DNA of 64,000 bases from a virus, in IMG/VR virus record IMGVR_UViG_3300045976_000117, positions 1 to 64,000 of that record, one strand, 5' to 3'. Below the pieces are notes generated by a model that worked only from the letters and a program-made list of their open reading frames with translations, was not told where the DNA came from and searched no databases. The position numbers were made by a program, and so were the translations under genes. This document shows, piece by piece, positions 1 to 64,000 of this stretch; within the stretch, counting starts at the first letter, position 1, and each line of letters starts with the position of its first letter.

Positions 1-53
1 CTGCCGTCCGCGGTGTCCGTAAGTCTGGGCATTAAAATTGGAGGTTAAGGATC

Positions 54-521
54 ATGGCTGGAAGGGGTCCGGCGCCACAGTCGACACGGGTCAGACAAGA
101 CGACAACGCGCGGCGACAGGCTGAGTTAACAGAGCTCGAGGATACTGGCGAGCTTCATGGTCCGGCACTGCCAGAGGGAATGCTTCCGGACAATGATCCT
201 TGGCACCCGCGGACAGTAGCTCTGTGGGACTCCCTCCGGCGATCCCCTCTGCTGGCTGATGAGCCTGATCTAGGCTGGGAATTTCTGCTCGATACCGCGT
301 TGATGCATCACACCATGTGGACTAAAGGTCGCTGGGAATTTGCTTCAGAGGTCCGGCTTCGACTGGCCAAGTACGGTGCCACGCCGGAAGACCGCATGAG
401 GCTCAAGCTCAAGATCAAAACTCCGGTCGATAAGCAGCCAGTCAAGCAGGCTCCGGCAGCCTCGGCAGACGGCAAGGTCTCCGACATCGCCAGTCGGAGA
501 GCTCGCCTCCGCGGGGATTAG
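54..521 (+). CDS. Terminase small subunit
   Basis: MAGRGPAP start and ELRLR..K.GATPEDR.RL-type motif typical of actinophage TerS; GGAGG RBS upstream. Confidence 0.8.
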   Translation: MAGRGPAPQSTRVRQDDNARRQAELTELEDTGELHGPALPEGMLPDNDPWHPRTVALWDSLRRSPLLADEPDLGWEFLLDTALMHHTMWTKGRWEFASEVRLRLAKYGATPEDRMRLKLKIKTPVDKQPVKQAPAASADGKVSDIASRRARLRGD

Positions 522-538
522 GTCTTGAGCTTCGGCGG

Positions 539-745
539 CTAGATAGGTTTGGCCGTCGGTCCGGTGAAGTTGGACAGATCAACCCACCGCTCTCCGTGGG
601 TTGGTCCCTTGACCCGGACTTGCCAGCGTCCAGGGCCTTCGCCGGTACCGGTGACGACTACTGTCTCAGAGGCCCATGGTGCGCCAGGATCCATCTTCCA
701 ACGTGAGCCCACCGCGGGTAGTTGCTTGGCTGTCATGTTCTGCAC
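539..745 (-). CDS. Small hypothetical protein (paralog family 1)
   Basis: LPxVGSRW...V.L..F pattern shared with the two adjacent minus-strand ORFs. Confidence 0.6.
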   Translation of the reverse strand: MQNMTAKQLPAVGSRWKMDPGAPWASETVVVTGTGEGPGRWQVRVKGPTHGERWVDLSNFTGPTAKPI

Positions 746-750
746 CTTAG

Positions 751-975
751 CTATCGTTTGAGCTTCGGCGGCACCGCGTGGGCTAGGAAGTCCCAGATCG
801 ACACTCGCCGGGGGAACGGCGCCGGACCGTCCAGCACGACGGACATGGTCTCAGGATCGGTGTTGGCCACCCGGACCGCCACGCGGCCTAGTTGAGTGCC
901 TAGGTCGTACTCCCACCACGTATCGATTGTGGGCAGGTCACTCATGGGCAGGTGTGGCGTCGGCGTGGAAGACAT
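751..975 (-). CDS. Small hypothetical protein (paralog family 1)
   Basis: LPTIDTWW...VSIWDF; likely true start at MSDLP. Confidence 0.6.
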   Translation of the reverse strand: MSSTPTPHLPMSDLPTIDTWWEYDLGTQLGRVAVRVANTDPETMSVVLDGPAPFPRRVSIWDFLAHAVPPKLKR

Positions 976-1183
976 CTAGCGGCACCCATGTAATGCCGTC
1001 GCCAGCTTCGATGCACACCGCAGCTAGAGGCACGGCGTGCTCGATAACCCGCACCTTCTCTGTGCCTCTGGGTGCTCCCCAGTTCATCTCCCACATGCTG
1101 TGCAGCTCTGGCCAGTCAGTCATGGCCGGGATTTTGCCATTGCTGGTCAAGCCAGGCTCGGTCCTCTGGGGTAAGTGCCTCAA
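938..1183 (-). CDS. Small hypothetical protein (paralog family 1)
   Basis: WPELHSMW...VPLDVF; overlaps neighbours; likely start MTDWP. Confidence 0.55.
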   Translation of the reverse strand: MRHLPQRTEPGLTSNGKIPAMTDWPELHSMWEMNWGAPRGTEKVRVIEHAVPLAAVCIEAGDGITWVPLDVFHADATPAHE

Positions 1184-1304
1184 GTGCAGCTAGTTCTGAT
1201 CGAAGATCTTGTAGCTGTGCTTCAACTTGTTTGATCTTTCGACCAAGTTGCCACTTGAGGATCACGATCCGTACACATAGCACGACTGGTATACCTACGC
1301 CCAC
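1116..1304 (-). CDS. Small membrane-anchored coiled-coil protein
   Basis: N-terminal hydrophobic stretch then heptad repeat. Confidence 0.5.
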   Translation of the reverse strand: MGVGIPVVLCVRIVILKWQLGRKIKQVEAQLQDLRSELAALEALTPEDRAWLDQQWQNPGHD

Positions 1305-1367
1305 CGCTATCTACACAGATACAAACCAGTTCACAGATGAATTGTACCTAAGGGGGTAATCGCTTTA

Positions 1368-1679
1368 ATGATTACCCTCGGATCTGATGTCGAACAATTA
1401 ACAGTAGTCATTCCGGTAGGCGCATCTTTCATCACGAAACTCACCGCGGCGACACCATGGCCGAACGGCACAATTATTGAGCTTCACTTGATGAATGATA
1501 TAGCGGATGATCCGGTGATCTGGTCAGCCACCATATCAAGTACGGACGCTACGTTTAATATTCCACCGAGTCAAGTGCAGACAGTCACAGATGCACGTTT
1601 GTCTTTGGCGAGACTTATCTATAATCCCGGCGGTACCGGTGCGTTATTGTGGGCTCACGGCACAGTGAGGTATGTTTAA
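1368..1679 (+). CDS. Virion structural protein (LtfC/BppU-like beta sandwich)
   Basis: First gene of a tightly packed + operon; resembles small adaptor domains of actinophage fibre genes. Confidence 0.5.
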   Translation: MITLGSDVEQLTVVIPVGASFITKLTAATPWPNGTIIELHLMNDIADDPVIWSATISSTDATFNIPPSQVQTVTDARLSLARLIYNPGGTGALLWAHGTVRYV

Positions 1680-2089
1680 TGCCCATAGTGCTAGCTCCTG
1701 ACATTACAGTTGAAATAGATCCTCCGGATATCCCCGTAATAACTACGGTACTGCCTAGTCCATTAACGATCACCGTTGCACCACCAAGCGCGCCTGCAAT
1801 AGGCGCGACGCCTCCCGCGGTCTCGTCGGTGACCGTGGTACCAGTTGTAGGACCGCCAGGTCCTAGAGGTCCGGCCGGGACTTCGACTAATGCGTCTTGT
1901 GTGTGGCCAGTACAAACGCCAGTGTATTTAGTGCAGGTCATCCATGAACTTGGATTTTATCCGGCAGGTGTTCTCGCGGTGGACACCCAAGGCAACCCAG
2001 TTGAATACGCAAAGTTGACTTACATCTCAGTAAACATTGCTGAGATTTCTTTTGATGTGCCTTTCTCAGGCACTATTTATCTGAGCTAG
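1679..2089 (+). CDS. Structural protein with short collagen-like motif
   Basis: GPPGPRGPAG followed by H.LG.YP...D..G...FSG..YLS domain. Confidence 0.6.
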   Translation: MPIVLAPDITVEIDPPDIPVITTVLPSPLTITVAPPSAPAIGATPPAVSSVTVVPVVGPPGPRGPAGTSTNASCVWPVQTPVYLVQVIHELGFYPAGVLAVDTQGNPVEYAKLTYISVNIAEISFDVPFSGTIYLS

Positions 2090-2097
2090 GGGTAATT

Positions 2098-3270
2098 ATG
2101 CCGCGCCGGTTCGCAACCAGCATTGACTTAATGGGCCTGGCGCTGCTCAATGCTGCCCTCAATCCGGTATCGTCTGATCCTGCTGGCCTTGGCTCTGGCG
2201 ATATCGGCCGGGTATGGGTCAACACGACAGTACCTACGGTTAAATACTGGAATGGTACGACTGCAATTGATTTGCTAGCTCGAGCCAACCAGACTGGTAC
2301 TCAGCTGGCCAGTACGATCTCGAACTTCACCGCGGCTGTCCAGGCTATTCAATGGTCATCCATGGCGACGCCTACGGGCTCTGTCAACATGGGAAGTCAG
2401 AATTTCACTAACTTGGCCGCTGCTAGCGGTTCTGGCCAAGCTGTTGAATACGCACAATTTAATAACGCGATTGCTGCTGTGCAGTCCGGCATGGATTTCA
2501 AAGCACCGCCAGCCACGGTGGTTGTTACTACCAATATGTCGCTGAGCTCGCCCGGCTCAACCATTAACGGTCACACCATGACCGTCGGTGACACGGTGCT
2601 GCTTACCGGACAGACTACAGCCAGCCAGAACGGCATCTATACTTGGAATAGCTCGACAAGCTTGACGCGACGTTCAGATGCGAACACTAATACGTCGATC
2701 TATTCCGGCACCATGATTTCGGTTACAGGTGCTGATAACACTAATCCAGATACTGTCTGGATGCAAACCGCAGTTGGTACGGGTACTAATGGTGCTCTGG
2801 TTTTAGGTACAGACTCTCAGACTTGGATTAAACCTTTCAGTGCCATAACGTACACGGCGGGCAATGGTATTAACATTGCCGGTAGTACTATTTCTGCCAA
2901 GCAGGGTACTGGTACAGCCCAGTCGGCTAATGCGGCCGCCCAGGTCAATAATGGTATTCTGGTAGATGCTAATGGTATCTACATTGATCCGGCTACTGGC
3001 GTTAAGAAAGTCTACGGTACTATTCCGGCATCAACTACAGGTATTTACACTGTTTCTGGTGCTGTAGTGACGATTGCCCATGGTATGAACAATAAGTATG
3101 TTCAGGTGCGCGTCTTCGCGGGCTCTTCACCTCCTACCATTGGCGGGTCTACCCCATCAGCTGGTGAGGAAATCGAAGTGCAGATTATTCGCAGCGACAC
3201 CAACAATGTACAACTGACTTTCCCCGCGGCGCCAGCAACTAATAACTACGACTTTTCGATTCAGGGTTAG
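2098..3270 (+). CDS. Virion fibre/decoration protein
   Basis: T/S/G/N-rich; GDTVLLTGQT.ASQNGIY motif common in phage fibres. Confidence 0.65.
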   Translation: MPRRFATSIDLMGLALLNAALNPVSSDPAGLGSGDIGRVWVNTTVPTVKYWNGTTAIDLLARANQTGTQLASTISNFTAAVQAIQWSSMATPTGSVNMGSQNFTNLAAASGSGQAVEYAQFNNAIAAVQSGMDFKAPPATVVVTTNMSLSSPGSTINGHTMTVGDTVLLTGQTTASQNGIYTWNSSTSLTRRSDANTNTSIYSGTMISVTGADNTNPDTVWMQTAVGTGTNGALVLGTDSQTWIKPFSAITYTAGNGINIAGSTISAKQGTGTAQSANAAAQVNNGILVDANGIYIDPATGVKKVYGTIPASTTGIYTVSGAVVTIAHGMNNKYVQVRVFAGSSPPTIGGSTPSAGEEIEVQIIRSDTNNVQLTFPAAPATNNYDFSIQG

Positions 3271-3273
3271 CCT

Positions 3274-3459
3274 ATGGCTAGGTATTTTGGCACACAAATC
3301 CAATTGCCAGCTGACCCTTCTGGCGCAATGCAGGCGGCAACGAAACACTATGTAGATACTCAAGTGGCTTCGGTTTCGTCAGGTGCACTTGTCGACGGCG
3401 GAACACCATCCACGTCTCCTACGGGAGTACTTAGAATAGACTTCGGCGCGGTGACCTAA
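3274..3459 (+). CDS. Small fibre-repeat protein
   Basis: [16 protein letters not shown] motif. Confidence 0.6.
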
Positions 3460-4184
3460 TGTCTTTTGGTGTCTTTCAGTTCCGACGAGGCACGGCAGCG
3501 CAATGGAATTCTGCGAATACTGTTCTTGCGGCTGGCGAACTAGGACTAGAAACAGACACCGCTAAATTCAAGATCGGTGACGGAACCACCGTGTGGAGCT
3601 CGCTTGCTTACGGTGGTCTTCAAGGGCCTCAGGGCATTCAGGGTCCTACCGGAGCCACAGGCCCGCAAGGCACCACCGGAGCAACAGGGCCTCAGGGCCC
3701 GACCGGCGCGACCGGTGCAGGGGTTGCTACTGGCGGCACCACGGGTCAAGCACTGACGAAAAACAGCAGTACCGACTATGACACGGGTTGGTCTTCTGTA
3801 GTTCTCAACGGGTCCACTGCGGGTGGTGCTCTTAACGGCACATATCCTAATCCTAATCTTGATGTCGTCCCTTGGCCACCTGTGGTACTGACCGATCAAG
3901 CCACTATCGTCACGGATGCTTCTCAGGGCAATCTTTTCCGATGCACTCTGACCGCTGATCGCACTTTGGGGACGCCGACCAATCCGACTGATGGTCAAAA
4001 AGTGATGTGGGAGCTGACCGCCAGTGGTGCCAACAGAACACCCACGTTATCCGGTGGTTTTGTTATGGGCACTTCTGGTGTGACTATCTCGGCTATTGCG
4101 TCAGGAACCACAGACTACATCGGGGCTATCTATAACGCCACGGCCGGAGTGTGGCGGGTCATTGCTTACGCGAAGGGGTACTAA
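3459..4184 (+). CDS. Fibre protein with Mtd/hyaluronidase-like N-terminus and collagen repeats
   Basis: [31 protein letters not shown], then (GXY)n. Confidence 0.8.
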
Positions 4185-4724
4185 GTGGCTCTGACTTTGG
4201 ACCAAGGTGCGAAACTTCGCACGGACACATCATTCACAGACCGAATCCGTATGGCGATGATGCGGCAGGCCACCACGGTGGCGAATGAGGCGATCGGCGG
4301 GCAAACAACTACGAGATGGGCTAAACGCACCCAGCTAGCGAACCGGGTGATCACGTCTCCGGATTCGTGGTTGACGATGTTCGTGGCAATGGTCGCGTCG
4401 GATCCGGGTTTGTCGTTGACGTGGTACACCCCAGTCAGTATTTCGTCATCCACGAACGCGAACCCAAGTGTGATCACCACCGCCGCGGCGCACGGGTACT
4501 CCACGGGTGATGTGGTGGAGATCCTGGGCCATGCGGTGAACACGAACGCGAACGGCACGTGGACGATCACCGTGCTCACCACCACCACCTTTTCAATTCC
4601 ACAACCCGCTAATGGTGTGGGCACCACTTCGGGGACTGTTCAGAAGATGGAAACCGACGTGAACTTGAACTTCACTATTCAGAATCAGTGGAATGCGATG
4701 GCAGGGGTGCTCAGTGGTGAATGA
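4185..4724 (+). CDS. Structural protein with FCCH-like beta insert
   Basis: TNANPSVIT..AHGYSTGD.V.I.G...N.NG...ITV...TFS motif. Confidence 0.55.
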   Translation: MALTLDQGAKLRTDTSFTDRIRMAMMRQATTVANEAIGGQTTTRWAKRTQLANRVITSPDSWLTMFVAMVASDPGLSLTWYTPVSISSSTNANPSVITTAAAHGYSTGDVVEILGHAVNTNANGTWTITVLTTTTFSIPQPANGVGTTSGTVQKMETDVNLNFTIQNQWNAMAGVLSGE

Positions 4725-4947
4725 CGAGACCCACCCATTCGTCCCGTTTAAAGTGCCAACTGGGCCTGATGATACCCCGCTGGTGCAATGGGACCGGGAC
4801 AACTACAAGTGCACCGGGTGCGGGGGGCCGGTCCCGGATGGGGTGTGGCTCCACGAAACAGTTGAGGACGGCATGGTTGTTGGTTTGCTGGCCCGTGTGG
4901 GTGCGGACGGCCCGGTTGTGCACCAATGCGGCAAGGCTGGTGAGTAG
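4717..4947 (+). CDS. Small Cys/His-containing hypothetical protein
   Basis: Fills gap with overlapping start/stop; CxxC and HxC. Confidence 0.5.
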   Translation: MNDETHPFVPFKVPTGPDDTPLVQWDRDNYKCTGCGGPVPDGVWLHETVEDGMVVGLLARVGADGPVVHQCGKAGE

Positions 4948-5396
4948 TGGCTAATCAATACGTCATTGCCACCGGATCGGTCACCACGGTCGCCGCGACC
5001 GCGAAGACGTGTATCGAGCTACCGACCGGGGCGACTACCCCCATCATCATTACCGCACTGGAGGTGATGAGCGCGGCCACCGCAGCAGGGACGTTGATCG
5101 TTGAATGGGGAACTTACACGACAACAGGTACAGGAACTACTGTTACCCCCCAGAAATGGGGCCAGGATCAGTCGATTGCCGCGATCGTGGGCACGGTGAA
5201 GATTGCGGACACGGTCGAGCCCACGGGATTCGCGGTCGGTACCCTACCGAACTATGTGATTCCGTTACCCGGCATGTACAGTATTATTTACCCGTTCGGG
5301 CGGGAGTTCTATCAGCCGATTTCGGTTAACCGGGCATTGCGGGTGACATCATCATTAGCGTCTCCGGTTCGCATCAACTTGTATTTCGAGCACTGA
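4947..5396 (+). CDS. Structural protein, paralog of 26203-26703
   Basis: Shared KT...T..T.P, AAGT...E and P.GREF...RVT motifs. Confidence 0.6.
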   Translation: MANQYVIATGSVTTVAATAKTCIELPTGATTPIIITALEVMSAATAAGTLIVEWGTYTTTGTGTTVTPQKWGQDQSIAAIVGTVKIADTVEPTGFAVGTLPNYVIPLPGMYSIIYPFGREFYQPISVNRALRVTSSLASPVRINLYFEH

Positions 5397-5398
5397 TC

Positions 5399-6181
5399 AT
5401 GCGGGTTGTTAACAATTTCAACGGTGGCCCGGATGGGACCACGATCAGCACATCTAACTCGAACCAGTACGGTGATACTGCGTTTAATACGGTGAACAGT
5501 GCTAGTAACACATTGCAGTTCGCCAGCGTTGGTCTTAATGGCCTTGATCGGCCTACCGCGGAGTATGTTCTTCGGATGCAGACCGGGTCTTCCGCTTACA
5601 CTCCCTACGTGATGTGGGGTAGCGCGACCTTAGGTACTCAGTCACAGATGTGGACTAGGTTTTATGCGTACTTCTCGACTGTGGCGTCGAACGCCAGCGA
5701 TCTGTGTTTGATGTGGTTCTCGGCGAATGCTCTCAGCGACATTTCTAGCGTGTGGCTACGCACTTCGTCGTCACCGTACTATCTGTATGTTCAGGCGAGT
5801 ACGTCCGCTGGGTCAACGAAAACATTGATGTCGACACCGTTGGCTGCGGGAGAATGGGTTCGGGTTGAGTTCACCAGCACGCCCAGCACGAACTTTACTG
5901 GGATCAACGACTTGTATCTGTATCAAGGTGACGATGTTGACACCGTGAACTACACAGACCATGCCGGGCAAACGGGACTCTACACCGGCAACACGTCTTA
6001 TAACACGATCCAGCTTGGGCAAAGCAGCAATTTCGGTGGCGGACAAGCGAACACTCCAGCTGTTTACTTCTCGAATTGGGAAGTGAACAACACGGGTTGG
6101 CCTGGTCCGGCACCCTTCCGACAAGGACTCGGCGTGCCAATGAATAATCAACCTAACCCGATTGCTTATCACATGATATAG
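5399..6181 (+). CDS. Putative carbohydrate-binding/receptor-binding structural protein
   Basis: Beta-rich, S/T/N/Y-rich, lectin-like pattern (W.RFY.YF, GEWVRVE). Confidence 0.5.
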   Translation: MRVVNNFNGGPDGTTISTSNSNQYGDTAFNTVNSASNTLQFASVGLNGLDRPTAEYVLRMQTGSSAYTPYVMWGSATLGTQSQMWTRFYAYFSTVASNASDLCLMWFSANALSDISSVWLRTSSSPYYLYVQASTSAGSTKTLMSTPLAAGEWVRVEFTSTPSTNFTGINDLYLYQGDDVDTVNYTDHAGQTGLYTGNTSYNTIQLGQSSNFGGGQANTPAVYFSNWEVNNTGWPGPAPFRQGLGVPMNNQPNPIAYHMI

Positions 6182-6333
6182 CAGGAGTATAGATTATGTC
6201 GACCATTAGCCGTGCATATCCACGCGCGACTAGATATAATCCGAGACAGCCTCAGTTTATCCAACCTAAGGTAACGACACCGCCCACTCCTGATCTGACA
6301 GGATTTCTTGCTTTCTTCCGGTGAGGTGACGAC

Positions 6334-7992
6334 ATGCCACGACGTGTCATTACCGCTAAAGAACACGATCGTGATCTGTCGTTAGGTTGGCTACTGCTTT
6401 CATGGATGGAGTATTTCTGTGTCCATGGGCCAGGGGATGTCCAAGGCGAGCCAGTCCGACATGGTGATGAAGTGTCAGGCTTCATTGTCGACTGCTACGC
6501 GTTGGACAACGACGGGCGACGACTGTATGACAGTGCATTCTTTAGTCGCCCTAAAGGGTGTGACAAATCCGGTCTTGGTGGCAGACTTGGACTCGTTGAG
6601 GCTTTTGCACCTTGCCGCTTTCTTTCCTGGGCTGAGGGTGGCGAAATCTATCGAGATCCATGGGGCTTAGGCTTCGAATACGAGTATCAGCCAGGCGAGC
6701 CTATGGGACGACTGGTCAAGGTACCTTACATCCGCTGCCTGGCCACCGAAGAAGGTCAGACCGGGCTTGTCTATGACACGATCTATTTCAACCTCACAGA
6801 GGGCCCGCTCGCGGAGGTTTCTGGCACCAATGCCGGTCTGACTCGCGTGCTCCTGCCTGGTGGTGGAGAGATCACCCCTAGCACCGCGAGCTCGGCATCG
6901 AAAGATGGTGGTAAGGAGACTTTCGTCGTCTTCGATGAGACGCACCTCTACAACTTGCCGGATCTCCGACGCATGTATACCACCGTTACCCGTAATCTTC
7001 GCAAGAGGAAGAAGATAGCGGGCACGTGGTACCTCGAGACGACCACGATGTTTGCCCCCGGTGAAGAATCCGTAGCCGAAGGTACTTATCGACTCTCTGA
7101 GGCAATCGAGGCAGGCAAGGCAAAAAGGGATCGGCTACTGGTTGATCACCGTTGGGGAGAATGCGAGAATCCGGAAAACGAGAGCGAGCTCCGCGCGGGG
7201 ATTATCGAAGCCTATGGCGACGCTATGGCTTGGAACGATCTCAATGGTTTGGTAGACGAGTTCTACGACCCTCGCCAGCACATCATAGATTCTCGCCGGT
7301 ATTTCCTCAACGCGGAAACCGAGCAATCCGACGCATGGATAGCAGCGAGAGAATGGGACCCATGCGCTAATCCTCTGGCTGTCTTGGCTGATGGCGATAT
7401 GATTGCACTCGGTTTCGATGGCTCTATTAGTGAGGATGCCACGGCGTTGGTGGCCTGCCGTATTGATGATGGGCATCTAGAACTTTTAGCGTGTGAGGAA
7501 AAGCCTCTTGATGCTCGTAATACTTGGCAGGTCGATCAAGAAGCCATAGATGCGGTAGTTAAGCAGGCCTTCGACCGATTTAAGGTGGTAGCTTTCTTCG
7601 CGGATCCGCCACACTGGCAAGATTATGTTGATGCATGGACTGCTGAATTTGCTGACGGCCTTGAGGTCAAGTCAAGTCAGGTACACCCCATTGAGTGGTG
7701 GACTAACCGGCCGTCTGCCATGGTGGCTGCTCTTGAGCGGTTCCGTGAGGCAGTAGCTAGTAAGCGGCTTACCCATGACGGTACGACGATCTTTCGACGG
7801 CATGTGCTCAACGCCCGGCGCCGGGTTACCAGGTCGGGTATCACCATTGCCAAGGAGTATCCGGGCAGTCCGAAGAAGATTGACTGTGCCATGGCCGCGG
7901 TGCTGGCTTACGAGGCTCGTGCTGCCGCGGTTGCTGCCGGGGTCGTTCAGCGAGCGAAGAAACCAAGGTCTAAGCGATTGGTGCGGTTCTAG
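6334..7992 (+). CDS. terL: Terminase large subunit
   Basis: Walker A RPKGCDKS, Walker B FVVFDETH, nuclease LGFDGS..DAT and KIDCAMA. Confidence 0.95.
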   Translation: MPRRVITAKEHDRDLSLGWLLLSWMEYFCVHGPGDVQGEPVRHGDEVSGFIVDCYALDNDGRRLYDSAFFSRPKGCDKSGLGGRLGLVEAFAPCRFLSWAEGGEIYRDPWGLGFEYEYQPGEPMGRLVKVPYIRCLATEEGQTGLVYDTIYFNLTEGPLAEVSGTNAGLTRVLLPGGGEITPSTASSASKDGGKETFVVFDETHLYNLPDLRRMYTTVTRNLRKRKKIAGTWYLETTTMFAPGEESVAEGTYRLSEAIEAGKAKRDRLLVDHRWGECENPENESELRAGIIEAYGDAMAWNDLNGLVDEFYDPRQHIIDSRRYFLNAETEQSDAWIAAREWDPCANPLAVLADGDMIALGFDGSISEDATALVACRIDDGHLELLACEEKPLDARNTWQVDQEAIDAVVKQAFDRFKVVAFFADPPHWQDYVDAWTAEFADGLEVKSSQVHPIEWWTNRPSAMVAALERFREAVASKRLTHDGTTIFRRHVLNARRRVTRSGITIAKEYPGSPKKIDCAMAAVLAYEARAAAVAAGVVQRAKKPRSKRLVRF

Positions 7993-8298
7993 ATGGCGCA
8001 GCACGCCCGTGCCGACATCACCCTCTATGACCGTCTTGTCAACTTGGAGCTAGACATGACAGCAGTGACTGAGGCCATTGACCAATTGGCACAACGGCTT
8101 GACGAACTTGAGGATCTGGTTGCACAACGCGACCAGTCGCACTGTGATGCGGTACAGGCACAGATCTCTCGACTTGACAATCTCGCTGCTCGGCTTCGTG
8201 ATGAACCTGCCGGATCCAGTGACCGCCAAGCTCCGGAGTTGACTGCCAGCGGTCTACTGGACCCGACATCGGAAACAACTCCTCCGACACATTTTTAG
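7993..8298 (+). CDS. Coiled-coil hypothetical protein
   Basis: Abuts terL; heptad repeats. Confidence 0.55.
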   Translation: MAQHARADITLYDRLVNLELDMTAVTEAIDQLAQRLDELEDLVAQRDQSHCDAVQAQISRLDNLAARLRDEPAGSSDRQAPELTASGLLDPTSETTPPTHF

Positions 8299-8513
8299 TG
8301 CCTAGTCGTCCATGACAGCCAGCGAAACATAATGGCCAGCAGAACAGCTATAAAGCAGCTCATGCCACTAACCAGGTTATGCGTCGCAACCACGATGGCG
8401 AACAAGGTGCCGCACGTGCCGACGATGATCAGGCTAATGACCATCTCCTGCTTGCTCACCTGAGACAACGGAACAGTCTTGATCCGCCATCTTCGGCAAC
8501 TCATTGAGATCAT
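8295..8513 (-). CDS. Small membrane protein (antisense moron)
   Basis: Two TM segments; AAAGGG RBS; operator B upstream. Confidence 0.5.
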   Translation of the reverse strand: MISMSCRRWRIKTVPLSQVSKQEMVISLIIVGTCGTLFAIVVATHNLVSGMSCFIAVLLAIMFRWLSWTTRH

Positions 8514-8590
8514 CCCTTTCGCTAGTTTCTTGTCTTGTATATCGGATCTAAGGTACAGGACGTTACATCTTGGAGGAGAGGCGATTATTC

Positions 8591-10060
8591 GTGCTTTATA
8601 ATGCCTCTCAACCAGGACACCCGGAATGGTGGTTGCTCAGGCTGGGCAAGAAACTGGAGAGTGACCGGGCACGGTTTGAAACACTGGACTGCTACTGGCG
8701 CGGTGACGCTCCTCTGCCTTTCGGCAATCAAAAAATGAGGGAAGCCTACCGTCGATTCCAGCAACAGGCTAAGACCAATTTCATGAAATTGGTTGCCGAG
8801 TCAGTTATCGAACGTCTCAAGGTGACAGGTTTCCGTACCGGGTCTGATGGCAATGAGAATCTAGATAAGGATGCCTGGGGATGGTGGCAGGCAAACCACC
8901 TCGACTCAGACTCTGGTCTCGTGCACCGCGCGGCTGTTGTTATGAGTCGGGCTTATGTCATTGTCGGTGAAGACCCGAACCGGCCAGGACAGCCCAAAGT
9001 TACCGGCGAGGACCCGCGGCAGGTCATCCACGAATCAGCACCGGACGATCGGCGAAACATCGTGGCCGCGCTCAAGACCTGGTTTGACGATATCCAGAAG
9101 CGAAACATCGCGGTTGTTTATCTTCCTGACAAGGTCTATTACTACCGTAGCATTCAGTCATCGGATGATGCACAACCACAATTGTTCGGTGGTCCGGCCA
9201 AGTGGGAGATAGACACTGAGGACTTTGAGGATGGTTCGGCAGATAATCCTCTAGGCGTTGTACCTGTAGTGCCGTTCCTGAACTGTCCTGATCTGAGCGG
9301 TAACACGCTTGGAGAATTTGAGTCTGAGACACCTATTCAGGATCGGATCAACACCGAAGTACTTGACCGGCTGGTGATCTCCGCAATGCAGGCTTACCGG
9401 CAACGGTGGGCTACTGGTGTTGATCTGACAGACGAACAAGGCAATGCTGAAGGTTTCGATCCTGGTGCTGATCTGCTCTGGAATGTCAGTGACGAGCGAG
9501 CTAAATTCGGTGAGTTCAATCCGGCCGACATAGCTGGCGTACTCAAGGCTGTCGATACGGATGTTCAGCACCTCGCGGCCATTACTCGGACACCTCCGCA
9601 TTATTTGCTTGGAGCCATGATTAATGCGAGCGGGGATGCGCTCGCTGCCGCGGAAACAGGTCTCACATCCAAGGTCATTGAACGAGCGATTGAGTTCGGT
9701 GAGTCCTGGGAGCTTGTTTATCAGTTGGCGGGCCGGGTCATGGGCAAGGAGATTCCGGACGATTGCGAAGTCGTTTGGCAGAACCCGCAGTTCCGGACCT
9801 TGACTGAGCTCGCGGCAGCTAACGTCCAGTTGATGCAGGCTCAGGTGCCATGGCGTACTCGTATGGAGCTTCTCGACTTCACTCCGGCACAGATCGACCG
9901 GATGCAGGCTGAACGAGCTTCTGACGCGCTACTGACTGCCGCTATGACTCCTCAACTGCCGACGCCTAACCAGGGCCCTCCTGGCGGTGCCGCCGCGGAG
10001 GCTTCGAGGACAGCTCGAGCTCAGTTGCCAGTCGGTAGTAGGAATGGTGCTACGGCATAA
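8591..10060 (+). CDS. Portal protein (SPP1 gp6-like)
   Basis: N....V....ERL...GF and NPLGVVPVVPF.N motifs; position after terL; GTG start after GGAGGAGAGG. Confidence 0.93.
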   Translation: MLYNASQPGHPEWWLLRLGKKLESDRARFETLDCYWRGDAPLPFGNQKMREAYRRFQQQAKTNFMKLVAESVIERLKVTGFRTGSDGNENLDKDAWGWWQANHLDSDSGLVHRAAVVMSRAYVIVGEDPNRPGQPKVTGEDPRQVIHESAPDDRRNIVAALKTWFDDIQKRNIAVVYLPDKVYYYRSIQSSDDAQPQLFGGPAKWEIDTEDFEDGSADNPLGVVPVVPFLNCPDLSGNTLGEFESETPIQDRINTEVLDRLVISAMQAYRQRWATGVDLTDEQGNAEGFDPGADLLWNVSDERAKFGEFNPADIAGVLKAVDTDVQHLAAITRTPPHYLLGAMINASGDALAAAETGLTSKVIERAIEFGESWELVYQLAGRVMGKEIPDDCEVVWQNPQFRTLTELAAANVQLMQAQVPWRTRMELLDFTPAQIDRMQAERASDALLTAAMTPQLPTPNQGPPGGAAAEASRTARAQLPVGSRNGATA

Positions 10061-10078
10061 ACAGAAAAGGAGCATGGC

Positions 10079-10282
10079 ATGAGTGAGTCGGTAGAACAAC
10101 CATGGCCAGATAGAAACATGCTGGATGCCGCTATGGGGATCATCTCTAATGTCAGCGGTGGTAATTGGTGGGGACAAAGTCAAGAGTGGCAAGATGCTGC
10201 CCGACAGTGGCTAGATTCCTATGCCAAGCTCGGCAAGTTAGAAGCAACTCGTGACAAGCCCACAGCCTCAGCCGTTCACTGA
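10079..10282 (+). CDS. Hypothetical protein
   Basis: AAGGAG RBS; fills portal-MuF gap. Confidence 0.55.
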   Translation: MSESVEQPWPDRNMLDAAMGIISNVSGGNWWGQSQEWQDAARQWLDSYAKLGKLEATRDKPTASAVH

Positions 10283-11249
10283 TACACCCCATGACCAGAG
10301 CACGGCAGCAATCCTCAGCGCCTACCTCGCTACCTCCGCGGCGCTGAGGTCTCGTCTGCTGGCTTTGGTGGCAGCTGCCTATGCCGCGCAGGGCAACTAT
10401 CGGGACGCTGCCGCCGATGCTTTCGTGGCCAGCGTGGTGCCAGCTGTGTTGGCCGCTCAGCAGACGATGGCACACCTCACAAGCGCTTATCTGGCCCATC
10501 TCATCTCCGCGGCAGGGGGAGGCACCACGGCGCCGGTAGCCATCCCACGGGAGGCAGTGAGCAATCTGCGGGGAGTCGATCCGGTGCAGGTCTACCGGCG
10601 ACCTTACGAACAGATCTGGTACGACCTGAGCCAGGGCAAGTCGTTTGAGGATGCCGTGCAAGCCGGCGAACGACGCGCTCTCAGTCTGGCGGCTACCGAT
10701 GTGCAACTAGCCAAAACGAGAGCCTCACAGATTGTGCTAGCAAATGATCGCAGGGTTGTTGGTTATCGTCGCGTTCTGGTTGGCACGCATTCTTGCGGCC
10801 TTTGTGTCGTCGCGTCGTCGGTGAGATATCATAAAAATGATCTACTTCCGCTCCATCCAATGTGCGATTGTGCGACGGCACCGATATTAGCTAGCAGAGA
10901 CCCTGGTCGCACCATTAATTCTGCGATTCTCGCGGATGGGTCGACAGAGCAGGCTATCGGGTCTCAAGGCATGAAGTTCTTTAGCCATGATGATGTGATC
11001 GAGGTGGGAGATCTTCTCACCGAGGCACATGACGCCGTGCGAGACACTTTTGGCGAAGCTGCCGCGGATGCACATCAGATTGACTACCGAAAAATAGTCA
11101 TGGTTCGTGAGCATGGTGAACTAGGACCAGTGCTGACAGTGTCACACCATAATTTTACCCAGTCACAGATTGAGTCCGGAGATCTCAAGGCCAAGGCCGG
11201 TACCTTCCATACAGTCAAGGGTCGGGAAGTGACAAATATTGGGGAGTGA
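10251..11249 (+). CDS. MuF-like minor capsid/capsid maturation protein
   Basis: GYRRV....SCGLC.VAS...Y...L.PLHPMCDC motif. Confidence 0.85.
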   Translation: MTSPQPQPFTDTPHDQSTAAILSAYLATSAALRSRLLALVAAAYAAQGNYRDAAADAFVASVVPAVLAAQQTMAHLTSAYLAHLISAAGGGTTAPVAIPREAVSNLRGVDPVQVYRRPYEQIWYDLSQGKSFEDAVQAGERRALSLAATDVQLAKTRASQIVLANDRRVVGYRRVLVGTHSCGLCVVASSVRYHKNDLLPLHPMCDCATAPILASRDPGRTINSAILADGSTEQAIGSQGMKFFSHDDVIEVGDLLTEAHDAVRDTFGEAAADAHQIDYRKIVMVREHGELGPVLTVSHHNFTQSQIESGDLKAKAGTFHTVKGREVTNIGE

Positions 11250-11449
11250 TGATGCAGCTAAGAATTTCGATTTTTGGGCGACAGGTGCTGCATATTACTA
11301 CTGAGCCTGACCAAGACTCCTCACAAAGACCTACGCTCGAGGCTACCTCCGGCGGCCAGTTTGAGATTGGTTTTAGTAATACCAGAGACGCAGAGGTTAT
11401 GAGCCAGAGGAGACATGGTGGGCAATTACAATGCCGAGCAACGCCGTAA
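11246..11449 (+). CDS. Hypothetical protein
   Basis: Overlapping start/stop with MuF gene. Confidence 0.4.
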   Translation: MMMQLRISIFGRQVLHITTEPDQDSSQRPTLEATSGGQFEIGFSNTRDAEVMSQRRHGGQLQCRATP

Positions 11450-11654
11450 ATTGCTCAAGCAAGGCAAGGCTCTTCCTCCGGCCAAGGTTGGCGAGCCACC
11501 ACGATTCCCCATTGATGATGCTTCCGACGTAAATAGTGCCGTGCATCTAGCTCGCACCGATGAAGAGCGTAGGCACACTTATAAGCAGGCTAAACGGTTA
11601 GGCGTTTTAGGTCGTATACCGTCTAGTTGGAAACCGGACGGCTCATTAAGGTAA
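11415..11654 (+). CDS. Small head-module protein
   Basis: GAGGAG RBS; FPI...DV..A...RRH..K.A..LG...IP..W..DGSL motif. Confidence 0.7.
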   Translation: MVGNYNAEQRRKLLKQGKALPPAKVGEPPRFPIDDASDVNSAVHLARTDEERRHTYKQAKRLGVLGRIPSSWKPDGSLR

Positions 11655-11719
11655 AACTTCCCGCGATCCTGCGGGTATGCGTGTACGGCCACGCCTAAGA
11701 GCCGTAGGTATTTGAAATT

Positions 11720-11764
11720 GCCGCCGACATGGCGGCTTTTCTTATGCCTATTCCCGACATGGGA
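11720..11764 (+). promoter_or_regulatory. Twin GACAT-loop hairpins over scaffold RBS
   Basis: GCCGCC-GACAT-GGCGGC and TCCC-GACAT-GGGA; the second overlaps the SD GGGAGG. Confidence 0.5.
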
Positions 11765-11773
11765 GGTAACACC

Positions 11774-12373
11774 ATGGCTGATGACGACACCGGTACATCA
11801 ACGGATACCGGCGCCGACGACGCAGGCCAACAGCAAGACGGCAAGTCTACTGATCAAAGTCAGCAGACCGATAGGACTGCGACCGGGACAGGTAGTGATG
11901 CCGATAATCAGCAAGACAGTAAGGGTGACGACTCCGACAAGGATAAGGAACCTGACTGGAAAGCTGAAGTAGCAAAGTGGAAGGCTCTTGCTCGCAAACA
12001 TGAGGCTCGAGTCAAGGAACTTTCTCCCGCCGCGGTGAAGCTAAAAGAGATTGAGGACTCACAGAAGTCTGAGCTCGAAAAAGCACAGGAACGTGAAACC
12101 GCTCTGCAAGTCGAATTGCAGAAGTATCGCGTTGCTGAAGTTCGGCGCGCTGCCGCATCGGCGGCCGGTCTCGATCCGGAGTTAGCCGAGTTTATTACCG
12201 CGGTGGATGAGGAAGAAGCCAAGGCTCAGGCTGAGAAATTGGCCGAGCGATTCAAGACTTCCGCAGCCAATAGTAAATCAGCAGATTTTAAGCAGGGCAC
12301 TCGCACTACGGCGCCAGTTGCCAGGTCCCGTGATGATCTCTTGCGGACTCTAGCAGGTTATGGCCCTCGGTAA
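11774..12373 (+). CDS. Capsid scaffolding protein
   Basis: Acidic N-terminus, DWKAEV.KWKALARKHE, KSELEKA coiled coil; precedes capsid gene. Confidence 0.88.
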   Translation: MADDDTGTSTDTGADDAGQQQDGKSTDQSQQTDRTATGTGSDADNQQDSKGDDSDKDKEPDWKAEVAKWKALARKHEARVKELSPAAVKLKEIEDSQKSELEKAQERETALQVELQKYRVAEVRRAAASAAGLDPELAEFITAVDEEEAKAQAEKLAERFKTSAANSKSADFKQGTRTTAPVARSRDDLLRTLAGYGPR

Positions 12374-12425
12374 GTAGCGAGCAGATAGACCCTGCTTTCC
12401 GAAGTAATAGAAAGGTAGGGCTATC

Positions 12426-13388
12426 ATGCCCACTTATAATACTGGTATTTTCCGCCAGACTCCTCCGACGACTGATCCACTTGTTCCGGAGCCGTTGTCT
12501 GAGGACATTATTCAGCAGTTGCCGGAGGCATCTTCGGTTCTTCGCATGGCGCGTACTGTTCCAATGTCTACGCGCACTCAGCGGCTTCCTGTGCTGGATG
12601 TTCTGCCGCAGGCCTACTGGGTGTCTGGTGACAGTGGCCTCAAGCAGACGACTAGTCAGATTTGGAAGAACGTTACCTTGGTGGTCGAAGAGCTGGCCGC
12701 TTTGGTGCCGATTCCTGACGCTTACCTGGCTGACACCAACATTCCGTTGTGGGACGAGGTCCGGCCTCGACTGGTCGAGGCTATTGGTCGAGCTATTGAT
12801 GCTGCCTGCTTGTTCGGTGTGAACAAGCCAAGCACCTGGCCTACGGCTATTGTTCCCGCTGCTATTGCCGCGGGTAACGTGATCACCGATATTAACCAGG
12901 ATATTCCAAAGTCGGTTGCCCAGTTGGCTGAGCGTGTCGCGTTGGACGGTTACACCAACATCAATGGCTGGCTTATTCGTCCGGGCTTCAAGTGGCGTTT
13001 GCTTCAGGTTCGGTCTTCTGGTTCTGGCGAGCCTATTTACATGCCAGATCTTCAGAATGGCCGCGGTGGCAGCCTTTATGGTTACCCGCTGGAAGAGGTA
13101 TCTAACGGTGCCTGGGATCCGACCGTGGCTGACCTTTTGCTGGGTGACTGGTCAATGGCCATCATCGGTACACGTCAAGATATCACGTTCAAAATGTTCG
13201 ATCAGGGCGTGATCGTTAATGACAGTGGCCAGGTCATTTACAACGCTGCCCAACAGGACGGCCAGATCATGCGTGTGGTTATGCGTCTTGCTTTTGCGAC
13301 CGCTAACCCGGTGACGAATCTTCAGGCCAACTCTGCCAGTCGGTATCCGTTCGGTGTGCTGGCTACTGGCTCGGCTTCAGCCAGCTAG
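12426..13388 (+). CDS. Major capsid protein (HK97 fold)
   Basis: 320 aa; AYWVS, EELAA.VPIP, G...D.A..FG, GDWS..IIG.RQDI motifs. Confidence 0.95.
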   Translation: MPTYNTGIFRQTPPTTDPLVPEPLSEDIIQQLPEASSVLRMARTVPMSTRTQRLPVLDVLPQAYWVSGDSGLKQTTSQIWKNVTLVVEELAALVPIPDAYLADTNIPLWDEVRPRLVEAIGRAIDAACLFGVNKPSTWPTAIVPAAIAAGNVITDINQDIPKSVAQLAERVALDGYTNINGWLIRPGFKWRLLQVRSSGSGEPIYMPDLQNGRGGSLYGYPLEEVSNGAWDPTVADLLLGDWSMAIIGTRQDITFKMFDQGVIVNDSGQVIYNAAQQDGQIMRVVMRLAFATANPVTNLQANSASRYPFGVLATGSASAS

Positions 13389-13479
13389 TACGAGGGGGAT
13401 GGGTTTCCGGGCTTGTTCGAGAAGTCTGTTCTCGTCAGAGCCGATCGTATCGCACAAGCCCGGAAACCTAGGAGCATAG

Positions 13480-14508
13480 ATGCGTGTTCTTGCTTTACTT
13501 CACTTGTATCCACCGCGGCATAATGCCGGAGGGGACATCACCGCACACATTTTGTTGCGGGAGTTGGTACGTCATGGGCATCAGGTGGTCGTGCAACTCA
13601 CGATGCCCCATCCTATGTACACGCTGGATCCGTACACTTACGAAGGCGTGAAAGTTTTTCCGTACATGGGTCAGGCAGACCCTCTGCGGTGGCTTGAGAT
13701 GTCTGACAAGCCTGATATCATTGTCACCCATCTTATGTCATCTCTCCGCGCGGCAATACTGGGTGACATTCATAAGATTCCGGTGATTCACCTTGTTCAC
13801 AATACACATGGAAAAACTAAGGCGGATCTTCGCTGGAAAACTGATCTGGCGGTTTACAATACAGAATGGATGAAAGTAGATGTTGAAAGTTGGTGGAGAG
13901 ATTATCAAGGCACCGAACCTCCACCAAACATCGTGGTTCATCCGCCGGTATTTAGAACGGATTATCAGGTCACTCCTCCCACCGCTGGCAAGGGCTGCGT
14001 CACTCTCATCAATCTGTTTGAAGACAAAGGCGCCAGTCTTTTTTACCAACTCGCGGAGAAATTTCCGCGACTGAGGTTTCTTGGTGTGACTGGTGCTTAC
14101 GGTAAACAAGATATTCGGCACGGCTTGCCCAATGTGGAGATCATACCTCATGTCGGACCAGCCGATATTAAAAATCTTGTCTACGCGAGAACACGAGTCC
14201 TCCTCATGCCCAGTGTGTACGAGTCGTACGGGCGTTGTGGGGTCGAGGCAGCGTGTTCCCGAATCCCTACCATCTACCACCCAACGCCAGGCCTTCTCGA
14301 GGCCCTAGGTGATGGTGGTATTGCCTGTGACCGTGATGACTTGAATGCCTGGGTAGCCACGTTGGCAGGTCTGACCACGTCGTCAGGGTGGCTGACCGCG
14401 TCTCAACGGGCCAAGGCGATAGCCGACCGGCTCACGCCGGAGGCCGACCTAGAGCGCTGGGTACAGGCCGCAGAGCAGACAGCTAGGGTGCCCGTTTCAA
14501 TAGGATAA
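13480..14508 (+). CDS. Glycosyltransferase family 4 (GT-B)
   Basis: YPP.HNAGG, L...GHQV, LMPS.YESYGR.GVEA...IP.I motifs. Confidence 0.9.
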   Translation: MRVLALLHLYPPRHNAGGDITAHILLRELVRHGHQVVVQLTMPHPMYTLDPYTYEGVKVFPYMGQADPLRWLEMSDKPDIIVTHLMSSLRAAILGDIHKIPVIHLVHNTHGKTKADLRWKTDLAVYNTEWMKVDVESWWRDYQGTEPPPNIVVHPPVFRTDYQVTPPTAGKGCVTLINLFEDKGASLFYQLAEKFPRLRFLGVTGAYGKQDIRHGLPNVEIIPHVGPADIKNLVYARTRVLLMPSVYESYGRCGVEAACSRIPTIYHPTPGLLEALGDGGIACDRDDLNAWVATLAGLTTSSGWLTASQRAKAIADRLTPEADLERWVQAAEQTARVPVSIG

Positions 14509-14523
14509 GGAGGTATAGTAATT

Positions 14524-15150
14524 ATGTCCTTGCCTCCTCTCGCAACAATCAATGATGTCACCTCGCGGCTGCCCAGTGGTGTATCTATTGACGAGAATCG
14601 TGCAATCTCGCTGATACGTGATGCGTCGGCAACCGTTCGACGTTACACAAAGCAAGATTTCACTATCGGTACGACCATCGCGAATATCCGGCCAATCGGG
14701 TATAGGCTTAGATTGCCGCAACGACCGGTGCTTGATGTAATCAGTATTGAGATTAAATTGCCAGGTTCCCAGCCAGGCACGTACACCTCCATACCATCTT
14801 GGTACTGGGACGGGTCCGATGAAGTCTGGCTAGTCGACGGTAGCGCAGTGGTCAATCTTGCTGAGGAAATCATCTCCGCGGTGGAGTACATGACGCCTGT
14901 GTGTCGGGTTACCTGGCAACACGGTTACACCGAAGTTCCTGATGACATTGTTGGCGTTGTTTGTTCGATGGTGAATCGTCTTATCACGGCGCCGGGGCTT
15001 GGCGGAGTGATTTCAGAAACGGTAGGCGAGTTTAGCTACCGATTGTCTGACGCGGCTGCTCAGGGTCCTATGACTTTGACGCAGTCGGAAAAAGACATTC
15101 TGAATGACTACCGGCCTAAAGGTGGTAGGACTGTCGAGTTGAGAGGGTAA
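14524..15150 (+). CDS. Head-to-tail adaptor
   Basis: LATINDV..RL, DAS..VR, HGY.EVPDD...VVCSMV.R, ETVGEFSY. Confidence 0.85.
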   Translation: MSLPPLATINDVTSRLPSGVSIDENRAISLIRDASATVRRYTKQDFTIGTTIANIRPIGYRLRLPQRPVLDVISIEIKLPGSQPGTYTSIPSWYWDGSDEVWLVDGSAVVNLAEEIISAVEYMTPVCRVTWQHGYTEVPDDIVGVVCSMVNRLITAPGLGGVISETVGEFSYRLSDAAAQGPMTLTQSEKDILNDYRPKGGRTVELRG

Positions 15151-15155
15151 GTGCA

Positions 15156-15500
15156 ATGTACTTCCCCTTCGGTATGACAGTTACGGTCAACCATCGACAG
15201 ATCGATCGTAACGGCGATTATCAGATTACTGACTCTTATCAGTTGCCAGGATGCGTTATTAGCTATGCTGGTCGTGCCGGATCAGCTCGGGGCAGCGAGC
15301 AAGAATCGTTTGAGCGGGACACAATTCGTGCATCAACCGTTCTTTTCGCACCTACCGGCGCGGACATTCGCGTTAATGACACGATTACGCTTGATGACAA
15401 TACTACATGGCACGTCTGGGGATTGCCTACTGATTTTCGAAGTCCTTTTACCGGCTGGGCACCTGGCAAGGTAGCTGCACTTCGACTCTATGAAGGCTGA
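15156..15500 (+). CDS. Head-to-tail stopper
   Basis: P.GADI...D, SPFTGW.PG...L...EG motif. Confidence 0.85.
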   Translation: MYFPFGMTVTVNHRQIDRNGDYQITDSYQLPGCVISYAGRAGSARGSEQESFERDTIRASTVLFAPTGADIRVNDTITLDDNTTWHVWGLPTDFRSPFTGWAPGKVAALRLYEG

Positions 15501-15505
15501 TCCAT

Positions 15506-15596
15506 GGTGGGGCGGTCCCGATGGAGAGACAGCAGTTATCGCCTCCTATGCTCCGGGCGGTATCTGTGTACGTGGGTTCGATTCCCACCCCCACCT
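15506..15596 (+). ncRNA. tRNA-like RNA with elongated anticodon arm
   Basis: Acceptor GGTGGGG/CCCCACC, D arm GTC..GG..GAC, T arm GTGGG-TTCGATT-CCCAC; anticodon arm 4+7 bp with 12-nt loop. Confidence 0.7.
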
Positions 15597-15614
15597 CTTT
15601 GAGAGGTGTACTCA

Positions 15615-15953
15615 ATGACATGGACACGCGTAGATATCAGTTATAGCGGATTGCATAGGTATCTGTGGGAATCCGCTGAGCTTGGCGCCGCGCTGCTGGC
15701 TCATGCCGAGAAAGGCGTAGCCTTCGCCAAGGCTATCGCTCCTGAGGGGCCAGCTCGAGATCCCCACCGTGGGGAGTTCAAAGAGTCGATTCGAGCTCGA
15801 GTTGGTAAAGGTCCTCGAGGCGGTATGGCAGCCATTATCGAGGCATCTCCTCCCTGGGTGGAGTTCGGACGCAAACACCGTGAACCGTACCGAGGTGCCC
15901 ATGTGCTGGCGCGCACTGCCCAGTACCTGAACGCTCCCAAACGTCGTGCATAG
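15615..15953 (+). CDS. Neck/tail completion protein (HK97 gp10-like)
   Basis: AKAIAP...G.FKESI, WVEFG, HVLAR motifs; position. Confidence 0.75.
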   Translation: MTWTRVDISYSGLHRYLWESAELGAALLAHAEKGVAFAKAIAPEGPARDPHRGEFKESIRARVGKGPRGGMAAIIEASPPWVEFGRKHREPYRGAHVLARTAQYLNAPKRRA

Positions 15954-15961
15954 GAGGTCAT

Positions 15962-16369
15962 ATGGGTCAAGACCTACCCTCCTTCGCGGATGCCGAAGAA
16001 GTGGCCTACTCCCTGCTCAAAGATACGGGTGTCATTCTTAAAGGCACTCCGGCCAATTTCAATCCTCCGGTCTACATCATTCGACGTATTGGCGGGCATA
16101 GTGATTACGTGACTGATTTTGCACACATTCAAGTAACGGCCATTGGCGATAAACGACCACAGTCAGTCACGATGCAGTTAGATGCTCAACGGGTCATCGA
16201 AAATTCATTTGCAACTGAAGTAACGCTTGAAGATAACTCCGTGGTGCTCATCGACGGCACGACGGTTCTCTCCGCAGGATATATCCAGCCGTACGAAAAC
16301 ATTGACATGCGTGAAGTAGTCGGTATCTACGAATTACGCATGAGACGGCCGATAGTCCCTGCTCATTAG
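15962..16369 (+). CDS. Tail terminator
   Basis: FADAE, IRRIGG motifs; directly before major tail gene. Confidence 0.8.
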   Translation: MGQDLPSFADAEEVAYSLLKDTGVILKGTPANFNPPVYIIRRIGGHSDYVTDFAHIQVTAIGDKRPQSVTMQLDAQRVIENSFATEVTLEDNSVVLIDGTTVLSAGYIQPYENIDMREVVGIYELRMRRPIVPAH

Positions 16370-16429
16370 TTCCCGCCTGGGAATAGGGCGGTCTGAGAAA
16401 GAGATATTAACCCTACCTAGGAGGGTAGT

Positions 16430-17101
16430 GTGGCTGATTATACGAGCATTGCACACCGTCAGGCTACTCTGATTCGCAAAGCTCTTCAGGGAAGTGTGTT
16501 CATTGCTCCGTACACCGCGGCAGCAGTCACGAGCATCACGACCGGCGCGAGTCAGGATATTGCTCCGTTGCCTGCCGGTTATGTCGATGTGGGCATGATC
16601 GACAAGAAGAATGCGCCGACCTGGGCAAGCAAGGTAACGACGCAGGAAGTCATGGCCTGGGGCGATGTTTATAGCGCACGGCGAGACATCACCAAGGTTG
16701 ATGGCTCGCTGAAGTTCGTCATGCTTGAGACTAATAAGACATCTCTTCAGTTGTATCTAGGGCAGGATCTTTCGACGGCTCCGTTGGCGCCGACCACTCG
16801 TGAGCTCATTATCAATCAAGCATCCCGGCCTCAGCCGATTCCTTATCGGGTGCTCGGCATTACGCAGGACGGTACTGGATCGAATGCTATTTATGTTGGT
16901 CGGTTCTACCCACGAGCGTTCGTTACCGATATCGGCGACCAGAAGTGGGATGACGACGCCGAGGCTTTGGTCTGGGATGTTACGTTTACTCCGCAGAATG
17001 ATCCGGTTCTTGGCACGCCAGTTGTGCATATGTTTGGTGGACCTGGCTGGTTCGCCCAGTTGGCAGCTACGGGCTTTAATGCGAACCCAGGCGGCAGCTA
17101 A
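16430..17101 (+). CDS. Major tail tube protein
   Basis: IRK.L.GSVFIAP, WG....RRDI, LETN motifs. Confidence 0.88.
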   Translation: MADYTSIAHRQATLIRKALQGSVFIAPYTAAAVTSITTGASQDIAPLPAGYVDVGMIDKKNAPTWASKVTTQEVMAWGDVYSARRDITKVDGSLKFVMLETNKTSLQLYLGQDLSTAPLAPTTRELIINQASRPQPIPYRVLGITQDGTGSNAIYVGRFYPRAFVTDIGDQKWDDDAEALVWDVTFTPQNDPVLGTPVVHMFGGPGWFAQLAATGFNANPGGS

Positions 17102-17141
17102 TAGTTTATTTTCCAGACAAAGGAGCATGAGGTACACAAGA

Positions 17142-17489
17142 ATGGCAACGTACAAATTAGATGACTACATTGCCGAGGCCGATATCGAGCCTTTTGAGCT
17201 CGATCTAGGAGGGGACAAGGGAGTCGTATCCATCGCGGCTCCCACCTCCGAGGCAATGGTAGAAATCACTGAGACCCCCCTGAACGAAACAAAGCACATC
17301 TTCGAGCTCGTCTGCGGTGAAGAAGAGTTCGGCAAGGTTTGGGAGGCAGTTCGATTCCTGCCCGCCACTGTGCTTCAAAACATCATGCTTGACATGCTGA
17401 AACACTTTAAGATTATTGCTCAGGTTCGTGATATATCGGGGGGATCCAGGGCCTCGCTACGCTCTTCGAGAAACACGGCGAGGCTATAG
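17142..17489 (+). CDS. Tail assembly chaperone (gpG-like)
   Basis: Between major tail and tape measure; G6-A slippery run at 17438-17444. Confidence 0.85.
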   Translation: MATYKLDDYIAEADIEPFELDLGGDKGVVSIAAPTSEAMVEITETPLNETKHIFELVCGEEEFGKVWEAVRFLPATVLQNIMLDMLKHFKIIAQVRDISGGSRASLRSSRNTARL

Positions 17490-17896
17490 AATACGACTTT
17501 CGGCATGAACTGGGCATTGATGTTCACGAGTACCTCCGTGGTGAGCGTCCATGGGCTCAGTTTTATCGATTTCTGGCCCGTCTCCCTCGGCATAGCCATT
17601 TCTACGCGGGGATGATGGAAGACCCGGAAGCGGTCGAGAGATTAATGCAACGGTCATCCGGGGGCGATAAGAAAGGGTTAACACTTGTCGGGTGGAGGAC
17701 CGAGCATGACCTACTCACTACTATTATCGATCTGTTGAATCATTTACATGCCACACTTATTCAGGTCAATGATGAAAAAGGCAGGCGACCTGATGTGACT
17801 CTCATGCCGAGACCAGGAACCGCATTGACAAAGGTCGAGGCCAAGAAAGCAATTCAGCAGCATCGTGATTTAGTGGCTCGATTTTTACCGCAATAG
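17441..17896 (+). CDS. Tail assembly chaperone -1 frameshift extension (gpGT-like)
   Basis: -1 frame open from G GGG GGA: IQGLATLFEKHGEAIEYDFRHELGID...LPRHSHF..MMEDPE. Confidence 0.85.
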   Translation, partial: GIQGLATLFEKHGEAIEYDFRHELGIDVHEYLRGERPWAQFYRFLARLPRHSHFYAGMMEDPEAVERLMQRSSGGDKKGLTLVGWRTEHDLLTTIIDLLNHLHATLIQVNDEKGRRPDVTLMPRPGTALTKVEAKKAIQQHRDLVARFLPQ

Positions 17897-17913
17897 CATA
17901 GAGGAGGGCGGTA

Positions 17914-20900
17914 ATGGCCGATTATCAGGCTGGCACCGCTTTTCTCACCGTGCTACCGGATATGTCGGGATTCGGCGCCAAGGTCCGCGAAGAGTTAGCC
18001 AAGGATCAGACCGAACTTAAAATTCCGGTCAAGCCTGATGTAGACACCACCAAGGGTGCCAAGGACGGAGAAGAGTACGGCGGTGCCTTCGGCGATGCAA
18101 TGAAGGCGCGCATTGAGGCTGCTCTCAAGTCACTGCCCAAGGCACAGATCGACGCAGACTCGACAGAAGCTGATCGAAAGATTGATGAGCTTCGTACTCG
18201 GCTTGAAGAGCTCCGTGACAAGAGAATAGGAATCGATCTCTCCGCGGAGGAAGCACTAGCTGAGATAGCCGGTATCAAAACTGATCTGGACGAATTAGGG
18301 CGAAAGTCGCCTAACGTTCAGGTCAAGGTCGATGCTCTCAAGGCCGCTGCGGATTTAGCCGGTATCAGGGCTGAGGTCACTGCGCTTGATGGCAAGAACG
18401 TCGATATCAGGGTTAGTGATGGCGGATCTGCCCGTCAAGCCACGAGTGACGTTAATGGTCTTCTCTTGGCAGGTCTGTCGCTAGGTCCGGCGCTGATTCC
18501 CATAGGCTCCGCGGTTGCTGCCGCGTTCGCCAGTATCGGCACTGGCGCGGTGATCGGCGCGGGTGCTATTGCTACGGTTGTTCTTGGCTTCCATGGCGTC
18601 ACTGACGCACTGAAAGACATGGACACTGCTCAGCAGAGCAGTGGCAAGACCGCGGCTCAGACGGCAGCTCAGCAGATATCTTCGGCTAACAGTGTTGCGT
18701 CGGCTCAGGACGGCGTACGAAACGCGGTAAGAGCCGTTGCCGACGCTCAGCACGAAGCTGCTATTTCTGCTCAGCAAAGTGCTCAGCAGGTAGCCAGTGC
18801 ACAGCAGTCATTGCAAGATGCCTATATTCAGTCGGGCATTGCGATGCGCGGTGCCCTTCAATCCGAAGAGCAAGCTCGGCAGTCGTTACAAAGTGCTATC
18901 TATTCTCAGACGGTCGCTGAGCAGACATTAGCTAACGCTCAGCAACAGGAGCAACTAGCTCAGGAGTCATTGACTCTGGCTAGGCAGGCTGCTCAGCGGC
19001 AAATCGAGTCACTGACTCTGGCCGTCGAAGACGGAGCATTGGCGGAACGGCAAGCCGCACTTAACATTCAGCAGACCAAACAGCAGCTTGATCAAACGCT
19101 TGCCAATCCTCAAGCATCACAACTTCAGCGTGATCAAGCTCAACTGAGCTATGACCAGGCTGTTCAGCAACTCAAGGACGTTCAGGCTCGTAACAAGAAT
19201 CTGCAAGAGGATCAGGCTGCTGCGGCCAAGGCCGGAGTAGACGGTTCTCAGCAGGTACAAGCTGCTCAGCGCGGAGTGCAGCAGGCTACTCAAGGCGTCG
19301 CGGCAGCTCAGCACGGCGTGCAACAAGCTGCTCAAGATGTGGCTAACGCTCAGCAGAATTTAGCGAATGCCCAAGCCAATGTAGCAGAAACACAGCGTAC
19401 CAATACGGAACGCATTGCTCAGGCGCAGCAGGCATTAGCTAGTGCGGAGCAAAATCAGGCTGAGACGGCTCGCAAGAACGCGGAGTCTATTCAAAAGGCT
19501 CAGGAAGGTGTTGTTTCTGCTCAGCGGGCCCTGGCCGGAGCACTCGCTCAGCAAGCAGCTCAACAGGACACCGTAAGCGCTTCAGCCAATAAACTGGCTA
19601 AGGATATGGCCGATCTGTCTCCGGCCGGACGCCAGTTTGTCACCTTCCTTCATGATGAGATGGAGCCTAAGGTCAAAGACCTTCAGGCCACCGCACAAGA
19701 AGGATTGTTACCGGGAGTCGAGGACGGGCTTCGTGCCCTGTTCCCGGTATTCCCTGAAATCACTAGTTTTGTCAATGTTTTCGCTACGTCGTTAGGTGAT
19801 CTAGCCCGGCGTGCGGGTCAGGCATTGACTGATCCTTTCTGGCGCAATTTCTTCGGGTTTATTAAAGACGAAGCCGGTCCGTCGATTCAGACCTTCGGCA
19901 CCATTATCGGCAATATCTTTACAGGTATTGCCGGTATGCTCCAAGGTTTTAAGCCCATCTGGGACGCGATGGGCGTAAGCATCGAGAATTTTACGGACAA
20001 ATTCGCTGCATGGGGCAAGGCTGTTGCTTCGGGGGATAGTGAAGGGTTTAACAAATTCCTTCAGTATGTGCAAGAGTCAGCACCGGTCGTAATAGATTTC
20101 CTCAAGCAATTTGGCACACTCATTGGCCATATTGTTGATGCGTTTGCTGGTCAAGGCATCAGTACTCTGCAAGTTCTTACCGAGACACTGCGGATCATCA
20201 ATGGCCTTCCTTTGCCGGTAATTCAGGCATTGATTGACCTGTACATCGCTATTAAGGCTGCCACATTGGTGTCTAATGGACTGAAGTCCATTAGTGACAC
20301 TTTCATCACAATCGGTAAACTACCGGGACAGATCAAGGATTTTGCAGGAACCATTAGAGATCTGCCCGGCGATATTGCCAAGATCGGTGCATCACTCAAG
20401 ACCAACATCAGTGATGCTCTAGATAAAATCAAGAGTGGTGGTGGCCTGAAGGGTGCCCTAGGGCTTACCGGCATCGCGGTGGGTGCCTATGTGGCGGGAT
20501 CCGCACTCGAAGCGGCTGGCTCACCTTTGCCGGAGGGGCAGTCATTCGGCACGGCCAGCACGGGCGCCAAGGTGTCCGACGCGGCAGACACGGCGGGCAA
20601 GCTGCTTACCCTTGATATTCCCGGCCTGTTCGACAAAATTAGTCAGAATATCAAGCAGTTGCCCGATGACCTGCACACCGCGGGTGATCGGATCTCCGGA
20701 TTTGCTCAAGGCATTAAGGATGCCTTCGGAGGTATTGGTGACGGGGTAGGTCAGCTGAGGACTGATCTTGGCGTCGCATGGTCGAACATAGCTGACAATG
20801 CATCTACCCGGTGGAATGGAATCAAGAATGCTGTAAGTAATGCTGCCGGTGATTTCAGGAACACGGTATCCGATCACGTCACTTCACTCGGTAAAACGCT

Positions 20901-22338
20901 CCATGATGACTGGGATTCTTTCTGGCAAAACGCTAGTGACCGCTGGTCGAACATTCGGGACACTGTCAGCGACAGGGCTAGGGAACTTCGTGACAACGCA
21001 AGTAACCATGCCGCGGAGTTGCGAGACTGGTTGGGTGGCCATTGGCAGACTATCTGGCAAAGTGCCACGGACAGATGGAACACGATACGAACTGACGTAA
21101 GCAATATCGCTGGCAGCATCCGTGATGGAGTCAGCAGTGCTATCGGTGCTTTACGAGACAATGTCACTGGAGCATTCCAGACCGCGGTAGACAATATCCA
21201 GAACATCTGGAATCGCCTTGGTGACATAGCGAAAGTGCCCGTCAATTTCGTTATCAACACTGTCTACAATGCGGGCATCGTTCCCATGTGGAACGGTATT
21301 GCCGGGCTCTTCGGACTGGCCAAGCTCAATCCAGCAGTGCCCCTCGCAACTGGCGGTGTGCTGCCGGGCTACTCGCCTGGCCGGGACTCCGTACCAGCTA
21401 TCCTGTCTCCCGGTGAGGGCGTACTCGTACCGGAGGCTGTGCGTGGCCTAGGGCCTGACTTCGTTCACTCAGCGAACGCCTATTTCTCCGGAGGTAGGAG
21501 TACAGGTGGCCGGAGCAGTGCCGGAGGGGTCAGCTACTTTGCCGATGGCGGCATAGTCGGCAGTGTCATAGGCGGAATTGCTGACTTCGTTGCCGATCCT
21601 ATCGGCGCGGTGAAGAAGGCCTTTAACTCGGTACTAGGTGCGACTATTCCTGGCATCGGGCTATTGCATGACGCTCTGGCCGCAATTCCCGCCAAGGTGG
21701 TGGACGGAGCAGTCAGCCTGGTCAAGGGAGCAGTAGCTAAGATCGGTAGCTTCTTCTCCGCAGCCTTCACCGGGTCACCGGATCTCCAAGGCTGGATCAT
21801 GCAAGCGATCCAGTTGACCGGAGTACCCGCAAGTTGGGCAGGCCCATTGTCAGTTCTCATTATGAGAGAGTCGGGTGGCAATCCCAACGCAATTAACAAT
21901 TGGGATAGTAATGCAGCGGCCGGGCATCCGTCTCAAGGCCTTATGCAGACTATCCCTAGCACTTTCTCGGCATACCACCAACCGGGAACGAGCTGGAATA
22001 TACTTGATCCTATTGCCAACATCGCGGCAGGTATTAACTATATTCGAGCTGTGTATGGGGATATTAGCAATGTGCAGCAAGCTAACCCCAACCTGCCACC
22101 GAAGGGATACGACTCCGGAGGTTGGCTACCGCCTGGGATAACAGTGGCCTACAACGGCACTGGGCAGCACGAAAGAATATTGACCGGACCGCAGTATCAG
22201 CAACTCACCGCGGCTGCTTCCCGTAGCGAGTTGCAGCCGGTCACGGTCAATGTTTACCCACGTGCTGAACATTCAGAAGCCGATATAGCGGACATGGTGA
22301 GCCGACGACTCGAGTTTGCCATGCGAGCCAACACCTAA
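17914..22338 (+). CDS. Tape measure protein with C-terminal lytic transglycosylase
   Basis: 1474 aa A/Q-rich helical; RESGGNPNAINNWDSNA..G.PSQGLMQ SLT motif. Confidence 0.95.
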   Translation: MADYQAGTAFLTVLPDMSGFGAKVREELAKDQTELKIPVKPDVDTTKGAKDGEEYGGAFGDAMKARIEAALKSLPKAQIDADSTEADRKIDELRTRLEELRDKRIGIDLSAEEALAEIAGIKTDLDELGRKSPNVQVKVDALKAAADLAGIRAEVTALDGKNVDIRVSDGGSARQATSDVNGLLLAGLSLGPALIPIGSAVAAAFASIGTGAVIGAGAIATVVLGFHGVTDALKDMDTAQQSSGKTAAQTAAQQISSANSVASAQDGVRNAVRAVADAQHEAAISAQQSAQQVASAQQSLQDAYIQSGIAMRGALQSEEQARQSLQSAIYSQTVAEQTLANAQQQEQLAQESLTLARQAAQRQIESLTLAVEDGALAERQAALNIQQTKQQLDQTLANPQASQLQRDQAQLSYDQAVQQLKDVQARNKNLQEDQAAAAKAGVDGSQQVQAAQRGVQQATQGVAAAQHGVQQAAQDVANAQQNLANAQANVAETQRTNTERIAQAQQALASAEQNQAETARKNAESIQKAQEGVVSAQRALAGALAQQAAQQDTVSASANKLAKDMADLSPAGRQFVTFLHDEMEPKVKDLQATAQEGLLPGVEDGLRALFPVFPEITSFVNVFATSLGDLARRAGQALTDPFWRNFFGFIKDEAGPSIQTFGTIIGNIFTGIAGMLQGFKPIWDAMGVSIENFTDKFAAWGKAVASGDSEGFNKFLQYVQESAPVVIDFLKQFGTLIGHIVDAFAGQGISTLQVLTETLRIINGLPLPVIQALIDLYIAIKAATLVSNGLKSISDTFITIGKLPGQIKDFAGTIRDLPGDIAKIGASLKTNISDALDKIKSGGGLKGALGLTGIAVGAYVAGSALEAAGSPLPEGQSFGTASTGAKVSDAADTAGKLLTLDIPGLFDKISQNIKQLPDDLHTAGDRISGFAQGIKDAFGGIGDGVGQLRTDLGVAWSNIADNASTRWNGIKNAVSNAAGDFRNTVSDHVTSLGKTLHDDWDSFWQNASDRWSNIRDTVSDRARELRDNASNHAAELRDWLGGHWQTIWQSATDRWNTIRTDVSNIAGSIRDGVSSAIGALRDNVTGAFQTAVDNIQNIWNRLGDIAKVPVNFVINTVYNAGIVPMWNGIAGLFGLAKLNPAVPLATGGVLPGYSPGRDSVPAILSPGEGVLVPEAVRGLGPDFVHSANAYFSGGRSTGGRSSAGGVSYFADGGIVGSVIGGIADFVADPIGAVKKAFNSVLGATIPGIGLLHDALAAIPAKVVDGAVSLVKGAVAKIGSFFSAAFTGSPDLQGWIMQAIQLTGVPASWAGPLSVLIMRESGGNPNAINNWDSNAAAGHPSQGLMQTIPSTFSAYHQPGTSWNILDPIANIAAGINYIRAVYGDISNVQQANPNLPPKGYDSGGWLPPGITVAYNGTGQHERILTGPQYQQLTAAASRSELQPVTVNVYPRAEHSEADIADMVSRRLEFAMRANT

Positions 22339-22365
22339 TCGCTAAAGAGACGGAGGGGAGAGATA

Positions 22366-23301
22366 ATGGCCGGATTCCCCTCCGTCTCTTTAGATGGCCA
22401 GCAGTTCTACTATCGACTTAACAGTGTGTTTGGCAGTTCGATTCCTGTGGACAGTAACGGGGTCGAATGGCTTCTGACTAAATTTGATGGATGGTCTGGC
22501 CGTCCTGCACCACGCACCGCACGTACCGACAAACCTGGGCATTCCGGTCAGTTTCGCAGTTCGGCCTATCATGGCCCAAAGATTATCAATCTGGAAATTG
22601 TCGCCACCGCGCCGGATGATTTGACCATGCGGGTTGCCGAGACCGCAGTAGAAGCACTGTGCTCCGACCCTGCTCGGCTGTATCCCCTAGTGGTAGACGA
22701 GTCTGGCATGACCAGAACCATGATGGTCGAATTGGATGATGCGATACAAATCGCGCCACGTACTTGGAATAGTTCACTCATCGGCATGCGGTTGGCGGCA
22801 CCGGACCCTCGAAAGCATGACAATGCCTGGCAGTCTCCAAGTGTGAATCTCGGTATACCTCCCAGTGGCGGTGCCGACTTCTCAGCGCCCGGCCTGAATT
22901 ACTCAGTTGTCCCTGGTGTCGACTTCGGCACACCAGGAACACCAGCCGTGGCAACCGTACATAATTCGGGCACAGCTATCGCCTACCCTATTTTCGCAGT
23001 ACAAGGGCCTTTATCGGCAAACTGGCAAATCTATGATGTGACCAACGGTGTGGTACTGACTTATACCAAAGCATTGAGTGCTACGGATTTTGTCACGATC
23101 AATACCGATGATTTTCCGGCTCAGGGATTTCCCGGCCATGGCGTGTATCTCAACAGCACAAATAATCAACGGGCTTCGCTGCTGACCACTGCGGGATGGC
23201 CCTATGTGTTGCCTGGCCAGACTGTGACGTACAACCTCCGCGCACCTAACTACTCCGCGGCTGCCTTGATGACTATTTCATTGAGGAGTGCTTGGCACTG
23301 A
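22366..23301 (+). CDS. Distal tail protein (Dit)
   Basis: After TMP; L.APDPRK, N.GT..A.P.F.V.GP, ends RSAWH. Confidence 0.85.
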   Translation: MAGFPSVSLDGQQFYYRLNSVFGSSIPVDSNGVEWLLTKFDGWSGRPAPRTARTDKPGHSGQFRSSAYHGPKIINLEIVATAPDDLTMRVAETAVEALCSDPARLYPLVVDESGMTRTMMVELDDAIQIAPRTWNSSLIGMRLAAPDPRKHDNAWQSPSVNLGIPPSGGADFSAPGLNYSVVPGVDFGTPGTPAVATVHNSGTAIAYPIFAVQGPLSANWQIYDVTNGVVLTYTKALSATDFVTINTDDFPAQGFPGHGVYLNSTNNQRASLLTTAGWPYVLPGQTVTYNLRAPNYSAAALMTISLRSAWH

Positions 23302-23526
23302 ATAATCTTTACACATTTCTGGCCAGCCAAAGTCACAAGTTACACAACGTCGTAAAAGCCAATCAGTCATGTCTGAGCTAGACGACCATAAAAATTGGTG
23401 TGCTCCTTCGATGAATCCACGATATATCGTCTGCGGGGGTTGGTAGTCACTAGTGATCCTCCCTCCACATTTGGGGCAGCTCACATTATCTCCGCTAAAT
23501 AGCGGGTATGGCGTTGAGTTTGTCAT
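23278..23526 (-). CDS. Zinc-ribbon protein, antisense in tail operon
   Basis: CPKC...C..CDFGW; occupies the only gap between two tail genes. Confidence 0.55.
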   Translation of the reverse strand: MTNSTPYPLFSGDNVSCPKCGGRITSDYQPPQTIYRGFIEGAHQFLWSSSSDMTDWLLRRCVTCDFGWPEMCKDYSVPSTPQ

Positions 23527-23552
23527 GCCAAGATTATAGCGAAGAGGTTTTT

Positions 23553-24743
23553 ATGTCGAATACTGCTCCGCATCAGCAACCGGGTTTTGTTGACAGAGAC
23601 ACCACCAACAGCAACGGCAACACTGCTCAGAGCTTCCGGTATGCGCTGGGTGGCTTGATGCAGCCTGCGCCGTTGCAGACCTTCCAGTGGGCATCCGGAG
23701 TACTGCCGGGTGACGCCTCAGGCAGTACCATTACGGACTACCAGGTCACACAGGCCAGCCCGTCAGCCAACATGACGGTACTGGTCCAACCTGGCCAGCT
23801 CGTCATTGCTCGAGCCTCAGCCGGGCCCTACATCGGCACCAGCAACGCGGCATTCAACGTCACCATTCCTGCTGCGAACACCCTGCCTCGGATCGACTAC
23901 GTCTGTATGCGGGTACGCGACCTAGGAGTGGATGGCGTCGGCGCGGCAGCTCAAACCTACTTTCCGGTCGTGCTGTCCGGCACTCCAGCCGGTAGCCCCT
24001 CCGAGCCCGTCAGTCAGCTCACAGACGGAGATTTCGTCCTCGCCGCGGTGACTGTGCGGGCCAACACTACAAGCATCCTCAACAGTGATATTTCAGATCG
24101 GCGCCTCTATGTGGCGGCACAAGGCGGCATTTATCCCGCGGGGACACAAGATACCCGCATTGGCGCCTACCCCGGTCATACCCGATTTAATCAGAACACT
24201 GGGTCTACCGAGCAATGGAACGGCGCAGCATGGGTGGTCATCGCTTCACCGAGTGTCTGGTCATCATGGAATCCGACCCTCACTTATGCCGGAGCCGGAG
24301 CCATCACCGCAGGGACTGTTAATCTGGGATCTGGTTCGGTCGTGACTGGTCGTTATATGCTCCAGGGCAAAAAGTTACAACTAGCCTACACATTCCAATA
24401 TGGTACGTCAGGATACAACTCCGGTGCCGGAGCAATCCGTACCACATTGCCGCCCGGCATGGTTTCACGCGCGGTGGGTGAGACACAGATTCTTTGCCAG
24501 TTATACACTGGTAGCACCACCGCGCTGGTATGGGCGGGTACTGCCCACATACCGCCAAACAGCAATAGTATCCGTCCCCAATTCCCGCAGAGTGCCAGTC
24601 AGGCGAATATCGGCGCGTGGGCGGCATCCGGTACTCAAGGCACGGCAGGTGCAGCGGGTACAGGCTGGCCACTCATTCCCGGTCAGTTCAGTGACGGGCC
24701 AGGTGCCATTTTGAATGTCAACGGGACGATTGAGATTCAGTAA
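23553..24743 (+). CDS. Minor tail/baseplate-fibre protein
   Basis: A..LPRID.V..RV.D, G.PA.SP..P, I..SDI.D.R motifs. Confidence 0.8.
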   Translation: MSNTAPHQQPGFVDRDTTNSNGNTAQSFRYALGGLMQPAPLQTFQWASGVLPGDASGSTITDYQVTQASPSANMTVLVQPGQLVIARASAGPYIGTSNAAFNVTIPAANTLPRIDYVCMRVRDLGVDGVGAAAQTYFPVVLSGTPAGSPSEPVSQLTDGDFVLAAVTVRANTTSILNSDISDRRLYVAAQGGIYPAGTQDTRIGAYPGHTRFNQNTGSTEQWNGAAWVVIASPSVWSSWNPTLTYAGAGAITAGTVNLGSGSVVTGRYMLQGKKLQLAYTFQYGTSGYNSGAGAIRTTLPPGMVSRAVGETQILCQLYTGSTTALVWAGTAHIPPNSNSIRPQFPQSASQANIGAWAASGTQGTAGAAGTGWPLIPGQFSDGPGAILNVNGTIEIQ

Positions 24744-24795
24744 GTAATTCATAAACCGGGGGAGCCGGGCTGCCCTGAATTTGGAGGATTAAGCC

Positions 24796-25422
24796 GTGTC
24801 TTTTCGCTGGTACAGGCAAGCCCCGGTCAAGGCTTGGAATCAAGAAATCAAGTTCACAACTGACACAATCAAAGCGACGTTGCACACGGCAACATACTCG
24901 CCTAATCAGGACACGCATGCTTATGTGTCAGATCTGAGTAATGAGCTTACGACCGCTAACGGGTACACCGTAGGTGGTATGACACTGGCGTCCTGTACTT
25001 GTTCCTACACCGCGGCTAACTCCTGGTCGACAACCTGGCAGGCCAGCACCGCATACGCAGTTGATTTTGTTATCAGACCGGCAACTGGTAACGGGTTCCT
25101 GTACCGGTGCGCGGTGGCGGGTACCTCCGGCGGCAGTGCACCTACCTGGCCGACTGTGGTAGGCACCACAGTCACCGATGGCGGTGTGACCTGGGAATGT
25201 ATCGGTTCCGGCATCATCGTATTCAATGCCACGTCGCCTAGCTGGGCTACCGCGACCTTTGGTCCCTGTCGTTATCTGGTCCTCTCTGACCGAACTCCCT
25301 CCACCGCGGCGACTCAGCCGTTAATCGGGTATTTCGATTTTGGATCTGACAAGACGGGTCAGGGTGGCGCTTTCACATTCAACTTCAACCCGCAGGGTAT
25401 CGCTCATATTTTCGTGCCGTAA
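24796..25422 (+). CDS. Minor tail protein with CBM-like insert
   Basis: DTIK..L....Y.PN.DTH...GY..GG; WQASTAY...Y.C..AGTSG...P.WPT..G.TVTDG.VTW insert. Confidence 0.75.
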   Translation: MSFRWYRQAPVKAWNQEIKFTTDTIKATLHTATYSPNQDTHAYVSDLSNELTTANGYTVGGMTLASCTCSYTAANSWSTTWQASTAYAVDFVIRPATGNGFLYRCAVAGTSGGSAPTWPTVVGTTVTDGGVTWECIGSGIIVFNATSPSWATATFGPCRYLVLSDRTPSTAATQPLIGYFDFGSDKTGQGGAFTFNFNPQGIAHIFVP

Positions 25423-25440
25423 TAGAACGGTAATTTAGCC

Positions 25441-26190
25441 GTGATTACTGAAGACATCGCGGATACTCCTAACGCATTGACTGTGGCAGGGCTATCAGGT
25501 CCTATTACATCAGCTTCGTTCACTCCTCCTCCCCTATCTTTAGTCGCGGTTTGCGCGGCTGCCGGGTGGTCAGGAGCGACACAGGCTGTTATTAGTTGTT
25601 CGGATTCCGGGTCGCACACCTGGTCAAACCCGATTAAAGCTACGGGCACATCGGGCAATGGTGGGACATCTTCAATTTTCACCTCTTACTTTGCCACATC
25701 GCCAGGGGCTATCACGGTTACTGTCTCGTTTTCTGGATTTTCATCCGGAACCGGAGGCATGTTTGCTGATTTCTTTGTTTTCCAAGGGGCTGCTGCGAGT
25801 CAGACAGGAGCCGGTACCGGATCGAAACTTTCCACAACCGGCTTGAATGGTACCTTTAACATCACCACAACCCAGAAAAATTCATGGATTGTGGGTGTCA
25901 GTGATGATTCTACCAACGGTGCTTTATGGACTCCAGCAACTGGTGTTGCAGTGTGGACTCAATGGCAAGATGTGGCGACACCCCCTGCCGGAGATAATAT
26001 TACTTCTGTTTCTTGGTTTGCTAATGTGTTACCTACCGCGACTTCGTACACTGTCGGCGGTACCTGGGCTGCCAATGGTTCATCGAACCACACAACACAA
26101 CAGTGTGCACTAGAGATTATCCCGGCGGCTGATTTACCATTACGGCCGGTTATTAATTACATTCCGGCAGTACGGTCGTCCTATCTGTGA
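25441..26190 (+). CDS. Minor tail protein
   Basis: T/S/G-rich beta protein in tail operon. Confidence 0.65.
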   Translation: MITEDIADTPNALTVAGLSGPITSASFTPPPLSLVAVCAAAGWSGATQAVISCSDSGSHTWSNPIKATGTSGNGGTSSIFTSYFATSPGAITVTVSFSGFSSGTGGMFADFFVFQGAAASQTGAGTGSKLSTTGLNGTFNITTTQKNSWIVGVSDDSTNGALWTPATGVAVWTQWQDVATPPAGDNITSVSWFANVLPTATSYTVGGTWAANGSSNHTTQQCALEIIPAADLPLRPVINYIPAVRSSYL

Positions 26191-26202
26191 AGGAAAATAT
26201 AT

Positions 26203-26703
26203 ATGCCTGATATCTACTGGGCGGCCAATGGAGCAATGCCTACGACTGCTGCTCTAGCTAAAGTCGCTACGGGCACGTCTATTAAAACAATGCTTCAAAT
26301 TGCTACACCATCGACTAGGCCTCTTACTGTCGTAGGCTGGGGCGTTAGTTTCGACGGTTCCGCCGCGGGCACTCCAATCATATGTGAGCTTATTGAGACG
26401 GACGTAGCTGCCACGGTTACTGCACATGTGGCATCGGGCATTATGAAATACAATGACCCGAACGCTCCGCCATCACTTGTCACTTTGGGTACTTCCGCTA
26501 CCGGATATACGGCCACCGCGGAGGGGACTATTACGGCGGTACGGTACGGTGATTTAGAAGATGTGCAACCGACGAACCAATACGCAATGTGGTTCCCTGA
26601 AGGCCGTGAATTTCAGGTAGCGGTATCTAAGTTTTTGAGAGTTCGTGTCACAGCGGGTGCCTCTGTCGGTTGTCACACATGGATAGCATGGATTGAAGCA
26701 TAA
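26203..26703 (+). CDS. Minor tail protein, paralog of 4947-5396
   Basis: AAGGA RBS; FPEGREF...RVRVT. Confidence 0.7.
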   Translation: MPDIYWAANGAMPTTAALAKVATGTSIKTMLQIATPSTRPLTVVGWGVSFDGSAAGTPIICELIETDVAATVTAHVASGIMKYNDPNAPPSLVTLGTSATGYTATAEGTITAVRYGDLEDVQPTNQYAMWFPEGREFQVAVSKFLRVRVTAGASVGCHTWIAWIEA

Positions 26704-26732
26704 ATAAAATAAGTGGCTGAATGGGGTGTTAA

Positions 26733-28820
26733 GTGCCTTACCATCTCGGGCATAGCCGACGTCCCATTCAGCCACTCAGTAAGGGACTGCTGTTTACGAC
26801 CGGAGTGCCGGTCACCGTCACGGATACACCGTCAGCTAGACGCAATTATGGGCCTGACGGTTCTCTTGTTATAGACGTTGTTCCGACGGACACACCTGGT
26901 GATCAACGGAGTACCGGGCCCGATGGGTCTCTTGCTATCGGGATCACACTCACTGACAGTCCGGCAGCAAGCCGCTACTACGGACCAGACGGTACCGCAG
27001 CAGTAGGTGTCACCTTCGGAGGGGATACTCCGGCCGCGCTACGGGACTACGGGCCCGATGGAGCAGCCACCCCGGATTTCGTCATCACCGATCGGCCTCG
27101 AGCTCTCCGGATGGCCGGGCCTGATGGTGCTGTGGCCTTTGGCCTGATCTTCACAGATACACCCTCCGCGGGGAGGCATTACGGGCCGGATGGCACCGTT
27201 CAGGCCGATTTACCGGGCGCGTTTAATGTCCAGCTAGATCCTCCATCGGCCGAACGTCATGGCGGCTCTGATGGCTCCGTAGCCCTGGGCGTGGCCTTCA
27301 GTGACCTACCTTGCGGTGCTAGGTATTACGGACCTGATGGCACACTGATTTATGACATTGTGTTGTCGGATTCTCCGACCGGAAGCCGGTTCGGCGGTCC
27401 GGATGGCATTGTCATTTCGTTGCTGGGGGACACTCCTGGTGACCTGCGTTATTACGGGCCGTCTGGGTCGATGGGCATTGATCTGCCCATCGCGGCCGAC
27501 CAGCCTTCTGGCAGTCGCTTAGGTGGTCCATCCGGCCTAGTCAACCTCGGTATTGGTGCCGCCACCAACCTCGCGGACACCCCTTCAGCCACCCGTGGTA
27601 GTGGGCCTGACGGCGTGCTTTTGCTGGCTTTCTTGCCCAGCAAGCCACCTTACATCCCTGTGGCGCCGCTCATTGCCCCGTCATACTCGTTGTGGCTGGC
27701 TGATACGGTAACTGGCCGCATGCTGTGGGGTCTGCCCATGGACACCATGTCATGGGATCTCAAACTCAACGATATCGGTTCTCTGCGAGCAACTCTGGTC
27801 GCGGAAGATGCCTGGGATGCCTTATCGGACCAGGATGAACGTAACCCTCGGACCATGCTCCGAGAAATTCTCTCCGGTACTTGGCGATTTTGCTTTGTGC
27901 TCAAATGGGGAAATAACATCGTCTGGGCTGGTCCCTATCTCAGTTTCACTCGATCAGGGCCAGGCAAAGTCGAGGTACTCGCCGCGGAGATACAGAAAAT
28001 GCTCACCCGACGAGTACTCATCAAGCCAGGGGCCACGGCACCAGGCGATATCACCGGAGACACGGTGATGGGCCCCAATGTGAATAAACGATTCATCGCG
28101 GCGAGTCTGGTATCGCAAGCTCTGGTCGGTACCGGTAAATCTCTGCCGATTAACATTATGACTGATACGACTCCTGGTGTAGAGTATCGGACCTATTACG
28201 GATACGATCTGGCTACTTACTGGGATCGGCTTCGTGAACTGGCTAACGAGTCTGACGGGCCAGAAATTCGGTTTGATCCGAAAATTACGCAAGGAGCTGA
28301 CGGCAATTATCTCAGTTGGGATCTGCAAGTCGGCAATCCGCATCTCGGCAGAGAAGTCACCCCCTGGGTGTTTGACAGCGATGTCAACTCCATTGTTGGA
28401 CTTGACAGCGACGGGTCGAACATCGCTCTGAGCGTGTTTTCCGCAGGTAATGGCCAGTCTCGAGACAAACTCATCACCTCGGCATCGGACACCTCGTTGC
28501 TCAGTGTCGGATGGCCCATTCTCGAGTCTGTTGACAACTCACATACGAGTGAAGTGAGTTACCCAGTACTACAGGCACAGAGTACGGCCATTCTCACCGC
28601 GTGGAAGAAACCGGCTATTTCTTTCAAAACGACGGTACCGGCTGACATAGATCCGATGGTGGGAACTTATCGAGTGGGAGAAGATTTCGCCATCGACATC
28701 AAAAAAGATCCCATCATTCCGGATGGTCTTTATTCACGTCGGATTGCCGGTCTGTCCGGCAGTGAGAAGCCCTGGGTGACCATCACTGATATTGACCCGT
28801 TGCCTGTAGGAGCAAGCTAA
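26733..28820 (+). CDS. Baseplate hub (Tal/gp37-like) with N-terminal GPDG repeats
   Basis: 12 repeats of about 22 aa, then hub-like domain (WAGP, L.ELA...DGPEI.F.P). Confidence 0.7.
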   Translation: MPYHLGHSRRPIQPLSKGLLFTTGVPVTVTDTPSARRNYGPDGSLVIDVVPTDTPGDQRSTGPDGSLAIGITLTDSPAASRYYGPDGTAAVGVTFGGDTPAALRDYGPDGAATPDFVITDRPRALRMAGPDGAVAFGLIFTDTPSAGRHYGPDGTVQADLPGAFNVQLDPPSAERHGGSDGSVALGVAFSDLPCGARYYGPDGTLIYDIVLSDSPTGSRFGGPDGIVISLLGDTPGDLRYYGPSGSMGIDLPIAADQPSGSRLGGPSGLVNLGIGAATNLADTPSATRGSGPDGVLLLAFLPSKPPYIPVAPLIAPSYSLWLADTVTGRMLWGLPMDTMSWDLKLNDIGSLRATLVAEDAWDALSDQDERNPRTMLREILSGTWRFCFVLKWGNNIVWAGPYLSFTRSGPGKVEVLAAEIQKMLTRRVLIKPGATAPGDITGDTVMGPNVNKRFIAASLVSQALVGTGKSLPINIMTDTTPGVEYRTYYGYDLATYWDRLRELANESDGPEIRFDPKITQGADGNYLSWDLQVGNPHLGREVTPWVFDSDVNSIVGLDSDGSNIALSVFSAGNGQSRDKLITSASDTSLLSVGWPILESVDNSHTSEVSYPVLQAQSTAILTAWKKPAISFKTTVPADIDPMVGTYRVGEDFAIDIKKDPIIPDGLYSRRIAGLSGSEKPWVTITDIDPLPVGAS

Positions 28821-29750
28821 ATGCCTGTTAACACTGCACCGGAATCGTGGCTATCATCGAAACTCGCCGCGATGCAGCGTCAATTAGACGAAGTAACGAG
28901 AGCGGTCGGTAGGCCAACGGATCAGATCAGAGATGTCAATGACAATGTTGTGACCATGCCTGGATCTGGCTCTCCCGCCATTGTCGGCCGCGGTCACGAC
29001 GTAGGTATCAGTTTTCAGGATGGCGTGGCTACGGTCACTGATGAACAGGGTCAAAGCGTTCGACAACTCAAGGCATCGCTTATCACGAGCGACGTTGTTG
29101 GCAATGTGTCAGGTACCCACTTTGGAGACGTAGGCACACCTAGTTTTACCTACAATCATTACGGCGATCTTCATGGCAACTCATTCGGATTCCATTATGG
29201 CGCGGTGGGCGATGGCACAACACAGAATCAAGTCAACGCGCTTAATGTCTTCCACACTGGCGCCTACGGAACGGTCTTTGGAGAAATTGGCGTTCCGGGC
29301 CAACTCTGGAATGCCTATGTCACCGTCCGCGGTCGTTGCCTGGCTGAAGTGGGCCAAGCCGGAGGGCCTTTCTTCACTACCTATGGGGACGTGGGAAACA
29401 GCACTAATTTCTTCAATCTATTCGGTACCGTCCACGCGCCATCAGAACGAAGGATGAAGACAGAGATCCGTACTCTTTACGAGGCCGGATCCATCATTGA
29501 TCATGTGCCTTCCCTGCGGTGGCGATGGCGACCGGACATGCAGCATGCCGATGAGTATGAGCACGTCGGACCTATGGTTGACGACATTGCTGAGGTAGCT
29601 CCTTGGCTGGTGAGGCACTCAGACGGCGAGGGCCCCCGCACGCTGCAAGATCGTGATCTGATCGGTGTTCTCTGGGCAGCTCTCCGTGAAGAAAGGCAGA
29701 GGACCACTCGACTCGAAGAACGCATAGCCCTGCTGGAGTCGCGCTCGTAG
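28821..29750 (+). CDS. Tail spike/fibre with C-terminal intramolecular chaperone (peptidase S74)
   Basis: SERRMKTEI autocleavage motif, G.M..DI.EVAP.LV, terminal coiled coil. Confidence 0.8.
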   Translation: MPVNTAPESWLSSKLAAMQRQLDEVTRAVGRPTDQIRDVNDNVVTMPGSGSPAIVGRGHDVGISFQDGVATVTDEQGQSVRQLKASLITSDVVGNVSGTHFGDVGTPSFTYNHYGDLHGNSFGFHYGAVGDGTTQNQVNALNVFHTGAYGTVFGEIGVPGQLWNAYVTVRGRCLAEVGQAGGPFFTTYGDVGNSTNFFNLFGTVHAPSERRMKTEIRTLYEAGSIIDHVPSLRWRWRPDMQHADEYEHVGPMVDDIAEVAPWLVRHSDGEGPRTLQDRDLIGVLWAALREERQRTTRLEERIALLESRS

Positions 29751-29762
29751 AAAGGCTCCGGC

Positions 29763-30050
29763 ATGGGCCTTAAAGATCTTCTTGATTATTTCAGTAAATA
29801 CGGTCCAGTCGGAGTTGCGTTTGCTGTCCTGCTGTTCGTCGTCGGTGCACTATATCTTCAGATACTCAAAGGGTACAAAGAACGTCTTGAAGAGGCGAAT
29901 AAGCGCGTTGAGGAGGCCAACAAGCGGGCTGAGCGTCTAGAAAACGAAGTCAAAGATCTGAATGACGAAATACAGAAGTTCTTTGCGCTCGGTACCCGTT
30001 GGCAAAGCACCGTAGGAGAAGCTACCAACGAGATAAGGCGTCTTACATGA
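29763..30050 (+). CDS. Membrane coiled-coil protein (holin-like)
   Basis: One TM plus coiled coil, upstream of lysin. Confidence 0.55.
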   Translation: MGLKDLLDYFSKYGPVGVAFAVLLFVVGALYLQILKGYKERLEEANKRVEEANKRAERLENEVKDLNDEIQKFFALGTRWQSTVGEATNEIRRLT

Positions 30051-30229
30051 GTGAGCCAATGCACTGCTCTTCAAATGAGGATTGTGGTTTGGTTACCACA
30101 TGGGAAAAGACTATCGAAACGTCTTTACAGACTCGTAAAAAGCTGGCTGAACTCATGGACCAAATAGATGAGACAGTAATTGCTTTACGTGCTGAGATCG
30201 AACACGCTCAAATGCGTAGGAGTGAGTAA
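30047..30229 (+). CDS. Hypothetical protein
   Basis: ATGA overlap. Confidence 0.5.
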   Translation: MSEPMHCSSNEDCGLVTTWEKTIETSLQTRKKLAELMDQIDETVIALRAEIEHAQMRRSE

Positions 30230-30744
30230 TGGCCAATGAGGAGTACCGTGATCCTGTCATTAACCCTGCTAACGATCCGGCATTGAGCCCCCACGCTGAG
30301 ATGCTGGCGGATGCACAATCCGCGGATGCTGCCCTGGCTGAACGTGTCGAGGCCTTGCGTAAAACTCTGTCAAAACTTCCACAAGAAATCACGGATCTCA
30401 AGAACGAACAGAAGTCTGTATGGAGCTGGCTCAAGGGCGGTGGTGTTCTTATCGCCTTCGACCTATTAGTGACCATTGCTGGCGTGATCTTCGGTATTTA
30501 CCTGCATCGGGTGCAGAACAATAACGAGGCTCTTATTGAGCAAGTGCAAAACAACCAGACGCGGCTAAACACTAGTATTCATGAGACGTGCAACCTGTAC
30601 GGCACATTTTTGGGTTTCTATTCGGATGCTGCTAAGGCTCGATTCGTGGGTGGTCCGGCTCAGTACGACCAGTTATATCTGACTCTGCAAAGCAGCTCTG
30701 ATCGTTTGCAGTGCGGCACGAAGCACGTAGTACCGAGAACCTAA
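30229..30744 (+). CDS. Membrane protein (lysis cassette)
   Basis: Coiled coil-TM-coiled coil with two Cys. Confidence 0.6.
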   Translation: MANEEYRDPVINPANDPALSPHAEMLADAQSADAALAERVEALRKTLSKLPQEITDLKNEQKSVWSWLKGGGVLIAFDLLVTIAGVIFGIYLHRVQNNNEALIEQVQNNQTRLNTSIHETCNLYGTFLGFYSDAAKARFVGGPAQYDQLYLTLQSSSDRLQCGTKHVVPRT

Positions 30745-30979
30745 GGGGAATGATGAAAAAGCTCATCAAATGGGTTGCCGAATGGAAACTGATTAAAACA
30801 GCACTGAGGAAACTCCGTGGTGATGGTAATGAGAATACTCGTAGCAACTCCTGATCCGGAACCTGAGCGGCAGTGGCCTTGGCCATCATTAAGTATTAAT
30901 TACGCTACCGGGGGATTCTCTCTTACTTGGCCTCCTCCTGCCACAAGCAATTCTTTGTTCCGAGGGAGCATGTATTCCT

Positions 30980-31855
30980 ATGATTCCATCGCCAAACTAT
31001 CAGAGCCGGGGGAGTGCTAGAGTTAGACTGATCGTACTGCATACTGCCGAAGGTGCTCGAGATGTTGTCAGTCTTGGCAGATACTTGCAGAATCCTTCAG
31101 TTCAGGCGTCCTATCATATAGCATTTGATGATAGTCAGATGATGCAATATGTGGACTATCAGTACGAATCATGGGCCACATTGTCGGCAAATCCGATTTC
31201 AGACAGCGGATGCTGTTGTGGTTTCGCCGCGTGGACTCGGGATCAGTGGCTGAATAGTCATAAGAACATGCTCGAGTTAGCGGCTCAGTGGGTAGCTGCT
31301 CGGTGCAAAGCTCGAAGTGTGCCCATTCGACACTTATCACTATCAGAAGTCGCCGCGTGCAAGGCAAACCCTGATCATCCGGGCGGCGTGATCGGACATT
31401 GGGACTGGACTCGAGGGGCACAAGACGGCACACATACCGATCCTGGCGAAAATTTCCCATGGGATTGGGTCATCACTCGTGCTCAGCAGATTGCCGGACA
31501 AACCACGGACACCGCGGAGGAATCGATGGTCTACAACAGGGAGATCGCAGGTACGGGCAAAATCATCTGGAATTGTCCGACCGGCTCCGCGGCTGCCGAT
31601 CAGCGTGATTCTTGGGTGTCGGCCTCAGTTCTTGACGCTACCGGGCCTGTGTGGGTTCAGGTATTTGTGCAGAGTGATACGTCTGGTATCACATCATGGA
31701 AATGGGCAGATGCCGACTTACATCAATCTTCGTCAAATCTCTACAAGCGGCCATATCGACAACTGGCCAGCGGAGCTACGAAGTTGATTATCAGTTGGGA
31801 CGTGACCGCCTCTGCTGGTGGCACGATCTGTCTAGAAACCAAACCACAAGGTTAG
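30980..31855 (+). CDS. Endolysin, N-acetylmuramoyl-L-alanine amidase (Amidase_2)
   Basis: IVLHTAEG, ASYH, GH.D, HTDPG.NFPW. Confidence 0.92.
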   Translation: MIPSPNYQSRGSARVRLIVLHTAEGARDVVSLGRYLQNPSVQASYHIAFDDSQMMQYVDYQYESWATLSANPISDSGCCCGFAAWTRDQWLNSHKNMLELAAQWVAARCKARSVPIRHLSLSEVAACKANPDHPGGVIGHWDWTRGAQDGTHTDPGENFPWDWVITRAQQIAGQTTDTAEESMVYNREIAGTGKIIWNCPTGSAAADQRDSWVSASVLDATGPVWVQVFVQSDTSGITSWKWADADLHQSSSNLYKRPYRQLASGATKLIISWDVTASAGGTICLETKPQG

Positions 31856-31859
31856 TCTC

Positions 31860-32264
31860 GTGCGCCGGTCACGGCCACTCAGATCTATCTTGATTGCCTG
31901 GCACATCACCACGGCTGCCGGATGGTTTGCGCTGCTAGCTGTGCAGGTCATCGTGCCGTGGCAGGATCTTAAAATCTACTTGCTCGAGACCGTTGCTATC
32001 GCCGTAGTTACCGGCCTCTGGTTGGCCTTGGGTAGTCGAATAGGTCTGTTCCGGCATTGGTGGATGATCGGCAAGCTGCTAGGCACCATGGGACTTCTAA
32101 CCCTAGGTGGTCTGACTCTGAGAGGTCATACAGTGCCCTACGGTCGATGGGCCGGTCTCATGACACTCTGGCTGCTTGTCTGGCTGTCCGTGGCCCGGCC
32201 AGTCGGCAAGACACCTTACGGCCGGAGGGTTGCCCACCGTGGGCGACATGGAAGCAGTACGTAA
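31860..32264 (+). CDS. Membrane protein (DUF2269-like)
   Basis: H...AAGW, TGL.LA....GLFRHWW...K, LSVARP. Confidence 0.6.
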   Translation: MRRSRPLRSILIAWHITTAAGWFALLAVQVIVPWQDLKIYLLETVAIAVVTGLWLALGSRIGLFRHWWMIGKLLGTMGLLTLGGLTLRGHTVPYGRWAGLMTLWLLVWLSVARPVGKTPYGRRVAHRGRHGSST

Positions 32265-32560
32265 GGGAGTCCAGAGAGAGGTACGCCAATCTGTGACCAA
32301 ACCAGCCCGTCACGCTCTCTCTGGCTCTTCAGATCGTTGATCCTTATCCTGGCTGTCCGGTCCCCCTTGAGGTAGAAGTGCAAGAAGATACCGGCCAATT
32401 CACAGCCAACCGACATGCTGTGATCTTCTTGCCTCTTGGTTATCCCTGTCGTCTGGTCCTACCTCAAGTCTAGGCGCGGGAGGAGCTTCGCTCATCTTAG
32501 GAGGGTGGCTCGGTGGGGAGGTCCCCTCCGTATCTGGCCTACCAGTCCCGCGCCTGCATC

Positions 32561-32743
32561 CTAGCGGCGACTGTGACAATCATCAGAGTCATGGGGCCCA
32601 GGAGCTACCCGGCCGTCCGCGGTGATATTGGACAGTCGAGTTGCCCCGTCGTCACGACGTATGGTCATAGCCACCTTGCTGCCGCATGATTCACACGGCT
32701 CAGGCGTTGTGACAATGTCAACCGGTCGTCGTCTTAATCCCAT
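32561..32743 (-). CDS. Small Cys/His hypothetical protein
   Basis: AAGGAAG RBS; CxxC...H...C. Confidence 0.5.
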   Translation of the reverse strand: MGLRRRPVDIVTTPEPCESCGSKVAMTIRRDDGATRLSNITADGRVAPGPHDSDDCHSRR

Positions 32744-32758
32744 GTTCTTTCTTCCTTT

Positions 32759-33286
32759 CTAGGCAACCTGCCGTACCAACTTCCGGCGTTCTGCCGGAGT
32801 CATGCCTCCGGCGATGGCGTAAGCATCATCAGTGGTAATGGCCCACTCGAGGCACTCAGCCGAGACGGGGCATTCCCGACACACGGCCTTAGCTGCCCTC
32901 ATGTTCGGTCGGTTACCAGGCTGCGACCACATGGTGTCAATCGGGAAGAAAATCGACTTGTCTTCCACATCCCGGCAAGCTGCCTTGTGGCGCCAGTCCT
33001 TCTCGTACATCGGAATTACCCTCCTCTCGAGCCAACAGATAGGACAACGTTGTGATGCGCCGTTACGCTTGAGCTCGCGCTCTCGGTAACGGTCTCCTTT
33101 CCATACCCGTGCTAGTTCCCAGGTAATACCCTCCGCGGCTGCCACTTGAAGTAGGCGAGCTCCATGAACTTTACCGTGCTGCCCTAGCCGATCAGCTAGA
33201 TTCAATGCCCATCCTGTGTAGTGCTTTGCGTGTTTGAATGGACGATGAAAATGCAGCAGGTAGATATATCCCTGGACGTTTCGCAC
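32759..33286 (-). CDS. whiB: GIY-YIG-like endonuclease fused in frame to WhiB-family regulator
   Basis: N: YLLHF.RP.KHA.HYTGW..L..RL..H...RCPIC; C: four-Cys WhiB (AAC...C..CPV..EC) with GGMTP.ER. Confidence 0.8.
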   Translation of the reverse strand: MRNVQGYIYLLHFHRPFKHAKHYTGWALNLADRLGQHGKVHGARLLQVAAAEGITWELARVWKGDRYRERELKRNGASQRCPICWLERRVIPMYEKDWRHKAACRDVEDKSIFFPIDTMWSQPGNRPNMRAAKAVCRECPVSAECLEWAITTDDAYAIAGGMTPAERRKLVRQVA

Positions 33287-33303
33287 GGTACTTCTTTCTT
33301 AAA

Positions 33304-33525
33304 TTATTTATTTGGCCATGATGGTAGTTTTCTGAGGTCGATTATTTCATAAGGTTGCCAACCCTGCCCATCACGTTCGTCAACGAAAACCTCACAAATT
33401 GGTAGACGATGTTCGAGTCCCTCAGCGGCCTCGGATATAACAATTTCGTATGCTTTTTTGCAGGACGTAGGCCGCCATGTTTGGCCGTCTCGTTCTACTT
33501 TCCACAATTTCTTATTCATTTTCAT
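33304..33525 (-). CDS. Hypothetical protein
   Basis: GAGGAG RBS, downstream of promoter at 33546-33574. Confidence 0.65.
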   Translation of the reverse strand: MKMNKKLWKVERDGQTWRPTSCKKAYEIVISEAAEGLEHRLPICEVFVDERDGQGWQPYEIIDLRKLPSWPNK

Positions 33526-33545
33526 GCTCCTCTCATCTCCCGTCC

Positions 33546-33574
33546 ACGGTACCTAAGTTCCTAGGCACTGTCAA
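33546..33574 (-). promoter_or_regulatory. Housekeeping-type promoter with operator B in spacer
   Basis: TTGACA-N17-TACCGT on minus strand. Confidence 0.75.
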
Positions 33575-33593
33575 CCACCAACTAGGAGATCAT

Positions 33594-34589
33594 ATGGCTA
33601 CAGCGCCGACACGCCATGTTGAGACTTTTACTCACCCCCATTATCGGCTAGGTCGACGGCCACATGACCCTGATCGACCAGTGCTCAAGCTCGGACCTTT
33701 ACTGACTGGTGTGGTCCCCGACCATCCGGCCACCGTGGACCACCTTAATCTCATTCCTCCCTCGCGGTGGGGAATGCTCGGCAATGACAAGTACGGGGAC
33801 TGTGGTCCAGCAGATATCTTTCACGATCGAATGCTGGTAGCCAAGTACCTGGCTGATACCGACATCTACCCTGACGAGACGGCCACCCTCGATCTTTACC
33901 GGCGCTCCGGCAACCCTAACTTTCCCCGTGATGACAATGGCGTTGTCATGGCCGACATGTTGAGCGAAGTACACAAGAATGGCATCAAGTGCGGCGGCAA
34001 GATGGTTACCTGCACCGCATACGCTCAGGTCAACGTCAATGACTTAGATGAAGTTCACGCGGCCATCGCCATCTTTGGTTCGTTGTCGACCGGTTCTGAT
34101 CTTCAGCAGATCCAGTCCGAGCAGACTGACGCTGGAGAGCCATGGGACTACGACCCGAACTCCGAGGAGTGGGGTGGACATGCCCACCTGACCGGCCGGT
34201 ACGAATCCGGCACTTCAGGGCCTAGACCAGGGCTCGGGGGTGTGTCCTGGGGAGCGCCGGTCTCCTACACCGATCGATGGTGGGCGCACTGTGCCCAAGA
34301 GGCCTGGGTTGTCATCTGGCCGGAACATCTCACCAATCGCTCATTTCTGACTGGTGTTGATCAGAATCTACTGGCAAAGAACTACAAAATTCTGACCGGT
34401 CGTGATCTGCCAATAGCTCCAACACCGACTCCGAATCCAGTTCCAGCCGGGAATATCACTGCTGCACAGGACGCAGCAAACCACCAGTTTGCTTCAGCCG
34501 CGCACAACTGGCTGAAGTATTCACACGCGGGGACAAACCACCAGTTTGCCTCCGCGGTCAATCAGTGGCTCACAGCTTGGGGGCTGTAA
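33594..34589 (+). CDS. Papain-like cysteine peptidase (possible second lysin)
   Basis: GND.YGDC catalytic Cys, GGHA His, SWG; Pro/Thr linker and duplicated NHQFASA..W tail. Confidence 0.7.
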   Translation: MATAPTRHVETFTHPHYRLGRRPHDPDRPVLKLGPLLTGVVPDHPATVDHLNLIPPSRWGMLGNDKYGDCGPADIFHDRMLVAKYLADTDIYPDETATLDLYRRSGNPNFPRDDNGVVMADMLSEVHKNGIKCGGKMVTCTAYAQVNVNDLDEVHAAIAIFGSLSTGSDLQQIQSEQTDAGEPWDYDPNSEEWGGHAHLTGRYESGTSGPRPGLGGVSWGAPVSYTDRWWAHCAQEAWVVIWPEHLTNRSFLTGVDQNLLAKNYKILTGRDLPIAPTPTPNPVPAGNITAAQDAANHQFASAAHNWLKYSHAGTNHQFASAVNQWLTAWGL

Positions 34590-34909
34590 TGAGCTCGTTG
34601 ACCGATTTTCTAGAAATCATCCTGCAACCGTTATTTGCGGAGCGGGATCGGAGAATCACCAGATTGGAGAAACAAATGTCCGCATTTGATGACGCTCTGA
34701 CCGAGCTCGATTCCGCGACGACTGACGTTGCTAATGAGCTTGAGTCTCTCAAGGGTCAGATTTCCGGCCTTGACTCTTCCCTGGCTGCTCGGCTTGATGC
34801 GCCGATTGCTCGGCTCAAGGCCATGGCCAGTGACCCGAATAACGTAGACCCTAACCCGGTACCCACGCCGGAGCCAGGTCCCGTTAGTCCGTCTGACACT
34901 GGCGTATGA
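34589..34909 (+). CDS. Coiled-coil protein with Pro-rich tail
   Basis: TAATG overlap; may start at MSAFDD. Confidence 0.6.
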   Translation: MSSLTDFLEIILQPLFAERDRRITRLEKQMSAFDDALTELDSATTDVANELESLKGQISGLDSSLAARLDAPIARLKAMASDPNNVDPNPVPTPEPGPVSPSDTGV

Positions 34910-34919
34910 TCTAATGATT

Positions 34920-34958
34920 GAGGGAGGAGCCTTGGTAGCGGGCTCCTCCCTCTTTCCT
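34920..34958 (+). terminator. Intrinsic terminator
   Basis: GAGGGAGGAGCC/GGCTCCTCCCTC stem then T-rich tract, between convergent genes. Confidence 0.75.
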
Positions 34959-35291
34959 TATTTACCGTGACGAGTAGACAATTACTCTGCGACCATTCAC
35001 CATTCCTGTGTACTTACGCAGAGGCTTGCCATCCCGCGGAGACGGATCTCCCTCTTTCGGACCTTCAGGATCAGTCCAGCCAAGAGATTTCCAATCGAAT
35101 GTACTAGCCGTGTTTCTCACCTCCTCTTTAATCAGGTCGATTTGAGCCGGGCACTCCGGCGGCTCCCTTCATTGTCCAGGCTGGCTGTGCTGTGATCCGG
35201 CGCCCGTCAAGTCCCCGATAGACTCGCGTGTGCCGATCTTCGGCCTTGCTGTTTCTCCGCGGCATGCTATTACTCTATTCTTTCGTTCACC

Positions 35292-35753
35292 TTAAAAATT
35301 TCCATCTGCAACTTGGAACGTAGTTATACCAAGTTGACGCCAGAGCTTGACTACCTGGTTGCGGTCATCGAACGCTGCCAATATGTTGTAGCGGTCTCGC
35401 ACATGCTCATTGAACAGTTCTAGCTTAGCTTCCCAATCTGGGCGGTAGTCTCCATTCTTACGCATGTACAGAGCCCATGGGTACCCGTGAGGGATGACGT
35501 GTCGATAGAGCCAATTCGAAGTAGCTTCTATGCATTTTACCGGCCGTCCGGACACAAAGACAGACACCAAACCACGGTTTACAACAAAAGATCGAATCAC
35601 CTCGATAACCGGCTTGTTAGGTAAATCATTGAGGCAGATGGTTTGATCGTACGGATCACGGCCATTGAGATTAGCAACTGTACCATCGATATCAATCAGT
35701 ACGGCCTTGGATGTGTCAGGTAAAGCTACATAAGGCAGTACACCAGGATACAT
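35292..35753 (-). CDS. HAD-family polynucleotide 3'-phosphatase (T4 PNK phosphatase-like)
   Basis: DIDGT, SGR, MR..GD.RPD...K, FDDR.QVV..WR..G..FQVA.GNF. Confidence 0.88.
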   Translation of the reverse strand: MYPGVLPYVALPDTSKAVLIDIDGTVANLNGRDPYDQTICLNDLPNKPVIEVIRSFVVNRGLVSVFVSGRPVKCIEATSNWLYRHVIPHGYPWALYMRKNGDYRPDWEAKLELFNEHVRDRYNILAAFDDRNQVVKLWRQLGITTFQVADGNF

Positions 35754-35754
35754 A

Positions 35755-35985
35755 TCACACTTCGACTTTCTGATCATGTTTGATAACTGCGAGAGCCTCA
35801 TCTAAATCATAGAACAGCCCTACACGTGTAATTGGTACGTGATTTTGGTCAAGTTGAATAACCATATACGATGTGTGTACACCATCTGATATCTGATTGA
35901 TCCGGTAATTTCTGATGACGACATAGCGGCACAAATGACCAGGCGGCCAGTCAAGATTATTCGGGTCAAGGATCCGGATGCTCAT
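35755..35985 (-). CDS. Hypothetical protein
   Basis: GAGGA RBS before MSIRIL. Confidence 0.5.
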   Translation of the reverse strand: MSIRILDPNNLDWPPGHLCRYVVIRNYRINQISDGVHTSYMVIQLDQNHVPITRVGLFYDLDEALAVIKHDQKVEV

Positions 35986-36148
35986 TCTAGAGGTCCTCTC
36001 TATCGGTGGCTGGCATGAAAATACACACATTATCCCAGCCGCATATGGGACAAATACCGGCGATTACGAGCTCTGTTGGTCCTTCCCAGTTGCAATCTTG
36101 ACATACGGCATATTCCATCGTTCTCACTCCTCTTGTCTACTACATCGA

Positions 36149-36178
36149 ATCTTAGGTACTGGTCGTTACACCTGTCAA
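36149..36178 (-). promoter_or_regulatory. Promoter overlapped by operator B
   Basis: TTGACA-N18-TAAGAT. Confidence 0.7.
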
Positions 36179-36190
36179 GGAGGAATTTCC

Positions 36191-36454
36191 ATGGCCACTC
36201 CTGTTTCATCACCTGGCAACCCGCTCACTCAGGCCTGGGCTATCGGTACTCTTGACCGGCTGATCGGCACCTTCGTGGTGGCCTTCGTAGCGCTGATCGG
36301 TTTGGGTGCACCTGGCTTCGATGTGATGCACGTCGACTGGAAAGCGGCTCTTGCTGCCGCGGGGTCAGCCACCGCGTTGACCCTGGTCAAGTCCCTGATT
36401 GCTGCCTTCGTTGGTGATACCGGCACCTCGAGCCTTCTGCCGGGCGGTAAGTGA
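36191..36454 (+). CDS. Holin (r1t-like)
   Basis: DR...TF.......VDW...L..A..A..L.L.KS motif, two TM, strong RBS. Confidence 0.8.
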   Translation: MATPVSSPGNPLTQAWAIGTLDRLIGTFVVAFVALIGLGAPGFDVMHVDWKAALAAAGSATALTLVKSLIAAFVGDTGTSSLLPGGK

Positions 36455-36493
36455 CACTACCTCGGATCTTAGGGTCTGTGTTACCATGCCAGT

Positions 36494-36811
36494 ATGGCAG
36501 AGACCAAACGTGAACCACTATTGACATACGAAGGTTATCGAGTAGCGGAAGCTCTCATGAGTGACATCAACGGAGAACATACCGGCTATCGCATCTCACA
36601 GCAGACCGGAGTGAGCCAAGGAGCGATCTACCCACTGCTCCATCGATGGACCGAAGCGGGGTGGCTTGTTACCCGCGATGAGACTTCTGCGGAGCATGCC
36701 GCGCGGGCTGGTCGTAAGGGTCGCCTTCGCAAATTAATCACCGTGACCGAGCTCGGCCGTGAGAAGATTCCGGCCTACTGGCATCGCTGGCAGGAGCGAA
36801 CCAGTGCGTAA
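36494..36811 (+). CDS. PadR-family winged-helix regulator
   Basis: GY.I...TG.S.G.IYP.L.R...GWL...R......T..G; TACCAT -10 just upstream suggests leaderless mRNA. Confidence 0.85.
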   Translation: MAETKREPLLTYEGYRVAEALMSDINGEHTGYRISQQTGVSQGAIYPLLHRWTEAGWLVTRDETSAEHAARAGRKGRLRKLITVTELGREKIPAYWHRWQERTSA

Positions 36812-37406
36812 ACTCATCATCCCTGCAGTGGCGACTGGGCTGCTCTTGACCGGCTGTGGTCCGGCAAATAATCATCCCGCTACGGAGTTCACCAGCTCTG
36901 CTCAAGGTACGACGGCTCCGGCCACAATAGATGCCATCCGAGCTCAAACCGGCAAGCCCTGCCACGCTCGCCACGTCAACGAAGCTGATCCGGAAGCCTG
37001 GGAACCTGACCTGGCGTGTACGCCCGGCAAGGCTAATCCCGCAGTGACCATCGGCCAGCTATGCCCCGTAGCCCACACACGCCAGTGGCGCGTTGACATC
37101 AGCAAGCAGAAAAAAGAAGCTCTTGCTCGTTACGACTACATAGACAGCCAGGGCAACCATCCGCAGACTTTGGCCAGCACTGAAGGCGATCATGCTGTGG
37201 CGCTGGTCGATGGTGGGGACCCTACGGCGCCGGAGAACATCTGGGCTGAACCGGAGCTTGGTCATCCGAACGAGAAAGACAAGGTAGAGGTGGCAGCGCA
37301 CGCAGCGCTGTGTCGTGGTGCGATGACACTCCCACAGGTGCAAGCTGGCCTTGCTACCGATTGGTACGGGCTTGGTCAGCGACTTGGAGTCATCAAAACT
37401 GATTGA
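36804..37406 (+). CDS. Lipoprotein with HNH-like nuclease fold
   Basis: Lipobox LTGC; TPG..NP, E.DH.V.L..GG.P...N.W.E...N.KD..E. Confidence 0.7.
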   Translation: MRKLIIPAVATGLLLTGCGPANNHPATEFTSSAQGTTAPATIDAIRAQTGKPCHARHVNEADPEAWEPDLACTPGKANPAVTIGQLCPVAHTRQWRVDISKQKKEALARYDYIDSQGNHPQTLASTEGDHAVALVDGGDPTAPENIWAEPELGHPNEKDKVEVAAHAALCRGAMTLPQVQAGLATDWYGLGQRLGVIKTD

Positions 37407-37483
37407 TCACCCACTCAGAGTAATTACATTGACTGATACGTCCTACTGATGACGTATCAGCTCCCCCAATTGGCGCTAGTGGT

Positions 37484-37735
37484 ATGTCTACCGTGCGTGC
37501 TACTACTGTGCAAATGCACGTGCGAACGCACTTAGCTTCTGGGGGAAATTGCATCGTGTCTTGGGTGACCGATGTCTTGCGCCGTGAGCATTGGGTGACC
37601 GACGACGCGATGACCCTGGGTAAGATCATTGGCACGTACGTAGGCATCTGTGGTCAAGAATTTTTACCGGCCAGCCTGACGGAGCCCCCGCGGGGGAGAT
37701 GTGTGGTATGTGTGAAGTCTCACCTTTTCCCATGA
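37484..37735 (+). CDS. Small zinc-binding hypothetical protein of actinomycete type
   Basis: EH.VTD.A...G.Y...CG....ASL..PP...C..C. Confidence 0.6.
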   Translation: MSTVRATTVQMHVRTHLASGGNCIVSWVTDVLRREHWVTDDAMTLGKIIGTYVGICGQEFLPASLTEPPRGRCVVCVKSHLFP

Positions 37736-37776
37736 TTTTACCCGTTTAGCGGGACAGGAAACGGGCAGGAAGCGAC

Positions 37777-38145
37777 ATGATACGAGTCATGCCCGCGGAG
37801 TCTCAGTTTGAATTTTCAGAAAGTCTACCTTTTCCTGAGATAGATCTTTCTCGTTTGGTTGATGGCACTATTGTCACCATCGCAGTGGCTGGTGATATTG
37901 ATCTAACCACGGCTGCAATCATTCGTCGTCATCTCCAGCGCACACTCCGATCACCTCCGTCCAGACTTATTATTGATCTGACTAAAGTGACTTTTCTAGG
38001 GTCAGAAGGTATAGCTTTGCTTATTGATCTACACAAGGTTGCGACAGCACTCGGCACGGTTGTCGTACTGCGAGGAACGACGCGCAGAGTAACACATCAG
38101 ATACTACGAGTGACCGGACTGACGAGTATGTTTGTGGTAGAGTGA
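37777..38145 (+). CDS. STAS-domain anti-sigma factor antagonist
   Basis: GDIDL.TA, IDL..VTFLGS.G...L, L.VTGL...F. Confidence 0.88.
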   Translation: MIRVMPAESQFEFSESLPFPEIDLSRLVDGTIVTIAVAGDIDLTTAAIIRRHLQRTLRSPPSRLIIDLTKVTFLGSEGIALLIDLHKVATALGTVVVLRGTTRRVTHQILRVTGLTSMFVVE

Positions 38146-38181
38146 CAGATGCATCACTGTTTTCCCTTTCCACTTCAGGTA

Positions 38182-38217
38182 ACGGGCCTGGCTCTTCGGA
38201 GTCGGGCCCGTTTTTTC
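38182..38217 (+). terminator. Intrinsic terminator
   Basis: ACGGGCCTGGCTC-TTCG-GAGTCGGGCCCGT followed by T run. Confidence 0.8.
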
Positions 38218-38250
38218 ATGCCCAGATACTCCCGGTAACCTGCACTGCCT

Positions 38251-38595
38251 GTGACGGGGAGGCACTCATCGATACCACGGCGACGGGGCTGGCTGGTCTG
38301 TGCTCAGGTAGGGGTCGACCCGATCAGCCATCCAAGCAACATCCGAGAGTGCCGGGACCCAAACTGTGATGATCCTCCAGTACAGGTATGGGTCTCCGCA
38401 GGGAGAAGCTCTGAGCTAGTCGACTCCGGCGAGTTGTGGCCCCGTTGCCCCACATGCTGGACTGAGGCTGGCCAGCTTGCCACGTTGCACCCTGAGACGA
38501 TTGCTGAGCTTCGTAGCATGCGCCGGTTGGACGCAGGCTGGCGCCGGGTTGGCGAGCTCAACGCGGCGCTCGAGGAGTGGACAACGGAACAATAA
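38251..38595 (+). CDS. Cys-rich hypothetical protein
   Basis: CxxxxC and CxxC; start uncertain. Confidence 0.35.
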   Translation: MTGRHSSIPRRRGWLVCAQVGVDPISHPSNIRECRDPNCDDPPVQVWVSAGRSSELVDSGELWPRCPTCWTEAGQLATLHPETIAELRSMRRLDAGWRRVGELNAALEEWTTEQ

Positions 38596-38771
38596 CCAGA
38601 ACTACTATTCGCTATTCTCTCCAAGATCGTACGCTATACCTATCGCAACACCTAAAATCACCGTAATCAGAGCAATGGTTAATAAGTGATGACTAGCTTC
38701 GAGGAAATCAATAAGAAGTATTATGAATATAGCTGACACTATGCCGAGAAGTGATTTCTTTACAAACGGAG

Positions 38772-38984
38772 TCATCGGTACAGACTCCTTACATATGACC
38801 GGGTGCAGTCATTTTGTCCTAGATAGTAAAGTCTCTTACCTATCCGCCGATCGACTTCTTTCTGATCTTCATCAAGTTCGTCCCATTCCACTAGCCATGA
38901 CGGCTTAGGGTTGGACTGTTGACGAGCCCACTCAAGCCATATTTTTCGTACTTCCTGGCCAAGCTGCTCTCTACTTTTTACCAT
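38772..38984 (-). CDS. Hypothetical phage protein
   Basis: PKPSWLV.W.EL.E.QKEVDRRIG motif seen in phage small proteins. Confidence 0.7.
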   Translation of the reverse strand: MVKSREQLGQEVRKIWLEWARQQSNPKPSWLVEWDELDEDQKEVDRRIGKRLYYLGQNDCTRSYVRSLYR

Positions 38985-39412
38985 GGCTCCGCTCCTACTC
39001 CCATAATCTCGGCAAACATGTCCTCGTCGTCAATCGTGATATTAAGCCTATGATTCTGGTGTCCTGGTCTGCACACAGGATCGTAGAGTAAATCTCTGAA
39101 CGCTGCCAAGGAGAACCGATCAGACTCCGCGGTGATAAAATCTCCATCTCCAGCGTCCGGCCCTGAGGTCACAAAAAATAAATTGTTTACAGACGCAGGT
39201 ATTACTAGCGGGTTAGTGTTTCGTTCGCCAGTCATCACCCAATAGATCTCATCATCCTCGCGGTAGAGAGGGTAGCGACCTGGCTGCACAACAATCTCCG
39301 GACGGCACACACTGTTATCACCGGGGGTGATGGGGTACACGCGGAGCCGAGTGATTTCTATAGTGCCGATTTTGGCAACGCTTTCCACCAAGTATCTCCT
39401 TCCGCCAGCCAA
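38978..39412 (-). CDS. Hypothetical protein
   Basis: Packed in minus-strand operon. Confidence 0.55.
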   Translation of the reverse strand: MAGGRRYLVESVAKIGTIEITRLRVYPITPGDNSVCRPEIVVQPGRYPLYREDDEIYWVMTGERNTNPLVIPASVNNLFFVTSGPDAGDGDFITAESDRFSLAAFRDLLYDPVCRPGHQNHRLNITIDDEDMFAEIMGVGAEPW

Positions 39413-39512
39413 TCAGAATGGCCAGCAACGGGTCTGAGCTTCGTGTCATACGATCTGTGCCGATGAGGTCGAGGGTACGGTCAGTGCTTAAAATCTCCTT
39501 TATGGTATCCAT
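39318..39512 (-). CDS. Hypothetical protein
   Basis: Packed in minus-strand operon. Confidence 0.4.
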   Translation of the reverse strand: MDTIKEILSTDRTLDLIGTDRMTRSSDPLLAILIGWRKEILGGKRCQNRHYRNHSAPRVPHHPR

Positions 39513-39666
39513 GCTTTTCTATCGCGGTATGCTTCTATTCTGTTACTGATCTGTTCCTTTTTTATTTGTAATAATATCCCAGCTAGGGCAATCATCGTGG
39601 CAAGGTTCGCCAGCGTCAGCACCGCACCAGTGACATCCGCAATCCATATTTTTCATATCTTCCATT

Positions 39667-40050
39667 CTAATCCGTTCCTTCCTTTTCATGACCCTTACAC
39701 TTGTCTCGGCAATTGCCGCACTCACCACAGACGCCCGGACATTCAAGAACACAACGACCGCAGACGGAGCAGGTTTGATGATCATGATCTAGACAGATAT
39801 TGCAGACCGGGCAGAACTCGCAACACGCGGAACCGCCCGAGTGAGTCCGCGGCACAGGATCTGGCAAGTAATGAGCTGCCCTGCCGCACAGAGCGTGAAT
39901 AGCTCCTTTTGGTGCTCGATGATAGCAAGCAGTGCACTTCGGCCAGTCATTGACCCGGCCACTCTTGCCGCCCAATGTGCCGCCAGAAGGGCCAGCCATG
40001 CCAACCCCTATGGGAGGGTTACTGCTTTTCTTTTGCCACGGCCAGCGCAT
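39667..40050 (-). CDS. Cys/His-rich metal-binding protein
   Basis: Many CxxC pairs in C-terminal half. Confidence 0.55.
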   Translation of the reverse strand: MRWPWQKKSSNPPIGVGMAGPSGGTLGGKSGRVNDWPKCTACYHRAPKGAIHALCGRAAHYLPDPVPRTHSGGSACCEFCPVCNICLDHDHQTCSVCGRCVLECPGVCGECGNCRDKCKGHEKEGTD

Positions 40051-40240
40051 AAGGATGCCTCTTCAAAGCCTCATTGATTAATTCAGGGGTAATGTCCCAC
40101 GCTTGTCCGTGGTCATCTACACAATAACCAGCGTAGATTCCATGACGATAGCCAGGAGTGCAACTCAAAATTTCTAATCTCTTGTAACCGGATAACTGCA
40201 ACAAGTCAATAAGCTGTTTCAATACATCTTCTCTATCCAT
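40019..40240 (-). CDS. Hypothetical protein
   Basis: Overlapping stop/start. Confidence 0.55.
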   Translation of the reverse strand: MDREDVLKQLIDLLQLSGYKRLEILSCTPGYRHGIYAGYCVDDHGQAWDITPELINEALKRHPYALAVAKEKQ

Positions 40241-40581
40241 TACACATCCTCTCCTAATCTTACCGTATTATTAATTTGTGCCTGTTCTTCTGCCTTTGAA
40301 TAAGCCTCGAGAAGTCTGGGATCAGCCAAGCTGTTTACCGTGATACGTACCGGATCAAACTCAGCGAGCTTCTCTCGTCGTCCGAACAATTTGGCCACCC
40401 GGCGCACAGTCACTGACGCTTCCTGGGCGCCGGTCATCTCTGCATATGGTTCCCATTTGGCCTGTCGCTTAGCTCGACGCCACAAGGCTCGATAAATGGC
40501 CTGCGCGATAGCGGTAACCGCTACATAGGCGATGAGACAAACAATAATAAATATAACTGTTACCGCTATCGCCTTGCCCAT
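40240..40581 (-). CDS. Membrane-anchored protein
   Basis: N-terminal TM, GGAGG RBS. Confidence 0.65.
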   Translation of the reverse strand: MGKAIAVTVIFIIVCLIAYVAVTAIAQAIYRALWRRAKRQAKWEPYAEMTGAQEASVTVRRVAKLFGRREKLAEFDPVRITVNSLADPRLLEAYSKAEEQAQINNTVRLGEDV

Positions 40582-40583
40582 AA

Positions 40584-41477
40584 TTAGTGACCTCCTCCGA
40601 CAATGACGGGAGACCCGGCCGGTACTGGCACGGCCTGAACTTTGCCATCCGCGATAGCTCGTGCTACGGCCAGTTGCATCTGGTAAGCCGTATAACCAGT
40701 AATGCCGCCAGGGAAGTTCGCTGCGGTGTTCTTATCAGTCTCTGCGGTGGTAGCCCTCAGTTGCGCGGCTTGGTTGTTCGCAAGTTCGGCCTTCAGTGCG
40801 TCATTGGGATCCGGTTTTTGAAGGACGATGCTGTCAATGATGAAGTAATCTTCACCGGTTTGCTCTTTAACGATTTTCGGAATCTCAGCTTTAGAGGCAT
40901 TCTCCCAGTTCCCTTTAGTCACCGGATCCGTAAACAACTGCGACCAGCCGAATCCAAGAGCGGCATTACTGACTCCACGTTCGGCCGGAGCTCGGAGGAA
41001 TTTGTCAAGTACCTGATCCCAACCCTGACCAGGCTCAGCCCCTCCTTCTGTGGCGTAGGCCACATATTGCATGCCGATAGTCTCATGGAATTTCTGTAAA
41101 ATACCGCCTGGCCAGTTCTTGCCAAAAGCATCAGTATATGACTGGCAACTCGCGTTGAGATGGAAAGTGATATTCGCGGGAACACTCATGATCTGACCTT
41201 CTTTTGAAGTGATCGTAAGTGCTTGAAAATCACCACCTGGACCGAAGGTCAGGGTACGTTGAGCTGTCGTCGCAGGATAATAGAAGTAATCATCATTGAT
41301 TTTGTGGTACTCGAGCCTGCTAGGCTGCACACAACCCATGTACACCCGATTACTGAACGGACCATTCTTGTAATGCAGACCCACCTGATTAGCCGCGGTG
41401 TCTGCGATGGAGCAGCCAGCAACCGCCAATGTCACAGGAATGGCAATAATTGCTGACCAGCGTTGCCACCGTTTCAC
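40584..41477 (-). CDS. SPFH/Band-7 domain lipoprotein
   Basis: Lipobox VAGC, VGLHY..GPF, QRT..F, SKEG....V, F.I..I.LQKP.P; GTG start after GAAAGGA. Confidence 0.75.
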   Translation of the reverse strand: MKRWQRWSAIIAIPVTLAVAGCSIADTAANQVGLHYKNGPFSNRVYMGCVQPSRLEYHKINDDYFYYPATTAQRTLTFGPGGDFQALTITSKEGQIMSVPANITFHLNASCQSYTDAFGKNWPGGILQKFHETIGMQYVAYATEGGAEPGQGWDQVLDKFLRAPAERGVSNAALGFGWSQLFTDPVTKGNWENASKAEIPKIVKEQTGEDYFIIDSIVLQKPDPNDALKAELANNQAAQLRATTAETDKNTAANFPGGITGYTAYQMQLAVARAIADGKVQAVPVPAGSPVIVGGGH

Positions 41478-41603
41478 ACAAATTCCTTTCCGAGTCGGAA
41501 TAGTGCGACGCATCTTATCATCTCCTCCAATTGAGGAAGAAACAGATCACCAGCCCTACGAGCACAGCGTAAGCCGTGCCGATAATTAAAAACTCTGCGA
41601 TAT

Positions 41604-41801
41604 TCATACTCGTATCAGAGTTCTATATTTCTGGTCATCCCAGAAATCGGCGTGATCCTGACACAATGGAATATCGTAGATTGTTGGCAATGATTGAGCC
41701 AACATAATCTCTCTGGTTGTCACCGCGAGCTCTAGGCACCGCCCATGACTAGGGAACCGGTGAGCACACTGCCCGTTCGCTAGTTTCGTGTGTATGTTCA
41801 T
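41604..41801 (-). CDS. Small Cys/His protein
   Basis: TGATG overlap; C...C...LC..HA. Confidence 0.5.
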   Translation of the reverse strand: MNIHTKLANGQCAHRFPSHGRCLELAVTTREIMLAQSLPTIYDIPLCQDHADFWDDQKYRTLIRV

Positions 41802-42271
41802 CAGTTTATCGTTCCTGGTCTCCAGTTGGTACCGGTCACTGCGTCGAAAGTATTGGGCTCTTCCCAGTCTTCCAGGTATACAAGTTCTTCTTTTGTTTGT
41901 TCCCTGTCAGGGTTGTCTGTCTCATTTCTCCAAGGTCGTAGTCCCATTGTTAGTTTCCTCGCTTCTTGTATACCCAGTCCTGCCACATCTGCTCGCGGTC
42001 TGACCGTTGCTGGTCGCGCTCAGTCTGAGTGCTCGTGTCCTGCCGTTCGACTTGCTGACTGATATACTGCATGTGCCTGGTTTCCTTCCTACTCGGTTAC
42101 TAGGTGCCTCGGGTTGGTGTTTCTTAACGGGTTATGCCAGCCCGAGGCTTATTTTATTATGTGAAGTGTGTTAAACACTTCATCTCGCCATTCATCGATA
42201 TGATCTTCAGTATATTCTTTAGGGTCCGTCAAACTGTTCATGTAATCTCTGCACTCCTTTATTAGAAATTG

Positions 42272-42378
42272 GGGCCCGCGTCGGAGGCGCTGCTTACCTA
42301 CCCTGCCAGTTTCTTTTAATTCCGATACTGTGTGTTTACTCGCGCGGGCCCACTGTTTAGTTTAAGTTTGGGGTTTGG
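42272..42378 (-). ncRNA. Structured RNA element copy 1
   Basis: AC-rich leader plus GGGCCCGCG/CGCGGGCCC closing stem with conserved inner motifs. Confidence 0.55.
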
Positions 42379-42410
42379 TTGAGGTCGGACATTTATTTTC
42401 TTCAAAATTG

Positions 42411-42508
42411 GGGCCCGTGCGGGAGGCTGCGTGAACCCTGCCGCTACGCTCTTTTAGATTCCCTGATTTTCACACGGGCCCGCTGTTTAGTTTGGGTTTG
42501 GGGTTTGG
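42411..42508 (-). ncRNA. Structured RNA element copy 2
   Basis: AC-rich leader plus GGGCCCGTG/CACGGGCCC closing stem (compensatory change relative to copy 1). Confidence 0.55.
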
Positions 42509-42715
42509 TTACCGTAAGGGCAACAGCCATGGTTGCTGGTTGATAATCCACTCCTTGGTGGAGGTGTACATATCAGTGCTAGGCGAGTCGTACCAGGCAT
42601 CAAGAGCCTGTACGACTTGGCCACCCTCGCGGGTGTCCAGTAGACCGTAGACCTGAGACAAGTCCAGCAAGCAGGTAAACATAGCGCTGCGGTCTAGTCC
42701 GTTCTTAGCCTTCAT
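42509..42715 (-). CDS. Hypothetical protein
   Basis: GAGGAG RBS; first gene after promoter at 42779-42807. Confidence 0.65.
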   Translation of the reverse strand: MKAKNGLDRSAMFTCLLDLSQVYGLLDTREGGQVVQALDAWYDSPSTDMYTSTKEWIINQQPWLLPLR

Positions 42716-42778
42716 TTCTAGCTCCTCAGTTCTTGTGTTCCTGCTCTGTTGTCTAGTACATCGGATCTGATGTACTAG

Positions 42779-42807
42779 ACGTTACAGACAGAGGGATCAC
42801 CTGTCAA
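42779..42807 (-). promoter_or_regulatory. Leftward promoter flanked by operator A (42801-42816) and operator B (42756-42775)
   Basis: TTGACA-N17-TAACGT. Confidence 0.75.
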
Positions 42808-42841
42808 GCTGGACAGCTCAAGATTTTTAGTCCAGACAGCA

Positions 42842-42876
42842 AGAGACCGGTACCCCGCGTCTGGGCACCGGTCTCT
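42842..42876 (-). terminator. Hairpin terminator after lsr2
   Basis: AGAGACCGGT...ACCGGTCTCT inverted repeat. Confidence 0.6.
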
Positions 42877-42891
42877 GTGGAGAGTTTGACT

Positions 42892-43284
42892 CTAGGCCGC
42901 GGCAGCCTGCTTGGTCCTCAGGTGCTCGAGAATCTGCGGGTTTTGCGTTCGCCACGCGGTCACAGCGAGCTCCGGCAGGCGACCCCGCTGAGCCAGGCTG
43001 ACGCCATTGGCAGCCGCATACTCGCGTACCGCACTTCGCTCTTCCGGGGTCAGACCGGATCCAGTCGGCGCTGCCGTGGTGGACTTGGCCGGACGGCCAC
43101 GCTTGCCAGTACTGGCCTTGCGACCAGCCTCAACATATCGACCAAGGAAATTCCGAAGCTCGTCCTCCTCCGCAGGAGTCAAGTCGATCTCGTAAGTCAC
43201 CCCCGCAAGACCGAACTCCACATTGCGGGCATCGCCTTCGCCACTGAGATCACTGGCGATCTCTACAGTAACCTTCTGTGCCAT
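42892..43284 (-). CDS. lsr2: Lsr2 nucleoid-associated protein
   Basis: MAQKVTV...DL.G, V.FGL.GVTYEIDL, VRE.A..NG....RGR AT-hook. Confidence 0.93.
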   Translation of the reverse strand: MAQKVTVEIASDLSGEGDARNVEFGLAGVTYEIDLTPAEEDELRNFLGRYVEAGRKASTGKRGRPAKSTTAAPTGSGLTPEERSAVREYAAANGVSLAQRGRLPELAVTAWRTQNPQILEHLRTKQAAAA

Positions 43285-43573
43285 AGGTGCTCCTTTGATA
43301 GGGGGTCCTGACCTAAGGCGATTATTACACCATTAGGCTAATTTATGTCAACTTTGGGGGGTCTGTGACCGGTTTAGCAAGCTATCTGCTAGGAGTTTTA
43401 GTGATGACCGGACTCACCGCGTTGATGCTGGCAGGAGCTCTGACACTGATAACCGGGTATGTCGTGCTGTGGTGGGGGATCCTGCTCATGGCCGTCAAAA
43501 TCGCCCATTGGACGGACATCTGGTCTAACAGCTAGTTGCTACCCTTGAGTTGCGTGCGTTACATGATCCTGAC

Positions 43574-43635
43574 AAAGCAGGGCCCCTAGGGTGCTCCCCA
43601 GCCACGTGGCCGGTCCCTAGGGGCCCTGCTTTTTG
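43574..43635. terminator. 18-bp perfect inverted repeat, probable bidirectional terminator
   Basis: AAAGCAGGGCCCCTAGGG-N23-CCCTAGGGGCCCTGCTTT plus T tract. Confidence 0.65.
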
Positions 43636-43638
43636 TTG

Positions 43639-44001
43639 TTACTCGTCAGTCGGAGGCTCCACCTCGATCCCTGTTGGGTGGGCCATGCGCCATGCCCGCG
43701 TCTTGATCCGATAGCGCCACTTGCGCCGTTCAGCCGGATCTGTGGGCTCTTCTTCCTGCGTCACATGCAGGCCCACGTTAAGCCACACATCGGAGTTGTC
43801 CGGCTTGAGCAGGCCATACAACTTGTGATAAGCGACTTTCTGAGCACGCTCCAACCAGGCCAACCGCTCTTCGATCGCTCGAGCTGCCTGAACAAAAAGA
43901 TCAATATCGGTCTCTCGGTTGCCGCTGACTTGTTGCCCCAGTACGCGCGACACCACCTCCCCCTCGGTCACCCCATGTGACGTGACTTCCTGATTGCTCA
44001 C
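43639..44001 (-). CDS. Hypothetical protein
   Basis: AGGAGG RBS; divergent from the tra module. Confidence 0.6.
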   Translation of the reverse strand: MSNQEVTSHGVTEGEVVSRVLGQQVSGNRETDIDLFVQAARAIEERLAWLERAQKVAYHKLYGLLKPDNSDVWLNVGLHVTQEEEPTDPAERRKWRYRIKTRAWRMAHPTGIEVEPPTDE

Positions 44002-44200
44002 TGCTGGCGTTCCTCCTGACGGTCTGTCCGATCCTGCCGGACCGGGTTTCAGTTACGTAATTGAAACTGTAGTATGCCGGTCCAAGGTAGTCCTGACTAC
44101 CCCACGGGCGGATGACGGTCCGTCCGTAGGCACCCGGCAGGGTCTTGACTCCGGCCGTGCCGGGTGCCGCCACCAACGGAGTCAGCTAGGCGTAACGAAT

Positions 44201-45070
44201 GTGATCGATCTTGCCGCGGTTCGGAAGACCCAGAGCCAGATTAATGCGGCTATCTGGGGCTGTGCCGGTATCGCCATGTCTGCTTCAGCTATCGCAGGAA
44301 TTACCGGATTTTGGAACCTGCAACACGATGGCTGGGGTCTTGCCTCAGGTCTCACTACTTCGGTAGCCGTGGACACGGCTCTTTGGGTAGCTCTGACCTC
44401 TGATCAACTCATGGAGCGCGCGGGCCTGGCCGCAGACGGGCCTTGGGCTCGCGCCGTACGCTGGGGCACCGCGGTGATGTCGATCTTCCTCAACGTGCTG
44501 GCTGCGGTGCTATCTCCTATCGAAGCCGGTTTCAAATTTCTTCTGATCGTGATTCATGCCTTTGCGCCATTGATCATGGTTGGTTTGGCAGAGCTCCGAA
44601 CGGAGAACGGTCGCAAGCTGGCTGCCAGGGAGCGCGAGGCTCTCGAGCAAGAAGAGGCCCGACGTAGGGCCCTTGATACTCCGATCGTTGCTCCATCCGA
44701 GCGAATCTCACCCCCGGTGCCGATCGTCTCTGTTCCGGACCCCCGGCTGGCCAGTGAGGTTGCCGAACTTCGCGCGGAGCTTGCTCGAGTCAAGACGTTG
44801 ACCCCGGCTCCTCCCACGCCCAAGCCTCCGCAGACGGTAGTGACTCCCTTGCGGCCTGCAACTGAATCCTCAAAAAATCACCGTGGGGCCTCAGTAACCG
44901 ATCGGATCGTTACTTATCTCAACACTCATCACTGTGGGGACCCTTATGGAATCACCGCGGAGATTTTAGCGTCTAAAACTAAACAAAATGTACACACCTG
45001 TAAAAAAGTTCTCACCGATTGGCGTCGGGGGCAAACTGACAAATCACAACGTAGGACGGCGACACCATGA
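44201..45070 (+). CDS. Spd-like (DUF2637-type) membrane protein with coiled coil, Pro-rich linker and C-terminal HTH
   Basis: Four TM with VD and S..LN motifs, H...P...L.E, ATGA-coupled to FtsK gene. Confidence 0.7.
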   Translation: MIDLAAVRKTQSQINAAIWGCAGIAMSASAIAGITGFWNLQHDGWGLASGLTTSVAVDTALWVALTSDQLMERAGLAADGPWARAVRWGTAVMSIFLNVLAAVLSPIEAGFKFLLIVIHAFAPLIMVGLAELRTENGRKLAAREREALEQEEARRRALDTPIVAPSERISPPVPIVSVPDPRLASEVAELRAELARVKTLTPAPPTPKPPQTVVTPLRPATESSKNHRGASVTDRIVTYLNTHHCGDPYGITAEILASKTKQNVHTCKKVLTDWRRGQTDKSQRRTATP

Positions 45071-47220
45071 CTATCACTGATATTTCTCAGCCACCGGAGC
45101 CTGAGAACGAGGAACAACGGCAAAGTGCCATGCGACGGGCCCTCAATCGATGGTTCCGAAGGCCAGAGCCTGAAGACTATGAAGAGGTGACCGGCACTGA
45201 ACTGTCACCATACGTGCCAACACCGCGAGAGCCCGAGCTCGAGCCACTGGCTTGGCTGGAAAAGCACAAGCTCACATTGCCTGACCGGCGACGGGTCAAG
45301 GCTCGAAGCAAGGAAGTAGCCAGGCACCTGCCCGGTATGGCCGTCAAGTTTGCTTTTACCACCCTCCCACGGAGAGCTTGGGACGAAGGCGTAACTCCCG
45401 TCTGGCGTGGTTGCGGCAAATGTGCAATGGCTTACTACAACTGGTTGACCTCCGCCTATCTCGCGGAGGCTCACAAAGACGCCGAAGGCACCCGTAAATC
45501 AGCGATTAACCAGAATAGGCACAAGAGTCATGGCTACAAGCTCTGGGCTTCGGTCTTCGGCGCTTGTACTGCTGCCGGAGGCATGGCCTACCTGTACTTC
45601 TATCATTTTATTCCGTTTCTGGTCGTACTGGGTGTAGTGCTATTTCTTCTCGATGTGCTTGGCCGTGTGGGAGAAGAGAAGAAACAAGAGATTGCTCCGG
45701 TTCACACTCAGCCACTTAGTGAAGGTATGGAGTACGGACAGCTCACCGCGACGATTCAAGCTGGCCTCAATGAGACTATTGGACTGGACAGCGAGGGTAA
45801 GCCACTTGCGCGTGTTTCAGGTCTTGTTACTTATGATTTTGAGCGTGGAGAGTTCCGACAGCCGATCACTACATATCACGACTTCGAAGAAAAACACATT
45901 CGCTATCTAGAACGTCGGGTGGCGGCACGACCCGGCAGCATATTCGTCTTGCAGGAACCGAAAATCTCTACTCAGCGAACCATGGTCATCAAATATCGTG
46001 ACCCGTTCCGAGATGTGCCGTCTGCTCCGTTTATCAAGCCTGGTACGAAATCTATTACCGAGGGTTGTGTTATCGGAGTATCGCAGACTGACCGACAGTT
46101 CCTTGTGCATGTAGCTGGTCTGCATGTTGGCGTGGTGGCCCAGTCGGCAGGTGGCAAGTCCGAAGGGATCATTGCCTCTTTGATCGAGGCTATCCTTGCG
46201 ACACACAATGCTGTGCCGGTTGGCATTGACCTTACCGAAGGACCACTATTTCCAATTTATGAAGGTCTTGTTCAAAAAGTTGCATACACTCCCAAAGATG
46301 CGGAGGAACTTCTCGGTTGGCTGATAGATGAAAAAAGTCGTAGAGCTAAAATTTTGCAGAATATTGCTCGCAGTGATGATCCGAACGTCAAGGGCCGTGA
46401 GTGGAACGCAGATCTCGCGGCGCTGTATAACGCTCCGAGCATCCATGTCATTATCGATGAATTAGCAATGACAACAAAATTCGATGGTAAGGGCGGCAGT
46501 ATTAATCTGCGGGCACCGATCGAAGAGCTCGCCCGTACCGGGTCCAAGCACTGGATCACTCTTATCACTGGCCAGCAGAAGACCGGTAACAATGACGCAG
46601 GTTCTACTGGTATCACCGACAACATGCACGTCTGGCTAGTAGGTCCTTGCTCCCCAGATGACGCTAATGCAATCTTCACCGCGGAGGGGCGTAAGCAGGG
46701 ATATGCACCTAACTTGCTGAAGTCGGCAGAACGGGGCAAGTCTCCTAATGATGCTGGTCGATGCTATGTCAAGGCTCCCGGCTATGGCCCGGACGTGTAT
46801 TGCTCCTATCGGCCGATGCCGGAAGACGAACTCAAGCGTCGCCGCAAGATGCGCCTTGAAATCGGAATACCGATGTTAAAACACTGTGGTGAAGATGATA
46901 ATGATGAAATTATGGAGGCTGAGGTGGTTCCAAGCAGGCCAGTGCTCGAGGCTCTCGCGGCAGCCTTCGAAGATATTAATCCGCCGGACGGCAGATTGCC
47001 GAGTGCTTTGGCTGCTCAATGGATCAGTGAAAGGACCGATATGGAATTTACTCAAGAATCTCTGGCCGCTGCTCTAAAGAAGGAGCTCGGTGATGACCGG
47101 GCACCGCGGACGTACAGCAACCGGTGCAAGATCGTGAAGATCCTTAATCCGGAGGCTGAGAACACCAACCGCAAGTACTACGCACATGCGGACATTTCGA
47201 GCCTCATGGCGGGGGTGTGA
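45067..47220 (+). CDS. traB: TraB-like FtsK/SpoIIIE DNA translocase
   Basis: Two N-terminal TM; Walker A AQSAGGKS; ID motif; E..RR; Walker B VIIDELA; LITGQQK; G.CY; C-terminal wHTH ending T.ESLAAALK. Confidence 0.8.
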   Translation: MTITDISQPPEPENEEQRQSAMRRALNRWFRRPEPEDYEEVTGTELSPYVPTPREPELEPLAWLEKHKLTLPDRRRVKARSKEVARHLPGMAVKFAFTTLPRRAWDEGVTPVWRGCGKCAMAYYNWLTSAYLAEAHKDAEGTRKSAINQNRHKSHGYKLWASVFGACTAAGGMAYLYFYHFIPFLVVLGVVLFLLDVLGRVGEEKKQEIAPVHTQPLSEGMEYGQLTATIQAGLNETIGLDSEGKPLARVSGLVTYDFERGEFRQPITTYHDFEEKHIRYLERRVAARPGSIFVLQEPKISTQRTMVIKYRDPFRDVPSAPFIKPGTKSITEGCVIGVSQTDRQFLVHVAGLHVGVVAQSAGGKSEGIIASLIEAILATHNAVPVGIDLTEGPLFPIYEGLVQKVAYTPKDAEELLGWLIDEKSRRAKILQNIARSDDPNVKGREWNADLAALYNAPSIHVIIDELAMTTKFDGKGGSINLRAPIEELARTGSKHWITLITGQQKTGNNDAGSTGITDNMHVWLVGPCSPDDANAIFTAEGRKQGYAPNLLKSAERGKSPNDAGRCYVKAPGYGPDVYCSYRPMPEDELKRRRKMRLEIGIPMLKHCGEDDNDEIMEAEVVPSRPVLEALAAAFEDINPPDGRLPSALAAQWISERTDMEFTQESLAAALKKELGDDRAPRTYSNRCKIVKILNPEAENTNRKYYAHADISSLMAGV

Positions 47221-47410
47221 GGGGGCTACGAGGGGGTCAACTGTTGCGGGTCTGTTGCGCAACATCAGGTGCCCTGTTGACCCTCTCTGTCAACCCCCTG
47301 GCTACATGGTCATACCTCCCGATTGTCCGGGTATCCGAGCGCGTACTCCAGTGCGCATCCGCAGGTACTGACCGGGTACTCACGCGAGTACTCAGGGGAG
47401 GTGAGTACCC

Positions 47411-47620
47411 GTGGGCATTGCACTTCTGATACTCGTGGGAGTACTCGCGGTTTGGGCGCGTCATTGCTGGCGTTGGCCCTATGTGACCTGCAAACATTGC
47501 GAGGGCAAGAAGCGTGAGTACTCGTCGGACGGCGCGTACTTCCGAGACTCTGAGTGCGCGTTCTGCCTCACCAACGGGTATCGGTACCGGTGGGAGCTTC
47601 GATGGCTGACCCTGCTGTGA
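47411..47620 (+). CDS. Small membrane-anchored zinc-finger protein (AICE-type)
   Basis: GGAGGTG RBS; TM then WP...CxxCxG...F...CxxC...G.R.R. Confidence 0.7.
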   Translation: MGIALLILVGVLAVWARHCWRWPYVTCKHCEGKKREYSSDGAYFRDSECAFCLTNGYRYRWELRWLTLL

Positions 47621-47640
47621 GTACCCGCAACATCGCTGAC

Positions 47641-47698
47641 CTGTCCAGCTTGACAGGGGTCATCTGTCCGGGTACTTTGTGCCTAGGAACTTAGGCAG
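47641..47698 (+). promoter_or_regulatory. Rightward promoter with operator A over -35 and operator B downstream of -10
   Basis: TTGACA(47650)-N17-TACTTT; CTGTCCAGCTTGACAG; GTGCCTAGGAACTTAGGCAG. Confidence 0.78.
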
Positions 47699-47713
47699 TT
47701 GAGAGGTAGAAAG

Positions 47714-48014
47714 ATGAGTACTCGGAAAAGTGTCAAATCGACCCATGCGGGGACTTGTTCGCAGCGTCTGCAAGATCGTACGCAATGGGTCCGAAACACC
47801 GGACAGAAGGCCGGACAGTTTGGGGCTGTAGGGCTGTTTACTTTGACTCTGGCGGGCTGTGGTGGCCATGCATTCCTCGACAACAGCCCGACCTGCGGCT
47901 GGTGGATGGTACGGCGTCACCCATGTCAACGTGGACGGCAAAATGGTTCCGTGCGTGACTTGGAAAAATGGCCACGCGGGCGGAATCAGTTGTGATTTTG
48001 CGGGGTCGAAGTGA
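47714..48014 (+). pseudogene. Frameshifted lipoprotein gene
   Basis: Lipobox LAGC in one frame; VPCVTWKNGHAGGISCDF in the +1 frame; junction at CATGCAT near 47867. Confidence 0.6.
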
Positions 48015-48229
48015 CTATTCATTGTGATCCTGGCTATCACCCGGATGATTTTACCTATCGTTTTCACGTTATCCACTATTGCTCACCCGATGTGCCAGGC
48101 AATGGACTTCCGTGGGACGCACCCACCGCGTGGTCGGCCATCGGCACGGGCGCCTTCTTCCTAGTGATTCTTCTCTGTCTTGCTTACCTCATAATTTTCG
48201 ATAACAAAGATCGGGGGCAACAAGAATAA
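48011..48229 (+). CDS. Small membrane protein
   Basis: GTGA overlap, C-terminal TM. Confidence 0.55.
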   Translation: MTIHCDPGYHPDDFTYRFHVIHYCSPDVPGNGLPWDAPTAWSAIGTGAFFLVILLCLAYLIIFDNKDRGQQE

Positions 48230-48411
48230 TGGCTATGCATCCAGCGATTGACGCACTCAAACAAGAACTGGAAAAACGACACAAAAATGCTGACCAGTAT
48301 CAAGATAGTGGACTATACGCCGCGGCATATAACGAACGTCGCGAGGCTAACGGTATTGAGCGAGCTATCGCCATCATAGAGCCTTGGCTTGGAGGTGAAC
48401 GCGGATTATAA
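48229..48411 (+). CDS. Hypothetical protein
   Basis: TAATG overlap. Confidence 0.6.
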   Translation: MAMHPAIDALKQELEKRHKNADQYQDSGLYAAAYNERREANGIERAIAIIEPWLGGERGL

Positions 48412-48496
48412 GTGAGCGCGGACTGCGTGACTTGGACTGGATCGTTGCCCAGATCCAATACGACTTTGAAGAAGACAACGATGACGTTAACGGCAA

Positions 48497-48685
48497 TTGG
48501 CGAATAGTGCGGGGCCTGGAGATAATATCTATATTCTTTTTGAGCCATACGATGATGGCTCTGCGGAGTTTGTCTATCCACCTAAAGCCACTCATTATCG
48601 CCTTACGCCCATTGTTGTAGAAGAGGGCGATAACGCAGTGCAGAAATTTGAGGAATGGACTAAAGGTCTACAGGAGGAGGAATGA
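48497..48685 (+). CDS. Hypothetical protein
   Basis: In operon; start probably further upstream. Confidence 0.45.
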   Translation: MANSAGPGDNIYILFEPYDDGSAEFVYPPKATHYRLTPIVVEEGDNAVQKFEEWTKGLQEEE

Positions 48686-49114
48686 GTTTATTATGGCAGA
48701 TATTACTGCCAGTGATATTACTGCTGATCGCGATTCTAGGGATACTGATCTGGGCCTGGATCGCAGCACCCCGCGAGGAGCCGTGGGTACAGGACGAGGA
48801 AGAAGAGTGATTCTCGCCTGGATTTTTCTTCAGCTGGCCGAGATCGCGACACTGGTTGCTGTTGTTATGGAAATGTGGGGTTTCTTTTTCGGACCGAATG
48901 AGTGGGTATATCCCGCCGGGATTTCAGCACTCGTTTTGCTCGTCATTATCTGGTTCGTCCCGTGGAATATTGACTGAGACTCGGTGGGATGAGGAGACGT
49001 AATTATGAGTGACGTTGTGTTCGTTGGGGCTATGCAAAGCATTTTTATTGGAGCTCTTGTGACACTGGGCATAGTTGTAATTGTCGAGATTTTAAGGAGG
49101 TGAAGTAACTAATC

Positions 49115-50125
49115 ATGATGGGCCACGGACACACCTCGTTTAACCTGGTTAACGGCCTGGCATTGGGTGATGCACTTGCCCTGCCTCCGTTAGTCACTCT
49201 CACCATGGGCGTGTGTCTTGCTGGCGCCGGAACACTGCCAGACATTGACTGCCATGGATCGACAGCCAGCACAGCGTTCGGACCTTTCTCCGATGCTGTT
49301 CACCATGCGTCGAAGCATTTACATCACATGGTTGCTGCGTCCCTGTACTCCGAACATGATTTCGAGAATGGGCACAGTGAGCACCGCGGGTTGACGCACT
49401 GGTGGCCGTTCTGGATTGTCTGCGGGGGCGGGGTAGAGATTGGCTGCCTCACCGTTGGGCGATGGTTCGTTATGGGAGTCATTGCCATACTCTTCGCGCT
49501 GGCCGCGCGGGGACTTTCTATTCCGGACGTGCCAACTGAGCGACAAGATCGGTTTCTTGACTCACTCAAACATGAATTTGCGATGCGCTGGGCTTACCGA
49601 CTTCTACTCCTGTGCCCGTTCACGTGGTGCATGCGACTTTTGAACAAACGGGTACGTCGCACTCGCCGTTACACCTTGTTCAGTATCTTCAGTCATGACT
49701 TCGGTTTCCGATTCGGAATCGGTAAAGTAGTCACCCTGGGAGTCTCGGTACTGATTTCATATGCTCTTGTGACTCAGGGAGTGGCGTCCACCATTGGCCC
49801 CTGGCTTGGCCTTATTGTCTTCGCGGGTATGCTCCTTCACTGGCTAGGTGACTCACCTACGCACATGGGCGTGCCCGGTTTTCTGCTTCACCACAAGTGG
49901 AAGCTGCCGTTTTGGGCCAGCTTCTACGCGGGCGGTCCTTTCGAGGTTGCGGTGATCTGGTTCTGCCTTGGATGGCTCAACCTTCTTCTGATTCCTGGTC
50001 TTGCGCCACGGTGGCTCGAGATGGATGTCATCACCTGGGGCGGTTTGTTCTTAGGACTAATAATTTTGTTGGCCATCATTGTGGAAGGCACACAACGAAC
50101 GAAACAGAGGAGGTATGCAACATGA
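49115..50125 (+). CDS. Metal-dependent membrane hydrolase (YdjM/DUF457-like)
   Basis: GH.H, LPDID, HRGLTH, H.LGD..T..GVP. Confidence 0.85.
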   Translation: MMGHGHTSFNLVNGLALGDALALPPLVTLTMGVCLAGAGTLPDIDCHGSTASTAFGPFSDAVHHASKHLHHMVAASLYSEHDFENGHSEHRGLTHWWPFWIVCGGGVEIGCLTVGRWFVMGVIAILFALAARGLSIPDVPTERQDRFLDSLKHEFAMRWAYRLLLLCPFTWCMRLLNKRVRRTRRYTLFSIFSHDFGFRFGIGKVVTLGVSVLISYALVTQGVASTIGPWLGLIVFAGMLLHWLGDSPTHMGVPGFLLHHKWKLPFWASFYAGGPFEVAVIWFCLGWLNLLLIPGLAPRWLEMDVITWGGLFLGLIILLAIIVEGTQRTKQRRYAT

Positions 50126-50499
50126 GGATTAAGAAGCAAAAGAATAAAGCCAGAATCGCGTTTCCGGCTTACGGGAATGCGTGGTTTGTTGTTAGTACTA
50201 TCAATGGTGCGTGTTATTTATCGGACGTTCATGGCATAGAAAGTAATGAATGGACAGAGCTTTATGTAGCAGAACTACCAAATCCTGACGGTTACTGGAG
50301 ATATTCCACGAGTGAGATATTGCCAGTATGGGATCTTGGCGATGGACTAGAACTAACAATCAGTGATGACTTAGAAGGTCTGACTCTGAGTGGTGCAGGT
50401 ACTCGATATGATTTAGATGATCTCGAAAAAGAGGCTCTCATGACACTCGCCGCGGTAGCAGCTTTGCGGAAAATACTCAAGGAGCGTGATAGTCAGTGA
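50122..50499 (+). CDS. Hypothetical protein
   Basis: GAGGAGG RBS, ATGA overlap. Confidence 0.6.
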   Translation: MRIKKQKNKARIAFPAYGNAWFVVSTINGACYLSDVHGIESNEWTELYVAELPNPDGYWRYSTSEILPVWDLGDGLELTISDDLEGLTLSGAGTRYDLDDLEKEALMTLAAVAALRKILKERDSQ

Positions 50500-50945
50500 C
50501 TCAAGCTGTTCAGCCTTACCAGGAGCCTCCTCGAGAGCTCCCGCATCCTCCTACGGAATTTAATCTAGGAGGGCATCGTTACGTACTCATTCCTACGGAG
50601 CAATCACCTCTTCCTGTCCCTCAGCATCAGGGTCCAGTCATTAATGGGATTCCTCATGTGCCAGGACCTCATGGCTACCAGCCGTATCGAGCTCCTTACC
50701 ATGCCCACCCGGCCAATCCTCCCTGGTTGCGAAACCACTATACCCGCGGGACGGGGATTTTGATCGGAGCAGCCTGCATCGGAGTTGTTCTTTTCATCGT
50801 AACGGCTGCACTCTTTACTTTGGTGACATGGGCCCTGGCCAACCTCATGGCCATTGCAGTGACGGTAGTGATCGTCTTTTTCGGCGGCTTAATCCTTTTA
50901 GGCAAGCTCGCATCCGTGCGGCACGGACACCCGATAAGGAGGTGA
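50496..50945 (+). CDS. Pro-rich two-TM membrane protein (SpdD-like architecture)
   Basis: Pro/His-rich N-terminus followed by two TM and a basic tail. Confidence 0.5.
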   Translation: MTQAVQPYQEPPRELPHPPTEFNLGGHRYVLIPTEQSPLPVPQHQGPVINGIPHVPGPHGYQPYRAPYHAHPANPPWLRNHYTRGTGILIGAACIGVVLFIVTAALFTLVTWALANLMAIAVTVVIVFFGGLILLGKLASVRHGHPIRR

Positions 50946-50951
50946 TAATTA

Positions 50952-51410
50952 ATGGGATGGCTATGGCCCACAGCTACTGAAGAGGAAGAAGACGAAGAGC
51001 TCACCTATACCCGCGGATTGGTCGCTGTTCATGAGTCGGGACACGCAGTGGCGTGCGACGCCTACGGCATTCCTTATTCAGAGATCCACGTCTCCGTGAG
51101 TCGTACCTACTGGACTGGCCAGCTTGAGTACACGGGTTACGTTCACACAGCAGACAACTATCATGGTCAGGAAATGCAGTACGCGGCCATGTGTTTGGCA
51201 GGTAGAGAGGCCGAAGCTCTATGGCTGATGGATAAATACGGCTGGCGCAAGGGAAAAGCCCGTTCTTTTGCAGAGGACCACGCGGGTACTGATATGCGTA
51301 ATGCTCAGTTCCTTGTGGGTCGAGGTGGAATGTATCAGGCTGAAAAACAAGCTCGACGTTTAGTCGAGTCTCATTGGTCAAGAATTACCCGGTTAGCGGG
51401 ACAACTCTAA
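50952..51410 (+). CDS. Zincin peptidase (M41/M50-like domain)
   Basis: AVHESGHAV, LAGREAE, A.TD...A. Confidence 0.75.
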   Translation: MGWLWPTATEEEEDEELTYTRGLVAVHESGHAVACDAYGIPYSEIHVSVSRTYWTGQLEYTGYVHTADNYHGQEMQYAAMCLAGREAEALWLMDKYGWRKGKARSFAEDHAGTDMRNAQFLVGRGGMYQAEKQARRLVESHWSRITRLAGQL

Positions 51411-51428
51411 AAGAGAGGAATTAGTACA

Positions 51429-51689
51429 GTGGCACGTCGAGATGAATCACCTTGTGAGAACAACTGCGGTCATGCAAAGTCCGACCATCATTGTCGATAC
51501 AAAGACATCAACACAAGCAGGGAAGTATGGAAGTGCCAGTATTGCTCTTGTAAGGTATATCCTCAACAAATGGCCAATGGTGATCCTAATTTCATCTATG
51601 TTGAAGGTGTTGGCTGGGATTACGCATCAAACGCCCATAAATACAATAAATCAGCTAGTAGTGGCCGTCGATTTTTTGGACTATTCTAG
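51429..51689 (+). CDS. Small Cys/His protein
   Basis: CGH....H...C..C.C. Confidence 0.55.
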   Translation: MARRDESPCENNCGHAKSDHHCRYKDINTSREVWKCQYCSCKVYPQQMANGDPNFIYVEGVGWDYASNAHKYNKSASSGRRFFGLF

Positions 51690-51722
51690 AAGGCACATTG
51701 GTAGGTCTAATCATTTGGAGTC

Positions 51723-51926
51723 ATGAAAAAGGGACTTTTGATGAAATTAGGATTATTAACCGGCGATAGCAGAGAGGGTACGAGTGAACAAGCCCCTCGG
51801 CACTACCACCACGCACCATCCCGCGGGGACTTCACTTACTGTGGCATGAGTCTGGTTGGTGCAGTGCCTAGTGGCCCTCCGGCTCGTGGCGTGACAGAGT
51901 GCCCTATCTGCGCTGCCAGGAGGTGA
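51723..51926 (+). CDS. Small zinc-finger protein
   Basis: H...T.CG...CPIC. Confidence 0.55.
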   Translation: MKKGLLMKLGLLTGDSREGTSEQAPRHYHHAPSRGDFTYCGMSLVGAVPSGPPARGVTECPICAARR

Positions 51927-51931
51927 GTTAG

Positions 51932-52147
51932 ATGAGGCTGTTTGATCCTGATGATGGAGTCTTGCCAGCACTTGAGCCGGATGCTCGTAAGGTAGCCATT
52001 GCAGAGCTACAAGCCTTGGCCAATACCTTTCATCGCTCCGCGGTGGCTTCTGGAAGCCTCTCAATCAGAGTGACCTACACGTCCTGTGCTGAGTATGTGG
52101 AAGGCCGGATTAGGGCACTTCAGCGAGGCGACCAGTTCCACGTCTAG
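51932..52147 (+). CDS. Hypothetical protein
   Basis: AGGAGGTG RBS. Confidence 0.6.
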   Translation: MRLFDPDDGVLPALEPDARKVAIAELQALANTFHRSAVASGSLSIRVTYTSCAEYVEGRIRALQRGDQFHV

Positions 52148-52165
52148 TGTCACCCGTTCAGGGTA

Positions 52166-52207
52166 TTGCTGTCTAGCTGGACAGGTGGGTACTGTCTAGC
52201 TAGACAG
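52166..52207 (+). promoter_or_regulatory. Promoter with tandem operator A sites
   Basis: TTGCTG-N18-TACTGT; CTGTCTAGCTGGACAG (52169) and CTGTCTAGCTAGACAG (52192). Confidence 0.7.
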
Positions 52208-52235
52208 CTTGAAACGAAAGAACAAGGGGCCAGCA

Positions 52236-52427
52236 ATGAACGCAACGCAAATGACAAAGATGATCGGCCAGACAGGTAATATCTTCGGTTCTGGTGACAT
52301 GCGTATTTCTGTTCGCATTATTGATGTCAAGGTGTCTTATGGCAGCGTTCGTTATCAGGTCAAGCCTGTAGCCGGTTGTGGTACGGCATGGATTGACGCT
52401 GACTCAATTAAGCTCTACGAGGACTGA
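52236..52427 (+). CDS. Small SH3-like hypothetical protein
   Basis: V.I.DVK.SYG..RY.V.P.AG.G..W. Confidence 0.65.
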   Translation: MNATQMTKMIGQTGNIFGSGDMRISVRIIDVKVSYGSVRYQVKPVAGCGTAWIDADSIKLYED

Positions 52428-52432
52428 TACCA

Positions 52433-52858
52433 ATGACCACGACAGTTGAGCGCAGCGCTTTTCGAATCTGGCGCCTATTCCGAACTGATGGTGAAGTGTC
52501 AGGGGTAACAATTGAGTTTACTATCTCCGCGAGGACAGAGCAGCAAGCCCGTGAATTGGCTTGCGACACTGTTAAGCCCGAAGACAGTAGGACGTGGCTT
52601 GATCGGCGTACTTCTCGAGCTATCGAACTAGGTAAGGCTGATAGTAAATTTCAGGAGTTGCAGGTCATTTCACAATACGCGGTACCAACAATGAAAATAT
52701 CTTTCGAATGGTCGGTTAGGCCTCCTCAGTATGATGTCGATGCCTGGCCCGCATGGATAGGTCCCGAAGCTGAAGCACGGCGCATTTTGGAAGATGGCTG
52801 GACTTTACATAAGCGGCCTCGTTTCTCCATGTACGGGAAGTGGGAAGAAGTGAAATGA
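52433..52858 (+). CDS. Hypothetical protein
   Basis: GAGGA RBS. Confidence 0.6.
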   Translation: MTTTVERSAFRIWRLFRTDGEVSGVTIEFTISARTEQQARELACDTVKPEDSRTWLDRRTSRAIELGKADSKFQELQVISQYAVPTMKISFEWSVRPPQYDVDAWPAWIGPEAEARRILEDGWTLHKRPRFSMYGKWEEVK

Positions 52859-53135
52859 TCGAATTAATAGCAGAAGCGTCAGGTCCTACGATAACTATTC
52901 TCGGTGTATTAGGGTCTATAGCTTTTATCATGGGCCAGCCTGAATACGGAGTGAGTCTTCTAATCTTCGCCGGGGTGCTGATTGTAGTAGCTTTATTATC
53001 TATTTGGGTCTTAAAACGACGTGGTGAGTGGTAATTCGCAAAATTAAATAATCTGATTTACCTCGCACCGGGTATAGGTGTTAAGTGGAGAGGAGGTGAG
53101 AACAATGCCACCGCGGTAGGGAAAGCCTACCGGGA

Positions 53136-53209
53136 TGCGGGATAGCTCAGTCAGGTAGAGCGCCGGTTTCATACTCCGGTGGTCGGGAGTTCAAATCTCC
53201 CTCCCGCAA
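53136..53209 (+). tRNA. tRNA-Met (anticodon CAT; Ile2 not excluded)
   Basis: TGCGGGA/TCCCGCA acceptor, GCTC/GAGC D stem, CCGG/CCGG anticodon stem with TTCATAC loop, GGGAG-TTCAAAT-CTCCC T arm; no encoded CCA. Confidence 0.92.
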
Positions 53210-53632
53210 CGTGAGAAAGGAGAAAGATGTGAAAGGAAAGGGGAAGGGTAAATGAATCCTACTGGATGGTGCTGCACAGCATGGTCTCACTGCACCTGCG
53301 GCAACCTCGATGCTCACACACCCGATGACCCCGGCCCAACGACTGACTATGACTTTTCCTCCAGTCATCCCTCACTGTGCCGGTTCTATCGGTCCGGGCT
53401 GGTTGACAGAACACGAAACCGTCCGAATGAATCTCATCACTATTGTTGATGCCAGTATTGTTCAAGAAAACATTGATTGGGGCATGCTGGCCAATGACAT
53501 TGGCGAGGCCATCGAAAAGACGAGTGTCGAACAGCATGGACTGACTTTTGAAGATCGGGCCATTGTTCGTGTACTTCCTCAGTTCATAGCCGCAGTGACT
53601 GCGGCACAGAAAGAATTAATAGAAAGTGGAGA

Positions 53633-53863
53633 ATGATGGTACAGATCGGAATCGAAACCGGGCCGGAACCTTTCGAGCCTAATGAAGAGCATATAGCACA
53701 CTATGAGGACTATCGTAAATCAGCGCGTAAGGCTGGAAATTTTGGCAATTATGACGCCGCGGTGGCTACGGCACTTCTTGCGTTAGCTGCTCAAGTCGCT
53801 CGGCTCGCGGACGTAGCAGAGTATCAAACTAAGATCAATGCAAAACACAGGTATGAGGGATAA
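53633..53863 (+). CDS. Hypothetical protein
   Basis: ATGA overlap. Confidence 0.55.
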   Translation: MMVQIGIETGPEPFEPNEEHIAHYEDYRKSARKAGNFGNYDAAVATALLALAAQVARLADVAEYQTKINAKHRYEG

Positions 53864-53866
53864 AAT

Positions 53867-54331
53867 ATGACACATCGATTCTTTGAGCCATCACCTCATG
53901 ACGTAAACATGGGCAAAGTACGGTCTTCTCATGATGTCAGGATTATAAATTTCAGAGATGAGTCAACCTGCAATCAGTGGCATGGCGGAACGATTATTTA
54001 TGTTGATGATTCTGCTTATGTACGTAACTTCGTCACTGATACTATTGCATGTTGGCCCGACACTAGCATCCCGATCGATCAGCTCATTATTGACGTGCAA
54101 ACTGATAACGGGGTAGGCAGACTCTTCTTTCGGCACGAAAGCATGCTTGACGAGTATGGTCAGCCTAAGCTAGGTACCAAGTATCGGGCACTTGTCGAGG
54201 CTCTTGAGTCAGCAGATCATGCCGGTCGGTTACCTATGGTGGGAGCGCAGCTGTGGGTGCGTTGGACAAACATCACCCCTAACGGTCGGAAACTCTGGGA
54301 AGTGAGATATGAAGATGGGGTCTGTAAATGA
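53867..54331 (+). CDS. Possible OB-fold ssDNA-binding protein-like
   Basis: GGTI...RNF.T...WPD..P..QL.I.VQT...G..L.V.W pattern resembling actinophage SSB cores. Confidence 0.4.
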   Translation: MTHRFFEPSPHDVNMGKVRSSHDVRIINFRDESTCNQWHGGTIIYVDDSAYVRNFVTDTIACWPDTSIPIDQLIIDVQTDNGVGRLFFRHESMLDEYGQPKLGTKYRALVEALESADHAGRLPMVGAQLWVRWTNITPNGRKLWEVRYEDGVCK

Positions 54332-54517
54332 TCCAAACTGGAATCTGGACCGGCCAAAAATGGGCGGCTCGACTTGGGCATGGACCCTCCGTGCGAGTCA
54401 AATACTTCAAATTCGATAGAGGTGAAGTTGTCTTCGAATACATCAGCACTTGCATCAAATATCCTCAAGACGTTATGGATCTGACAAGTTTTACTCAACG
54501 ATTTGAACTGGTGAGCA

Positions 54518-54796
54518 ATGGATGATTACGGGCTCACTACTGAGGATTATCTGCGGGCACTCCGACAGGCCTCCTCAAAGCTCTCAGAAGCTCTGAGCTT
54601 TTATCAACAAGCCATCACCTCAGCTCGTGAGGCCGGAGCCACCTGGGAGCAACTGAGCACCGCGGCTGACATCCCTACGGCCACCGCGCGAAGTCGTCAT
54701 AGAACAGCGGTACAGGGTGGTGAGATGCACCTGCACATCGATCCCTTGAAAGATCCTTTGGAGGAGCAAGATGGAAAAAGCAATTTTGTGCGCTGA
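54518..54796 (+). CDS. Small HTH protein
   Basis: [13 protein letters not shown]...TA..R. Confidence 0.65.
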
Positions 54797-55208
54797 CATG
54801 GTAGTTTGGAATGAAGAACAACTACCTTTTAAGGTGCTCATGATTTATCGTAAATGGCCTCCTTACGAAGGTATGTGGGCCTTGCCGGGAGGTCATGTCG
54901 ACCGTGGTGAAACATTCGAACAAGCTGCAATAAGAGAACTTAAAGAGGAAGCGGGCTTGGATTTGGCCAAAGTGCACCGTGTAGGTATTTATGACACACC
55001 AGACCGTGACCCTCGAGGCCGTGTTGTATCCGTAGCATTCACCGCGCGGGCTCCTTTGGGCGCACAACTCATAGCCGGAGATGACGCGGCAAAGGTTGCC
55101 TGGATACCCGCGAGGCAAATAATTTCAGGTGAGGTACCTGTGGCCTTCGATCATCAACAGATCGTTTTTGATGCCTATCAACTAGGCAGTTTTCCGGAGG
55201 AAATGTAA
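54771..55208 (+). CDS. Nudix hydrolase
   Basis: Nudix box GG.VD.GE....AA.REL.EEAG; RDPRG; AGDDA; AFDH. Confidence 0.92.
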
Positions 55209-55981
55209 TGTATAAACGATTATGGGCTTTTCTTGTGGCCCTGTCCCTGGCTATCGGCGCCGGAGCGATCCTCGCGGCGTGTGGCCGCGACGATGATGAC
55301 TACACCGCGGCGCCCGCTGCTTTCGCCATGCCTAATGGTGAGCAGTGCTACGGGTGGATGAATAACCCGCATGAGACTGATAACTTCGGTCCGGCCTGCC
55401 CGTTCGCCATGCCCCAAAGTCAGCCAGTGCGTCAACCTGGCATGTCGGATATGGACTGGGCCATTTTGGGCGGTCTGTTCGGGTACTACATGGGTCACCA
55501 CTCCTACTACAACCGACCTTGGTATTACGACAACTACATTGGGCCCGCGTGGACTCGTTACCCGGCCGGTAATTACCTGGCTTATCCTGGCCACCCGGTC
55601 ACCAGAATCACCAACGTCACTGTCTACAACGGCGTCACTCGAGATATCGACACCCGCAATGCTGTCTTCGAAAAGAAGTACTCCGCGGATCCTAAATACT
55701 CGACATACAAGACCGCCAACGGCAAGACTTACAATGGCAAGACCGTTCCGAGCAAAGCATTTAGTGGGACGAACGTGCCGGTTAAGAAATCGCCTCTTGG
55801 CAACGCGGGATATGGCACGAGCAATACAATCAAACCAAACACAAGCACCAACACGGGTACGAGTAGATCAGGATATGGCAAGAGCTACGGCGGGTCTGGC
55901 GGTAGTTGGTTCAATAGCAGACCTAGCTCAGGCTCAAAATCATATGGCAGTTTCAGCAGCGGAAGTAGAAGGAGTAAATAA
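55208..55981 (+). CDS. Lipoprotein with Tyr-rich core and Gly/Ser-rich tail
   Basis: Lipobox LAAC; low-complexity GSSR C-terminus. Confidence 0.75.
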   Translation: MYKRLWAFLVALSLAIGAGAILAACGRDDDDYTAAPAAFAMPNGEQCYGWMNNPHETDNFGPACPFAMPQSQPVRQPGMSDMDWAILGGLFGYYMGHHSYYNRPWYYDNYIGPAWTRYPAGNYLAYPGHPVTRITNVTVYNGVTRDIDTRNAVFEKKYSADPKYSTYKTANGKTYNGKTVPSKAFSGTNVPVKKSPLGNAGYGTSNTIKPNTSTNTGTSRSGYGKSYGGSGGSWFNSRPSSGSKSYGSFSSGSRRSK

Positions 55982-55983
55982 CC

Positions 55984-56277
55984 ATGAATAAAATCACAGA
56001 ACTAACTGACGAGCAGCTGGTTCAATTCGCAAAAGAATTGACACCAGGCACGAAGGTACTAGCAGTAACAGATGATCCGGACAATCCTGACCAGATTGGT
56101 ATCATCGTTAAGCCCACTGCGGAGGAATTGGCGTATGCCAAAGAGAATCTCTGTGGGTTTGATGACGATGATGTTCCGTGCTACACCCTCGTTGCTTGGT
56201 CATGGTCTGATGAACCCAATGAAGTGTTTGGTCGATACTGGGAAGCCTTGGATGATTTGCAAAAGGTGGAGGATTAA
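55984..56277 (+). CDS. Hypothetical protein (tandem paralog A)
   Basis: Similar to the next gene at DNA and protein level. Confidence 0.7.
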   Translation: MNKITELTDEQLVQFAKELTPGTKVLAVTDDPDNPDQIGIIVKPTAEELAYAKENLCGFDDDDVPCYTLVAWSWSDEPNEVFGRYWEALDDLQKVED

Positions 56278-56285
56278 GAGTAATT

Positions 56286-56585
56286 ATGGCTTATTACGCG
56301 GAACTGATCGGTGATCAATTCGTTCAGTTCACAAAAGAATTACCACCCAACACAAAAGTACTGCTAATAGAAGACGATCTAAACAGTCCTAGTCAAATTG
56401 GTATTATTGTCAAGCCTGCTAGAGATGAACGGGTCGATCACGATCAATATCGTGATCGTGTATGTCGTAGAAAAGAATCGGCTTGCTGTGTCCTCGTTGC
56501 CTGGTCATGGCCAGACACGCCAGACGAGACTAACTGTCGACTCTGGGAGCCTATCGGAGGTTTGCAGAAGGTCGAGGACAGTTGA
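56286..56585 (+). CDS. Hypothetical protein (tandem paralog B)
   Basis: VQF.KEL.P.TKVL, QIGIIVKP, LVAWSW, LQKVED shared. Confidence 0.7.
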   Translation: MAYYAELIGDQFVQFTKELPPNTKVLLIEDDLNSPSQIGIIVKPARDERVDHDQYRDRVCRRKESACCVLVAWSWPDTPDETNCRLWEPIGGLQKVEDS

Positions 56586-57130
56586 CCATGCCCATTATCC
56601 CGGTTACCTTCTGCGGAAACATCGCTGAAATCGGCGTCGAGCCTAATGCGTGGAAGTCCGCTTACTATCAACTCGAGCTCGCAGAACCTGACACAGTCAC
56701 CGCGGTGGCATTGGCTAAGACCATGTACCTCGACAAGGAGCTTGCTCAGCTTGGTCAGGCTGACCTTATTGTATCGACCATTCATCCGGACTATGTACCG
56801 CGGTGTCAGGCAATCACTCACGCAGATATGGAGGTGGACGAAGACCGAGAGCTTGCCCTTTACCCTATCGAAAGCCTCTACACCGTCTGTGGATGGATTA
56901 AAGAGACCGGAGAGACCTACTGTGACTACTGGGTAGCCAACGGGCCCAAGCTGGCTTATGCGATGGCTTGGCATCACTTGTTGACTTCTGTTGGTGAGTT
57001 AATGGTCTCCTGTGTCCATGAGGGTGAGCTCGTTCGGGTGGAGTGGACTCCTCCCTATATAGACCCGATATGCAAGACTGAGGGAGACATTGAGGCACGG
57101 CTTAAAGAGTTAATGGGAGACAGCCCATGA
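56582..57130 (+). CDS. Hypothetical protein
   Basis: 182 aa, packed in operon. Confidence 0.65.
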   Translation: MTMPIIPVTFCGNIAEIGVEPNAWKSAYYQLELAEPDTVTAVALAKTMYLDKELAQLGQADLIVSTIHPDYVPRCQAITHADMEVDEDRELALYPIESLYTVCGWIKETGETYCDYWVANGPKLAYAMAWHHLLTSVGELMVSCVHEGELVRVEWTPPYIDPICKTEGDIEARLKELMGDSP

Positions 57131-57152
57131 CCGCGGCAGAAGTGGCAAGTAA

Positions 57153-57452
57153 ATGACAAAGAACAAGCAAGAGGAGGTCTGTCCTAATCTTCTTCACGAG
57201 CTAGAAATTCTTGCTGTACGATGGACTAATTTAGGTTTACACCAGATGTCTGAAGAATTACGGACTGTCCTTGCCGGACACCTGAGGCCAGGTCTTAAAG
57301 TCAGATATTACTATGCCAGTGAGTGGCGTATCGGAGTGCTACTTACCCGGCCTGGCAAAGATAATCCTTGCTGGCAGATTCAACGCAATGGTTTCGGTGG
57401 GTGGGTCGATCAAGTAAGACCAGGCCCCAATACAATTAGGGTTTACATATGA
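57153..57452 (+). CDS. Hypothetical protein
   Basis: Coupled to the next gene. Confidence 0.55.
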   Translation: MTKNKQEEVCPNLLHELEILAVRWTNLGLHQMSEELRTVLAGHLRPGLKVRYYYASEWRIGVLLTRPGKDNPCWQIQRNGFGGWVDQVRPGPNTIRVYI

Positions 57453-57889
57453 GACGGCTTCTTATCACCGGATCACGGATGTGGGCTGACTGGGATATTA
57501 TCTACCATGCCCTCGCCGCGGAGTGGCTGCTGTTCGTGGAGAAACCCATACTCGTTTCCGGGCATTGCCCTCCGCGGAAAGATGAGAAAAACACTCCCGG
57601 CGCTGACTACATCTGTGAGTACTACTGGAATAACTGGGGAGGGCCAATAGAACGATACCCTGCTAAGTGGCGAGAGAATGGAGTACTAAATCGGGCAGCC
57701 GGTTTCGAGCGTAATCACTATATGGCCAATCTGCCGGATGTCTACAAGTGTCTAGCATTTCAGCTAGACGGCTCCGGCGGCACTCAGAATTGTGTGGACG
57801 AAGCACGAAAGAACAACATACCTGTCAATATTTATGAGCGATGGAGCGTATACAGTGACGAGTCGCAAAGAAATAAGTTACCGATTTGA
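57449..57889 (+). CDS. SLOG family protein (YspA/DUF2493-like)
   Basis: LITGSR.W.D, GAD, YPA.W...AG..RN..M, LAF....S.GT..C...A. Confidence 0.85.
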   Translation: MRRLLITGSRMWADWDIIYHALAAEWLLFVEKPILVSGHCPPRKDEKNTPGADYICEYYWNNWGGPIERYPAKWRENGVLNRAAGFERNHYMANLPDVYKCLAFQLDGSGGTQNCVDEARKNNIPVNIYERWSVYSDESQRNKLPI

Positions 57890-58315
57890 GTCATGGCTCC
57901 CTGACTGGTTCACTCCCTGGGTCGCACTCGTAATTATTTGTCTTGGTACCGGCTTTTTGGTGATTATTTCATGATTCATAATAAACATCAGCGCTCCATG
58001 CTCCGCGTACCAGTTCACGTGCTTATCGGCGTTCAGCCACGGGCCGGACTTGGATGGGAGTGGGACTGCAAATTTGAAAGCTGCCGCGGGAGAGGAGTCA
58101 CTATCAATCGTGACGAAGCATATGACGCCGGAGTGACACACTGGCATAAAGCGCATGCCGCCACGGGAGGAGGTATCAAGAATGAGTGATGAGACCAGCC
58201 AGCCTATTCAGCCGGGCAAAGATCAGCCTAACGGTCAAAAGGATAAAGGCAACTTGGACGAACCTGCCCATTCAGGGAACAAAGATAATGGAGATGTCCG
58301 GCCAGAGGAGGAACG

Positions 58316-58576
58316 ATGACGAGCCCTGTGCCTCGAACTGTTGCCTTAGGTGGCGTGTATCGTCACTACAAAGGTGACCATTACGTGGTGCTCTTCATCG
58401 GCAAAGACTCCAATAACGATCGCAACGGTGAACCAACAGTAGTCTATATGTCGATGGACGAGCCTTGCCGTGGTGCTGTCCGTGTGCGCCAGCTGGACGA
58501 GTTTCTTGAGCAGGTATCGGTTGACGGTCGGAGGGTCAACCGGTTCGAATTTCTCTATCTGGCTAAGAGGATGTGA
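58316..58576 (+). CDS. DUF1653-family protein
   Basis: G.YRHYKG..Y.V, VVY, VR..DEF...V...RF. Confidence 0.85.
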   Translation: MTSPVPRTVALGGVYRHYKGDHYVVLFIGKDSNNDRNGEPTVVYMSMDEPCRGAVRVRQLDEFLEQVSVDGRRVNRFEFLYLAKRM

Positions 58577-58715
58577 AAGATGAAGTGCTACCACGGTGAT
58601 GGCAATGAAGAAGAACTGAATAAATTAGTTCAAACTGGCGAGCTAACGCAGCATGACGCTGACGCTATTCGAGGTCTTAGAAATTTTTTACGAGAGCAGG
58701 CGAGGAAAGAAAATA

Positions 58716-59075
58716 ATGACCCTCTACGTGGATAACGTTAATATCCCCGCGGTGGTACCTAATCCCTGGACTGGCCGCGCGGTACGAGGCAAGTGGTGTC
58801 ATCTCATATCCGACCTTCTTGACCCTGAGCTTGAGTTGCATCCTTTCGCAGTAAATGTCCTTGGATTGAAGAAAGCCTATTTTCAGCAAGGTACTGGCCT
58901 CCGCGGTGAGTACTGCCCTGGGCACGATCATTATGACCTAGTGGAAAGTAAGCGAAATCTCGCCATCAAGCACGGCGCCCGGCCTATCTCAGCGGTCCAA
59001 CTGGGGCAGATCACCGTCATGAAGACAGAGTTATGGCGTGCACTGGTAGCCGCGAAAGCACAAGAACTAGCGTGA
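58716..59075 (+). CDS. DUF4031-family protein
   Basis: YVD, WCHL.SD, ELH.FA..LGL...FQ, HYDL...R..A...GA. Confidence 0.85.
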   Translation: MTLYVDNVNIPAVVPNPWTGRAVRGKWCHLISDLLDPELELHPFAVNVLGLKKAYFQQGTGLRGEYCPGHDHYDLVESKRNLAIKHGARPISAVQLGQITVMKTELWRALVAAKAQELA

Positions 59076-59293
59076 CTGAAGACCTTGAGCACTTCGTGCA
59101 AAAGCATGTAGACGGATGCAGTGCCGCACTGGTCGTAGACGGCAATGCGGACGAAATAATAACCCGCTTGCTAGCGGCTGGCTGGACGTGGGCTGATCGA
59201 TCGTCCGTGCACTGCGCTGGCAAGCGGGTTAGATATTTATGTCCTCCTAGGGGGTCGACTGACCGGCCGGAGCCGGAGGGGCAGCTCCTTTAG
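59072..59293 (+). CDS. Hypothetical protein
   Basis: GTGA overlap. Confidence 0.45.
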   Translation: MTEDLEHFVQKHVDGCSAALVVDGNADEIITRLLAAGWTWADRSSVHCAGKRVRYLCPPRGSTDRPEPEGQLL

Positions 59294-59960
59294 ATCTGGT
59301 CTTCTTTGGCCCCGTGTTGCCTCCTGAGGCAGTCTTCTTGTTGCCTGCCGACGTTCCTGTACCTTGACCTCCTGGGTGCTCCCAGCAGTTATCAGAGGCG
59401 TTCTTGACCGGCCGGTTACAGGGTGAGCCGTCTTGTGTCGGAGCTCCACACCTGTGCCCTGCTGACTTCTGCGGAGGCTTGGGCTGTTGCCGCTGACGTG
59501 GCTGCTTGGGCGGCTGACTGACGTTCTGAGCCTTCTTCAGCTTGGCCCGGTCGGACGGCTCCCCAAAGCAGTAAGCCGTCAGCATGGAGACGCCCTCCGC
59601 TGCGAGACCCAGCTCTGTAGCGGCAGTCCATGAGACAAATTCGACAGTGGCCAGAGTAAGCGCAGTAGCAGCTATCGCCACACCCAACACCGCGGCAATT
59701 GTCCCCCGGCGCGGCTTGCGCCGATAGGTGTGCCCTCGAGGCAGCCGAGTAGTCCGACGACGGCGCTGAGCAGGTGTGGTCTGCTGGCCGTTCCCTCCGA
59801 GGTTGATGTTGATAGGTCTCTTCGGCCTGGCCAGCTTCTGAGCACGGCGCTTGCGGTTCCAATGAAAGAGCCGCTCCCTCAGCGTGGGGTGAGAAATTTG
59901 TCCGGTGAAACTCGTTGGCGGGGGAGCCGGAGCCGTCGCCTTCTTCGTCGCCATTACCAC
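59247..59960 (-). CDS. Basic membrane protein with C-terminal zinc-knuckle
   Basis: TM region; RCGA.T.DG.PC.......C..H motif. Confidence 0.65.
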   Translation of the reverse strand: MVMATKKATAPAPPPTSFTGQISHPTLRERLFHWNRKRRAQKLARPKRPININLGGNGQQTTPAQRRRRTTRLPRGHTYRRKPRRGTIAAVLGVAIAATALTLATVEFVSWTAATELGLAAEGVSMLTAYCFGEPSDRAKLKKAQNVSQPPKQPRQRQQPKPPQKSAGHRCGAPTQDGSPCNRPVKNASDNCWEHPGGQGTGTSAGNKKTASGGNTGPKKTRSKGAAPPAPAGQSTP

Positions 59961-60207
59961 CTGGTTCCGTCCATGCTTTGATGATCTATCCCTTGCGTCT
60001 CATGACCGGACAGCTCAGCACATACCTGCCAATCGTCCGTAGGGGCAAACGGGTGGCCAGTCCGGTCACCACACCTCTGAGCAGGGATGACACTGGAATC
60101 CTGATCGGCTTGACGAGCCATGCTAACCTCCGCGGGGACTGGACATCTTACGGTGTGTCAGAATACAGTTTCAGAATTGTAACCCGCAATGAGGGAGGAG
60201 TGTCCAC

Positions 60208-60747
60208 GTGTCCAGTCTGGTTGTCGATGACCGGCAGCTAATAGAGGTGCTGTGCTCACCGATGACCGAGACAGCACGGGCCGAAGCATTGGGGCTGACC
60301 AGGCCTAGTTACTACCGGCTGCTTGACCGGCTCAATCGAGAGGGCATCCTCCGACGCCGTGGGGACTTGGACGCAGACATGTCACTCCGTGGTGCCCACC
60401 CTCGGACACGACACTCTGGCACTCATCATGCGCCGGTACTACGCATCACGTGGTCTGACGACACTGGTCAGTGGGAAGTGCAAGGGGCTCTGCTCGACAA
60501 GTGGCAAGACGAAACTCACAACAATGTGGCTGTCGTTATCCGGTACCACAATCCGGACATTGTTACTTTCGCTTTTGAGGTACGGCCTGTCAATCGGTGG
60601 TCTACTGCAAGCACATTGACTCATCTGCCTATTTATCTTCCATGGGCCCGTTTGCACCCGGAAGTTTTGAGAAAACTCACCATCGCCATAGCCAGACTTA
60701 TTGACGCGGAGGCCATAATTGCGCCGGAGAATGGGAGCATGGGATAG
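60208..60747 (+). CDS. HTH-containing hypothetical protein
   Basis: GGAGGAG RBS; A.ALGLTR.S.YR.L.RL...G.L. Confidence 0.65.
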   Translation: MSSLVVDDRQLIEVLCSPMTETARAEALGLTRPSYYRLLDRLNREGILRRRGDLDADMSLRGAHPRTRHSGTHHAPVLRITWSDDTGQWEVQGALLDKWQDETHNNVAVVIRYHNPDIVTFAFEVRPVNRWSTASTLTHLPIYLPWARLHPEVLRKLTIAIARLIDAEAIIAPENGSMG

Positions 60748-60839
60748 GACATTAATAGTTGTCGAGGGTATCATCTGGCTTATCTTTAGCCTGGCCCTCG
60801 TCAGTATGGTATTTCACATTCACTGAAAGGAGCATACCT

Positions 60840-61148
60840 GTGGAGGAAGGGAAACCTCAGGAAGAGAGACCTTGGACACCTGAGGAGACCGCTGTCTACG
60901 CGCTGGCTGAGGCCATGGCATACCGTGCCAATCCGTTGGACCCTCACATGACGAAAGACATTTTCGAACGTGCCCAAGAGATTATTCGAGGTACGCTCGA
61001 CATTGCCGGGCGCCGGTTTGTGGTACTGGTCCGGGATTCTGAGGCCGATGCTGAGCGACTGGCACTGGCGTGTGGTAAGAATGGTAGTGGCCATATCAGT
61101 GAGGGACTACGGGCCATTGCCAAGCTCACGGAGCTACCTGTCGATTAG
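60840..61148 (+). CDS. Hypothetical protein, possibly RHH-like C-terminus
   Basis: AAGGAG RBS; G.G.ISEGLR motif. Confidence 0.55.
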   Translation: MEEGKPQEERPWTPEETAVYALAEAMAYRANPLDPHMTKDIFERAQEIIRGTLDIAGRRFVVLVRDSEADAERLALACGKNGSGHISEGLRAIAKLTELPVD

Positions 61149-61151
61149 GGA

Positions 61152-61181
61152 AGCTAAGCCCTGACGGGGCAGGGCCTAGCT
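61152..61181. terminator. Hairpin between convergent transcription units
   Basis: AGCTAAGCCCTG...CAGGGCCTAGCT. Confidence 0.55.
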
Positions 61182-61182
61182 A

Positions 61183-61758
61183 TCAGACGTAATTCTTATA
61201 ACCCAGTGACGCTGAAGGTCCGTCTTGACCCTGATATTTGCTGTCAAGTTCAGGGTGTCCATAGGGTCGTGCTGATGGACTGGACATCGCAATAATGGAT
61301 AGCTGACCTATCCACATGTCAGGCCATAAGAATACAGGCATCATGCCGATGTTCGATATCTCGAGGGTGATGTTGCCCTTAAAGCCAGGGTCAATAAATC
61401 CCGCAGTGGAATGTACCTGAATACCGAGACGGCCATTGCTGCTCTTGCCCTCGATCCTCGCGGCGAGATCATCCGGCAAGGTAATCCTCTCGAGAGTAGA
61501 CCCGAGAACAAAATGACCTGGCTGAAGAATATACGTATCAGCAATCAATTCTTTGGTGATATCGGTTTGAGCCGCCAGCGGGTCGATGTGAGTAAACTTA
61601 GTGCAGTCGAATACTCGAAACCGATTACTCAACCTGACATCTATCCCCGCGGGCTGAATCTGCTTACTGAGTGGCACCTCGCCTAGGTCGATGACTGGGT
61701 CAATGACTATTTTTTGCTGATAGAGTGCACGGCGTAAGTCACGGTCTGATAAAATCAC
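61183..61758 (-). CDS. dcd: dCTP deaminase
   Basis: ILSDRD, IQPA.IDVRL, EGKSS.GRLG..VHSTAGFIDPGF.GNITLE, KYQGQ. Confidence 0.93.
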   Translation of the reverse strand: MILSDRDLRRALYQQKIVIDPVIDLGEVPLSKQIQPAGIDVRLSNRFRVFDCTKFTHIDPLAAQTDITKELIADTYILQPGHFVLGSTLERITLPDDLAARIEGKSSNGRLGIQVHSTAGFIDPGFKGNITLEISNIGMMPVFLWPDMWIGQLSIIAMSSPSARPYGHPELDSKYQGQDGPSASLGYKNYV

Positions 61759-61940
61759 CAGACACCTACCAAGACATAAGGAATGATATGGGTCAGCCAA
61801 AGACTGAAGAGAAACGCTGTCCCCAGAACAACCACCAGAAGAATTAATTGAGTCCATGGCGGCAGTGACCGTGCAGTGTTGTCGATCCAATCGAGTATCT
61901 TGTAAGTGCGAGAATTGGTGTCGAGGTCAATCATGGGCAT
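61755..61940 (-). CDS. Small membrane protein
   Basis: AAGGAG RBS, one TM. Confidence 0.55.
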   Translation of the reverse strand: MPMIDLDTNSRTYKILDWIDNTARSLPPWTQLILLVVVLGTAFLFSLWLTHIIPYVLVGVW

Positions 61941-61948
61941 GCTCCTTC

Positions 61949-62449
61949 TCAGTCAATAGCCGGACTCATGTTCGGTGGGACATAGGTATCAGGTTTGAGT
62001 ATTTTTCCGTCCTCTCTAACTTGATATGTTCCATCTGAATGAATCTTGGCCATGTTGCTGCGGTGAACCAGCCTAAAGGCCGTGTCAAGGTTGATACCCG
62101 GACGCTGAGCGGTACCAAAGCAAACATACACGAGATCGGCAAGCTCCTTGGCCAGCTTGTGAGAGTCACCGGTCTGGACATAAAAATGAAGAGCCTCGAT
62201 AACCTCGTCGTATTCCTCTGCTATAAGTTTTTCTCGAAGAGCTGCCCACTCTTCCCTATCCCTGGAATCGCCCCCAGTAGCTTCCGACCATTCATCCAAC
62301 ATGGCTGCGTAACTTGTCCTGGAGATATCATCATATAGAGTCAAACATTCAGCCAAAGCACGCATGACCCGTCCTTCACGTCTATGCTCCATGCCGGCAA
62401 GTTCATCTAACCTGCTTATCACCTTAGGCGGTATTTGATCGACTCTCAT
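61949..62449 (-). CDS. MazG/PRA-PH-like NTP pyrophosphohydrolase
   Basis: LI.EEY.E, KELADL.YV..G, VH.SNM.K, REDGKILKP. Confidence 0.88.
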   Translation of the reverse strand: MRVDQIPPKVISRLDELAGMEHRREGRVMRALAECLTLYDDISRTSYAAMLDEWSEATGGDSRDREEWAALREKLIAEEYDEVIEALHFYVQTGDSHKLAKELADLVYVCFGTAQRPGINLDTAFRLVHRSNMAKIHSDGTYQVREDGKILKPDTYVPPNMSPAID

Positions 62450-62643
62450 ATTACTTACTCCTAATCTTCGTTATGTCGAGAACAATCGTGATTCTCTGAT
62501 GCCATGACATGGGCACACTCCGGGCATCTGATCCAGAAATTACACTCAACACATCTAAGTAGTACGGCATTACCGCATCTCTTTGACCTCCCTCATGCCC
62601 TGACAAGTATTGCATCGTTCTTTACGAACTTTGATTTCAGTCA

Positions 62644-63177
62644 TCACTGACCACTTCCTAAATGTGCTAATTCTTTAGCTAGTTGTTTGTAACTACGTCG
62701 TTTCACCGCGTTGACACAGTAACCAAATTCTTGGACGATATCCTTATGGTCCATACCAGCCCAAAATTTAAGAAAAATATATTTGCGATAAGTAGGAATG
62801 AGATTATTCACCGTGGCTGCTATTTCCCCATGGTGATAAGCCATCTCTACTTCATCTAATGCCGCGGCTCTGCCCAGAATATCCTCAACAAATTCGGGCA
62901 CTAAATCAAACGATACCGTGTCATAAGATGACCGGCTCTGAGTTTGGTCCTTTCGGATGACATCTAGCATGGCGTACTCAGCCTTGCGTTTGAGCCATGT
63001 GTCTAATGAACATCCTTTGCCGTCTTCCCATGTCGGAATAGCTCGCCATATTGCAATCCATCCTTCTTGAGCTAGATCCTCAGCACGGGATAAGTTCTGT
63101 TTACACATTGATCTAGCAACTTTTCGAAGCCATGGCCGGTACTTTTGTAACAACTCTTTTTGCTCTTGTTCGGTCAC
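62644..63177 (-). CDS. Sigma-70 family (ECF-like) RNA polymerase sigma factor
   Basis: Region 2 AEDLAQEG.IA.W.A; region 4 L....R.......G....I...G. Confidence 0.85.
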   Translation of the reverse strand: MTEQEQKELLQKYRPWLRKVARSMCKQNLSRAEDLAQEGWIAIWRAIPTWEDGKGCSLDTWLKRKAEYAMLDVIRKDQTQSRSSYDTVSFDLVPEFVEDILGRAAALDEVEMAYHHGEIAATVNNLIPTYRKYIFLKFWAGMDHKDIVQEFGYCVNAVKRRSYKQLAKELAHLGSGQ

Positions 63178-63646
63178 CGTTCATTTCCCCCTCAAATTCT
63201 TTCCACGAAGTCAATCGTAATTCCCGCAATAACTGCTGTGCAGGAGGATTGATGAGGTACTGGTACCCGCGGAGCATGGCTGCCGGATCATCGCGGAGCC
63301 AGCCTAGGTGCTGATTACACTTGGAGCACAGTAGCCCGCGGACGCACTTGCCACATGAGGTGGGCCCTGCACAGCATTTATGGTTATGGTCGATTGCGAG
63401 TCGCTTTTTCCGGCCAGTGGCTCGCTGACACCAGGCACACCTACCTTTCTGGTACCTGAACAACTTGGCATAGACACCGGTGACGAGGCCATAGACTCGC
63501 TGGGCCATGGCCTCATGATTTGCTTTTTTCTGCCGACGTTTGTGCTCCACATTGCAGGTATGACATCTTGGGCCTGGGAATGGTGCCGGTCTTTTTCGAT
63601 GGTTCTTGTCATCGAGCGCGTTGATGCAGATATTTGAGTTTGTCAT
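63113..63646 (-). CDS. Endonuclease VII domain protein
   Basis: YGL...Y...Q.G.CA.C, LAIDHNH, VRGLLC..CN..LG. Confidence 0.9.
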   Translation of the reverse strand: MTNSNICINALDDKNHRKRPAPFPGPRCHTCNVEHKRRQKKANHEAMAQRVYGLVTGVYAKLFRYQKGRCAWCQRATGRKKRLAIDHNHKCCAGPTSCGKCVRGLLCSKCNQHLGWLRDDPAAMLRGYQYLINPPAQQLLRELRLTSWKEFEGEMNGDRTRAKRVVTKVPAMASKSC

Positions 63647-63701
63647 TGTTTATGCCTTAAGGAAGGGGCCCCGAAGGGCCCCGTTTGATTCCTCTCTTTC
63701 C

Positions 63702-64000
63702 CTACTGTTGGGGCTGACCCTGTGGATAAGGAGAAGTCAAAGGCTGCTGCGGCGACGGACCGAACGGATGTCCCTGGTTCTGTGCCTGCCACGGAGGGGG
63801 CTGCTGCCCCTGCGGTGCTGGCGCAGCCTGAGCAGGCCCTTGTGACTGCCACGGCGCTGCCTGAGCAGCGGGTTGCTGTGACTGTGGCGCTGGCGCTTGC
63901 TGTTGCCACGGAGCGGCAGCCTGAGGCTGAGCCGGTCCGTGCTGCATCCACGGGGCCTGTCCCTGGGGCTGTGGTGCCCCCTGTGGAGCGGGCTGATACT
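63702..64000 (-). CDS. Partial CDS, Gln/Pro/Ala-rich C-terminal tail (possibly ssDNA-binding protein)
   Basis: Frame open to the window edge; QAAPWQ repeats. Confidence 0.5.
   Translation of the reverse strand, partial: YQPAPQGAPQPQGQAPWMQHGPAQPQAAAPWQQQAPAPQSQQPAAQAAPWQSQGPAQAAPAPQGQQPPPWQAQNQGHPFGPSPQQPLTSPYPQGQPQQ

Follow-up and report, generated by a model that had tools for sequence, protein, structure and literature searches.

Adjacent paralogous small RNAs are exemplified in enterobacteria by OmrA and OmrB, whose 5' and 3' ends are near-identical and whose middle parts diverge, and the RNase III sites in the early operon of phage T7 are related irregular hairpins between cistrons, which leave stable 3' hairpins. 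To our knowledge, Actinobacteria are generally held to lack Hfq and are also without a CsrA system, two systems that account for many RNAs of this kind elsewhere. Structured non-coding RNAs have hardly been studied in actinophages, and only a few are known from RNA-seq (L5/D29). In the mycobacteriophages L5, D29 and StarStuff an early promoter makes abundant, stable and processed non-coding RNAs of 100–500 nt; those of L5 and D29 are products of about 100–400 nt that are processed from a longer transcript (PMC5712189). Here, we analyzed a tandem pair of elements (copy A and copy B) from a soil virus, which are most probably two old paralogues of an uncatalogued RNA module, encoded on the minus strand and transcribed within an operator-controlled operon; the probability of this reading is in our estimate about 0.85.

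The window, i.e. the whole stretch of DNA analyzed here, comprises the first 64 kb of a 74,298-bp IMG/VR virus record with an estimated completeness of 78% and has a GC content of about 53%. Its gene content marks the source as an uncultured soil actinophage, as judged from an Lsr2 gene together with a Band-7/SPFH gene, whose product has its closest cultured relatives in phages of Rhodococcus, Corynebacterium and Mycobacterium (<30% amino-acid identity). Window DNA is contained in soil and rhizosphere metagenome runs, and the 20 sequencing runs listed for it include no RNA run. Both copies are located in a 270-nt gap between the 68-aa ORF68 and a 30-aa ORF (ATG at 42241), and all flanking genes as well as the promoter are on the minus strand (Table 1). 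Beside the elements, no defence, toxin or RNA-binding family was detectable with Pfam, PHROG, PADLOC and NCBIfam.

Table 1. Positions of the two copies and of neighbouring features in the 64-kb window. Sequences and helices refer to the strand given.
Feature	Position	Strand	Description
Lsr2 gene	42892-43284	minus	
Simple hairpin	42842-42876		terminator type
Sigma-70-type promoter	42779-42807	minus	TTGACA 42807-42802, 17-nt spacer, TAACGT 42784-42779
Operator-like palindrome	42751-42780		15+15 bp; directly downstream of the -10 element; GTAYMT-N8-AKGTAC family
ORF68	42509-42715	minus	68 aa; predicted three-helix protein; TAA (42511-42509) overlaps first bases of copy A
Copy A	42510-42404	minus	
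Copy A arm	42482-42510	minus	single-stranded; four AAAC, 1 G in 28 nt
Copy A body	42411-42481	minus	71 nt; P1 encloses 53 nt
Copy A P1	42481-42473 with 42419-42411	minus	GGGCCCGTG/CACGGGCCC (5' half also written GGGCCCGUG)
Copy A P2	42463-42460 with 42424-42421	minus	GGGA with UCCC
Copy A P3	42438-42435 with 42427-42424	minus	GGGU with GCCU; 7-nt loop
Copy A tail	42404-42410	minus	CAAUUUU (CAAUUUUG)
Possible mini-ORF	42357-42392	minus	11 codons (MSDLNQTPNLN*); in the A-B spacer; speculative
Copy B	42380-42265	minus	
Copy B arm	42352-42380	minus	single-stranded, C/A-rich; 26/28 identical to copy A arm
Copy B body	42272-42351	minus	80 nt; P1 encloses 62 nt
Copy B P1	42351-42343 with 42280-42272	minus	GGGCCCGCG/CGCGGGCCC
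Copy B P2	42325-42321 with 42285-42281	minus	UCGG(A) with (U)CCGA
Copy B P3	42299-42296 with 42288-42285	minus	AGGU with GCCU; 7-nt loop
Copy B tail	42265-42271	minus	CAAUUUC (CAAUUUCU); followed by AAAGGAG and ATG at 42241
30-aa ORF	42149-42241	minus	directly downstream of copy B; strong ribosome-binding site AAAGGAG
Simple 12-bp hairpin	42106-42148	minus	after the 30-aa ORF; ordinary terminator/stabiliser type
Band-7/SPFH gene	40584-41513	minus	

Each copy consists of three parts, namely a C/A-rich unpaired arm, a body closed by the GC-rich 9-bp helix P1 and a CAAUUU(U/C) tail, and the repeat unit spans about 130 nt. The arm has a length of 28–29 nt and follows the pattern AACC-AAAC-CCC-AAAC-YY-AAAC-U-AAAC-AG, with about 11–12 C compared with 1–2 G. 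Common to both copies are AACCAAACCCCAAACYYAAACTAAACAGY and the words TAAAAGA, GGCAGGGT and the tail sequence CCCCAATTT; P1 is identical at 8/9 positions, GGGCCCCAAUUU is identical as well, and the interiors are strongly diverged. In the refined fold a continuous 3' strand of 17–18 nt (P3-P2-P1) pairs with three 5' segments, leaving two bulges on the 5' side only. One of these, J1/2, is type-specific with a length of 9–17 nt, and the other, J2/3, has 22 nt and contains GGAAU(C)UAAAAGA and GGCAG. In copy A position 42424 is shared by P2 and P3, and one of the two pairs forms. Nearly all sequence features listed in an earlier note on this DNA could be found again, including AACCAAACCCCAAACYYAAACTAAACAGY, the P1 stems, TAAAAGA, GGCAGGGT and CCCCAATTT, and also its inner stems GGGA/TCCC (A) and TCGGA/TCCGA (B) and its stem-to-stem lengths of 71 nt and 80 nt agree with our analysis.

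In the 64 kb a 15-mer from the arm is found at exactly two sites, compared with an expectation of 0.1, and the covariance model from both copies, which the earlier note had proposed, recovered both sites with E-values of 1e-28 and 5e-26 and yielded no further site in the whole 74-kb record. According to RNAalifold and a pair count over P1 and P2, 13/13 pairs are kept in A and B, and double-sided changes are present in P1 (U-A/C-G) and P2 (G-C/C-G). This confirms the claim that the pairings are kept while the loops diverge, but the two-copy covariation taken alone has no statistical weight, since 118/500 shuffles reach the same. Within a transcript context of 591 nt the pair probability of P1 is at least 0.95, and the inner helices are thermodynamically weak and differ between the copies, with a probability of 0.03 for P3 in A and of 0.01 for P2 in B. 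The folding z-scores of the whole elements are weak on the minus strand (-1.3 and -1.0) and positive on the plus strand (+1.4 and +0.2), which means that folding better than shuffled sequences is restricted to the minus strand. Furthermore, each non-Watson-Crick pair in the helices is a G.U pair when read on the minus strand, and the plus strand would have A.C at these positions. The G.U-only mismatches, the minus-only folding and the location of genes and promoter on the minus strand point to elements that act as RNA from this strand and not as a DNA palindrome.

Additional evidence comes from soil metagenomes. Logan contigs from four other soil runs were aligned to 42100-42900 at a likeness of at least 80%, and the relatives were read by hand as fragments, on the basis of 30-nt loose ends and difference tables and without a formal covariation statistic. 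These contigs match only the element cores (87–97% identical) and the promoter/operator region (42735-42881), and they run on as unlike sequence on both sides of the matched parts. The neighbouring ORFs are not matched by the contigs at this threshold of at least 80%, although ORF68 homologues with an amino-acid identity of 66–84% exist, and therefore the non-coding pieces are the best-conserved DNA of the locus.

The contig X10, record 1 with a length of 216 nt, contains an A-type copy with 58/60 identical positions over 42406-42465. The 5' half of its P1 reads GGGUCCGUG, which results in a G.U pair, or in A-U if the partner has changed as well (minus strand), and its tail is CAAUUCU as compared to CAAUUUU in copy A. 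X5 (record 3 of 2109 nt) and X8 (record 4 of 575 nt) are of the B-type. In X5, 62/71 positions are identical to the copy B core, and X8 differs from this core at 5 positions within 61 nt and has 2 gaps. Compared with copy B, one C-G pair is gone from both P1 halves of X8, in which GGGCCCGCG/CGCGGGCCC is changed to GGGCCGCG/CGCGGCC (CGCGGCCU). P1 of X5 reads UGGUCGCG/CGCGGCCA, with a terminal U-A pair versus G.U in X8 and with one C-G pair that is now U.G. The four pairs of P3 are A-U, G-C, G-C and U.G in copy B and G-C, A-U, G-C and U.G in X8, i.e. two adjacent compensatory double changes, which are found among nine differences in 30 nt. The homologues with covariation that the earlier note had called for are thus present in the form of these three fragments, which add further compensatory changes to those between A and B.

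The distribution of the changes is informative for the type of element. Between copy B and X8, 1/17 positions differ in J1/2, about 3/22 in J2/3 and 4/8 in the P3 stem. The bulges are therefore less variable than the paired 3' strand, which suggests a function for the unpaired nucleotides. Such a pattern would be needless for a mere stabiliser, with conservation peaking in the unpaired bulges and the arm and not in the stems. This speaks against passive mRNA punctuation, in which the copies would be leaky terminators or processing/stabiliser hairpins without a specific partner, RNase E would cut the arm and the P1-clamped body would shield the resulting ends against RNase J or PNPase. The intercistronic position in a phage operon, the very stable P1 with a short U-run after it and the single-stranded C/A arm upstream and the nearly continuous stack of 17–18 bp formed by the 3' strand would all be in line with this role, and two similar copies per operon may recall the multiple, related RNase III sites found in the early region of T7. 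However, the A-type and the B-type each have an interior of their own that is conserved across phages, the ordinary terminator-type hairpins of the window phage (42842-42876 and 42106-42148) are simple, and a terminator scan calls neither A nor B. Taken together, we regard a purely passive role as unlikely.

X5 retains the core and P1 and has neither the C/A arm nor the CAAUUU tail, and therefore we assume that the core is the minimal conserved unit. In agreement with this composition, AAACUAAACAG of the copy A arm is kept in copy B, X8 and X10 and is absent from X5. X10 matches A only and X5 and X8 match B only, which dates the A/B duplication before the split of these phage lineages; as far as can be judged from the alignments, the A-type and the B-type are old paralogues that were both retained. 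The B arm of the window is closer to the A arm of the window than to the arm of X8, which suggests either a shared constraint or a homogenisation of the ends within the window phage. No relatives were found in IMG/VR via ORF68, Lsr2, the Band-7 protein or the TraB-like ATPase. A search of JGI metagenome contigs with the ORF68 alignment recovered only L004, a distant GC-rich relative, in which the element is absent and the next ORF directly follows the ORF68 homologue.

The fragments also bear on a role at the DNA level, either as a small mobile inverted repeat of the MITE/REP type or as a protein or ssDNA site, with the two P1 halves as inverted ends, for which the RNA fold would be incidental. 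It would fit that the X5 core with its inverted ends has flanks unlike those of the window and that GGGCCC is palindromic. On the other hand, only two adjacent copies exist in the 74-kb record and none in other collections, and neither a transposase nearby nor a target-site duplication is present. Moreover, G.U mismatches on one strand and the deletion in both P1 halves are expected of RNA pairing and not of protein-bound repeats, and the internal helices covary too, so that we consider such an element highly improbable.

Database searches confirmed the statement of the earlier note that no family is recognisable. In Rfam 15 the only match of the whole window at the gathering threshold is a tRNA at 53136, and a search of 42100-42700 with E-values up to 10 returned four chance-level matches, none of which overlaps the elements on the minus strand. 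When the complete region and the single cores were compared with cultured phages by blastn, there was no match or only chance matches of 25–30 nt in unrelated genes; no match was found in plasmids, the arm-pattern scan of IMG/VR was negative, and GTDB genome contigs contained no relative by protein or DNA pattern. Stem and tail matches (L002, L003) and arm and stem matches (L005-L008) in IMG/VR are considered as chance, with the pattern expectation being a rough estimate, since they fail the covariance model and share no proteins with the window phage. From the sequences, the tandem pair is a real and conserved structured RNA element that is absent from the catalogues searched.

Several known types of element were also compared with the locus. 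ARAGORN detected no tRNA, tRNA-like element or tmRNA at default or at 80%, and at 60% only noise on the opposite strand. As intrinsic terminator we defined a GC-rich hairpin with a loop of 3–8 nt directly followed by at least 5 U in 8, and the terminator scan calls neither A nor B, which enclose 53 and 62 nt and have U at 4/8 tail bases. Two adjacent copies in 74 kb, with none in the other collections searched and no flanking direct repeats seen, do not correspond to a MITE/REP-type element. A coding function was rejected on account of 1-nt indels in the X8 core and a 54-aa plus-strand frame without homologue, and programmed frameshifting on the CCCAAAC words was rejected as these words follow the stop of ORF68 and an extended frame does not exist. 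GGGCCC is ordinary in the window, with 26 sites compared to about 23 expected, which leaves no indication of a restriction-site decoy. Type III toxin-antitoxin RNAs (ToxI-like) are tandem repeats of 34–45 nt directly upstream of a ToxN/AbiQ-type endoribonuclease gene; here, the unit has about 130 nt and the ORFs downstream of the elements, with 30–65 aa, have no match in PADLOC, Pfam or NCBIfam.

The earlier note had placed the copies under a consensus promoter. A sigma-70-type promoter with TTGACA-N17-TAACGT is indeed present, and both hexamers are conserved in contigs of the relatives (X8 record 5, X14 record 2) while the spacer is variable at 42789-42797. It was missed by a strict consensus scan, because the -10 element matches TATAAT at 3/6 positions only. 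The promoter is located about 90 nt upstream of ORF68, about 300 nt upstream of copy A and about 430 nt upstream of copy B. As it drives ORF68 first, the elements are operon-internal and intercistronic and not directly under the promoter, and in this respect the original description has to be corrected. Neither consensus scan nor sequence reading revealed an own promoter for copy A or B. The operator-like palindrome is conserved in the relatives and also found on a separate contig (X8 record 6), and its family occurs at 4 sites in the window, compared with 0.25 expected. The order of the operon is therefore operator-controlled promoter, ORF68, copy A, copy B and small ORFs. ORF68 has ten homologues with 60–84% identity, most of them with the ending ...LLPLR*, and no match in Pfam, PHROG, PADLOC or NCBIfam; its AlphaFold2 model has a pLDDT of 81 and gave no informative fold match. 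The idea of ORF68 as RNA-binding protein was dropped, as neither fold search nor Atlas supports it. The possible mini-ORF in the A-B spacer has a weak ribosome-binding site (GAAGA) and its stop is located 5 nt before P1 of copy B. For the 30-aa ORF no family match was found in PADLOC, Pfam and NCBIfam, and its position with a strong ribosome-binding site directly after copy B fits a cis role equally well as a role in trans.

This arrangement raises the question of a cis-acting intercistronic regulator, riboswitch-like or protein-bound, in which each copy would be an aptamer or operator and the closure of P1 would set the downstream output. P1 would be closed by a ligand or by a protein of phage or host, with ORF68 as candidate, the tandem copies would sharpen the response, and the controlled output would be read-through, the access of Rho to the C-rich arm or the translation of the following cistron. 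Copy A begins at the ORF68 stop and copy B ends 13 nt before AAAGGAG and the ATG at 42241, and likewise the A-type copy of X10 precedes a purine-rich tract and AUG. As far as the fragments of the relatives show, P1 covaries and the junctions are conserved, and a small ORF is located downstream of the elements; unpaired junctions that are conserved within a covarying closing helix would be typical for an aptamer. The arm is C-rich and G-poor (11–12 C versus 1–2 G) like a Rho loading site, and the operator of the operon is common to three other sites. However, an expression platform is not recognisable; no pairing sequesters the ribosome-binding site or makes a compact terminator, and no alternative pairing stands out in the folding analyses. 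Rfam contains no matching riboswitch or leader at E-values up to 10, the fold of ORF68 gives no hint of RNA binding, and the element is absent from the distant ORF68 relative L004. A regulator of this kind is possible, but in our view rather unlikely.

The pseudoknot between the GGGU loop and ACCC in the leader, which was proposed in the earlier note, is not supported, since X8 reads GGCAGUGC for GGCAGGGU and has an arm without ACCC or another complement.

As mechanism we tentatively favour tandem paralogous small RNAs that would be released from the operon transcript and act in trans, with a probability of about 0.4. Cleavage of the operon transcript within the unstructured arms, partial termination at the short U-runs that follow P1, or both, would yield nuclease-resistant RNAs of about 105–115 nt. 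The processed non-coding RNAs of L5, D29 and StarStuff are a precedent from actinophages (PMC5712189). The P1-clamped body would provide stability, and the conserved arm and bulges would serve as recognition surfaces for host or phage mRNA or protein. The release as discrete RNAs is something we only infer, because there is no own promoter and the U-runs are short (3–4 U after CAA). In addition, the finding that X5 is without the arm weakens the arm as universal business end. Within the window, complementarity to the arm is restricted to two 13-mers with two mismatches, which is near chance. The protein-sponge or anti-defence decoy idea of the earlier note may be seen as a sub-case of action in trans. 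The cis-regulatory module and the processing/stabiliser role are close rivals to this small-RNA reading.

A more specific variant, which we consider doubtful and which would represent a new class of RNA device in phages, assumes duplicated nuclease-blocking P1-clamped folds that would be released as stable RNAs and titrate or guide a host factor. If true, the pair would be aimed at the actinobacterial RNase J/E, the C/A arm and the purine-rich bulges would titrate or guide an RNA-binding protein, a defence nuclease or G-rich ribosome-binding sites, and the A-type and B-type interiors would represent two specificities. By analogy, such a pair would have a functional likeness to the duplicated exoribonuclease-resistant RNAs of flaviviruses.

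Irrespective of the mechanism, the sequence data indicate that the module is a previously uncatalogued structured RNA in the form of an old tandem pair. The element of 71–80 nt has a nucleotide conservation above that of the neighbouring genes across soil metagenomes of several studies, and the combination of compensated stems and conserved unpaired nucleotides indicates a specific interface of the RNA with a ligand, a protein or another RNA. The size of the element permits direct biochemistry, and the defined promoter/operator makes its function readily testable. If it is a regulator or decoy, it would represent a new RNA family in actinobacterial phage-host biology, where Hfq and CsrA are absent.

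Compared with known systems, the elements resemble canonical intrinsic terminators in that U residues come after a GC-rich stem where a cistron ends; however, the terminator loop has 3–8 nt, whereas the stems described here enclose 53–62 nt and CAA precedes only 3–4 U. Like the RNase III sites of T7, they form a group of related, irregular hairpins that contain internal loops and lie between phage cistrons, but the T7 sites are two-part helices of about 20 bp with symmetric loops, in contrast to bulges of 9–22 nt that are confined to the 5' side and conserved in sequence. OmrA and OmrB are analogous in layout (arms 26/28 identical, P1 8/9, GGGCCCCAAUUU identical and a diverged interior in the window pair) without being homologous; each of them depends on Hfq and has a promoter and a canonical terminator of its own, whereas the window pair has no own promoters and weak U-runs. 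The L5/D29 RNA starts at the promoter without an intervening ORF, while the window elements follow ORF68, and it is neither described as tandem covarying modules nor similar in sequence to the elements (PMC5712189). Expression of the L5/D29 RNAs was shown, whereas the window elements are known from sequence (PMC5712189). What the pair has in common with the Pleft RNAs of the Cluster A mycobacteriophages L5, D29 and StarStuff is its actinophage origin, its non-coding nature and its position downstream of a repressor-controlled early-type promoter (PMC5712189).

The entire intergenic region between the Lsr2 gene and ORF68, the 68-aa ORF upstream of the two tandem structured RNA elements (copies A and B), is 92-95% conserved in contigs from two other soil runs, and the flanking genes gave no match in the contigs of those same runs. 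The differences are concentrated in the promoter spacer (42789-42797). The palindrome within this region belongs to an operator-like family, GTAYMT-N8-AKGTAC, with four sites in the window versus 0.25 expected. This copy adjoins the -10 of the promoter driving ORF68 and the RNA elements, is kept in relatives and is also present on a separate contig (X8 record 6, from one of the related soil contig sets).

Coordinates of features in the promoter region, around the RNA elements and of the palindrome family
Feature	Position	Strand	Location
Lsr2-ORF68 intergenic region	42735-42881		
Terminator-like hairpin	42842-42876		intergenic region
-35			intergenic region
-10			intergenic region
Palindrome	42756-42775		intergenic region
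Palindrome	8537-8556		
Palindrome	33549-33568		
Palindrome	36140-36159		
Possible 11-codon mini-ORF MSDLNQTPNLN*	42357-42392	minus	A-B spacer
12-bp hairpin	42106-42148		3' of 30-aa ORF

The stop codon of the possible mini-ORF between the two copies lies 5 nt 5' of P1, the GC clamp helix, of copy B, so that a ribosome terminating there would overlap P1. A purine-rich tract and an AUG also follow the A-type copy on its 3' side in the related contig X10. The hairpin after the 30-aa ORF has a T-rich run on its 3' side on the plus strand and was called terminator-like in a terminator scan; its Alpha_RBS match in the Rfam search (E 0.11) is at chance level.

Counts of hexamer palindromes are very uneven across the window (1-64000): CCGCGG occurs at 89 sites, versus only 2 for GCCGGC, 5 for GCGCGC and none for CCCGGG, where a mononucleotide expectation gives about 23 each. 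This skew could be due to restriction-site avoidance or a repeated word. Elsewhere, ARAGORN reports a 92-nt tRNA-Asp (anticodon ATC) at 15506-15597, where the Rfam tRNA model scores below threshold, and we regard this tRNA as doubtful or unusual.

Two nearly identical IMG/VR contigs, L006 (3520-3600) and L008 (7715-7795), were considered as relatives of the RNA element and rejected, because they have no proteins in common with the window phage and the covariance model built from copies A and B had no match in them; we therefore judge the likeness to be coincidence. In both contigs a stop codon is followed by CAAAACTAAACAG and then by a simple 11-bp GC hairpin, an arrangement of arm and stem that superficially resembles the window elements but lacks their core.

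Follow-up and report, generated by a model that had tools for sequence, protein, structure and literature searches.

Does a tailed phage carry the DNA-transfer machinery of actinomycete conjugative plasmids, and if so, to what end? The question is raised by one locus in the window, the whole stretch of 64,000 nucleotides analysed here, which belongs to an uncultured, tailed, actinobacterial phage of about 95 kb. A preliminary description had seen in this locus a conjugation module inside an intact phage, and the head, tail and lysis set that it reported was indeed found on the same contig, with genes for the large terminase, portal, protease, major capsid, tail proteins, endolysin and holin. 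The phage also has its own polymerase, primase-helicase and exonuclease. Lysogeny genes were not detectable in the module-bearing family of ~95-kb tailed phages, which have terminal repeats and replication genes of their own, and judging from its gene content the window phage looks virulent. The features of the locus are the following.

43639..44001, minus strand: divergent gene of 120 aa, function not assigned; the related locus L003 has a 33% identical counterpart there
44201..45070, plus strand: SpdB2/DUF2637-like membrane protein, 289 aa, GTG start (AF2 model, homologues, profile comparisons)
45067..47220, plus strand: TraB-like (pFP1-type) FtsK-fold dsDNA translocase, 717 aa (AF2, Foldseek, VIA, family HMMs, tree)
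47221..47340, no strand: non-coding leader of the array, with short TGTTG/CAACA-type repeats and an inverted-repeat arm at 47242-47251
47341..47723, no strand: clt-like array, about 8 copies of G(A/G)GTAC(T/C)C
47411..47620, plus strand: within the array, a small zinc-ribbon-like protein of 69 aa anchored in the membrane by a TM helix (1-20), CKHC...CAFC
47650..47678, plus strand: promoter-like site TTGACA-17 nt-TACTTT, 3' of the small gene, read from the sequence
49115..50125, plus strand: YdjM-like membrane metal-hydrolase gene, 336 aa (Pfam YdjM, E 1e-7; 32.1 bits, cut-off 29)

The 717-aa protein had been described as a membrane-anchored FtsK/SpoIIIE ATPase with a C-terminal winged helix, and all of these elements were recovered. 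It contains Walker A (G363-K364-S365) and Walker B (D464-E465) motifs, and its AF2 model (pLDDT 89.9) comprises an N-terminal helical region, a helical hairpin at 142-200 (its membrane part at about 158-200; residues 172-204 are strongly hydrophobic), an alpha-beta motor at about 220-607 and a winged-helix-like domain (625-716) of H-b-H-H-b-b topology. Foldseek matched it to the FtsK motor (E 1e-15) and TcpA (1.5e-14), and VIA comparison of residues 220-607 gave Z scores of 24.5 for FtsK and 25.9 for TcpA; the fold also resembles that of EccC (Z 26.2). There is only one ATPase domain, and neither FtsK-gamma nor the four-TM FtsK N-domain was matched by Pfam. K364 and E465 are invariant across 72 diverse relatives; together with a motor of the FtsK/TcpA alpha-beta type, this predicts an active enzyme.

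With a narrow family HMM (A1), Streptomyces plasmid translocases scored 87-111 bits and gp114 of Streptomyces phage Tomas 110 bits, against 16-18 for chromosomal FtsK, less than 3 for EccC and 5 for pIJ101 Tra. A wide HMM (A3) matched 36 members nearly over their full length with 238-788 bits, the outgroups reaching at most 55. A phylogeny against chromosomal FtsK had been proposed as a check; in the motor-domain tree the 36 members formed one separate clade (support 0.95), clustering with FtsK or EccC was not seen, and the phage lineage made up a subclade of its own that is not nested among the plasmids. By sequence, the ATPase is thus neither a chromosomal FtsK nor an EccC and belongs with the transfer ATPases of pFP1-type Streptomyces plasmids, with a protein from an AICE-like element and with the "FtsK-like translocase" known from cultured Streptomyces phages of the BE cluster. 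Plasmid matches obtained by tblastn were from Streptomyces only, and pZL12-like records were absent among them. The earlier TraB-type assignment therefore stands in so far as the protein groups with the transfer ATPases of Streptomyces plasmids and AICE-type elements. Close kinship to the classical small-plasmid TraB/Tra proteins is not supported: the one compared, pIJ101 Tra, does not outscore FtsK, and the relatives are pFP1-type. The function proposed for the translocase is carried over from the pFP1-type proteins; Ghinet et al. 2011 count the pFP1 protein among the Tra proteins (PMC3218068).

The gene upstream was expected to encode a four-TM protein with a coiled coil, a proline linker and an HTH domain, and the AF2 model (pLDDT 79.5) agrees well with this. 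Four TM helices (4-41, 44-65, 81-104 and 109-159), the last extending as a long helix, are followed by an additional amphipathic helix (181-199), a disordered Pro-rich linker (200-231) and a confidently modelled, HTH-like C-terminal domain of three helices (232-287). The GTG start agrees with 25 aligned homologues starting M..DLAAVR. No Pfam domain was found in any of the 31 full-length homologues, several of which lie on contigs just as long as those with translocase homologues, and the protein matches PHROG 25954 (E 1.4e-10). In hhalign comparisons the N-terminal domain matched the DUF2637 profile with a score of 33 (E 5.9e-5, probability 65%; 11 controls at most 13.4) and gp45 of Streptomyces phage TG1 with a probability of 93% (E 2.9e-7); the Pfam DUF2637 HMM itself gave no match to the protein. 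The SpdB/DUF2637 kinship suggested earlier thus holds in a remote form, and the moderate profile-profile score supports a DUF2637/SpdB2-type protein. Its stop codon (45070) overlaps the ATG of the translocase at 45067 (ATGA), which bears out the proposed translational coupling and shows that the two proteins are co-translated from one operon. We infer that the module promoter probably lies in the intergenic region 44002-44200. Beyond it, the leftward unit, whose 120-aa product had no Pfam match, ends at a perfect 18-bp hairpin (43574-43632).

An 8-bp repeat array had been noticed right after the ATPase gene, and it is there. The palindrome GAGTACTC occurs 5 times in the window (0.63 expected), 4 of the 5 copies falling within 47386-47723 (at 47386, 47439, 47516 and 47716), with variants at 47341, 47374, 47403 and 47619. 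For the degenerate pattern, 7 of 27 genome sites lie in one 400-bp span, which was matched by none of 20,000 random placements. The array is partly coding-constrained (R-E-Y and G-V-L codons), and a 10-bp inverted repeat, TGTTGCGGGT / ACCCGCAACA, has its arms at 47242-47251 and 47623-47632. The small TM-CxxC-CxxC gene of the preliminary description was likewise recovered within the array; translation and hydropathy give its product one N-terminal TM helix, Pfam returned only a sub-threshold match, and no similarity to pIJ101 SpdA or to plasmid RRQRL zinc-binding proteins was seen. A consensus scanner made no call at 47650..47678, so that the promoter there is a reading of ours.

The whole module is syntenic in three related phage loci (L002, L003 and L014; two viral contigs and one metagenome contig), where it and the phage genes on both flanks share about 45-65% amino-acid identity with the window; with L003 the synteny extends across both sides. 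The small gene is 57-64% identical in L002 and L003 and is also present in L014. GTTGA/TCAAC repeats occur at the equivalent place in all three, and GCTTGACAGG at an equal offset, so that the position of the promoter-like site is kept. The array has a counterpart at the same position, GGGGTCA(T) in L002 and L003 and GGGGTA(C/T)T in L014, predominantly in forward orientation upstream of and within the small gene, and inverted immediately 3' of it. Between the four phages the motif thus differs and its position is constant, each lineage having its own 8-mer. The YdjM-like gene, 54-58% identical and in the same order in L002 and L003, is a conserved downstream neighbour whose membership in the module is uncertain. 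One of the three loci belongs to a complete genome of 95,770 bp with terminal repeats (G002), which encodes the module together with a large terminase 83% identical to that of the window. These data support the view that the module is an old, inherited and conserved part of the phage lineage.

Since the phage carries a membrane protein and an ATPase of the plasmid-mating kind together with a putative docking site, it may move its DNA without virions. We give about an even chance to the reading that the module is a phage-borne form of the machinery, built on a single ATPase, by which conjugative plasmids and AICEs of actinomycetes transfer and spread dsDNA; by analogy, phage DNA may pass from cell to cell or from one hyphal compartment to the next with no virus particle involved. 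Alongside the SpdB-like protein, the translocase would assemble during infection into a hexameric ring that its helical hairpin fixes in the membrane; its C-terminal DNA-binding domain would dock it onto the 8-mer array; and ATP-driven pumping would carry phage dsDNA across a septum, or where two cells touch, into the neighbouring compartment or cell. If true, infection would need neither virions nor a surface receptor to spread.

The "conjugative phage" of the preliminary description holds in that a plasmid-type module is present and inherited; conjugation as such is only one possible outcome, in a lineage where no ParB, no integrase and no other means of donor residence was detected. Spread of replicating phage DNA across septa therefore fits at least as well and is as likely as true conjugation, and spread in a mycelium or between touching cells is likelier than plasmid-like mating from a stable donor. 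The GC content is 54% and the closest cultured portal, that of Streptomyces phage Samy, is only 38.6% identical, so that a hyphal host is an assumption. Lytic infection gives little time for transfer, which counts against the transfer reading.

The translocase might instead act inside the infected cell, moving or clearing phage (or host) DNA at closing septa, whereby phage genomes would be partitioned into daughter compartments or spores, or helping to resolve replicating concatemers, with the array as a loading or orientation site. KOPS and SRS are such sites for FtsK and SpoIIIE. The FtsK alpha-beta motor, the replication genes and apparent virulence of the phage, and the retention of the ATPase alone in BE-cluster phages are in keeping with such a role, and for a phage FtsK-like protein PMC11536984 offers the guess that it 'might be used during replication'. 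However, the closest relatives outside phages are transfer ATPases of plasmids and AICEs, paired with DUF2637 spread-type proteins, not segregation FtsK, and the GAGTACTC-like 8-mers cluster at one locus, whereas KOPS are dispersed over the genome with a skew; we consider this role unlikely.

Three candidates could read the array: the winged helix of the translocase, the C-terminal three-helix part of the membrane protein, and the zinc-ribbon protein encoded by the small gene. Were it an operator or stability site for one of the latter two, the translocase would be site-independent or dock elsewhere. The palindromic form of GAGTACTC is typical of dimeric binders, copies lie within the small gene and beside the conserved promoter-like site, and the modules of the plasmid relatives also include a small zinc-binding gene. 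The arrangement resembles SpdA2 of pIJ101, a zinc-finger DNA binder with a palindromic site (sps) in its own coding region, which affects stability and not transfer (PMC4170104). Yet the small protein, membrane-anchored and merely 69 aa, has no sequence similarity to SpdA or the plasmid zinc-binding proteins, and the motif is non-palindromic and directional in L002, L003 and L014. The position of the array after the translocase gene, moreover, is that of the arrays of the plasmid relatives and of the pWTY27 clt (PMC3583192), an analogy that supports a clt-like site and makes the operator explanation improbable. The phage operators that the preliminary description placed at the borders of the module found no support: a candidate operator pattern was not enriched (7 found, 5.4 expected), with no match near 47679.

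That part of an AICE or plasmid was recently inserted here, or that the assembly wrongly joined a phage to a conjugative element, could be suspected from the plasmid and AICE-like homes of the nearest non-phage relatives, but it is already contradicted, and hardly credible, given the flanking synteny, the complete G002, the separate phage subclade, a module GC equal to that of the genome, a CCGCGG density in line with the earlier claim (5 copies in the module, 4.8 expected at genome density; 102 in all, 26 expected from base composition), and no integrase or resolvase detected in G000 or G002 and no ParB in the lineage, therefore neither an inserted element nor a chimera.

Among known systems, the pFP1-type plasmids (pFP1, NC_006912.1; pRVR1, NZ_AP018366.1; NBC_00285, NZ_CP108056.1; CP108176.1) share the translocase clade, with A1 scores of 87-111 bits and near full-length matches to the wide HMM. 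A DUF2637 gene lies upstream of the translocase in pFP1, pRVR1 and the NBC_00285 plasmid, and element-specific 7-8-mer arrays start straight after the translocase stop codon in pFP1 (CTCTAC), pRVR1 (CGGAACC) and CP108176 (GACACATC / GATGCGTC). In an AICE-like arrangement of a Pseudonocardiaceae genome, a DUF2637 gene runs into the 5' end of the gene for family member P0144, and NUDIX comes next. The plasmid translocases differ in being only 25-27% identical and longer (687-1017 aa), and that of pFP1 has an N-terminal FtsK-gamma domain, which Pfam did not match in the phage protein. The small zinc-binding gene of the plasmids precedes the translocase (between it and the DUF2637 gene in pRVR1 and NBC_00285) and is not homologous to that of the phage; these elements are plasmids with replication and partition functions, whereas the window belongs to a virion-forming genome.

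TraA-clt of pWTY27 and TraB-clt of pSVH1 resemble the module in layout, the classical relative compared being pIJ101 Tra: a single membrane-anchored FtsK-like ATPase with a C-terminal winged helix, a short-repeat clt abutting the 3' end of its gene (PMC3583192; PMC4447253), and Spd membrane partners, among them the four-TM SpdB2. The experimentally defined pWTY27 clt comprises 16 bp within traA and the next 159 bp, its 7-bp repeats being bound by TraA, a protein of 688 aa with two TM helices (PMC3583192). The TRS of pSVH1 is directional, unlike the palindrome of the window, which counts against the transfer reading, as does the coding constraint on part of the array. Chromosomal FtsK/SpoIIIE and type VII EccC/EssC have in common with the phage protein the RecA-type motor fold; HMM scores, the separate clade and the single ATPase domain set it apart.

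Precedents among phages are of three kinds: plasmid-phages, annotated Streptomyces-phage FtsK-like translocases and actinophage SpdB2 homologues. The Streptomyces plasmid-phages pZL12/phiZL12 (Zhong et al. 2010, J Bacteriol 192:3747) and pFP4 (Chen et al. 2012), as cited in PMC4170104, form particles and also conjugate (PMC4170104), transfer of pZL12 requiring a tra gene (PMC3583192); they live as plasmids with ParAB (PMC4487206), and the window lineage shows no ParB or integrase. The BE-cluster translocase is likewise encoded in a large tailed phage, and Tomas gp114 (NC_070781.1) belongs to the same family (narrow HMM 110 bits, wide HMM 323 bits). It has 604 aa and 23% identity, and its place in the tree is within the plasmid subclade, apart from P0001. 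No SpdB-like gene adjoins the translocase in BE-cluster phages and no repeat array follows it; the ATPase may therefore serve phages otherwise. In phiC31-like actinophages no translocase stands beside the SpdB2 homologue. The N-terminal four-TM domain of TG1 gp45 is homologous to that of the window protein, and we infer that gp45 is one of the SpdB2 homologues on actinophages for which a role in spreading phage DNA has already been suggested (PMC4447253).

The window comprises the first 64 kb of G000, a 74,298-bp IMG/VR viral contig (linear record, ~78% complete according to CheckV). It has a GC content of ~54% and encodes a full tailed-phage gene set, within which the module studied here is placed as follows.

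Phage genes and components of the module
6334-7992, left arm: large terminase
Left arm: head decoration protein, portal, protease, major capsid protein, minor tail proteins, endolysin and holin
17914-22338, left arm: 1474-aa ORF, candidate and probable tape measure
32759-33286, minus strand: WhiB-like protein of 175 aa with an N-terminal extension
42892-43284, minus strand: Lsr2-like protein ~1 kb upstream of the module, with an E of 1.7e-18 for its dimerisation domain
44201-45070: membrane protein of the module
45067-47220: 717-aa translocase of the module
47341-47723: 8-mer array of the module
47411-47620: small zinc-ribbon protein of the module
Far right end: replication block with exonuclease, primase-helicase, family-A DNA polymerase and HNH endonucleases

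WhiB and Lsr2 genes are typical of actinophages. Among cultured phages, Streptomyces phage Samy has the closest portal, and because this is only 38.6% identical the host was placed no further than among the actinobacteria. The palindromic restriction site CCGCGG (SacII) is enriched in G000, with 102 copies spread genome-wide against ~26 expected from base composition, an enrichment that is unusual for a phage. Between the head and tail genes ARAGORN located a 92-nt 'tRNA-Asp' with anticodon ATC (15506-15597), which may be a tRNA-like element rather than a decoder because of its abnormal length and anticodon. At 43574-43632, flanked by convergent genes, is a perfect inverted repeat of 18 bp, AAAGCAGGGCCCCTAGGG / CCCTAGGGGCCCTGCTTT, with a T run after it; it is probably a bidirectional terminator setting the left boundary of the module region. 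The downstream neighbour of the module encodes a YdjM-like membrane metal-hydrolase (49115-50125; Pfam E 1e-7), and is conserved in the related phage loci L002 and L003.

The AF2 model of the translocase (pLDDT 89.9) starts with a long, helical N-terminal region, in which a hydrophobic helical hairpin at residues 142-200 (142-179 and 181-200; hydropathy peak at 172-204) constitutes the N-terminal membrane anchor. TraA of plasmid pWTY27 has two transmembrane helices (PMC3583192). The hairpin is followed by an alpha-beta motor (~220-607) with a single ATPase domain, in which K364 of Walker A and E465 of Walker B do not vary across 72 diverse relatives, and by a confidently modelled C-terminal domain (625-716) with the H-b-H-H-b-b order of winged helices; a PDB-sequence search with a profile of the latter gave no match. 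Foldseek ranked the FtsK motor first (E 1e-15, ~430 columns), followed by the coupling protein TcpA (1.5e-14), with EssC/EccC (~1e-8) and HerA well behind. With VIA, an aligner independent of Foldseek, Z scores were tied between EccC (26.2; 310-606, RecA core only), TcpA (25.9; 224-601) and FtsK (24.5; 220-607); from these aligned ranges, the core fold is common to all three, and the alpha-plus-beta span fits DNA translocases. PHROGs assigns the protein to an 'FtsK/SpoIIIE-like' family. Pfam FtsK_SpoIIIE (PF01580) gave 17.4 bits, under the cut-off of 24, and is matched by 17 of the 72 family members, while NCBIfam had no match among the module proteins.

Relatives of the translocase were searched in several collections. 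By tblastn, 17 of 72,556 plasmids matched, all of them from Streptomyces (best E 3e-12), and in phages the matches were confined to 34 Streptomyces phage records, mostly ~130-kb BE-cluster-type genomes, whose 'FtsK-like DNA translocase' was hit. Among 1.84 billion representatives a profile search yielded 570 relatives, mostly of 600-750 aa, and the search for related loci gave two viral, two metagenome and one genome locus. No match to the module was found among cultured phages by megablast. No close relatives were found in a 185,579-species genome collection, which hence offered neither prophage copies nor a clue to the host. Six of the 72 relatives in A3, the wide family HMM, match DUF3631 (PF12307), the domain that marks the replication initiator RepAM in actinomycete integrative conjugative elements (AICEs).

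The preliminary description had proposed a TraB-type ATPase of the plasmid and AICE kind, and suggested a phylogeny against chromosomal FtsK. A narrow HMM (A1), built from the 12 closest homologues, scored 111 bits on the translocase of plasmid CP108176, 104 on that of pRVR1, 87 on those of pFP1 and the NBC_00285 plasmid, and 110 on gp114 of the cultured BE-cluster Streptomyces phage Tomas, against 16-18 bits for three actinobacterial chromosomal FtsK proteins, <3 for EccC and 5 for Tra of pIJ101. With A3, 36 members scored 238-788 bits over nearly their full length versus at most 55 for the outgroups. The same 36 members formed one clade in a motor-domain tree (support 0.95), which includes the plasmid Tra proteins and stands apart from FtsK, EccC and pIJ101 Tra; its deep branches are approximate, the family HMM having served to align the outgroups. 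The window lineage forms its own subclade and is not nested among the plasmids. By sequence, the translocase is thus closer to plasmid/AICE Tra than to chromosomal FtsK or EccC, and this part of the proposal stands. Closeness to classical Tra of the pIJ101 type was not borne out: since pIJ101 Tra reaches only 5 bits, it is the pFP1-type branch that the translocase matches. The pFP1 protein has been counted among Streptomyces plasmid Tra proteins (Ghinet et al. 2011, PMC3218068).

Two other identities were rejected. Chromosomal FtsK/SpoIIIE proteins combine a long linker and a four-TM N-domain with FtsK-gamma and a strong PF01580 match; actinobacterial ones score 225-245 bits with PF01580 versus 17 for the translocase, which lacks a match to FtsK_gamma and falls in a separate clade. 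An EccC/EssC protein would have three tandem ATPase domains in at least 1300 aa, versus one domain in 717 aa here, and scores <3 bits with A1.

The membrane protein has 289 aa, its GTG start agreeing with 25 homologues, and its stop codon overlaps the ATG of the translocase ORF (ATGA). In its AF2 model (pLDDT 79.5) four membrane helices, the last one extended to residue 159, precede an amphipathic helix (181-199), a disordered Pro-rich linker and a confident three-helix C-terminal domain; Foldseek found no solved relative of this model (best E 0.38). Hallmarks of SpdB2 proteins are four transmembrane helices, helices for oligomerisation and a gene adjoining and coupled to tra (PMC4447253), and the four modelled helices and the adjacent, ATGA-coupled gene reproduce this layout.

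The SpdB/DUF2637 relationship put forward for this protein fared unevenly. The Pfam DUF2637 HMM (PF10935) matched neither the protein nor the genome in six frames; pIJ101 SpdB, though named SpdB, likewise fails this HMM. No signal was obtained by hhalign against single SpdB or DUF2637 sequences, and only a 26-sequence DUF2637 alignment gave one, with a probability of 65%, an E of 5.9e-5 and a score of 32.9 over 100 columns that include all four helices of the family N-domain. The VD, SxxxN and P...E positions are in register, the reversed control scored 12.5, ten shuffled ones at most 13.4, and the annotated DUF2637 protein of pFP1 32.1 in the identical test. Protein gp45 of the phiC31-like phage TG1 is clearly homologous to the membrane protein (hhalign probability 93%, E 2.9e-7). 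The protein is probably a remote member of the SpdB2/DUF2637 type.

Gene order was then compared in non-phage relatives. A DUF2637 gene precedes the translocase gene in pFP1, pRVR1 and the NBC_00285 plasmid, with a small 'RRQRL zinc-binding' gene between the two in the latter two plasmids. In a Pseudonocardiaceae genome (L008) a 541-aa DUF2637 protein (28 bits, above the cut-off) overlaps the start of the family member P0144, which is followed by a NUDIX gene, a usual AICE companion. About 2.3 kb downstream of these genes (L008 14490-16514) lies a gene for a 674-aa protein that combines a T7SS signal domain with an ADP-ribosyltransferase domain at its C terminus and looks like a polymorphic toxin.

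The 8-bp repeat array reported beside the translocase gene was confirmed as a significant cluster. The word GAGTACTC has four copies in 47386-47723 and one elsewhere in the window, where 0.63 are expected; for a degenerate pattern of the 8-mer, 7 of the 27 genome sites fall within 400 bp, which none of 20,000 random placements matched. A palindromic operator family was not enriched and has no member at the array. Three related phage loci carry motifs of their own in the same place, GGGGTCA(T) in L002 and L003 and GGGGTA(C/T)T in L014, and hardly any copies of these words occur in the rest of each locus. Most copies run forward before the small gene and in its 5' part, and in reverse just past its stop; unlike these motifs, the word of the window is a palindrome. 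Across sister lineages the putative docking word reads GAGTACTC, GGGGTACT or GGGGTCAT.

The small gene encodes a 69-aa protein with one transmembrane helix and a CKHC...CAFC motif, and all four phages conserve a protein of this TM plus CxxC...CxxC layout (window 47411-47620, L002 3332-3538, L003 12279-12485, L014 8309-8518). Its codon choice tracks the local DNA word, as its G-V-L codons carry the lineage-specific 8-mer: GGA GTA CTC in the window, GGG GTA CTC in L014 and GGG GTC TTG in L002 and L003. The copy at 47516 overlaps conserved R-E-Y codons, so that some copies are under coding constraint.

Plasmids served as positive control. After the translocase stop they have ~200 bp of non-coding sequence, densely filled with copies, facing either way, of an element-specific word and with a flanking inverted repeat.

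Array words after the translocase stop in plasmids
pFP1 (L004): CTCTAC / GTAGAG
pRVR1 (L073): CGGAACC / GGTTCCG
CP108176 (L005): GACACATC and GATGCGTC

The words differ among L004, L073, L005 and L074, and the flanking inverted repeat, CGCAGGTCAGCG ... (C/G)TGACCTGCG, ~10-230 nt after the stop, is common to them; it may belong to the conserved structure of pFP1-type clt, the cis-acting repeat loci of plasmid transfer. The clt of pWTY27 was mapped experimentally to a stretch that takes in 16 bp of traA and 159 bp downstream of it, with 7-bp repeats bound by TraA (PMC3583192). Tomas has no comparable array downstream of its translocase. By analogy with the plasmids, the array of the window would act as clt.

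The anatomy and the family placement of the module are established. Its best-supported reading, to which we give an even chance, is a plasmid-type dsDNA pump docking at the array and moving phage DNA across a septum or cell contact. The translocase would assemble into a hexamer, dock at the 8-mer array and drive the phage dsDNA in a set direction across the septum or contact. Alternatively, the translocase might work inside the cell, in segregation or replication, which we consider improbable. With a similarly low likelihood, the small zinc-ribbon protein or the C-terminal domain of the membrane protein might be what reads the array, an explanation compatible with the pump. The parallel here is SpdA2, which binds the palindromic sps located inside its own gene (PMC4170104). 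The small gene with its embedded 8-mer recalls this SpdA2/sps pair of pIJ101, although without sequence similarity; nor is the small protein similar to pIJ101 SpdA or the plasmid RRQRL zinc-binding proteins.

That the module is an AICE or plasmid passenger or an assembly chimera is hardly credible, because the flanking genes on both sides are phage genes syntenic with L003 (33-58% identity; module genes 44-64%), L003 lies in a complete 95,770-bp genome (G002) with direct terminal repeats and a large terminase 83% identical to that of the window, no tyrosine recombinase (PF00589), serine recombinase (PF00239) or ParB (PF02195) was found in G000 or G002, and the module carries CCGCGG at genome density (5 copies versus 4.8 expected), as had been noted before.

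Since no lysogeny or plasmid-maintenance genes were found, the lineage looks virulent, and conjugation from a stable donor becomes a less likely mode of action. Returning to the pump, we tentatively propose that a lineage of virulent-looking ~95-kb tailed phages could spread replicating genomes through septa or contacts, free of virions and receptors, via an inherited TraB-SpdB-clt machine with a docking word that would co-evolve with its pump. A single infection could thereby extend across a mycelium or colony, giving non-plasmid phages a second means of transmission that is independent of the capsid.

Should the module function as its plasmid counterparts do, some actinophages would have a transmission route without capsid, receptor or lysis. 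Models of phage spread, host range and resistance in mycelial bacteria would change, the line between phages and conjugative elements would blur, and the 'FtsK-like translocase' of Streptomyces phages, widely annotated but unexplained, would gain a role. Lineage-specific 8-mers beside a conserved pump also offer a natural series on DNA choice by FtsK-like motors. The value of the finding is limited by the phage being uncultured and by the precedents (pZL12, pFP4) and earlier speculation on the concept.

FtsK-like translocases have been annotated in Streptomyces phages and described as 'found in many other actinobacteriophages' (bioRxiv 10.1101/2024.02.16.580700). Actinophages carry SpdB2 homologues, and a spreading of phage DNA has already been suggested (Thoma et al., PMC4447253). 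Plasmid-phages such as pZL12 and pFP4 both conjugate and form particles (PMC4170104; on pZL12, PMC3583192). New in this lineage, which looks virulent and is not a plasmid, is the full trio together with a docking word that co-varies.

Follow-up and report, generated by a model that had tools for sequence, protein, structure and literature searches.

In a tailed phage whose host is of actinomycete type, a dense cluster of short repeats lies directly behind the gene for a TraB/FtsK-like DNA translocase, and in related genomes the repeated word differs together with the predicted DNA-reading helix of the translocase. Our best reading, to which we give a probability of approximately one half, is that this array is a clt/TRS-like docking site, used by the TraB-type translocase that the phage itself encodes. 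The position of the array, its architecture and the covariation across four genomes argue for this reading, as do the clustered words, each particular to its element, that lie 3' of the corresponding genes in two distant metagenomic modules (L010 and L017) and in the Streptomyces plasmids pFP1 and pRVR1.

A cluster of short repeats behind the translocase gene

The window, by which we mean the whole stretch of DNA that was analysed (64,000 nucleotides), corresponds to bases 1-64000 of the IMG/VR record IMGVR_UViG_3300045976_000117, which is 74,298 bp long, of class linear and approximately 78% complete. A sequence check recovered every site that the sequence-only reading had named: GAGTACTC at 47386, 47439, 47516 and 47716, GAGTACCC at 47403 and 47619, GGGTACTC at 47374, GCGTACTC at 47341, and the degenerate sites GGGTATCC at 47329 and TGATACTC at 47428. 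Twelve GTAC-centred sites had been reported for approximately 400 bp, and 12 GTAC were indeed counted between 47341 and 47716. Of the named sites, GCGTACTC (47341..47348, + strand) is a weak one, as the GTAC count and an offset comparison showed. The array had been placed directly downstream of traB, which agrees with the coordinates: the translocase gene stops at 47220, the earliest sites, 47329 and 47341, lie approximately 110-120 bp farther on, and the strong sites span 47373-47724. Likewise, part of the array does lie inside the coding sequence 47411-47620, where two GRGTACYC sites were found. Not all sites are equally informative, however. Site 47582 (GGTACC) falls in R-Y-R codons conserved across all relatives, and sites 47670 and 47329 lie on a -10-like box, TGTCCGG-GTAnnn, likewise conserved in relatives. 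Since these three are otherwise explained, the robust set comprises approximately 8 sites rather than 12-14.

Overall, the sites are strongly concentrated. For GAGTACYC, the 8-mer put forward from the sequence, local enrichment was confirmed, with 15 strand-matches in the window versus 3.0 +/- 2.1 in shuffles, a count that was reached in 0 of 100 shuffles. Of the 11 distinct sites that the broader word GRGTACYC occupies across all 74,298 bp of the record, 7 fall within 47374-47723. The density of GTAC reaches its genome-wide maximum at the array (13 per 500 bp against a mean of 2.1). In an unbiased scan, AGTACTC was the second strongest clustered 7-mer genome-wide, with 8 of its 17 copies clustered (Poisson p 3e-13). 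Within the small coding sequence, redrawing synonymous codons from genome usage gave an expectation of 0.20 GRGTACYC, while 2 were observed (P = 0.0025). The repeat cluster is real.

The inverted repeats described around the array were also recovered. The bracketing 10-bp pair (47242-47251 / 47623-47632) is 100% complementary, and the arms of the hairpin preceding the array (47230-47241 / 47276-47287) are 92% complementary. This imperfect hairpin, found at 47230..47287 by the inverted-repeat search, lies just past the stop of the translocase gene and holds one word of the type seen in the relatives L007 and L008, GGGGTCAA. As a terminator it was rejected, having no U-tract and an RNA fold z of only -1.97. 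Rfam rows for the region were at chance level only (E > 0.5).

The copies are polar and face each other

Extending the sites by their flanks changed the picture of the unit. The sequence-only reading had described a palindromic core, and this holds for the 8-bp core of the CGAGTACTCA sites, but the flanked unit is an asymmetric 10-mer, CGRGTACTCA. This 10-mer has 7 copies in the genome, 6 of which are in the array. The 10-mer scan placed two forward sites on the + strand, CGGGTACTCA at 47373..47382 and CGAGTACTCA at 47385..47394, the latter with its 8-bp core palindromic. Five reverse sites on the - strand followed. CGGGTACTCA at 47402..47411, also part of an inverted repeat, directly adjoins the GTG with which the small gene starts. 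CGAGTACTCC at 47438..47447, a 9/10 match, occupies the G-V-L codons GGA GTA CTC. CGAGTACTCA at 47515..47524 lies in R-E-Y-S codons and was lineage-specific in the alignment. CGGGTACTCA at 47618..47627 supplies with its TGA the stop of the small gene; relatives, too, have a reverse copy at the orthologous place. CGAGTACTCA at 47715..47724, also seen in the offset comparison, overlaps the ATG of the next gene. Three reverse copies thus abut or supply a start or stop codon. Counting all sites of the CGRGTACTCA type, 2-4 copies point forward and 4-5 reverse, in a head-to-head arrangement that switches from forward to reverse at the RBS of the small gene.

The single-polarity direct repeats of TRS descriptions are absent from this array. 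A layout in two orientations nevertheless appears to be normal at this position, since the Streptomyces plasmids pFP1 and pRVR1 likewise have forward-then-reverse repeats behind traB: directly after the stop of the Tra gene, CTCTAC in pFP1 and CGGAACC in pRVR1 each occur as 4 forward and then 3 reverse copies. The Tra proteins of both plasmids carry an N-terminal FtsK_gamma domain (Pfam). The earlier proposal that a palindromic site allows loading in either direction found no basis in the sequence, as the 10-mer is polar and the words of the relatives are clearly non-palindromic. The 8-bp palindrome seems to be incidental, produced by a change from G to A with respect to the word of the relative L009. 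Three double sites of the window have internal spacings of 11-12 bp; these are not kept in relatives, and helical phasing was therefore rejected.

The array belongs to a phage module

The array-bearing element is a tailed phage with an actinomycete-type host, not a plasmid or AICE, as the record and its phage gene content show. Genes for an endolysin, a holin, a polynucleotide kinase, a sigma factor and an endonuclease VII are present in the record, together with an Lsr2-like gene, and the ORF list of the window contains a long left arm whose ORFs all lie on the same strand, one of them 1474 aa long. The ORFs examined included no gene for an integrase or a Par protein. The GC content of this phage family is approximately 53-57%, and the record of one relative (G002) comprises a complete phage of 95.8 kb that carries direct terminal repeats. 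Given the phage-type record and gene content, the "traB" described earlier is a phage gene.

This gene (45067..47220, + strand) encodes a TraB/FtsK-like dsDNA translocase of 717 aa, recognized by PHROG, Foldseek and tblastn and called the pump hereafter. It matched PHROG 12531 (FtsK/SpoIIIE-like) at 4e-11, and its Foldseek matches included the FtsK motor 2iut (E 2e-15), 6t8b and TcpA; Pfam FtsK_SpoIIIE stayed below its cut-off (17.4 vs 24 bits). The protein has a Walker A motif GGGKS with invariant G363-K364, a Walker B motif VIIDE at 461, and a hydrophobic stretch at residues 172-204 (KD 2.67) as its membrane anchor. Compared by tblastn with the Tra proteins of 17 Streptomyces plasmids, the pump showed 25-27% identity in the motor only (E 3e-12 to 5e-4), and its similarity to FtsK-like proteins of Streptomyces phages was equally low; these two groups hold its closest named relatives. 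AlphaFold models predicted a C-terminal winged-helix domain at residues 625-716 (46939..47214, + strand), with helix 3 at 663-674, the topology H1-b-H2-H3-b-b-H and a pLDDT of approximately 73-88. Its structural neighbours among the listed VIA-align matches were mostly winged helices, with middling Z values of 5-6.6. FtsK gamma as the closest fold was rejected, being absent among the listed matches, although this is no sign that the folds differ; the pump also gave no FtsK_gamma match in Pfam. Taken together, these features describe the pump as an ATPase of the FtsK fold that is anchored in the membrane and ends in a predicted winged helix.

Upstream of the pump, the ORF list and hydrophobic segments indicated a multi-TM protein with a C-terminal HTH-like tail (43994..45070, + strand). 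Its true start is likely near 44201, and its stop overlaps the ATG of the pump gene. It is conserved in the three close relatives L007, L008 and L009 at 39-49% identity, and only weak KfrA_N and DUF2637 hints were obtained for it. An assignment to DUF2637 was discarded after no Pfam match and a BLASTP E value of 1.8 against the DUF2637 protein of pRVR1; the only sub-threshold DUF2637 match was in the homologue from L010. Downstream of the pump, the small gene (47411..47620, + strand) encodes a 69-aa protein with one N-terminal TM helix and a C-terminal CxxC-N18-CxxC zinc ribbon, which is conserved in L007, L008 and L009 at 57-64% identity. It belongs to no NCBIfam family, Pfam GRXCR1-2_C was sub-threshold (18.3 bits against a cut-off of 26), and an assignment to the RRQRL zinc proteins was rejected with no match.

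Two regulatory sequences accompany the small gene. A TGTCCGGGTATCC box (47324..47338, + strand), whose TGTCCGG columns are invariant in four loci, overlaps the first degenerate motif copy and is possibly a weak promoter -10 region. The same type of TGTCCGG box also forms the spacer and -10 of a conserved promoter past the small gene (47649..47700, + strand), where invariant columns of the four-locus alignment comprise CTTGACAGG, a spacer, TGTCCGG, TAnnnT and then a CCTAGG-type palindrome. On this alignment, the latter is best described as a putative regulatory element separate from the array. Further small membrane proteins are encoded after it, and a conserved member of the module follows at 49115..50125 (+ strand), a YdjM-like membrane hydrolase (Pfam YdjM, 1e-7).

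The repeated word changes together with the pump's winged helix

Fourteen homologues of the pump (P0001-P0014) were found in public metagenomes at 39-69% identity. Their helix 3 reads ..LAAALK/R.. in P0001-P0003 and DATELAKRLR in P0004-P0006 and P0010. Searches of viral contigs with P0003, P0012 or the window protein singly, as well as two scans of genome contigs, yielded no related loci, and aligning the small protein against viral contigs returned only the two viral loci already known. For the close comparison we used the window and the loci L007, L008 and L009, whose pumps are 51-53% identical to that of the window. All four share one layout of pump gene, array, small TM/zinc-ribbon gene and conserved promoter. 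Each array has its own word: GGGGTCAT in L007 (6 of the 8 copies of its 40-kb record lie in the array) and in L008 (3 of the 6 copies of its record), and GGGGTAYT in L009 (all 6 copies of the 11.4-kb locus). A matrix of cross-counts confirmed that each array is enriched only for its own word variant.

Although the words differ, the sites occupy matching places. Measured from the start of the small gene, offsets agree between genomes at approximately -40 to -6, +15 to +28 and +40 to +43, and further at +206 to +209 (reverse) and approximately +300. The change of word can be followed within the codons of one G-V-L triplet, which reads GGA GTA CTC in the window, GGG GTA CTC in L009 and GGG GTC TTG in L007. 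Other coding copies are specific to a lineage, such as that at +105 of the window, in K-R-E-Y-S, and that at +90 of L007, in E-G-V-K; the latter alters the protein, which has E-G-V-K in place of E-G-K-K. Copy number is thus kept among relatives while the exact sites are not. This pattern suggests that the word has been swapped in concert at many sites, with the position and density of the array retained. Such concerted replacement at a kept position is what would be expected of a co-evolving specific reader.

The sequence-only reading had also raised the question whether homologous modules carry different 8-mers tracking the wHTH recognition helix. In the window, L007, L008 and L009 they do, a result that pertains to four close genomes with phylogeny only partly controlled. 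L007 and L008 have the same word, near-identical helix 3 and wing, and C-terminal domains that are 85% identical, whereas helix 3 and wing differ between motif classes. L009 is the instructive case. The body of its pump is nearer to L007/L008 (64%) than to the window (53%), yet its C-terminal domain is equidistant (52-58% to L007/L008 vs 54% to the window), and the helix-3 signature TQ..L...LKK is common to L009 and the window, whose words differ by one base. By contrast, the HTH of the protein starting near 44201, which had been named as another potential reader, makes a poor candidate: its recognition helix, HTCKKLLxEWR, is almost unchanged from L007 to L009, two loci with different words. 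The four arrays therefore offer a natural specificity series, from GGGGTCAT through GGGGTAYT to GRGTACTC, each with defined helix-3 and wing changes, by which a recognition code of TraB-type winged helices becomes directly testable.

Clusters linked to a pump gene extend to more distant modules on metagenome contigs. The pump of L010 is 31% identical to that of the window, and six copies of GGTCTCC, all on one strand, begin at the 3' end of its gene and continue into the one that follows. The pump of L017 is 43% identical to that of L010, and a CCGGCACA cluster lies 360 bp past its gene. YdjM-like homologues are encoded 3' of the pump gene in both. No such cluster was found near the FtsK-like gene of phage Tomas.

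A proposed docking site and its alternatives

If the array is a docking site, the polar 10-mers CGRGTACTCA (core GRGTACYC) in the approximately 400 bp behind the pump gene would serve as docking copies. Acting as a membrane-anchored hexamer, the pump would bind these copies by its C-terminal winged helices, and its ring would thereby assemble on the phage dsDNA. Along with the small membrane proteins encoded nearby, the pump would then drive this DNA across a septum or a contact between cells. We infer that the pump tail is the reader of the array and that phage DNA would in this way spread independently of virions. The clt/TRS proposal of the sequence-only reading thus stands in its 3' position, its partly coding placement and a word that tracks helix 3, but not in its palindromic loading. 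A bolder version, which we regard as possible but doubtful, is that a non-integrating, apparently lytic phage pumps its genome virion-free into neighbours by means of a complete TraB/clt/Spd-like cassette, with the head-to-head array as a bidirectional loading site. In this version, pump rings would engage the linear, terminally redundant genome centrally and in either direction.

The sites could instead be operators, bound by a transcription regulator (kor/TraR-like or a phage repressor) of the small gene and the membrane-protein operon, in which case the pump would be no reader. Their placement fits this well, since they flank the RBS, overlap the start codons of the small and the next gene, and overlap the putative promoter and the stop codon too, as operators would, with a TGTCCGG/-10-like box at the 5' edge of the array. 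Moreover, the cluster of L017 includes a 12-bp perfect palindrome and lies directly upstream of the YdjM-like gene, and TraR of pSVH1 binds repeats upstream of the spd operon (PMC4447253). However, a search of the module for regulator genes, of the GntR type or any other, found none, and the sole neighbouring HTH, located in the upstream protein, shows no covariation with the word. Copies as far as 300 bp into and past a coding sequence, with lineage-specific coding copies maintained, would be unusual for operators, and the conserved promoter past the small gene has its own, different palindrome. We therefore consider operators unlikely. The small TM/zinc-ribbon protein encoded within the array might also bind the sites, in the manner of SpdA2 and its sps sites in plasmid stability. 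The array is centred on its gene, with copies in the coding sequence, and SpdA2 is itself a small zinc-finger protein whose palindromic sites lie within its own gene or shortly before it (PMC4170104). What makes this quite improbable is that the phage protein carries a TM helix at its N-terminus, that no similarity between it and SpdA or the RRQRL zinc proteins was detected, and that its zinc ribbon is well conserved, with differences that do not sort by word. In addition, sps is conserved across plasmids while the array word changes between relatives, and L010 has its cluster without an adjacent zinc-ribbon gene, that gene being 1.7 kb away.

Short repeats in both orientations are also typical of iterons, such as that of pWTY27, and a replication locus of the iteron type is reported for pFP1 (PMC3583192), so that a replication origin or a parS-like partition site has to be weighed as well. 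The replication genes of the phage (exonuclease, helicase-primase and DNA polymerase, at 63.7-73.6 kb of the record) are nevertheless 16-26 kb from the array, the region is not AT-rich (GC 0.57, against approximately 0.53 for the genome), no Rep or Par gene occurs among the module genes examined, and distant relatives, too, have the cluster linked to the pump gene, all of which render an origin or partition site very improbable. Finally, a cluster that arose by chance or codon usage and has no function is barely conceivable. Codon usage in the genome is fairly even, with GTA and CTC not rare, but the observed count was absent from all 100 shuffles, the clustering p is approximately 3e-13, the coding excess has a P of 0.0025, and three relatives have clusters at the same position, each with its own word.

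Should the pump indeed read the array as a docking site, tailed phages of filamentous actinomycetes would possess a second, receptor-independent route of spread, with DNA crossing septa or points of hyphal contact by pumping. Such a route would matter for phage defence, for the biology of plaques in mycelial hosts and for the exchange of genes between phages and conjugative plasmids. FtsK-like genes have appeared in several papers on Streptomyces phages, where they were left unexplained or considered possibly replicative (PMC11536984; bioRxiv 10.1101/2024.02.16.580700).

Comparison with known systems

The clt regions of Streptomyces plasmids consist of short repeats that are bound by the cognate TraB via helix alpha-3 of its wHTH (PMC4447253, PMC3583192). 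In pWTY27, clt comprises 16 bp inside traA and the adjacent 159 bp, with four 7-mers, inverted repeats and a TraA footprint; the clt loci of pIJ101 and pJV1 contain inverted repeats as well (PMC3583192). Single polarity is thus not strictly defining for clt. The phage array resembles the pWTY27 locus in starting at or just past the 3' end of the translocase gene, in combining copies of a 7-8-bp word with inverted repeats over approximately 175 bp or more, and in lying beside a membrane-anchored FtsK-like pump. It differs in being on a tailed phage, in extending over approximately 400 bp and through a small gene, and in its word. With the clt/TRS of pSVH1, as cited in PMC4447253 and PMC3583192, it shares a motif of the 8-bp class, a C-terminal winged helix on the pump and a helix 3 that varies with the word. 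TRS is described as direct repeats, however, whereas the phage array consists of head-to-head polar 10-mers, and the phage pump is only 25-27% identical in its motor to Streptomyces plasmid Tra proteins.

The Streptomyces plasmid-phage pZL12/phiZL12 has a tra gene that is needed for conjugal transfer (Zhong et al. 2010, cited in PMC3583192, PMC7157519 and PMC4487206), and it serves as a precedent. Both are virion-forming actinomycete elements with a tra gene, but pZL12 is a high-GC plasmid-prophage with ParAB, in contrast to a family of approximately 53-57% GC in which G002 has direct terminal repeats. SpdA2 of pIJ101 binds palindromes (sps) inside its own gene, so that short palindromic sites in and around a small zinc-protein gene of a spread module are a shared trait (PMC4170104). 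Yet sps is a conserved 12-bp palindrome in 1-3 copies, while the phage array has at least 8 copies of a lineage-specific word (PMC4170104). SpdA2 also has an SpdA-type N-terminal zinc finger, whereas the small phage protein is membrane-anchored with a C-terminal ribbon and unrelated in sequence.

KOPS, a polar 8-bp word, is spread over the whole chromosome. Like the FtsK gamma/KOPS system, the phage module has an FtsK-fold motor, a candidate winged-helix reader and a polar word that switches orientation at a defined point. Unlike KOPS, the phage sites form one local cluster.

A conserved promoter-like element beside a variable array word

Next to the array of sites downstream of the TraB/FtsK-like pump gene, a promoter-like element followed by a CCTAGG-type palindrome was located at 47649-47700 in the window and at the corresponding place in three related phage loci (L007, 3567-3620; L008, 8502-8555; L009, 8536-8590). 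The promoter-like element, composed of CTTGACAGG, a spacer, TGTCCGG and TAnnnT, is strongly conserved among the four, and the palindrome 3' of it is exemplified by GTACTAGGAAGCTAGTAC in L009. Both are kept across the window and L007-L009 while the array word varies, and the palindrome element is probably the operator of a separate regulator. The TGTCCGG box occupies two places in the window, the 5' edge of the array (47324-47338) and the conserved promoter (47664-47678), and at both positions it is found without variation in the four genomes. It may represent an extended promoter element, possibly one for the sigma factor that the phage itself encodes on the minus strand (62644-63177).

The window also retains two words of the L007/L008 type: GGGGTCAA at 47233-47240, inside the hairpin just 3' of the pump gene, and GGGGTCAT at 47656-47663, inside the promoter spacer. 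These may be relics of an older word, or sites of a second reader. Upstream of the pump module by about 0.7-0.9 kb lies a gene for an Lsr2-like protein (42892-43284, minus strand; dimerisation domain, 1.7e-18), which is kept in L008 and L009.

Other repeats and elements of the phage genome

The sequence-only reading had proposed a family of 20-bp palindromes, GTACMT-N8-AKGTAC. Four copies with at most one mismatch do exist (8537, 33549, 36140 and 42756), and no copy was found at 47679. The pattern is not enriched, because the 7 matches observed at up to two mismatches (5.4 expected) were equalled or exceeded in 31 of 100 shuffles. The same reading's tRNA-like element, marked by its long anticodon arm, corresponds to an ARAGORN call, "tRNA-Asp (atc)", at 15506-15597, which at 92 nt is overlong.

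The top local k-mer cluster of the phage genome is GCTGGTA/ACCAGCC, with 8-9 copies within 450 bp at 64551-65000, a stretch that lies partly past the window end and corresponds to about 1550-2000 of locus L013. It falls within a 428-aa ORF on the minus strand (63702-64988) and is probably a coding repeat.

Arrays at distant pump loci and on Streptomyces plasmids

Among more distant metagenome pump loci, L010 carries six plus-strand copies of GGTCTCC over a stretch (4041-4730) that starts at the pump gene's 3' end and reaches into the YdjM-like gene; the remaining three copies in this 10-kb locus are all on the minus strand. L017, from a viral contig of 69 kb, carries copies of CCGGCACA in two orientations, among them a 12-bp palindrome, TGTGCCGGCACA; this cluster (6244-6336) lies 360 bp 3' of a 710-aa pump gene and just upstream of a YdjM-like gene.

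On the Streptomyces plasmids pFP1 and pRVR1, whose Tra proteins both bear an FtsK_gamma domain at the N-terminus, an array of four forward and then three reverse copies directly follows the Tra stop codon. The word is private to each plasmid, CTCTAC in pFP1 (4338-4456) and CGGAACC in pRVR1 (4887-5024), and a perfect 21-bp inverted repeat flanks the pFP1 set on both sides. These two arrays are candidate clt loci.
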